NCBI GenBank assembly: GCA_000934665.2
Contig: KZ538502.1
Coordinates: forward strand, 45,847 to 65,846
Source: Catajapyx aquilonaris
Lineage: Eukaryota
DNA: 20,000 bases
Direction of reading: 5' to 3'
Part shown: in pieces, positions 1-20,000 of the stretch
Layout of the letters: every line of letters begins with the position of its first letter
How positions within the stretch are numbered: the first letter of the stretch is position 1
Position numbers and translations under genes: made by a program
Notes under the pieces: generated by a model
What the model was told of the DNA's origin: nothing
The model's input: only the letters and a program-made list of their open reading frames with translations
The model's database searches: none

Positions 1-1250
1 TAGTCATACAAGGTCATCAGCAAACTGTAAACAATGGAACTCCTTTGTTCCGGGTCCAAAATTAACTCCTGGTACATCATTTTCCTCCCATATTGTTGCC
101 AAATCTGCCAAAAACAAATTAAATAGAAGAGGAGATAAACGTTCCCCCTGAAGGACTCCCTTAGTGATTTTAATATTAGGATATCCATTCTGTCCAATAA
201 TAATTGAACCATTCTCATAGATCTTTCGAATTAATGCAATAATTAGTCTTCCTCCCAATCCTAGTCTTCCTGGGGAATCGAATAGTTTCTGGTGGGATAC
301 ATCATCGAAGGCTTGTAAGGTCGAGAAAGGCTGCAAAAAGTTTTCCTTTTGGTTTGGCTGTGTATTTTTGAATAATGATATTTAGTGTAAATAAGTGGTC
401 GCTGGTGTTCCTATTAGGCTGAAAACCCATCTGAAATTCAGGTAGAATGTCCCAATCTTCAGCTCACTTTCTTATTCTAGCTTCCATAATATATTGCTGT
501 AAGCACTTTAGTAACATTATTCAGTAGTAATATTGGATGGTAGTTTGCCGCTTCTAATGGATCCCCTCCTTTAAAAATAGGTATCACATTTACTGTGACC
601 AAATCAATCGATATTATCATGTCGTTTAGGAATTGATTGAAAATCGACAGTAGCATTTCCTTTAAAGTTGAGGAAGAGACAGACCAAAGTTCATTTGGAA
701 GCAAGTCAGGGTCTGTTGCTTTCCCTTTTTTTAAAAGTTTTTTCAAAGCTGTTTCTAGCTCTTGCATTTTAAAGTCAAGATCCAGCAGATGTGGCAGGTA
801 GATAGAGTACAATTCTAATGGACCTGATACCTCAGATTTGTAATAATCCGTTAAGTATCGAAACCAGTTACCTTCAGGTAGTTTCGTTGTTCTTGGTTTA
901 AGTTTGAATTTTTTAAGTGTCCCAAAAATCGTGTGAGTTATTAGACCCAATAAGTTTTTGAAGTGTATTTGAGAAGTAGGCCTACAGCTTTTTTTTTATG
1001 CTATCAGTTTTTTGGAGGCTCTATCCAAAAAGATTTTCTTACCAGACTCTTCGTTAGTTTTTTGCCATTTTTAAAATTCCAATCTGGTAGCTTTTTCGTA
1101 CTTCTCAGGCTGGGCGTGTAAGGCTCTTTAGGTTGTAACAATAAATCCATAATCGTTAAGTAGGTCTGTTAGTGTCAGAATCACGAATTGGGCCGCCTCT
1201 ATCATTGTTAAACCCTCCCATTTGCACTTATCTAACAGATGCAGGTTACT
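1..1250 (-). mobile_element. Degenerate non-LTR retrotransposon (LINE) ORF2 fragment, reverse transcriptase region
   Basis: RT motifs occur in order across broken frames: KGKATDPDLLPNELW and VIPIFKGGDPLEAANYHPILLLNNVTKVLT (ORF 477-950), ILPEFQMGFQPNRNTSDHLFTL (~380-450, own translation), then QAFDDV, GVLQGERLSPLLFNLFL and QFADDLV followed by a stop (ORF 4-336). Frameshifts and stops indicate a dead copy. The right boundary is approximate. Confidence 0.9.
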
Positions 1251-1448
1251 GAATATAAACCCTCAAGAGAGTTTTGTATCATTTAGCAACTTTGTGTAAG
1301 TACAAATACAGGTAATGATGCTGGTCACATGACATTCTCATGGATTTGTGATATTTTCAATTTGTGATCCGTCATGTCAGCACTTTAAAAAAACCGTCAA
1401 ATTTGGGAGGTTTTTGGTTTTTAGAATTGAAGATAAAGGATTCTCAAC

Positions 1449-4400
1449 CTGTACTAGCAAATGAAAATGCAGCTTTGTCTGAAGTGTATTCAAGTGTAAT
1501 ACCTTTGCATGCACTTGCAGGTAAACAAAGCATCGGTTGTGTGGTTCAAGAAAACCAGTTGGCTTTTCAAGGATGAGCTCCACTGGCTTCGCTGGTGATT
1601 CTTCTTTCAATTTTATTCCCCAGGCATGTGATTCACGTCCAGAAGGTACAGTTGACAACTGATCTGTACACTTTATGAAGCACCTGCAGTCCCATTCATC
1701 ACAACCTATGTACTCAGCTGAACAGGTGTACATTTCATTCAGATCTCCATGTATCAGCACAAATCGAGCCTTCACATCAGAGAGATTAAGAAGCTCTAAT
1801 GCAAATTCTTGTTCGGCACCCATATGCATGTGACCAAGGTCCACCCTGCACACCAAGCATAATGAAGCATCATTACGTAATTGTCATGAGGCCCTTGACT
1901 TTTAGGTGATTTTAGATGGCCGGTGGCTTTTACAAATTGAAAATTTGAAGTTTTGATTCACTTCATATGGGGCTTCTGATCATTAATTCATCATTCAGGG
2001 GCCAATAAAGAAATATCTTCCTCTAACAAATCTCAACTTACTGCAAGATAATTGGTTTTCATACAAATTATTACAACTTATAATCAAGACACCGAGTGTG
2101 TTTTAAAAAACACACAAATGAACACTTAAAATTCTAGTGGTAAAAAAAAGGGGGCAAACCGATCAATCCCAAAGACGACCTGTGGTCCGGCGAGACGAGT
2201 CCTGATCTCGTAGTGCATCATAAGAGGCACGTTCGCAAAGTGTGGATCAGCTGTCTTCGGCACTTGTGGGGTGATGTTGCCCTGCAGGAAGTGCCTGACA
2301 GGCATCTCAACAGTGCCTCCCACTTCCACTTTGAACTGGACAACATCTGCAGGAGCAAGGACAACCTCCTTGGGAGTGATCTTGACCCAATAGGTAGAAT
2401 TTTGGGTGAGAAGGCTGTAGACAGGGCGAGAAGGCCCTCCCATTGGAAAAACACGAGTAAGTCCCACACGCTGGACATCTGTAGAGGGTTTTCTTAATAA
2501 AGAAGCTGTGGATGCTCGCAGCACACACTTCCGAGTGGGATCTGGTGGTTAAAAGTAGGCTGCAGTCATGAACTGTGCTTAATGAGAGGTCAGTCAAAGT
2601 TCATTCCTTCCATACCTCCTATACGTTTCTCACCTGGAATGAACGTGTCATCCTCAGTAAGTCCCATAAATGGCGAAGGATTCTGCTCATCCCAGACCAC
2701 CTTGAATGGCCTTGGAGATGAGTTTATCAGCATGAAGGATCGCATTCTGGATTGCCCCACAGGTAGGTTCTTGTGCAGATGAATTCCAGGAGGAAAAAAC
2801 TCTGCCTTCAGAGGGTTACACCTGGTCCATATCTCTATCTCAGAGTGCAGCACTATTTTCTGCATCACCTCTACCATCACCCCAGGGTTAGGCCTCCAGT
2901 CATCCCGTGCCAGAAATGTCCAACTCATATTCGGAGTTGGCAAAAACATCGATGATTTGTACTCCTCCAGGGTTGCTCTTGGCAGAATACCATGGTCATC
3001 ATCAATTTCCTCTGGTCTAGATAGTTCTGGGATGCCAATCAAGCACAGGCTGCAGCAGAATGATCAATTGTTTTTCTAACAGTTCAATTTTATCATCATC
3101 ATCGACACACAAAACGTGGCATGTGTCAAAATGTTATTCCAACAATATTGAAAGTTCATGTGGTTAGATTACATCTTTCTTTCTTTTTCAGATTATCTAG
3201 GCACTCGAGACAGTAACTGCACAGAGTATTAACTCACCTGATCACTCTGCACCACAGCTGGTCATCTGCACATGCATCTGGCCCTCCTACCAGAGAGATC
3301 TCGCAGGTTACATTCCTCTTGGGGCGTATTATGCCACGGGCAGGTGTAATCATGAGTCTCCCCTGTCTGTCATCTCCAAAGTTAGAGTGCTCTTGCATAT
3401 GCCGTGGAAGGCGCACAGTCCACTCATATTTCAATTCAACATTCCTGCAAGCACAAGTGTTGGGCATTTTATGAACTCAGATTCCAAAGTAGTACAGATA
3501 CGAGTGACCTAACGTCCCATAGTTCAGACTAGGTCTGAACCTTAGCAAAATGCTTGCCATACATTACTAAAATTACCCCCAAAATTATCGGATGCCTCCC
3601 TTTTGCGACTCAAAAATTGTAAAAATTTTCCTTAAGAATAGTGAGAAAATCTGCAGAAAAACAGCGATACTTGGTACTAAAAATGTTAATATCAGCTGAC
3701 CCATGGTTTGTAAGGTTGATATTTTTCATGACAATCTCATTGGGTATTAAATCCTGATCCACATGAATAACATGTGAAATTGATGGGTCAGTGTCACATC
3801 CCTGTGGAGGAGGTGCCCAGGGGCCATCCACAGTCAGCATGTCGGGTGAGTAGACAATACATTTTCCAGTGATGGTGATCTGGCGGGATATGCCGTTGTC
3901 ACATAGCAGCATCAGTCCAATGGTGTGGACTGCCTCTTGAATAGGCATGAAGCGTATCTCCAGGTTCCAGGATGATTGAGACTTGCTCGGAATTTCAAAG
4001 TATGTTCCCTTCAGATGGAAACAGTTGAGAAGAAAATCCTGTGGACATCTGTCTGTCTTCCCCACTTGCTCCATCCACTATCACAGAATTTTAAAAAATA
4101 AAATTCATTATACTGAACAACTAATATTCCAACAGAAACCCAATCATCAAGCAACTCAAGTTGGCACGATTTGTATATTAATCCTTGCCCTCAAAAACTC
4201 AACAGGCAGCCAAGGACAAAAAAAAAAAAAAAAAAAACACCATCAATTGCTACCAATTCTTCACCAAATTTGTGCCTGGTCTAGGTTAAAAGAGATTTTG
4301 AAAGGCTTTAGAGAAAACCTAACTCACGTTCCATCCGTGACAATACCAATCATGGTCTGAAATCAGCCAAAACTTTCCTGGCAGTCCACCAGTATTGCTC

Positions 4401-6824
4401 ACTGTGCAGATTTTCTCTTTGCGGCCACCCAGGAAGCACGACCCTAAATGTATCTCTGATGGCACTGCAAATAAAAGAGCAAAACTATTGAAAATAAACT
4501 AACAAGTACTTAGTCGACAAAAATTGCTACCTGAAATGGGCTCATCAATTATTATTATTTGAGCATACAGGCCAGCCTGAATGTCATGCAGACAAGCTTA
4601 CAACAATCCATGTTACAAGGCTACCAAAAGTACACTGGAACTCTGGTGACATTTTTACTTCAACAGGAATGTATATTCGCAACAAATGAATGACACGACA
4701 TACTCCATGCGAACATGATGGCCATGATAAAAAGTACTCAAAGAAACGTTTAGGCAAAGGTGTCTTCAGTGCTAAACAACCAATCAGGTGGATAATTATA
4801 CTCATCAAGGAACATATTTTGTAAGTTTTCTAGGTTTGCAATCAATTTACTTATATGTAATTAGGTGTCTGCAACATAAATGGTCACTCACAATCCAATT
4901 TTGCCTGGTCTGCTATCCCCTTGATTGGGACGTTAATAGTAAATCCAGCTTCTGCATCGATGTGGAAGATGCTTTCAAAGACTCTGGTGGTAGGTGGAGA
5001 GAAGCGGACCCTTAGCCAGAAGGACATTCCAGGGGCCAGAATGCTGCTCCTGGTCTTGGGGCAATTTGCCCTGCCCCCTTGTGGATGCTTGATATCCTCT
5101 TCCCAGAACACGTGGAACACACCTGAGGTTATCTCACACAGATTTGGTGGAAGGAGAATCAGCCTGTCATGTGTTAGGCCCACATTCACTATCTGAACTC
5201 GCACCTGCACCACAAAATAACAATTGACAAGTTTAATATGTTTGAGTCGATAAATTCCTCTTGGTCCTGCCAACTTTTAAATGTTTGGACCACACAATAA
5301 ATTTTACCCCATATTTTACCATCATGGATTTGTGAATTGTACATGTTGATGTTATTACATACCTCATAAACACTGCCTGCCTCATACTCTTTAAATATGA
5401 CCTTCGGTGGTCGAGCTTCATATGCTACTGGAAGTTTGTCTCGAGGAACTTTCAGTGACTCAGATAACCAAGCCCCCTTTTTAATGATCTTCTTTTTATC
5501 TAGCTCCCAAAAGCGACGGTATTCTAATCTGGAAGGGGGAAATGTAAAAATTCTGTGCAACAGTTTTCCTGCTTAAAATTTATGTACTCAGTAATTTCTT
5601 GTATTTTTGGTACTCGTGGCTTAATTATTGGAGGCAATCTCACTACTGGTCTCTTCACCAGATTCTCCGTCAAGACTTTCACTACCAATAGAAACATACA
5701 TCAGTCACTTTACACACAATTTACAAGGTAAGCATGACATACCACTTTTGATCTGCTTCGACAGGATAGGTATGTCAAACACATCCTTTGGATTTATAAG
5801 GTACACGGCAAAGTCGTCAGGTGGCTCATATTGCGTCAGTGGGCTCTTCATAGTCAGACGCTCCAAAGAACTATGCATAGTGCCATGCTTCTCCTCAGAG
5901 AGCAGATTAACCATTAGATTCGCTTTGGATTGCATCAATTTATCCTCTACATTTAGTAAGGTCTCCCCCTTCACTCCATAGTCATACTCCAGCTGAAAGA
6001 ATCAAAAATATTCATTACCTTCCTTCTTTTCCCCCCCCATAGAAGCCCTTTTACATCCTACAAGCTTTATATTAGCTGTGTGTGGTACAGTACCATCACA
6101 CACATTTCCTTATGAGTGAGGAGAGAAGCGACTTCAAAAAGACTATTTGAGGGGTGTGGTGGAAAAACATAACTGACATTTTTGACCTAAACACCTAGCA
6201 ACTATGTATAAGACATGACAAACAGTTTGGTATACTCCAAGTTCACGTACCATGCCACACGGACTAGATCAAAATCAGCATTCCCCATGATTTGTTAAGA
6301 AAATGCAACCTTCAATTCGCTCTCCTGCAAAATTACACCTTTGTCAGTTCTCATGTTTTTCCACCACACCCCTCATTTGACGACATTGCCTGATGCAAGA
6401 CTTGGAAGTCCTAGCCAGATAAAATCCTGTGTGTTATCTTCAAATGGTGATCCAGTGGTTATGCTCAGGATAATACCATCTAAAAGCACATCATTTGCAT
6501 AATAAGAAGATTCTGAAGCTGCTCACAGGCAATTTACTAGTAACACTTCACCTTTTCAGCTTCTGCAGCATAGGTAGTGAGGCCTTCAGAGGCGGCAGTC
6601 ACTATCAAGCTCTTTGCCCTTCGCTCAGGAGCTTCTTGTGGTGGGTCCAGCAGAGGCCTGAAGGCTTTCAGGACGCATGCTGACATCTCCTGATCAAATA
6701 CAGCCGGATGTAATGGCAGCAAGGGTATTCCCTCCCTTCTATCCATTTTTTTTCTTGCAGTTGTCTTGTAAGGGAGGTGATCACACCCAAGGGACTTGTG
6801 GGTTGTTGACACATCTCCATGCAT
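1449..6824 (-). CDS. DLEC1: DLEC1/CFAP81-like cilia- and flagella-associated protein (tandem ASH/Ig-like domains); 11 coding exons, probably 3'-partial
   Basis: Phase-consistent GT-AG exon chain: 6552-6746 (or ATG 6824), 5743-5992, 5588-5681, 5363-5528, 4892-5204, 4328-4464, 3701-4077, 3238-3444, 2616-3049, 2160-2541, 1449-1845, about 984 aa from ATG 6746. Segments resemble vertebrate DLEC1 as recalled: DQEMSACVLKAFRPLL, YEARPPKVIFKEYEAGSVYE, LAPGMSFWLRVRFSP, LPSEIHLGSCFLGG...NTGGLPGKF, LLCDNG, NVELKYEW, GPQVVFGIDRVDLG. The last donor (1449) and the start codon are uncertain. Confidence 0.85.
4328..4464 (-). CDS. DLEC1: DLEC1-like exon not shown in the ORF track (LPSEIHLGSCFLGGRKEKICTVSNTGGLPGKFWLISDHDWYCHGWN)
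   Basis: Acceptor ttttatttgcag and donor gtgagt; the 137-nt length joins phase 1 to phase 0 as required. Resembles the DLEC1 'LDCGYCLIGG...NVG..GRF' segment. Confidence 0.85.
6149..6374. mobile_element. 226-bp MITE-like element with perfect 22-bp TIRs and a 4-bp ATTT target-site duplication
   Basis: GAGGGGTGTGGTGGAAAAACAT (6149-6170) and its exact reverse complement (6353-6374). Sub-terminal AACTGACA/TGTCAGTT pair. ATTT at 6145-6148 and 6375-6378. Lies in a DLEC1 intron. Confidence 0.8.
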
Positions 6825-7032
6825 CCTCAAGTAACAATATTAATGACGCCTGTTTGACTGAAGTCACAAGAAATGGTAATGAAATAAATAAGGATGCTCA
6901 TATTGCACTGGCTCACTTCTCAGTGTGGACTGTTCCCTACTTGAAAGTCTATTTTACTTTAACTCAGACCTGGATGCACCATGAAAGTAGATGCTCCATT
7001 GTAATCTGCACTCATGTTATTGTTTGCAAATT

Positions 7033-7046
7033 GTTGTCCCAATAAC
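7033..7046. promoter_or_regulatory. Candidate RFX X-box upstream of the DLEC1-like start
   Basis: GTTGTC-CC-AATAAC is an imperfect palindrome resembling the 14-bp X-box. It lies 200-290 bp upstream of the ciliary gene's candidate ATGs. Motif match only. Confidence 0.3.
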
Positions 7047-7302
7047 ATGTTAAAACTTAACCTGAATTTCATTTCCAGCTGAGAAAAGTACGACCCGAGA
7101 AGTGTGCATGCAGGATGACTTCATTTCCAAGCCAATTTGCTTCAACAAGTCTTCCTATATTTCCATACTGTGACTATAAAAAGTAATACTTTTACTGTTA
7201 TACAAATAAATACAACAACAAAAAATATGACAAAAGTACCCTCAAAAGGTTGGCTGAACTGTAGGTTTCGCCTCACTGACAAATTTTTATCTGGCACCAA
7301 TA

Positions 7303-7308
7303 TTTATT
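7303..7308 (-). terminator. Candidate poly(A) signal AATAAA for chiffon (3' UTR of about 1.9 kb)
   Basis: First minus-strand AATAAA I found downstream of the 9177 stop. A U/GU-rich tract follows at ~7200-7225. Confidence 0.4.
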
Positions 7309-8027
7309 GCTTTGCTGCCCCTTTAGAAATTAACACAGTAGTGTAAAATAAGAAATAATTTCAATCCAAATTGTGCCTTGTGAAGGGTTCATCTACTGAA
7401 CAGATAAGTTTGCTTACAGTGAAAAATTTCACTCCGTTCTACCACACCTTCCACATACTCAATATAAAACCTGGCTAACAATATAAAAAGTGGGAAAATG
7501 AAAATAAATTTGACGGGAAGGAAAAGAGCCTGTCACTCCAGAGCATTCTATCACTGGACCCTGTTTTTTGAGACTTCTCTACAGAAGGTAATGTCACTGT
7601 CATACAAAAACACTCACTGTACAATACATTACCATATGTGCAACAGTTTTGAAAATATCCAACAATCTTTTTATCCAGCATCACTAAAGAATTCCTTCCC
7701 TCCACACTTCTACGCTTGAATCCATGAAAATACAGCTCTTGCAAAACCAAACAGCCATACATCTGGTTGCAAACTTCATTTCGTGAATCAGAAAGTTGAC
7801 TGAGGACAACACCAGACTCCAAATAATATAATAACAAAGTTCCCTTCCTATGGACTGATATGACCATCTCCAAATAATGACCATTTCTTCCCTGTTGCCC
7901 CAAATGTACACCACTAATAAACCCATGTGCACCTCCTCAGTCAACTTACCAACTCATGAAACTTAATCCCATTTCCCACAGTAAAATACCCTACCTCCCG
8001 GAAACCGATTCATAGAAACATGTACAA

Positions 8028-8062
8028 ATACACATACATACATACATACATACACACACACA
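8028..8062. repeat. (TACA)n/(CA)n microsatellite
   Basis: tacacatacatacatacatacatacacacacaca. Confidence 0.85.
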
Positions 8063-9176
8063 CTCACTGGCACCTCCCTAACAGATGCTGATATGAACCA
8101 ATGTACACTATGGAGTGGAGTTTGGGATCACGTGAAGTTAGGGAGGAAGCCAAGTCAACACGCCACTCGCACATATATCTCTCTCTTCAACAAGCTCACT
8201 AAATTTTGTGGAAATGAATGTGAAAGAGAATGATGGAGTGAGCGCAGTTCCAGGTTTATCTTGCCTTTTTTTTTTGCTCCGACTATAAAGTGCATGTGAA
8301 ATCCATATCCACATCCAACAGGTTGCTTTTTTTTGCATACATGGACAAACCAAACTGCAATTGCCTTGACTAGAACCTGGTCCAAGCCTCAACTAATGAA
8401 CAAAAGTGAAAAAGGAAAAATGGTCCCAAACAGTTCCCATATTTTACAAGCATTAAAATGACGAGATCTCAGGTGTGTGGCCAATGTGAATCTCTGCTTC
8501 CCAAAGCTTCCCACTTTTTCCCTTATATCAACAAAGTGTTTCTGAATGATGAGGTAGGTTAGATTCAATATTACGTAAGCTTTTTGTAGGCACAGTTATG
8601 TTGCACTTGGAAAAGCAATTAAATCTTATGCAAAGGACCCCCATTAAAACTTCACCGAATACATACGATACATCGCATATGGAAAAAAAAAGGTTGGGCA
8701 ATTAGAGGACACTCAAATGTGTAGTACAAGTTGACAAAAAAGGTGACACATGACTGAGAACACAGGGTAAGAATATAGCACTGAGCACTCAGTCCAACCG
8801 TGTATAGGATGGCAGTAGGGATGACAAATATACCTGAAAATAACTGCCTTTTGAGCATGGAAATCGATACAAACATGTCAGACCGAAGTGCACAGTCAAC
8901 AAGGATGTCACTAAAATAAGGCAGTAATCAAGACCTGGGCAATATATATCCGCATGAAAAAGCACAGACGGTAAACAAGAAGAAATCAATAGCAAAGTGG
9001 GCCTATTACCATCCCTACCATACAGAGAAGGAAAGAGGATACAACAGAAGGGAACATTTCTGTTACTTCAGAACAACTTTGGTGGGCCAAATCAAAGCAG
9101 TTAAAAGAATCACTTTGGGTGGCAACAAAATAATGTTCATCACTGCAGGCTTATTCTAGGAGGAGCCAACAGCCAA

Positions 9177-11037
9177 TCAGAGGGACTTGCGAGTCCGGGT
9201 GGGCAGATAATCCACCTTCACAAGTATCTGCGACTTTGCTTGTCTTGGAAACTCTCGTCTGTGGATGGTGGATATCTCGCTTGGCGGAGAGGAAGGTGAT
9301 TCATTACTGGTCCGTTCCTCATGGTCGTCTTTTCCCTCTGACCTGCCCACACTTGCACTTTCAACTGGCTCTGCAATTGAGATGGGTGGCTTCTTCCTCT
9401 GCCTGGGCTTGTCTCTAGGCCACCCAGTCATGTTACGTTTCCTCTTCTTTGCACGTCTGAAAGGAGTCACTGTTGAGTCGGCCTCTGACGTAGTGCTCGT
9501 CACATCAGATCCTGCTCCGTTGTCACAAGTACCACTAACTGCGCCCTCCACCTTTTCCAGACAAGCACATGAACTAAATTCGCTCACCATGCTCACTACG
9601 TCTGGCTCACAAAATGTCACTGGATTAGGTGTTGGTCTCTTGAACTTCCTAGGTCGACCTCTAGTGGGAGTGGTCTTGACACTAGGTCCCAATCCAACCT
9701 CTAATCCAGCTGCACGAATATCCTCCTCATTAGCAACACCACCCACACCTTTAAGGTATGCCTCAAGGTCACCATCAGCTGACTCGAGAGCTGCCAGCCT
9801 CTGCCTTGAAATGCCCATCAGCAGTGCCAAAGTGGAGGCATGGCAACGAGGTGATTTGCGTGGCAATGATGAACTGGACTTTGACTTCCGTCGTCCTGGA
9901 CCAACTTTAGGATAGATCAAGTCCTGGGGAAGCTCATATGGGAGGAGGAAGTGCGGCTTCTCCTCCTTTGCATCAGGAACTGAGTTTGCAACATCACCAT
10001 TGTCTTGCCGCTGGTATGTCCTGAACCAGGGCTCTCCAACTGGGACACTCTCAAAACTAAACTTGAGTCGGGACATCCACTCTGGAAGATCTTGGTCTGG
10101 GTTGTCATTGGATTCCCGGCTCTCCTCATCTGTTAATGAAGCACGGCGATGGATCCTATGGGTTGAACGAAGCTTGGACGACAGGATCTCAAACTTGTAG
10201 TACTCATGGTTGTCTGATATAAGTCGCACTTCACAACTGCGTCTCCTCTTTTGCTTTGCCTCCTCCGAGTCGTCATCATCAGCCTCTGCCTCTGACTGAC
10301 CCCCCTTCTCTGAGGGACTTGCATCTTTGCCTTTTAATTCTTCATCACCCTCGACAAGTTCTGATTCCGCTTCAAGTCCAGCCTCTTTCGCCCCAAATCC
10401 CATCTCTTCTTTAAGGCCCCCTCCTTTCCCTTCCCTACGCTTCTCTTTCTCTGAAAGCACTGCTTCTTTTTCACCAGGCTCCTCTTCACTGTCCTCCTCG
10501 TCACTGGAATCTTGCTCACCAAACAAGAACACTTCTGCCTCACTCAAGCACATCTGCGAAGCATTCCTCCTCACCTTAACCCGCCTCCTCTTCAAGCTAT
10601 CACCATTCACATGCTGCCTGCTTGAACGCAACTTTGAGGGAAGCACTTCCACTTTGTAGTACTGCTCATTGTCTCTCAGAAATTTCTCGTCACCGGCCAC
10701 CTTTCGACGCTTCTGCTGGCAATCACGCTTTAGGAACTCGATGGATGCGAGCCCATTGCTCACTGCACTTAAGGCACTCTTGCTGGATGCCAGGTTGTTG
10801 TTGTTCGTCGATACCATTCCGCTGACTGTCCGTCTTCGTTGGCCATTGAATGTTCCTTCCACAAGCACTGGTCGTTTTTCCTTGGCAGGGTAACTGTTTG
10901 TCCATGTGGCCGAAGGGGCAATGCGTTGATCCCCATAGGTAGTTCCGTTGCGGAGTGTCAGTCCCTTCTTGATTTGAGGTTCTGAGTAAACTCTGGCACT
11001 TCGGAGGCAACGTCGTACTGGCTCCTCCTCACTATTT
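9177..11037 (-). CDS. chif: chiffon terminal exon (619 aa): Chiffon-type C-terminal region with AT-hook
   Basis: Acceptor ttttcttctcgtccag (phase 2). Blocks FSFESVPVGEPWFRTYQRQD, LLPYE, PRKSPRCHASTLALL, AT-hook TRGRPRK (~9645-9665) and KRNMTGWP resemble insect Chiffon C-termini as recalled. Confidence 0.88.
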
Positions 11038-14000
11038 CTGGACGAGAAGAAAATCTTTGTAACCAACTCAACGAGATGATTTATAAATCAGAATGAATTA
11101 GAACTTGTATGCTATTATTTATTAAGTAAAACTAATAGTGGCATTCTCTGTCAATCATCATTACTAATACATCACAATTACCAAAATGTGAATATTAGTG
11201 TCAGGAAATCACACAAAAGCATGGCAAGGCATGTAACAGGAATTTATGTCCTAGGTGAATNNNNNNNNNNNNNNNNNCCCCCCCCCCCCCAATCCAAATT
11301 GGATATATTTTGAGTTAATCTCACATGCCTCTGCATGTACAGTATTTGTGCAGCTTATGCCCCAAACCCACTTGTCTTTCCCCTGAGTAAAGAGCAACAA
11401 TTAATCATCAGCCAGAAATGGTTAAGATATTTTGAGAAGCAACTTCTCTGAAATTGGGGACATGTTCTCCTAGTTTCACATACACTGCAGTACCCTTTTC
11501 ACTGCTTATGTAATGACAGCAGTTTTAAAAGAGATTAAGACACTTAAAACAGCCCCCAACTTTTGTGTAAAAAGTAAGATCTACATTCGATAATTCTGGA
11601 AATGTGAACCAAAGCCAAATTCTAAGTCAAATAAATTTTTATGAAGTAGAACTTCACACTGTCAATAATTATGTGAAACAGGCCTACATGGCTGAACATC
11701 AATAAAGCACAATGGTAAACATTCAGAGCAGCTCATCAGTTTCATCATGCTGAGCATGCATTGTCCCAGTTAACTTCTACATTAGTATGGGTATTCAACC
11801 TTCCTCGCTTCAACAGAATTTACCCTGAAATAATCTTCCAAAGTTGTTCCTAACATCACCGACTCAAGGGAAGTGTGGAATATTGATAAGCATGACAACT
11901 ATCTACGGCTGGTTTCATTAGTTACAACAATCACTTTACCAATCATTGACCAATCCAACCATACGGAACTGATATAATGATTTGGTGTTTTTTCTGATCA
12001 TGCGAGTCAGTTGCTATCACAGAAGGTACCCCCCACAACTTTAACTTTACAAGTCCCAAAAAAGAAATAACAAAAATGCATTGGAAACTGATATATTTTT
12101 GCCTGACTACCATTGGTGGCAGATAAGACCTTAACAATGATATTTTCCATGTACCAATACTGACACTTCATCTATGGTAACATGAATTATGCCTTGAAAG
12201 TCAAAGTAATTACAAAAAAACAGCAATAAAGGGATAAAGAAGTGAAAAGCCAAAGCTGCATGCAAGCAGGAAAATAAAATTGCAACACACGCCCACGAAA
12301 CAAGTTCAACATCTCATTCAAATTCCACAATTGCATGTTAAAGAAGATGGGTAGGTTATTAACAATCTTCTGTACAGAGATTTCAAATCAGGATGGAAAG
12401 TTGTGTTGCCATTTTACCCTCAGATACGCTAACTACAATACCATAAGTATAACCTTTAAACAAAACTTACATCTATCATTAGGGATAAGCAAAATAAAAA
12501 TGTGAATTGATAAAACAGGTAATTTACTGCATGATAAACTGAGGGAGACGATTTCCAGTCAACTCCAGTGGATGCATTCGTCTTCCAGATCTCAACTCCC
12601 AACGCATGTCCTCCTTTCTCTCACTCCCTCTCTTTCTCTCCCTCTCGCCCTGCCTTTTGACTTTGCTTTTGTTTACAAGTGAGGGTGACCGTGTCTCACT
12701 GGAACCCCGGAACTGTAAACACAGGCATGTTGTTGGGTTATTAAAGGGGGGGAAGGTGAGGTGCCAAAAGGTGCAAATAGAAACAACAATAATTTTGAGT
12801 CAAGGAAATACTGGTCATTCTAGTTAACGTCACACTAAATACCTCCAATGTACTCTCAATTTATCTCTCATTACTCCTAATAATCCAATCATTAAATTAG
12901 TTCAACGCAAGAAATGACTAATGCAACACATACTTTCATCCTACACTAAAGAAGACATGCTCATCAAGAGCAATATTTTATTTTGGTGCATCAGACTTCC
13001 AATGCGACAAACTTGTGCATTTCCCATGCCCCCATTTATAGAAGAACGTGCAGAATAAGGAAACAACACACCAAGGTATATTAAATTAAAGCTTCCAGCT
13101 AAATTAAAACAACAAAGCCACAAAACTCTTCTCCTGATTCATCCTATCAGGCTACCTTCGAAACAAAACTCACCTGGAAATGGATCCTTTGAACACTTGC
13201 AGCCCCACATCCTTTCCATTCCCTTCCTTAATGAGACGATCCAGCTCCTCGTAGTTTCTTTCGTCACTCACAAAGCGAAGGTGTAGCTCACACTTGAGAT
13301 GCTCTGCAAGGCTACGGTAAGTCACTCCACAAATTTCGCAATAGCTCCGCTTTGCTGCCTGCACGTTGGCCACCGACACCTGCCGTTGCTGCCGTTGCAG
13401 TTGCTCCTGGTGTTGGTGGCGTCCTTGCTGCCTTGGCGACTTTTTGATGTTGGTAATTCTCTTCTTCCGCTCGGTTACTTGGTTGGCGTCCTCAAACGGT
13501 GAGCTAAGTGACCCAGTCCTCACACGCAGGACAGGCCAACGAACAAGCTCTCTGTAAATTGGTATCTCCTCACAGTCCTCAACCTGTACAAAAAAATATT
13601 AACTTAATGATTATTGTGAATGAGACTAATGAAACCAGATATAATTATCCAAGGAAATGTGTCTTGGCCCTCCGTACCAACATCAGCAAAACGTATGCAC
13701 CTTGTAATCAATATTGCCCTTGTGGTGCACATCATATACTTGCACATCATATACTTGGCTGAACACATCTCATGTTAGATACCCTAGCTATTAAAGACTA
13801 TCATTATTATTGCTAACTCAGCTGCTAATGAGCTTTTCCTCAGTAGGCATCTACTTTTTCTCCCAGGTAGGCACAGCATTTCCCCCCAATAAACACTACA
13901 CCCTTCCTTGGCATGAAATTTACTGAGGGTGTTTCACCAACTCACCAAATTCGATTTAAATTTTCTTCCTCCCTATGGAACATTACACTCACCTTAATGT

Positions 14001-17000
14001 ATGGCACGCTCAGACGTCGGACACTCACAACAGGCAAACGGCGGTTGGCGACAGTATCTGATTTTTGTGGTGATGGCAGTGCCGCCTTCTTCAACCCCGC
14101 AATGTACTCAACAGCCTTTTTAACAGACCATATCTCGGTGCCCCAGCGCTGGGCATTGGCTAGGACATCAGAGGTTCCACGCCTCTTGCTCCGTGCCTGG
14201 TCTAGCATAGCATCCACCCGGCTCCTCAGCTGGCGGACCCCTGCCCCACCATTGGCTCCTGACAAGATCCCTCTGGTTGCTGGGCGGGTAGGTGTAGCAG
14301 GAGAGGCATTGCCTCTCCCAACTGAAGTGCCGCTAAGGCGGCGCTGGTCAGTCACAATGATGTCTATGTCCTTGCTCAGAAATGCTTCAATCACCTGCAA
14401 TCATGACAACTAGCTCAGTCAAACTATAACACTGGTTATTAAGACCTACAGGCTGCAAATATTCCATTTCAATGAAGAAACCCAACTTAAATTCCCACCA
14501 TTTTTAAACATAAAAATACCTTATCATCAGTATTAATATAAAGCACAGGTTGTTGGTATGTCTGTCACGTCACACCTATTTAACCCACTTCCCGAGTCCC
14601 GAGAGCGCTGAAACTTGGCACGCCCATGTCTTACGTTTCGCTGATACCAGGAAAATTTGGCAACAAAGCGCTTTTATATTTTTAAAAAGGCGTGGGGGGC
14701 AATAATTGTCATTTTTGAGGGGAGTTATTTTTTAAAGTTATGAACAAATTTCCGTACTTTCGCGCACGTTCGTCGCCATACTGCATTGCTGCCCTGCTGT
14801 GTACACTGGTAGAGGAAGTTTCTATGTGGAACTCCACAAATCAATATCCTCTCAACAATATCTCAGGTTTCAAGATCCCATGGAGATGACACCATTCATA
14901 TAGGCGGCCTGCCCTGACTTTGACCTTACGTCATCATTTTGTGTACCAACTCCTAGTCAAAGGAAATCTGCCAGAACGCACCCCTGGAACCTCACACTGT
15001 TCAAGTTTCCATGGAGATTCCCTCTTGCAACAATGGGAGTAAATTGAGTAAACACTGACAACAACAGAACCACGAATACCATTGAAAACCGCTGTTTACG
15101 TCCGCATTTACTCCCATTGTTGCAAGAGGGAATCTCCATGGAAACTTGAACAGTGTGAGGTTCCAGGGGTGCGTTCTGGCAGATTTCCTTTGACTAGGAG
15201 TTGGTACACAAAATGATGACGTAGGGTCAAAGTCAGGGCAGGACGCCTATATCACGATTTCATGTCGATGTCTCGCGCCTCTCTCTTTTACACTTCGTAT
15301 CACCGTAAATTCAATGCATCAATAATATATAAAGCCCCTCTCCGTGGATATAGGGGGCTATAGGAGGATAGAAAAGATCTTGCACTTCCCAACGTCGTAC
15401 AGTGCTGGGCATATTAGCCGTCGCTGAATTTTTTTTTTTCGGCGGCGGCGGCGCTGCCGTTACCTGGCAACCCTGTCCAGAGGGCCAATTCAAACATCAG
15501 CCCATGGAGAGCGCTTCCATTGTTGCCACTGTTTACAAATCGAGTGAGTGACCCCAAAATGACTTATTGCTTCTAACATCATTATTTTCCCTGTTTTCTC
15601 CTGCATATCCCTGCAGATACTGTGTAAGCAGGCAGAAGAGACCCGTCGCTGGGTTGTCCGCGTCACTCACTCGATTTGTAAACAGTGGCAACAATGGAAG
15701 CGCTCTCCATGGGCTGATGTTTGAATTGGCCCGCTGGACAGGGTTGCCAGGTAACGCCGCCGCCGAAAAAAAACATTCAGCGACGGCTAATATGTCCAGC
15801 ACTGTACAGGGCTGGGAGTTGGCTCGTTTAAATATAAGAGCTGAACTCACATTAGAAACTCAAAAAGTTGTACTTACAGCCCCAAGTGACTCCAAATCTC
15901 TCGTCAGTGACCTGACATCAGCCTGGCCCTTCACGTCAAGGTAGTAATGCTTTCCTTTCAAAGGCTTCTTCTCAGGAGACTTTTTCACTGCAATGTTAAC
16001 AAGAACATTTTATTAATCAATTGTTTTCTTCATGTTTTCAGTTACAATGTCATGACAACAACATATTTCATTCAAACAAGGATGGGTCATAAGGGTCTTA
16101 ATTACTTGTAAAGTGGGCAACACTGGAAAGAGAACTTCTATCCTAATGCCAATGGGCAGACATTGCAGCTCAATCCTTCATGCACATTGACATTTGCTAC
16201 CAATGTCATCTAAATCCTTGTTACAACACCCCTTGCTATCTCTGGCTTTCACCTCTCAGGCTGAGCTGCAGTAATTATAAATACATTTTACGTTTCATAT
16301 AGGTTCCACACTACAAGGTCTTACGTGGGTGTACTTCCATGAATTAAGAACATGTTGTAGAATTATTCAAGGTGAGTTGTGCCTAACAGTCAATAAAATT
16401 GGTATACAAGATTTTAGAACTGCTTTCCAACCCATATGCATCTATGCCTGACTAGGTAGCTTGTCAACTACAGCCTTTTACCTACCAACCGGCGAGGCCT
16501 CTACTCTTTTTCACACAAGTAATAGTACCTTAAAATATCAAGCAGCTTTGTATGGTAATCACCAGATTACTTCAAGGTCAACTTTTGCAATAAGTCAAAA
16601 TGAACAGTGCCAGAAAACTGTCACCCAATTCCATTATGTGGTAAATTGTTGAAACCCAACCCAACACCCTTATAATAAGCCTACAAAAACTGCTAAGGGC
16701 AAGGCTGTTTCACGAATTCTATGGCAAGTGGGACAGGATATGCATGTTATGAAATTCACAAGTTGCGCAGTGATTGAGTGCCAGTTAAACGCTGAACCTG
16801 ATGGATTTATCGCAGATGGTAAGCAGGCGGCAATGGGGTTGCTATAGGCCTGCAATTCCACCTGCTCATCTCCCACTTCGCTCACCGAACATGTGAAGCA
16901 GCCTCCGTCCGCAAGCGTACTCCGACAATGAACCTCACCTCTATCTCCTTCCTTGAGTCGTACCCACTTCCCATTCACCTTCTGCTTCTTGGAGGGCGAA

Positions 17001-17005
17001 ACCAT
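9177..17005 (-). CDS. chif: Chiffon / DBF4 (Cdc7 activator) with long C-terminal extension
   Basis: Exons: 16939-17005 (MVSPSKKQK..., in-frame TGA upstream), 15878-15987 (PLKGKHYYLDV...LESLGA, motif N), 13993-14394 (VIEAFLSKDIDIIVT...LANAQRWGTEIW...PYIK), 13174-13583 (VEDCEEIPIYRELVRWP, motif M; YCEICGVTYRSLAEHLKCELH, motif C zinc finger), optional 12528-12698/12712, and terminal 9177-11037. All phases join, giving 949 aa without the optional exon. Confidence 0.92.
11261..11277. other. Assembly gap (17 N) followed by poly-C
   Basis: Run of N characters in a chiffon intron. Confidence 0.99.
12528..12712 (-). CDS. chif: Putative optional chiffon exon with two acceptors (12712 and 12698)
   Basis: Purine-rich open frame FRGSSETRSPSLVNKSKVKRQGERERKRGSERKEDMRWELRSGRRMHPLELTGNRLPQFIM. 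Acceptors tgtgtttacag and ggttccag, donor CA|gtaaat. 12528-12698 is 171 nt, phase 2-2. Confidence 0.55.
13174..13583 (-). CDS. chif: chiffon/DBF4 exon: motif M and DBF4-type zinc finger
   Basis: Acceptor ttttttgtacag, donor gtgagt. C-x2-C-x9-H-x5-H finger in SYCEICGVTYRSLAEHLKCELHLRFV..ERNYEELDRLI. Confidence 0.93.
13993..14394 (-). CDS. chif: chiffon/DBF4 exon: second part of the BRCT-like motif N
   Basis: Acceptor attgcag, donor AAG|gtgagt. VIEAFLSKDIDIIVTD, SRVDAML, DVLANAQRWG. Confidence 0.9.
14528..14760 (+). repeat. Possible 5' part of a non-autonomous Helitron-like interspersed repeat
   Basis: Layout tattaatatataaa...gtatgtctgtc...gctgaaacttggcacg resembles arthropod Helitron-derived repeats from memory. 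No 3' hairpin or CTRR end was identified. Confidence 0.3.
14898..15252. mobile_element. Foldback/MITE-like element: 147-bp inverted repeats around a 61-bp spacer
   Basis: Arms 14898-15044 and 15106-15252, with 2 mismatches by eye. Ends are ATATAGGCG...CGCCTATAT (TA/TATA flanks). Confidence 0.88.
15400..15804. mobile_element. MITE with ~145-150-bp TIRs, CAGTG...CACTG ends and TA target-site duplication (Tc1/mariner-like signature)
   Basis: TA|CAGTGCTGG at 15398-15408 and CCAGCACTG|TA at 15796-15806. Arms 15400-15552 and 15662-15804 differ mainly in a (GGC)n/poly-T tract. Confidence 0.88.
15878..15987 (-). CDS. chif: chiffon/DBF4 exon: start of motif N (not in the ORF track)
   Basis: cattgcag|TG AAA AAG...GGG GCT|gtaagt translates to VKKSPEKKPLKGKHYYLDVKGQADVRSLTRDLESLGA. 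Confidence 0.9.
16939..17005 (-). CDS. chif: Probable first coding exon of chiffon (MVSPSKKQKVNGKWVRLKEGDR)
   Basis: ATG in AGGATGG context with an in-frame stop upstream. The phase-1 donor G|gtgagg matches the next exon. SPSKKQKV looks like a CDK site overlapping an NLS. Confidence 0.65.
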
Positions 17006-17397
17006 CCTGGCCGCGGAGGAGCCGCTGCTGCAAATTCAACCAGGCACATTTGCACCAGCGACACCCTCAACAACGCCCCTGCTCAACAACAGTCCAGCCT
17101 CCAATCTGCACAACCACCTTCAACACCCTGTAACAACAACAACAACAAAATATGATGCTGCACTCAGTCTAGCCAACCCAACCCTTAAAAAGTTGGCTCC
17201 CTCAGTAATGCCAACACTAGTTTGCACAACCCACATAAGACTGTTGCTGGGCTCGGCTGGCAACAACAAAGGAGCAGTCTCTGGATTCACACACACAGTC
17301 CCCCCCCTTCCAAGGCTTGTTGTTTACCCCACCGGAAAAACTCCCCAAAACCGCCCACCAGCCGAGGGGGAAGTTGCGAGAAAAACGGTCACAACCC

Positions 17398-17419
17398 TGT
17401 GTGTGTGTGTGTGTGTGTG
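17398..17419. repeat. (GT)n microsatellite
   Basis: tgtgtgtgtgtgtgtgtgtgtg. Confidence 0.9.
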
Positions 17420-17929
17420 ACTAGTTGGGAGGTGGAAGGGTGGGAAAAGAGGCGGCGTTGCCACATCGACCCCAACTCCCAACCGGGGCCATGCGACGTT
17501 GCCCAATCTACACGCTCGATTTAACATGTTGGGACAGGTTATTGCGCCTCCTCTTTTTTTAATAAATATTCAAACGTAATGCACGCGATCGGATAATCCC
17601 AATTCGAACGTGACGTCACCGTATTCTTGCACATGCCAGAATATTATTGCGGTTACTAATACTTGACGTCACAATGCCCGTTCCAAAACAGCAAGTGGGT
17701 CATTAACATTCTGTCTTTTTAAACCAGCAACAACGTCCGTTAGCAGCCCAGCAAGGAGATCAAAGGTCGCAGCCCCTCCCCAGTCTCTGCGCTGGCCCCC
17801 GCCCTGTGAGAAGGCTATTTTGAAATTCCTTGATAGTGGACAGAGCATGGAACGTGGCAACAATGCGTTTCGTCGAACTTGCCCTTTTTTTCTCTCTCTC
17901 TCTCTCCCTCGTCCCTCCCCACTCCGGAC

Positions 17930-18415
17930 CGCCTCCCACTAAAACCAGCCACGGTGGATATGGGGAAAAATGGCAGGCTCGCAACTTCCCGCATCATCGG
18001 GGCTTGGCTCGGCAGCCATTTTCGAACACCACACCACACTCACACTTGATCCCCTGGGGCAGTCCGCCGCCCATGGTCCTCCTGTGGAACAACACACGAC
18101 GGACGCTGCCAACAGCACGCAACAGCAAGCAGTGCGACCAACTCCCTCCCGCTTCACCTCCCACTGCTGCGCGGCACCCCCTGCCTGCTGCTCGTCTCTC
18201 CCGCCCCGATATATCTCCCCTCCCACCGCTCGGTTCCCTGGACACCCGAAGCGAGTCGCTCCCTCAGCTCCACCGACAGCCGCATTCGAACCGGCATCAA
18301 ATGGAAGACTGGCTGGTTCACAAAGAGCCCGCTTGGGGACTCTGCAGTCGGCGCGGCAAACCAATTGGCGATCCTGCTTCCGGTGGAAGTGGAGGAATTT
18401 AAACGATTGGCAATC
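17930..18415 (-). promoter_or_regulatory. GC/CpG-rich putative chiffon promoter and first (5' UTR) exon
   Basis: CpG-rich block. E2F-type TTTGCCGC (minus, 18353-18360), palindromic CCAATTGG (18361-18368), ETS-like CCGGAAG (~18377-18383), second CCAAT at ~18406-18410, candidate donor GTGAGT at 18038-18043. Confidence 0.5.
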
Positions 18416-18488
18416 CTGATGTGGTAGTAGTTGTAATAAAAAATCAACTATTCATGAACAGTATGCTGCGTAAACAAAGAAAACGGGA

Positions 18489-18802
18489 TTAAGCGGCTGG
18501 TGCGATGGCGTTTGGAGGGATGCCGCCTGCTTGTATGACGACGTGGAAGAACTCGTGGTCCTGCTGGTGGAATCCCAGCTTCTCTGGGGTGTCTTCGGGA
18601 GAGACGGGGGCGTCGTTGTACATTAGGAGGACGTAGGGGAGATCGATTCCCTGGAATTTACAACAGATGGGTTCAATGCACTAATTGGGAAAATGGGGGG
18701 AAATGTACGCACCGTCTGAAGGCAATACAACAGGAGGATCCAGCCGAACTTCGTGTCCTTCGCCATGTAGGCGTGTAGATGGTTGCTCTCGTCCAGAAAC
18801 AT
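18489..18802 (-). CDS. Divergent SUMO-like ubiquitin-fold protein with di-glycine motif; 5' exon not identified
   Basis: Exons 18713-18802 and 18489-18650 flank a 62-nt gtgcgt...ttccag intron and give MFLDESNHLHAYMAKDTKFGWILLLYCLQT|GIDLPYVLLMYNDAPVSPEDTPEKLGFHQQDHEFFHVVIQAGG-IPPNAIAPAA*. SUMO-like spacing of T, YC..G, DTP..LG and QxGG. Strong GC3 codon bias. Confidence 0.78.
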
Positions 18803-19783
18803 CTGACCGAAATGAGAATTCAATAAATTATATCTGTATTATCAGGTTCAAATTATTAAAAACCCGAGCACGGGGTTTAAAGCAGACAAACAAAAATAAC
18901 GAATAATAAACAAATAAGGTTCAGATAATTATTAGAAGGTGCCATTTAATTTTATGCCAGAAACACACATACACACTCTAAAGAGTCTAAACCACGGTCA
19001 TATAAGGTCTAAACGTTATTTTTGTGCACTATTTATTTATACGGCATGTAGCGATGCGCTTGACACCAGTGTCGGTGTAGGCTACTGTACAGTAGGCTAC
19101 TTCAGTCGTGGGGGAAAAAAATCCTGTACTTTACGTCATTTCTTCATGTAGCTATACAGTAGTGTACAGCACAGTACTGTAAAGGAACATACAGCATGAA
19201 GTCGCTGATTCCGTTTTAATATGTTTTGCAAGTCTGCCGCCTTCTTAGAACGTGACGAATAAGGCTTCTTAGTAGCCTACTTGTACTAATTGCAGTCATT
19301 TTTTTTAACTGGAATTGATTTGTAAATATGTCTATAGCGAAATCGAATCTATCGATTGTGTTGCCATATATCCCCTTTTAAAAAGTACGCAAGTTGGGTT
19401 AAAGCATTATTGCGTCGCTTTTGGCCTGAAAGTGATATGAGCTGCTAGAAGGGCTGATTTACATATCCCGCGCCATTTAATGATTTCCATGGGAAAAACT
19501 GCTCCGCTACAATGCATGTGTTTACTGCAGCTAGAATTTCTGCATGCGCAGCAACCGCGACGGCGAGGATCAGTATAGTGTCTATCAGTATAGTATTGCC
19601 TACAGTGCATAAAAATAATAATACTATAGTGTGGCTTGGATTTCAGCACAAAAAATATCTATCGTTGTACAATGTTTGTTGTTAGATTTGTGCATGCGTA
19701 GGCCTGTAGGTCGAGATGTATGACCTGAAATGTGCAACCATCAGAGTCACATACAGTAGCCTACAATAATATAATTATGATAA

Positions 19784-19850
19784 AATAATAATAATAATAA
19801 TAATATTAATAATAATAATAATAATGATAATAATAATAATAATAATGATG

Positions 19851-19906
<56 letters not shown>
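19784..19906. repeat. (AAT)n microsatellite, imperfect, about 120 bp
   Basis: Long aataataat tract with a few gat/att interruptions. Confidence 0.97.
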
Positions 19907-20000
19907 CTAATACATATTTCTAGACGTATGTCTGTCTCTCCTGTTATTCGCTATGCAAATCCGTACGGAGGCCCCGACATATACCCCAGGGGTTTCACTA

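Follow-up and report, generated by a model that had tools for sequence, protein, structure and literature searches.

The closest described system is the chiffon gene of Drosophila, which gives separate Chiffon-A and Chiffon-B products, the former activating the replication kinase Cdc7 and the latter nucleating a Gcn5 acetyltransferase complex, CHAT (Torres-Zelada et al. 2019, as cited in PMC9796610 and PMC8917357). In the sections of these two articles that deal with the gene, it is described as having a single coding exon (about 5 kb) and a single transcript (6.5 kb); tests of alternative splicing ruled it out as the explanation for the two proteins, and a translational mechanism is invoked, the nature of which is left open there. 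The interaction of Chiffon-B with Gcn5 was found only in Diptera, according to the relevant part of George et al. (2022, PMC9796610). No title among the matches listed in the literature on chiffon, Dbf4, and the CHAT complex concerned how chiffon is spliced in species other than Drosophila. In SR-protein genes, cassette exons that bring in a premature stop (poison exons) are known to be coupled to nonsense-mediated decay (NMD), and termination-reinitiation after long ORFs is known from the ORF1-spacer-ORF2 arrangement of human LINE-1 and from Drosophila stoned. In the TURBS type of reinitiation, as outlined for caliciviruses and influenza B virus in a passage of PMC10275272, the stop and start lie within about 20–30 nt of each other and an element complementary to 18S rRNA is present.

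The minus strand of the window, by which we mean the whole stretch of 20,000 nucleotides that was analyzed, carries a Dbf4/chiffon gene of six exons, four for the Dbf4 part followed by a 185-nt exon and a 1.86-kb terminal exon:

16939..17005, minus strand: coding part of exon 1, with the ATG at 17005; boundaries located, and the frame closes
15878..15987, minus strand: exon 2; boundaries located, the 15878>14394 junction being backed by a loose contig end
13993..14394, minus strand: exon 3, Dbf4 N-terminal/BRCT-like region, from a sub-threshold PF22437 match, BLAST, and the joint 13993>13583
13174..13583, minus strand: exon 4, motif M and DBF zinc finger (motif C), from PF07535 and contig cover; ends in phase 2
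12528..12712, minus strand: exon 5, an optional 185-nt cassette exon, with joints for inclusion and for skipping
9177..11037, minus strand: terminal exon with the chiffon-type C-terminal extension, from its open frame, homologues, and three contigs; stop at 9177–9179

The identification as a chiffon-type Dbf4, made in the preliminary description from the letters alone, is borne out by the zf-DBF domain and by chiffon homologues of the terminal exon. The domain (PF07535) is found in exon 4 with an E value of 5.1e-15 and 55.7 bits against a Pfam cut-off of 24.8, and motif M precedes this DBF4-type zinc finger (motif C), as in insect-type (class III) Dbf4. The DBF4_BRCT family (PF22437) matches exon 3 with an E value of 2.3e-4 and 22.5 bits, under its 27-bit cut-off, and residues 30–223 align in BLAST with the N-terminus of a fused chiffon, P0022 (E 1e-18). 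The loose contig end at 14394 (146 letters), once reverse-complemented, matches the end of exon 2 and supports the 15878>14394 junction; the coding sequence through the end of exon 4 is 989 nt, which gives phase 2. A HMMER search with exon 4 returned 116 relatives at E ≤ 0.001, and a search with the same exon for longer proteins found nothing. Twelve of the 110 relatives examined (the other six of the 116 were already in the set) are of at least 250 aa and end no more than 60 residues past the zinc finger; they were rejected as counterparts of a Dbf4-only protein, as they may be fungal-type or other Dbf4s, and the names of the eight that were looked up were uninformative.

The terminal exon contains the long C-terminal extension with the motifs common to insect chiffons and matches 19 proteins of 340–1084 aa and 77 of 1085–3095 aa, several of them named chiffon by their source; in 60 of the 77 the zinc-finger pattern lies upstream of the extension. 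Isopod and barnacle proteins are among these matches, which thus place the extension in crustaceans besides insects, and dipteran proteins are not. No close relative was found, the best matches having 39–43% identity over the motifs.

By sequence comparison, the intron that hosts the cassette exon is conserved, its position being shared with Hymenoptera, a beetle, and a damselfly. It starts here 36 residues after the second zinc-finger His. Of 16 Hymenoptera-like terminal-exon ORFs, 11 have the beginning of the shared part at +36 to +42, and both in isoform X5 of Anthonomus grandis and after the deletion in Ischnura X3 it is located at +36. Gene models of other arthropods break at or near this post-zinc-finger intron. 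Tail-only isoforms, which start in it or just after it, are annotated in two beetles, A. grandis (X5, with six unique residues before it joins at the same intron position) and Euwallacea fornicatus (a 731-aa form under two accessions), and a tail-only model of 1121 aa is present in Homalodisca vitripennis; in the isopod Armadillidium vulgare the gene is annotated as adjacent models of 341 and 1011 aa, the Dbf4-only model of 341 aa comparing with 342 aa here. It should be recognized, however, that these are annotation products, which may reflect an alternative promoter, a cassette exon, or an artefact, and that they have no sequence similarity to the exon described here. The 1243-aa isoforms of Bombus were set aside as tail-only candidates, being in fact C-terminal truncations that keep the zinc finger.

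The splice evidence comes from the contigs of one public run (X1), the only run holding the gene, the kind of which is unrecorded and which is taken as RNA solely because its contigs are spliced. The k-mer depth is about 4–6, and the 11 contigs aligned are all at least 99% identical to the window. Four joints are present, all GT..AG on the strand of the gene: the constitutive 13993>13583, the pair 13174>12712 and 12528>11037, by which the 185-nt exon is included, and 13174>11037, by which it is skipped. The exon is real and not a chance AG...GT pair, since spliced contigs carry its joints. The preliminary description had proposed that two acceptors 14 nt apart switch the gene between a fused protein and a stop-separated message. 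Its main elements were recovered, in that the exon is found in RNA, the stop-giving acceptor at 12712 is used, the donor is joined to the terminal exon, and a fused form exists through skipping; the joint 13174>12698 and the fused form that depends on it were not seen among the four joints of run X1. As contigs lose rare variants, a minor form of this kind is possible. With regard to the tandem acceptors, one AG (12712) alone is in use in the contigs of this single run, and the switch that is demonstrated is inclusion versus skipping rather than a choice between 12712 and 12698.

The contigs give neither isoform levels nor the phase of both exon 5 junctions on one molecule, and, because 13174>12712 and 12528>11037 lie on separate contigs, the dicistronic layout is inferred from unphased junctions. 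It is nevertheless very probable that mRNAs with a stop between the Dbf4 frame and the tail frame exist beside the fused mRNA. The junction depths of 4.7, 5.8, and 3.8 are unusable as levels, as their sum exceeds the exon-body depths (4.6 and 5.9) and they are hence biased. A reading with a 7-nt micro-exon was discarded, as none of the four joints matches it. Further contigs (12099–12370 and 12348–12557) abut the donor of exon 5 on the intron side and represent an unspliced form or an alternative 3′ end:

12099..12527, minus strand: intron stretch with RNA contigs abutting the donor

The second of these contigs reaches 30 letters into the exon, one under the number taken as bridging. An intronic poly(A) site near 12099 would be speculative. 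AATAAA and ATTAAA are absent from 12527–11900, just AAAATA and AATATA are present near 12099, and no loose A-tail was found among the listed contig ends. Contig cover is lacking over 11184–12093, most of intron 4, and intron 3, and nothing is concluded from these gaps. Arithmetic on the coverage bins fits the listed contigs together with one unlisted contig of roughly 230–250 nt within 12750–13003.

Retranslation of exon 5 and its neighbors reproduced the whole of the geometry that had been described earlier, with all elements at the same minus-strand coordinates and with products of 342, 646, 1006, and 949 aa. The elements within and beside the exon are the following:

12699..12700, minus strand: second AG, 14 nt downstream of the first (exon start 12698 rather than 12712); known from sequence and unseen in use, the frame that it opens being coding-like
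12673..12675, minus strand: TAA closing the 342-aa Dbf4-only frame of the 12712-spliced form, from translation
12608..12672, minus strand: 65-nt spacer, 88% purine (GA-rich) in a purine scan, a candidate splicing enhancer or restart leader
12605..12607, minus strand: first ATG after the stop, with G at −3 and C at +4, opening the 646-aa frame

Splicing to 12712 adds 13 residues to the Dbf4 part before the TAA, splicing to 12698 would add 57 residues and give the fused 1006-aa protein, and skipping gives the fused 949-aa protein. The ATGs at 12607 (65 nt past the stop), 12577, and 12532 share a frame that crosses the donor GCA/GTAAAT (12528), the weakest of the gene's five donors, into the terminal exon. 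The spacer is the most strand-purine-rich 65-mer of the window, equaled in 8 of 19854 windows of that size, all within 12605–12676.

How far these features exceed chance was gauged with 5000 dinucleotide shuffles and 3797 intronic 145-mers. The presence of some in-frame ATG open to the donor is unremarkable (34% of shuffles and 29% of intronic 145-mers); a first ATG that is in frame and open is found in 8.9% and 5.3%, respectively, and three or more ATGs that are all in frame in 1.9% of shuffles. The coding score of the exon is +23.7 bits in the extension frame versus −9.8 and +6.4 bits in the other frames, a value reached by 1.2% of composition-matched shuffles in the extension frame and by 5.2% for the best of three frames, so that translation in the extension frame would fit better than a pure 3′UTR. 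It should be noted that the bulk of this codon-usage signal (+20.5 bits) lies in 12697–12608, which is coding only via 12698. The spacing between the zinc finger and the first tail motif, tried as a test of the 57 residues, varies between 147 and 400 residues among 56 proteins and is uninformative.

Exon 5 is, as the joints show, an alternatively spliced cassette between the Dbf4 module and the extension. We consider it most probable, at about 0.58, that splicing in this way sets the ratio of extension-bearing Dbf4 to Dbf4 alone, and that the downstream cistron is poorly translated or not at all. Skipping joins both modules in frame to give the 949-aa fused protein, and inclusion via the upstream AG shifts the frame and brings in the stop 13 codons on. 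The first product of the included mRNA would then be a protein of 342 aa with complete M and zinc-finger motifs, a probable motif N, and no extension, which we infer is made and functional. The GA-rich tract is most likely a splicing enhancer that would offset the weak donor, and the extension frame on the included mRNA would be a downstream cistron of low translation. The low depth of the contigs, the predicted NMD discussed below, and the coding score of the extension frame are points that weigh against this explanation.

The last junction of the gene, 12528>11037, comes 145 nt after the TAA, about 2 kb of sequence follows the stop, and the included, fully spliced mRNA is for this reason a predicted NMD target, which may never allow the 342-aa protein to build up. 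Exon 5 falls among the PTC-introducing (AS-NMD) cassettes, whose stop precedes the last exon junction by more than 50 nt. The gene could be subject to unproductive splicing only, in which a poison exon tunes the level of full-length chiffon and the short protein and separate tail are immaterial. The length of the exon, which is not a multiple of three, its weak donor and purine-rich composition, which resemble those of regulated exons, and the failure of any homologue to align past the first few residues of the encoded peptide would all agree with this. We nevertheless regard it as unlikely, since the protein is cut exactly where the two modules meet, with the Dbf4 core left intact, the extension frame has a coding-like signal, and both the included junctions and the skipped one could be assembled from this low-depth run, which is not what an efficiently destroyed species would suggest, though contigs do not measure levels. 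If the 12698 AG were used in some tissue or stage, the exon would be read through and the 14-nt choice would be a genuine switch, and the frame from 12698, open across the whole exon and holding most of the coding signal, together with a pyrimidine share upstream of the second AG comparable with that of the first, is consistent with such a role. However, in 3′ splice-site scanning the AG that normally wins is the one met first downstream of the likely branch region, here the upstream AG; a GGGG run interrupts the tract ahead of the second AG, no homologue aligned with the 57 residues, and the joint is missing from the four of run X1, so that acceptor choice appears very improbable.

It is also doubtful, to about the same degree as unproductive splicing, that the included form is a true dicistronic message, in which the 342-aa Dbf4 ends at the TAA and the 646-aa tail restarts at ATG 12607 by 40S reinitiation or internal entry on the purine tract, splicing toggling between one fused and two separate proteins. 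The stop is followed by a first ATG that lies in the extension frame, is open to the donor, and has a purine at −3, all three ATGs share that frame, the spacer is a purine tract unique in the window, and the included junctions occur alongside the skipped one. Tail-only models in A. grandis, E. fornicatus, and Homalodisca and the split models of A. vulgare point the same way, although they may stem from alternative promoters or from longest-ORF annotation rules, and in Drosophila Chiffon-B is still made despite nonsense mutations in the A part, as reported in a section of PMC9796610. On the other hand, reinitiation is expected to be rare past an ORF of 342 codons, and TURBS, the known mechanism for long ORFs, has a much closer stop and start than the 65 nt found here (both from the portion of PMC10275272 cited above). 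Leaky scanning to the second cistron is excluded by the 12 ATGs in the first, and the spacer is not unusual in the predicted fold of the spliced region (unpaired share 0.50 versus 0.43 overall). Translation of the second frame is a proposal from the sequence, weakly favored by a few of its features and by the Drosophila precedent and disfavored by what is generally known of reinitiation. A working two-protein mRNA, in which the extension would be restarted in the purine tract or beyond it, at ATG 12607, could even represent an ancestral pancrustacean separation of Chiffon-A and Chiffon-B, from which Drosophila would have lost the intron and kept the internal start; this rather speculative possibility, which we consider slightly less probable again, is raised by the intron common to Hymenoptera, beetles, and damselflies and by the tail-only models in beetles, a leafhopper, and an isopod. 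If it were true, a single splicing choice would replace the fused replication/chromatin protein by two independent ones.

The locus bears on how two chiffon proteins are made, as it belongs to a relative in which the modules lie on separate exons and whose RNA includes, besides the fused form, one in which a stop, a 65-nt spacer, and a restart-ready ATG stand between them. It offers a natural system of defined sequence in which translation of the tail behind a finished Dbf4 frame could be examined, and it flags a conserved intron at which other arthropods may take the same decision. Should the second frame be silent, the gene would be an ordinary but tidy case in which splicing takes an entire functional module off Dbf4.

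In comparison with Drosophila chiffon, the gene is similar in combining a Dbf4 module (the M and zinc-finger motifs and, here, a probable motif N) with a long arthropod-type C-terminal extension and in having the break right after the zinc finger (about residues 400–500 in the fly), but its modules are on separate exons with an optional stop-bearing exon between them, whereas the fly gene has a single coding exon; also, two polypeptides are reported in the fly, and it is the mRNA layout alone that is seen here. TURBS, LINE-1, and stoned resemble the included form in having two long frames on one mRNA with a short spacer between them, but the spacer here is beyond the TURBS distance and the first frame differs from those of reinitiation systems in not being depleted of ATGs. 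The poison exons of SR-protein genes are like exon 5 in being optional, of non-triplet length, and purine-rich, with a weak splice site and an early stop that precedes the last junction by a long distance. Exon 5 is distinguished from them by a stop that lies exactly between two functional modules, leaving one intact, and by a long homologous second frame that begins 65 nt on, at the first available ATG.

As read from the sequence, the chiffon gene has six exons on the minus strand of the window:

Exon 1, from the ATG at 17005 to 16939, minus strand
Exon 2, 15987-15878, minus strand
Exon 3, 14394-13993, minus strand
Exon 4, 13583-13174, minus strand
Exon 5, the small cassette exon, 12712-12528, minus strand
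Terminal exon, from 11037, stop at 9177-9179, minus strand

Scripted joining of exon pieces cut from the window gives 989 nt of coding sequence in the four upstream exons, so that exon 4 ends in phase 2. Entry into exon 5 at the 12712 acceptor is computed to add 13 residues before a TAA at 12673-12675, yielding 342 aa; 65 nt past this stop, the ATG at 12607 opens a frame of 646 aa that runs via the donor GCA/GTAAAT into the terminal exon. With a second AG, 14 nt farther downstream (exon start 12698), the frame is fused and 1006 aa long; when the cassette exon is skipped, the fused frame has 949 aa. The preliminary description had given the same four lengths, phase, TAA and ATG, all of which are reproduced. 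The intron following the cassette exon contains a 17-N assembly gap (11263-11279) with a poly-G run before it, so its true length is not given by the window. Intron 2 holds two foldback (MITE-like) elements, 14898-15252 and 15387-15817, the first having 147-nt arms (99% complementary) separated by 61 nt, the second 104-nt arms (96%) nested within 52-nt arms (88%). Upstream of the gene are two short minus-strand exons ending in a Gly-Gly-type tail (18489-18802) and a long ATT/AAT trinucleotide microsatellite with a few interruptions (∼19790-19910).

Pfam places the DBF zinc finger in exon 4 (PF07535, E 5.1e-15) and gives exon 3 a weak hit to its Dbf4 BRCT model (22.5 bits, cut-off 27 bits); residues 30-223 align with the N terminus of a fused chiffon homologue (E 1e-18). 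The terminal exon matches no Pfam family; its homologues, 19 of 340-1084 aa and 77 of 1085-3095 aa, include thrips, bee, ant and weevil proteins named chiffon by their sources, together with isopod and barnacle proteins, and no dipteran protein is among these matches. Identity is only 25-43%, mostly within a few motifs, so there is no close relative in the databases searched. Since a zinc-finger pattern lies upstream of the extension in 60 of the 77 long homologues, the fused Dbf4-plus-extension protein is, judged by sequence, the form normally annotated for insects, and the Catajapyx gene is of that type.

The terminal exon was found in only one public run (word share 0.94; kind of run unrecorded), whose contigs were aligned to window positions 9000-14450; all 11 placed contigs match the window at 99% identity or more. 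Their alignment is interrupted by four gaps of intron size, each bounded by GT..AG on the strand of the gene:

13993>13583, minus strand, exon 3 to exon 4
13174>12712, minus strand, inclusion of the cassette exon
12528>11037, minus strand, inclusion of the cassette exon
13174>11037, minus strand, skipping of the cassette exon

A loose contig end at 14394 carries the sequence of the exon 2 end. The run, having spliced contigs, thus behaves as RNA, and the joints establish that the cassette exon is real, included in some RNA and skipped in other. Entry at 12712 puts the TAA in frame, and as the ambiguity of this joint is only 3 letters, it cannot be the 12698 site. We infer an mRNA with stop-separated Dbf4 and extension frames from the two exon 5 junctions, which lie on different contigs rather than on one molecule. 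The preliminary description had proposed that a choice between acceptors 12712 and 12698 toggles a fused protein and a dicistronic mRNA. A splice choice at the module boundary and the use of 12712 both hold, but the choice seen is inclusion versus skipping: 13174>12712, 12528>11037 and 13174>11037 are present, and 13174>12698 is not among the joints listed from this one run's contigs, which carry neither expression levels nor transcript ends and can lose rare variants.

Two further contigs (12348-12557 and 12099-12370) take in the final 30 nt of the exon, one short of the aligner's bridging criterion, and continue into the next intron, where cover extends 429 nt beyond the exon (12099-12527) and ends. 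By crossing the donor they hint at a form with the 12528 donor unused, and the stretch could be an alternative 3′ end yielding a Dbf4-only mRNA; no canonical poly(A) signal or A-tail was seen there in the sequence or the run contigs. In intron 4, depth bins at ∼12750-13003 require a further RNA contig, absent from the listing, some 230-250 nt long and unjoined to the cassette exon, which may be an intron fragment, a repeat or another transcript.

The host intron of the cassette exon begins 36 residues past the second zinc-finger His (His294), exon 4 ending within codon 330. Zinc fingers are absent (Pfam) from 15 of the 19 mid-length homologues. Of the 17 long homologues without one, 16 could be assigned a fused counterpart, and for 11 of those 16 the part in common starts 36-42 residues past that His; several have pyrimidine-tract-like translations ahead of it, as expected of putative ORFs called on terminal-exon genomic DNA. 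In Anthonomus grandis, RefSeq isoform X5 begins with six residues of its own and meets isoform X1 at +36; Ischnura elegans isoform X3 omits a block ending at +35, a Homalodisca model joins at about +30 after 79 unique residues, and Euwallacea fornicatus has a zinc-finger-less 731-aa form in two accessions. Armadillidium vulgare has 341-aa Dbf4-only and 1011-aa tail-only models at adjacent locus tags; the A. nasatum model is fused (1391 aa). These comparisons of annotation products, known as models and not as transcripts, show that the boundary between the modules and its intron are old, and that unfused models recur, with no mechanism indicated. Many insect chiffon isoforms (P0073, P0279, P0293, P0302, P0320, P0096 and P0288) have as their first residue a conserved internal Met (MLER...), corresponding to Met122 of the Catajapyx gene (the Met of AMLDQ); they lack the BRCT-like N motif and keep the zinc finger.

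The junctions show a splice switch at the chiffon module boundary. Skipping would give fused chiffon, whereas inclusion would give an mRNA whose first frame ends directly after the intact Dbf4 core, and the switch would set how much Dbf4 carries the extension. Of the five donors in the gene, that of the exon is the weakest (A at −1, A at +5). The 65-nt TAA-to-ATG spacer is 88% purine, a share reached by 8 of 19854 windows, all within 12605-12676, and is the most strand-asymmetric 65-mer in the window; it is not unusually unpaired in the fold of the spliced region. Control of the amount of extension-bearing Dbf4, with the purine tract helping to define the exon, is the most likely function (probability about 0.58). 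That inclusion is purely a decay switch is improbable. A genuine two-protein message with a candidate restart at 12607 is just as doubtful: it would suit the fly precedent, the unfused arthropod models and the ATGs past the stop, 3 of 3 of which are in the extension frame, but the first frame is 342 codons long and contains 12 ATGs, and the spacer is 65 nt. According to the available part of a termination-reinitiation review (PMC10275272), a longer first ORF reduces reinitiation, and viral long-ORF reinitiation requires a stop-to-start distance within about 20-30 nt. Among 5000 dinucleotide shuffles, 8.9% have their first ATG in frame and open as far as the donor; among 3797 intronic 145-mers the share is 5.3%, and about a third of either control has some open in-frame ATG.

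The 12712/12698 acceptor switch is very unlikely, its sole remaining support being a coding-like signal in the spacer. By a codon-usage score trained on the chiffon gene itself, the cassette exon reaches +23.7 bits in the extension frame (−9.8 and +6.4 in the other two), against a maximum of 3.8 over 369 intronic windows; 1.2% of composition-matched shuffles score as high in the same frame, and 5.2% do so in the best of their three frames. The bulk of the signal lies in 12697-12608, which would be coding only with entry at the 12698 acceptor, and the exon-encoded peptide aligns with no homologue past its first few residues.

Optional stop-bearing exons are common and the two products of chiffon are already known; what is new is the combination, a splice-level split of the two modules in a family whose one member studied so far was shown to make its two products without alternative splicing. 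The layout of stop, short spacer and first ATG in frame would permit separate making of the second module. Among the papers listed by the literature searches, none concerns splice-level module separation in chiffon outside Drosophila. In the available parts of George et al. 2022 (PMC9796610) and Torres-Zelada et al. 2022 (PMC8917357), the extension is termed insect-specific, with its Gcn5 interaction found only in Diptera, whereas clear homologues of it are present in an isopod (Armadillidium P0015, P0328 and P0329) and a barnacle (Amphibalanus P0016). As described there, Chiffon-A, the first 400 aa of the Drosophila protein, is enough for Cdc7, and Chiffon-B binds Gcn5; the entire coding sequence lies in one ∼5-kb exon of a single 6.5-kb transcript, and Chiffon-B is still made from nonsense alleles in the A part, by a translational mechanism that the authors call unknown. 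Alternative splicing is, in these accounts, not the explanation for the two Drosophila products, whereas in Catajapyx the modules are separable by splicing.

Follow-up and report, generated by a model that had tools for sequence, protein, structure and literature searches.

The minus strand of the 20,000-nt stretch of Catajapyx aquilonaris DNA analysed here (the window) carries two short exons whose joined frame was proposed, in an initial annotation, to encode a hidden and highly divergent SUMO-like modifier with a QAGG motif and a pro-peptide. Few eukaryotic proteins are as conserved as SUMO. For insects, PMC4866545 reports one or two well-conserved SUMO genes, SUMO1 and SUMO3. The question raised by this locus is whether the exon pair encodes a real SUMO-like domain and to what kind of protein such a domain would belong. 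Exon A occupies positions 18713..18802 of the minus strand and comprises 30 codons, with ATG as the first and YCLQT at the end, that cover strand β2 and helix α1 of the SUMO-like domain (K-D-T ... YCLQT). It is followed by a GT-AG intron of 62 nt in phase 0 (18651..18712, minus strand, GTGCGT...TTCCAG) and by exon B, whose coding part (18492..18650, minus strand, 53 codons) starts with GIDLPY and contributes β3 to β5 with EDTPEKLG, IQAGG and the tail. By direct translation, exon B extends over 18489..18650 of the same strand when its TAA stop is included. Splicing of exons A and B results in an 83-codon frame that displays the K-D-T, YCLQT|G, EDTPEKLG and IQAGG motifs, the second of them spanning the junction, and that ends with QAGG, a 10-residue tail and the stop. 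As 62 leaves a remainder of 2 when divided by three, the exons lie in different frames and belong to different ORFs of the ORF list. Direct reading and translation returned the coordinates, frame, length and motifs of the pair exactly as annotated initially. Vertebrate SUMO2 presumably has a phase-0 intron at the corresponding YCxxx|G site, as stated in the initial annotation; a literature search on SUMO intron positions turned up nothing relevant. All three minus-strand frames, together with several plus-strand frames, are open in the exon B region according to the ORF list (a stretch of 51–56% GC), and the open frame over exon B is thus weak as evidence.

A relationship to SUMO-like domains is detected with exon B alone. 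A HMMER search of 1,835,955,588 representative proteins returned two matches at E ≤ 0.001, P0003 (6.2e-6) and P0004 (6.2e-5), both of which are multi-repeat Rad60-SLD (PF11976) proteins with Pfam scores of 64.7 and 206.9 bits, respectively. No canonical SUMO and no arthropod protein was found at this threshold in the exhaustive search. P0003 (555 aa, JGI) and P0004 (2899 aa, Logan) share with the spliced frame the [E/D]DTPE-x-LG-[F/Y/W] turn and the helix x-F-x-x-hh-x-x-[W/Y]-C. In contrast to the spliced frame, they are tandem arrays, from which at least two and 16 repeats, respectively, were recovered for a profile, and their repeats are not followed by GG. Both proteins are unnamed and derive from one contig each; P0003 has five matched SLD stretches, P0004 has 16 or more repeats, and P0003 also displays a Cys-rich Siva-like stretch just under the Pfam cutoff (25.3 versus 26.2 bits). 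The best PDB match of exon B is the SUMO3 precursor (2io1_B), which is a weak one (E 0.27, 15.2 bits), followed by a thioredoxin-like protein (E 0.95) and then SUMO2 (E 1.6), and no NIP45, Rad60 or Esc2 chain is present at E ≤ 10 in this search. The alignment with 2io1_B places RFRFDG on LLMYND, DTP on DTP, TGG on AGG and tail on tail. When exons A and B were scanned separately against Pfam, no family was matched at E ≤ 10, so neither exon reaches the PF11976 gathering score. The Atlas language model ranks Rad60-SLD/ubiquitin clusters second and third for exon B (0.89 and 0.88), which is taken as a lead only. A profile, hereafter the SLD profile, was derived from 18 of the P0003 and P0004 repeats. 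Among the 966 six-frame pieces of the window, the exon B ORF is the sole match to this profile, at 18.8 bits, the next piece scoring 4.4.

As the proteins of the SLD profile were picked for matching exon B, the score of exon B on this profile is circular, and it is the increment due to exon A that constitutes the independent evidence. Exon A alone scores 4.2 bits and exon B alone 16.9, against 29.5 for the spliced peptide, with exon A thus adding 12.6 bits in register. When exon A was shuffled 500 times and each version joined to exon B, the scores averaged 16.9 bits (sd 1.3, maximum 23.8), none of the 500 reaching 29.5, and the same number of whole-peptide shuffles gave at most 2.9 bits. For a natural control, every GT of the window, on either strand, was treated as a donor and the open codons preceding it were fused to exon B, which amounts to 1306 pieces with a mean of 16.6 bits (sd 1.1). 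The donor at 18712 scores 29.5 bits and is surpassed by two of the other 1305 pieces, those of the GTs at 18542 and 18539 (31.8 and 31.3 bits), which lie inside exon B and duplicate it. The best non-self alternative to exon A reaches 24.4 bits. Similarly, the phmmer score against P0004 is 71.2 bits for the spliced peptide and 39.2 bits for exon B alone, and the alignments of the spliced peptide to P0004 cross the junction, extending from residue ~11 to 63; taken repeat by repeat, P0003 and P0004 score merely 0.1–15.7 bits against the spliced peptide. Comparison of the spliced peptide with the SLD profile by hhalign yields a probability of 95.9% (E 5.3e-9, 56 columns); neither the reversed peptide nor any of 20 shuffles exceeds 6.4%. 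Exon A by itself has no Pfam or PDB match at E ≤ 10 and no usable Atlas match. The exhaustive search, the SLD profile and hhalign therefore bear out the claim that the spliced frame is homologous to PF11976-type ubiquitin-fold domains. The initial description of the sequence as highly divergent is equally apt, as neither exon matches a Pfam family at E ≤ 10 and exon B matches no canonical SUMO at E ≤ 0.001. All readings of this kind taken together, the exon pair is likely to represent real SUMO-like coding exons.

Relatives of the spliced frame were also sought by other routes. A word-indexed search gave no candidate among homologues of 34–111 aa and eight candidates of 112–2000 aa, none of them at E ≤ 10, and ten pattern matches in viral contigs were not confirmed. 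The metagenome scan gave a single locus, L001, with 50% identity over 34 residues. This locus (4551–5132, plus strand) was rejected as a chance match, since it lies inside a bacterial-type ORF of 193 codons and the match is confined to PVSPEDTPEKL, a short motif that recurs there by chance outside the ubiquitin fold. We take the 193-aa product to be a putative formyltransferase.

The base composition of the spliced frame follows a coding-type periodicity, with GC1/2/3 of 0.62/0.32/0.75. A GC3 excess as high as that of the frame (0.28) occurs in none of 2200 non-coding 252-nt windows and in none of 1099 windows from the adjacent GC-rich stretch (maximum 0.22 in each set), and the GC content rises from ~35% upstream of the ATG to 56% in the coding sequence, the intron lying at ~0.44 by hand count. 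Such periodicity is strand-symmetric, and most of exon B is also open in the in-register antisense frame; thus the periodicity supports coding without fixing the strand by itself, and it is the homology that fixes the strand. Codon usage differs from that of both neighbouring genes, whose GC3 is 0.51 and 0.45 against 0.75 here. With the neighbours as the training set, the codon log-likelihood is 0.5 for the proposed frame, 19.1 for another frame and 12–25 on average for the training chunks, values that are uninformative because the GC3 of the neighbours differs.

The C-terminus of the frame displays the organization of a SUMO precursor. The Gly-Gly codons, GGC GGC, lie at 18522..18527 of the minus strand, at the site of the SUMO di-glycine, and fall on TGG in the SUMO3 precursor alignment. 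The ten codons that follow (IPPNAIAPAA) and the TAA stop occupy 18489..18521 of the same strand and represent a candidate pro-peptide, as judged from the translation and from the same alignment. As no GT is present between GG and the stop, the SUMO-like domain is C-terminal. The frame thus retains a Q-x-G-G motif and a candidate removable tail (IQAGG, 10 residues and the stop, aligning with the SUMO3 precursor at its TGG and tail), and the QAGG and pro-peptide-like tail noted initially are upheld. In the 2io1_B alignment both tails follow the pattern GG-[I/V]-P-x-x-x-[I/L]-A. SUMO tails are usually not conserved, and the SUMO3-like tail alignment may have arisen by chance. The resemblance to SUMO2/3 (Smt3) precursors involves a hydrophobic β3, the D-T-P turn, L-G, β5, Q-x-G-G and a short tail, all in the same order, and is extended by the Y-C-x-x-x-G helix end that is present in the spliced frame. 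In contrast, the overall similarity of exon B to these precursors is very low (15.2 bits, E 0.27). The acidic loop MEDED of SUMO3 is replaced by FHQQDH in exon B and FRFDG by LMYND, with an N, followed by a D, opposite the acidic D of FRFDG. A further difference from SUMO2/3 precursors is that β1 and an N-terminal tail of the spliced frame are not within the window.

The missing strand is apparent from the SLD profile alignment, which spans positions 18–76 of the 89 and starts at β2, leaving β1 (positions 1–17) unmatched. The 83-aa frame thus does not contain the complete β-grasp succession β1-β2-α1-β3-β4-β5, and the initial model of a whole β-grasp domain of 83 aa fails because its alignment begins at position 18/89. 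The ATG at 18802 has a C at −3 and is directly preceded by a pyrimidine-rich, CAG-ending acceptor-like site. This putative acceptor, ttctcatttcggtcag (18803..18818, minus strand), was read from the sequence and abuts the ATG. The same bases may alternatively be read as a candidate transcription start, with TATAAT at 18827–18832 located ~28 nt before TCAG at 18803–18806, which would leave a 2-nt leader. A six-frame scan with the SLD profile revealed no β1-like piece in the remaining 1.2 kb upstream (18803–20000), and no second SLD is present within 1.2 kb upstream of exon A. Six ATG-to-GT phase-0 candidates for a start exon occur in 18803–20000, none of which resembles a β strand of the ubiquitin fold. 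The gene model consisting of the exon pair is probably, if less securely than the exons themselves, incomplete at its 5′ end.

In the reading that we prefer, exons A and B would be the 3′-terminal exons of a minus-strand gene situated immediately upstream of the arthropod chiffon/Dbf4 gene, and would encode β2 to β5 and α1 of a fast-evolved ubiquitin-fold domain of SUMO2/3-type descent. Strand β1 and any N-terminal tail would lie on one or more exons located past position 20000 and joined to the acceptor at 18803. The product is envisaged as a small free SUMO-class protein with a length of ~100 aa, which a Ulp/SENP-type protease would trim after GG and which would then be conjugated, or at least exposed, with the surfaces corresponding to the SIM groove and the acidic loop replaced. 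A free SUMO-class protein is preferred because the product ends as a SUMO precursor does, with Q-x-G-G and a 10-residue tail. The upstream exon, the expression, the cleavage and the conjugation of this product are predictions from the sequence of the locus, and the full statement, a free GG-terminated SUMO-class precursor with its first exon outside the window, is put forward tentatively, as a reading that falls somewhat short of probable. Of what was proposed initially, the SUMO-like nature of the frame stands, the stand-alone complete model of 83 aa does not, owing to the missing β1, and the conjugatable modifier stays putative. Several observations count against this reading. No orthologue or closer relative was obtained in the protein, metagenome and viral searches, exon A alone is without matches and the SUMO3 match in the PDB is weak (E 0.27). 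The codon usage is unlike that of the neighbours and the periodicity is strand-symmetric. In addition, no upstream exon was found in 18803–20000, the nearest poly(A) signal past the stop is ~930 nt away, and the SUMO acidic-loop positions, together with the acidic residue of FRFDG, are changed. That no more than one or two well-conserved SUMO genes are described for insects (PMC4866545) likewise weighs against it.

The C-terminal location of the domain is shared with RENi proteins (Rad60, Esc2, NIP45 and Drosophila CG4449), which the relevant passages of PMC549199 describe as carrying two C-terminal SUMO-like domains that lack the di-glycine. According to the section of PMC11065178 on human SLD2 (residues 345–419), this domain binds the backside of UBC9 via D394. 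Exons A and B could accordingly be the last two exons of a larger protein of RENi type (Rad60-Esc2-NIP45, Drosophila CG4449) or of a similar kind, in which the SLD would never be cleaved or conjugated and would instead act as a SUMO mimic that docks on the Ubc9 backside and steers SUMOylation, GG being an ancestral leftover. The missing β1 and the acceptor-like site before the ATG would be explained by such a protein, and the only significant relatives, P0003 and P0004, are themselves multi-repeat SLD proteins without GG. The likeness to the SLD2 of Rad60, Esc2, NIP45/NFATC2IP and CG4449 is that of a diverged C-terminal SUMO-like domain with an upstream continuation that is likely here as well, and heavily replaced SUMO surfaces are typical of RENi SLDs. 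It also agrees with the portions of PMC549199 that locate SLD2 at the extreme C-terminus and record RENi proteins in insects (CG4449), and with the backside binding of UBC9 by SLD2 given in the corresponding part of PMC11065178. In contrast, the spliced frame does not end at the domain. RENi proteins are reported to do so without a di-glycine (PMC549199), human SLD2 comprising residues 345–419 (PMC11065178), and the frame continues through QAGG into a 10-residue tail that aligns with the SUMO3 precursor. Furthermore, the PDB search that matched SUMO2/3 gave no RENi chain (NIP45, Rad60 or Esc2) at E ≤ 10, the exhaustive search gave no arthropod protein at E ≤ 0.001, and the 1.2 kb upstream hold no second SLD of the tandem pair that, with a disordered N-terminal half before it, characterizes the family. 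A RENi-type protein is thus possible and rather unlikely.

A chiffon/Dbf4 orthologue lies downstream of the SUMO-like exons on the same strand (9189–17005, minus strand). A search with it gave 126 homologues at E ≤ 0.001, among them crustacean proteins and several insect proteins with the name chiffon, the best at 2e-27 with 36–41% identity. These homologues map to 15967–15845, 14394–13945, 13598–13182 and 10799–9189, and the host is accordingly an arthropod that stands close to none of those annotated in this search. The zf-DBF domain is located at 13170–13598 of the minus strand (Pfam E 5.1e-15), a weak DBF4_BRCT match is below the Pfam cutoff, and the last exon covers 9177–11087 of the minus strand with 636 codons. 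The candidate first coding exon extends on the minus strand from the ATG at 17005 to 16979 (9 codons, GTGAAT donor, acceptor near 17028), and a run of 17 N at 11261–11277, an assembly gap, falls within the intron region of this gene. Promoter-like motifs are found on the minus strand between the SUMO-like stop and the chiffon start: CCAAT boxes at 18406–18410 and 18364–18368, beginning ~80 nt past the stop, CCGGAAG at 18377–18383, and TGACGTCA palindromes at 17611–17618 and 17664–17671. A chiffon 5′UTR exon could have its donor in the GTGAGT near 18040. The first minus-strand AATAAA/ATTAAA past the SUMO-like stop lies at 17558–17563, ~930 nt away. With promoter-like motifs from ~80 nt and a poly(A) signal at ~930 nt past the stop, the 3′ end of a SUMO-like transcript would overlap the apparent chiffon promoter, or the transcript could be shared; as judged from these motifs, the SUMO-like ORF and chiffon could overlap or share transcripts.

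This arrangement would also suit a relic, the last two exons of a partially copied SUMO-like gene, without the first, that are decaying and give no functional protein. Besides the absence of a canonical poly(A) signal for ~930 nt and the onset of the next gene's promoter-like motifs ~80 nt past the stop, such a copy would account for the absence of β1 and of any upstream exon from the window, for the poor ATG context (C at −3), for a codon usage that differs from that of the neighbours, and for the lack of relatives in the protein collections searched, apart from SLD matches of the P0003/P0004 type. However, no damage is seen in the frame, in either splice site, in GG or in the stop, and both exons still agree with the SLD profile at the positions of the hydrophobic core. 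A GC3 of 0.75 combined with the GC2 trough is far above the local background (0.35 GC upstream, ~0.44 in the intron), which is unexpected after a neutral time that matches the protein divergence. On this evidence a relic is unlikely. Flanking repeats that would mark a mobile element were looked for as well, and only an (AAT)n microsatellite and short chance pairs were found.

A complete protein made from the 83 codons alone, starting at the ATG at 18802 and lacking β1, is another way to read the locus, with transcription beginning at the TATAAT/TCAG-like start or with trans-splicing at the CAG. The frame does begin with ATG, the candidate TATAAT (18827–18832) lies ~28 nt before TCAG (18803–18806), and no upstream exon lies within 1.2 kb. 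Nevertheless, the profile alignment starts at β2. In the ubiquitin fold β1 is the central strand of the sheet, and without it an 83-aa product would probably not fold alone. The 2-nt leader and the C at −3 are also poor for initiation, and such a mini-protein is very unlikely. That the pattern arose by chance in non-coding, GC-rich DNA bordering the chiffon promoter region, where several frames are open on both strands, neither exon matches a Pfam family and the PDB match stays at E 0.27, is extremely improbable in view of the two PF11976 proteins matched, with nothing else, in the whole library (6.2e-6 and 6.2e-5), the independent in-register gain from exon A (0/500 shuffles, best non-self of 1306 pieces), the GT-AG located exactly where the two frames must join, and a GC3 periodicity above all 2200 control windows.

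The free GG-terminated precursor that we prefer admits a stronger version, in which it would be a third, previously unseen arthropod SUMO-class modifier, derived from SUMO2/3, that kept the fold skeleton, QxGG and the pro-peptide, had its SIM groove, acidic loop and E2 contacts rewritten, and acquired an altered or private enzyme specificity. We consider this version improbable at present. If it were true, a GG-bearing SUMO descendant with rewritten surfaces would provide a natural experiment on how a tag changes its enzymes and readers. If the domain instead were a RENi-type C-terminal domain or a relic, the locus would be an ordinary annotation gap. The practical outcome is an exon pair to be treated as real SUMO-like coding sequence, at the strength given above, and a first 83-aa model to be treated as 5′-incomplete.

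Features of other kinds are also present in the window. The AT-rich stretch that precedes the SUMO-like exons contains a long (AAT)n microsatellite at 19758–19933, near the window end. Downstream of chiffon, positions 1377–6001 of the minus strand display a run of ORFs of 100–170 codons, whose sole Pfam match is a sub-threshold one to Ig_Dlec1_1 (E 0.0081, 16.7 bits versus a cutoff of 29.7) and which are probably exons of another gene on the same strand. At the far end, two adjacent minus-strand ORFs at 4–995 contain a reverse-transcriptase fragment (RVT_1, E 7.5e-9) that is probably the remnant of a LINE-type retroelement.
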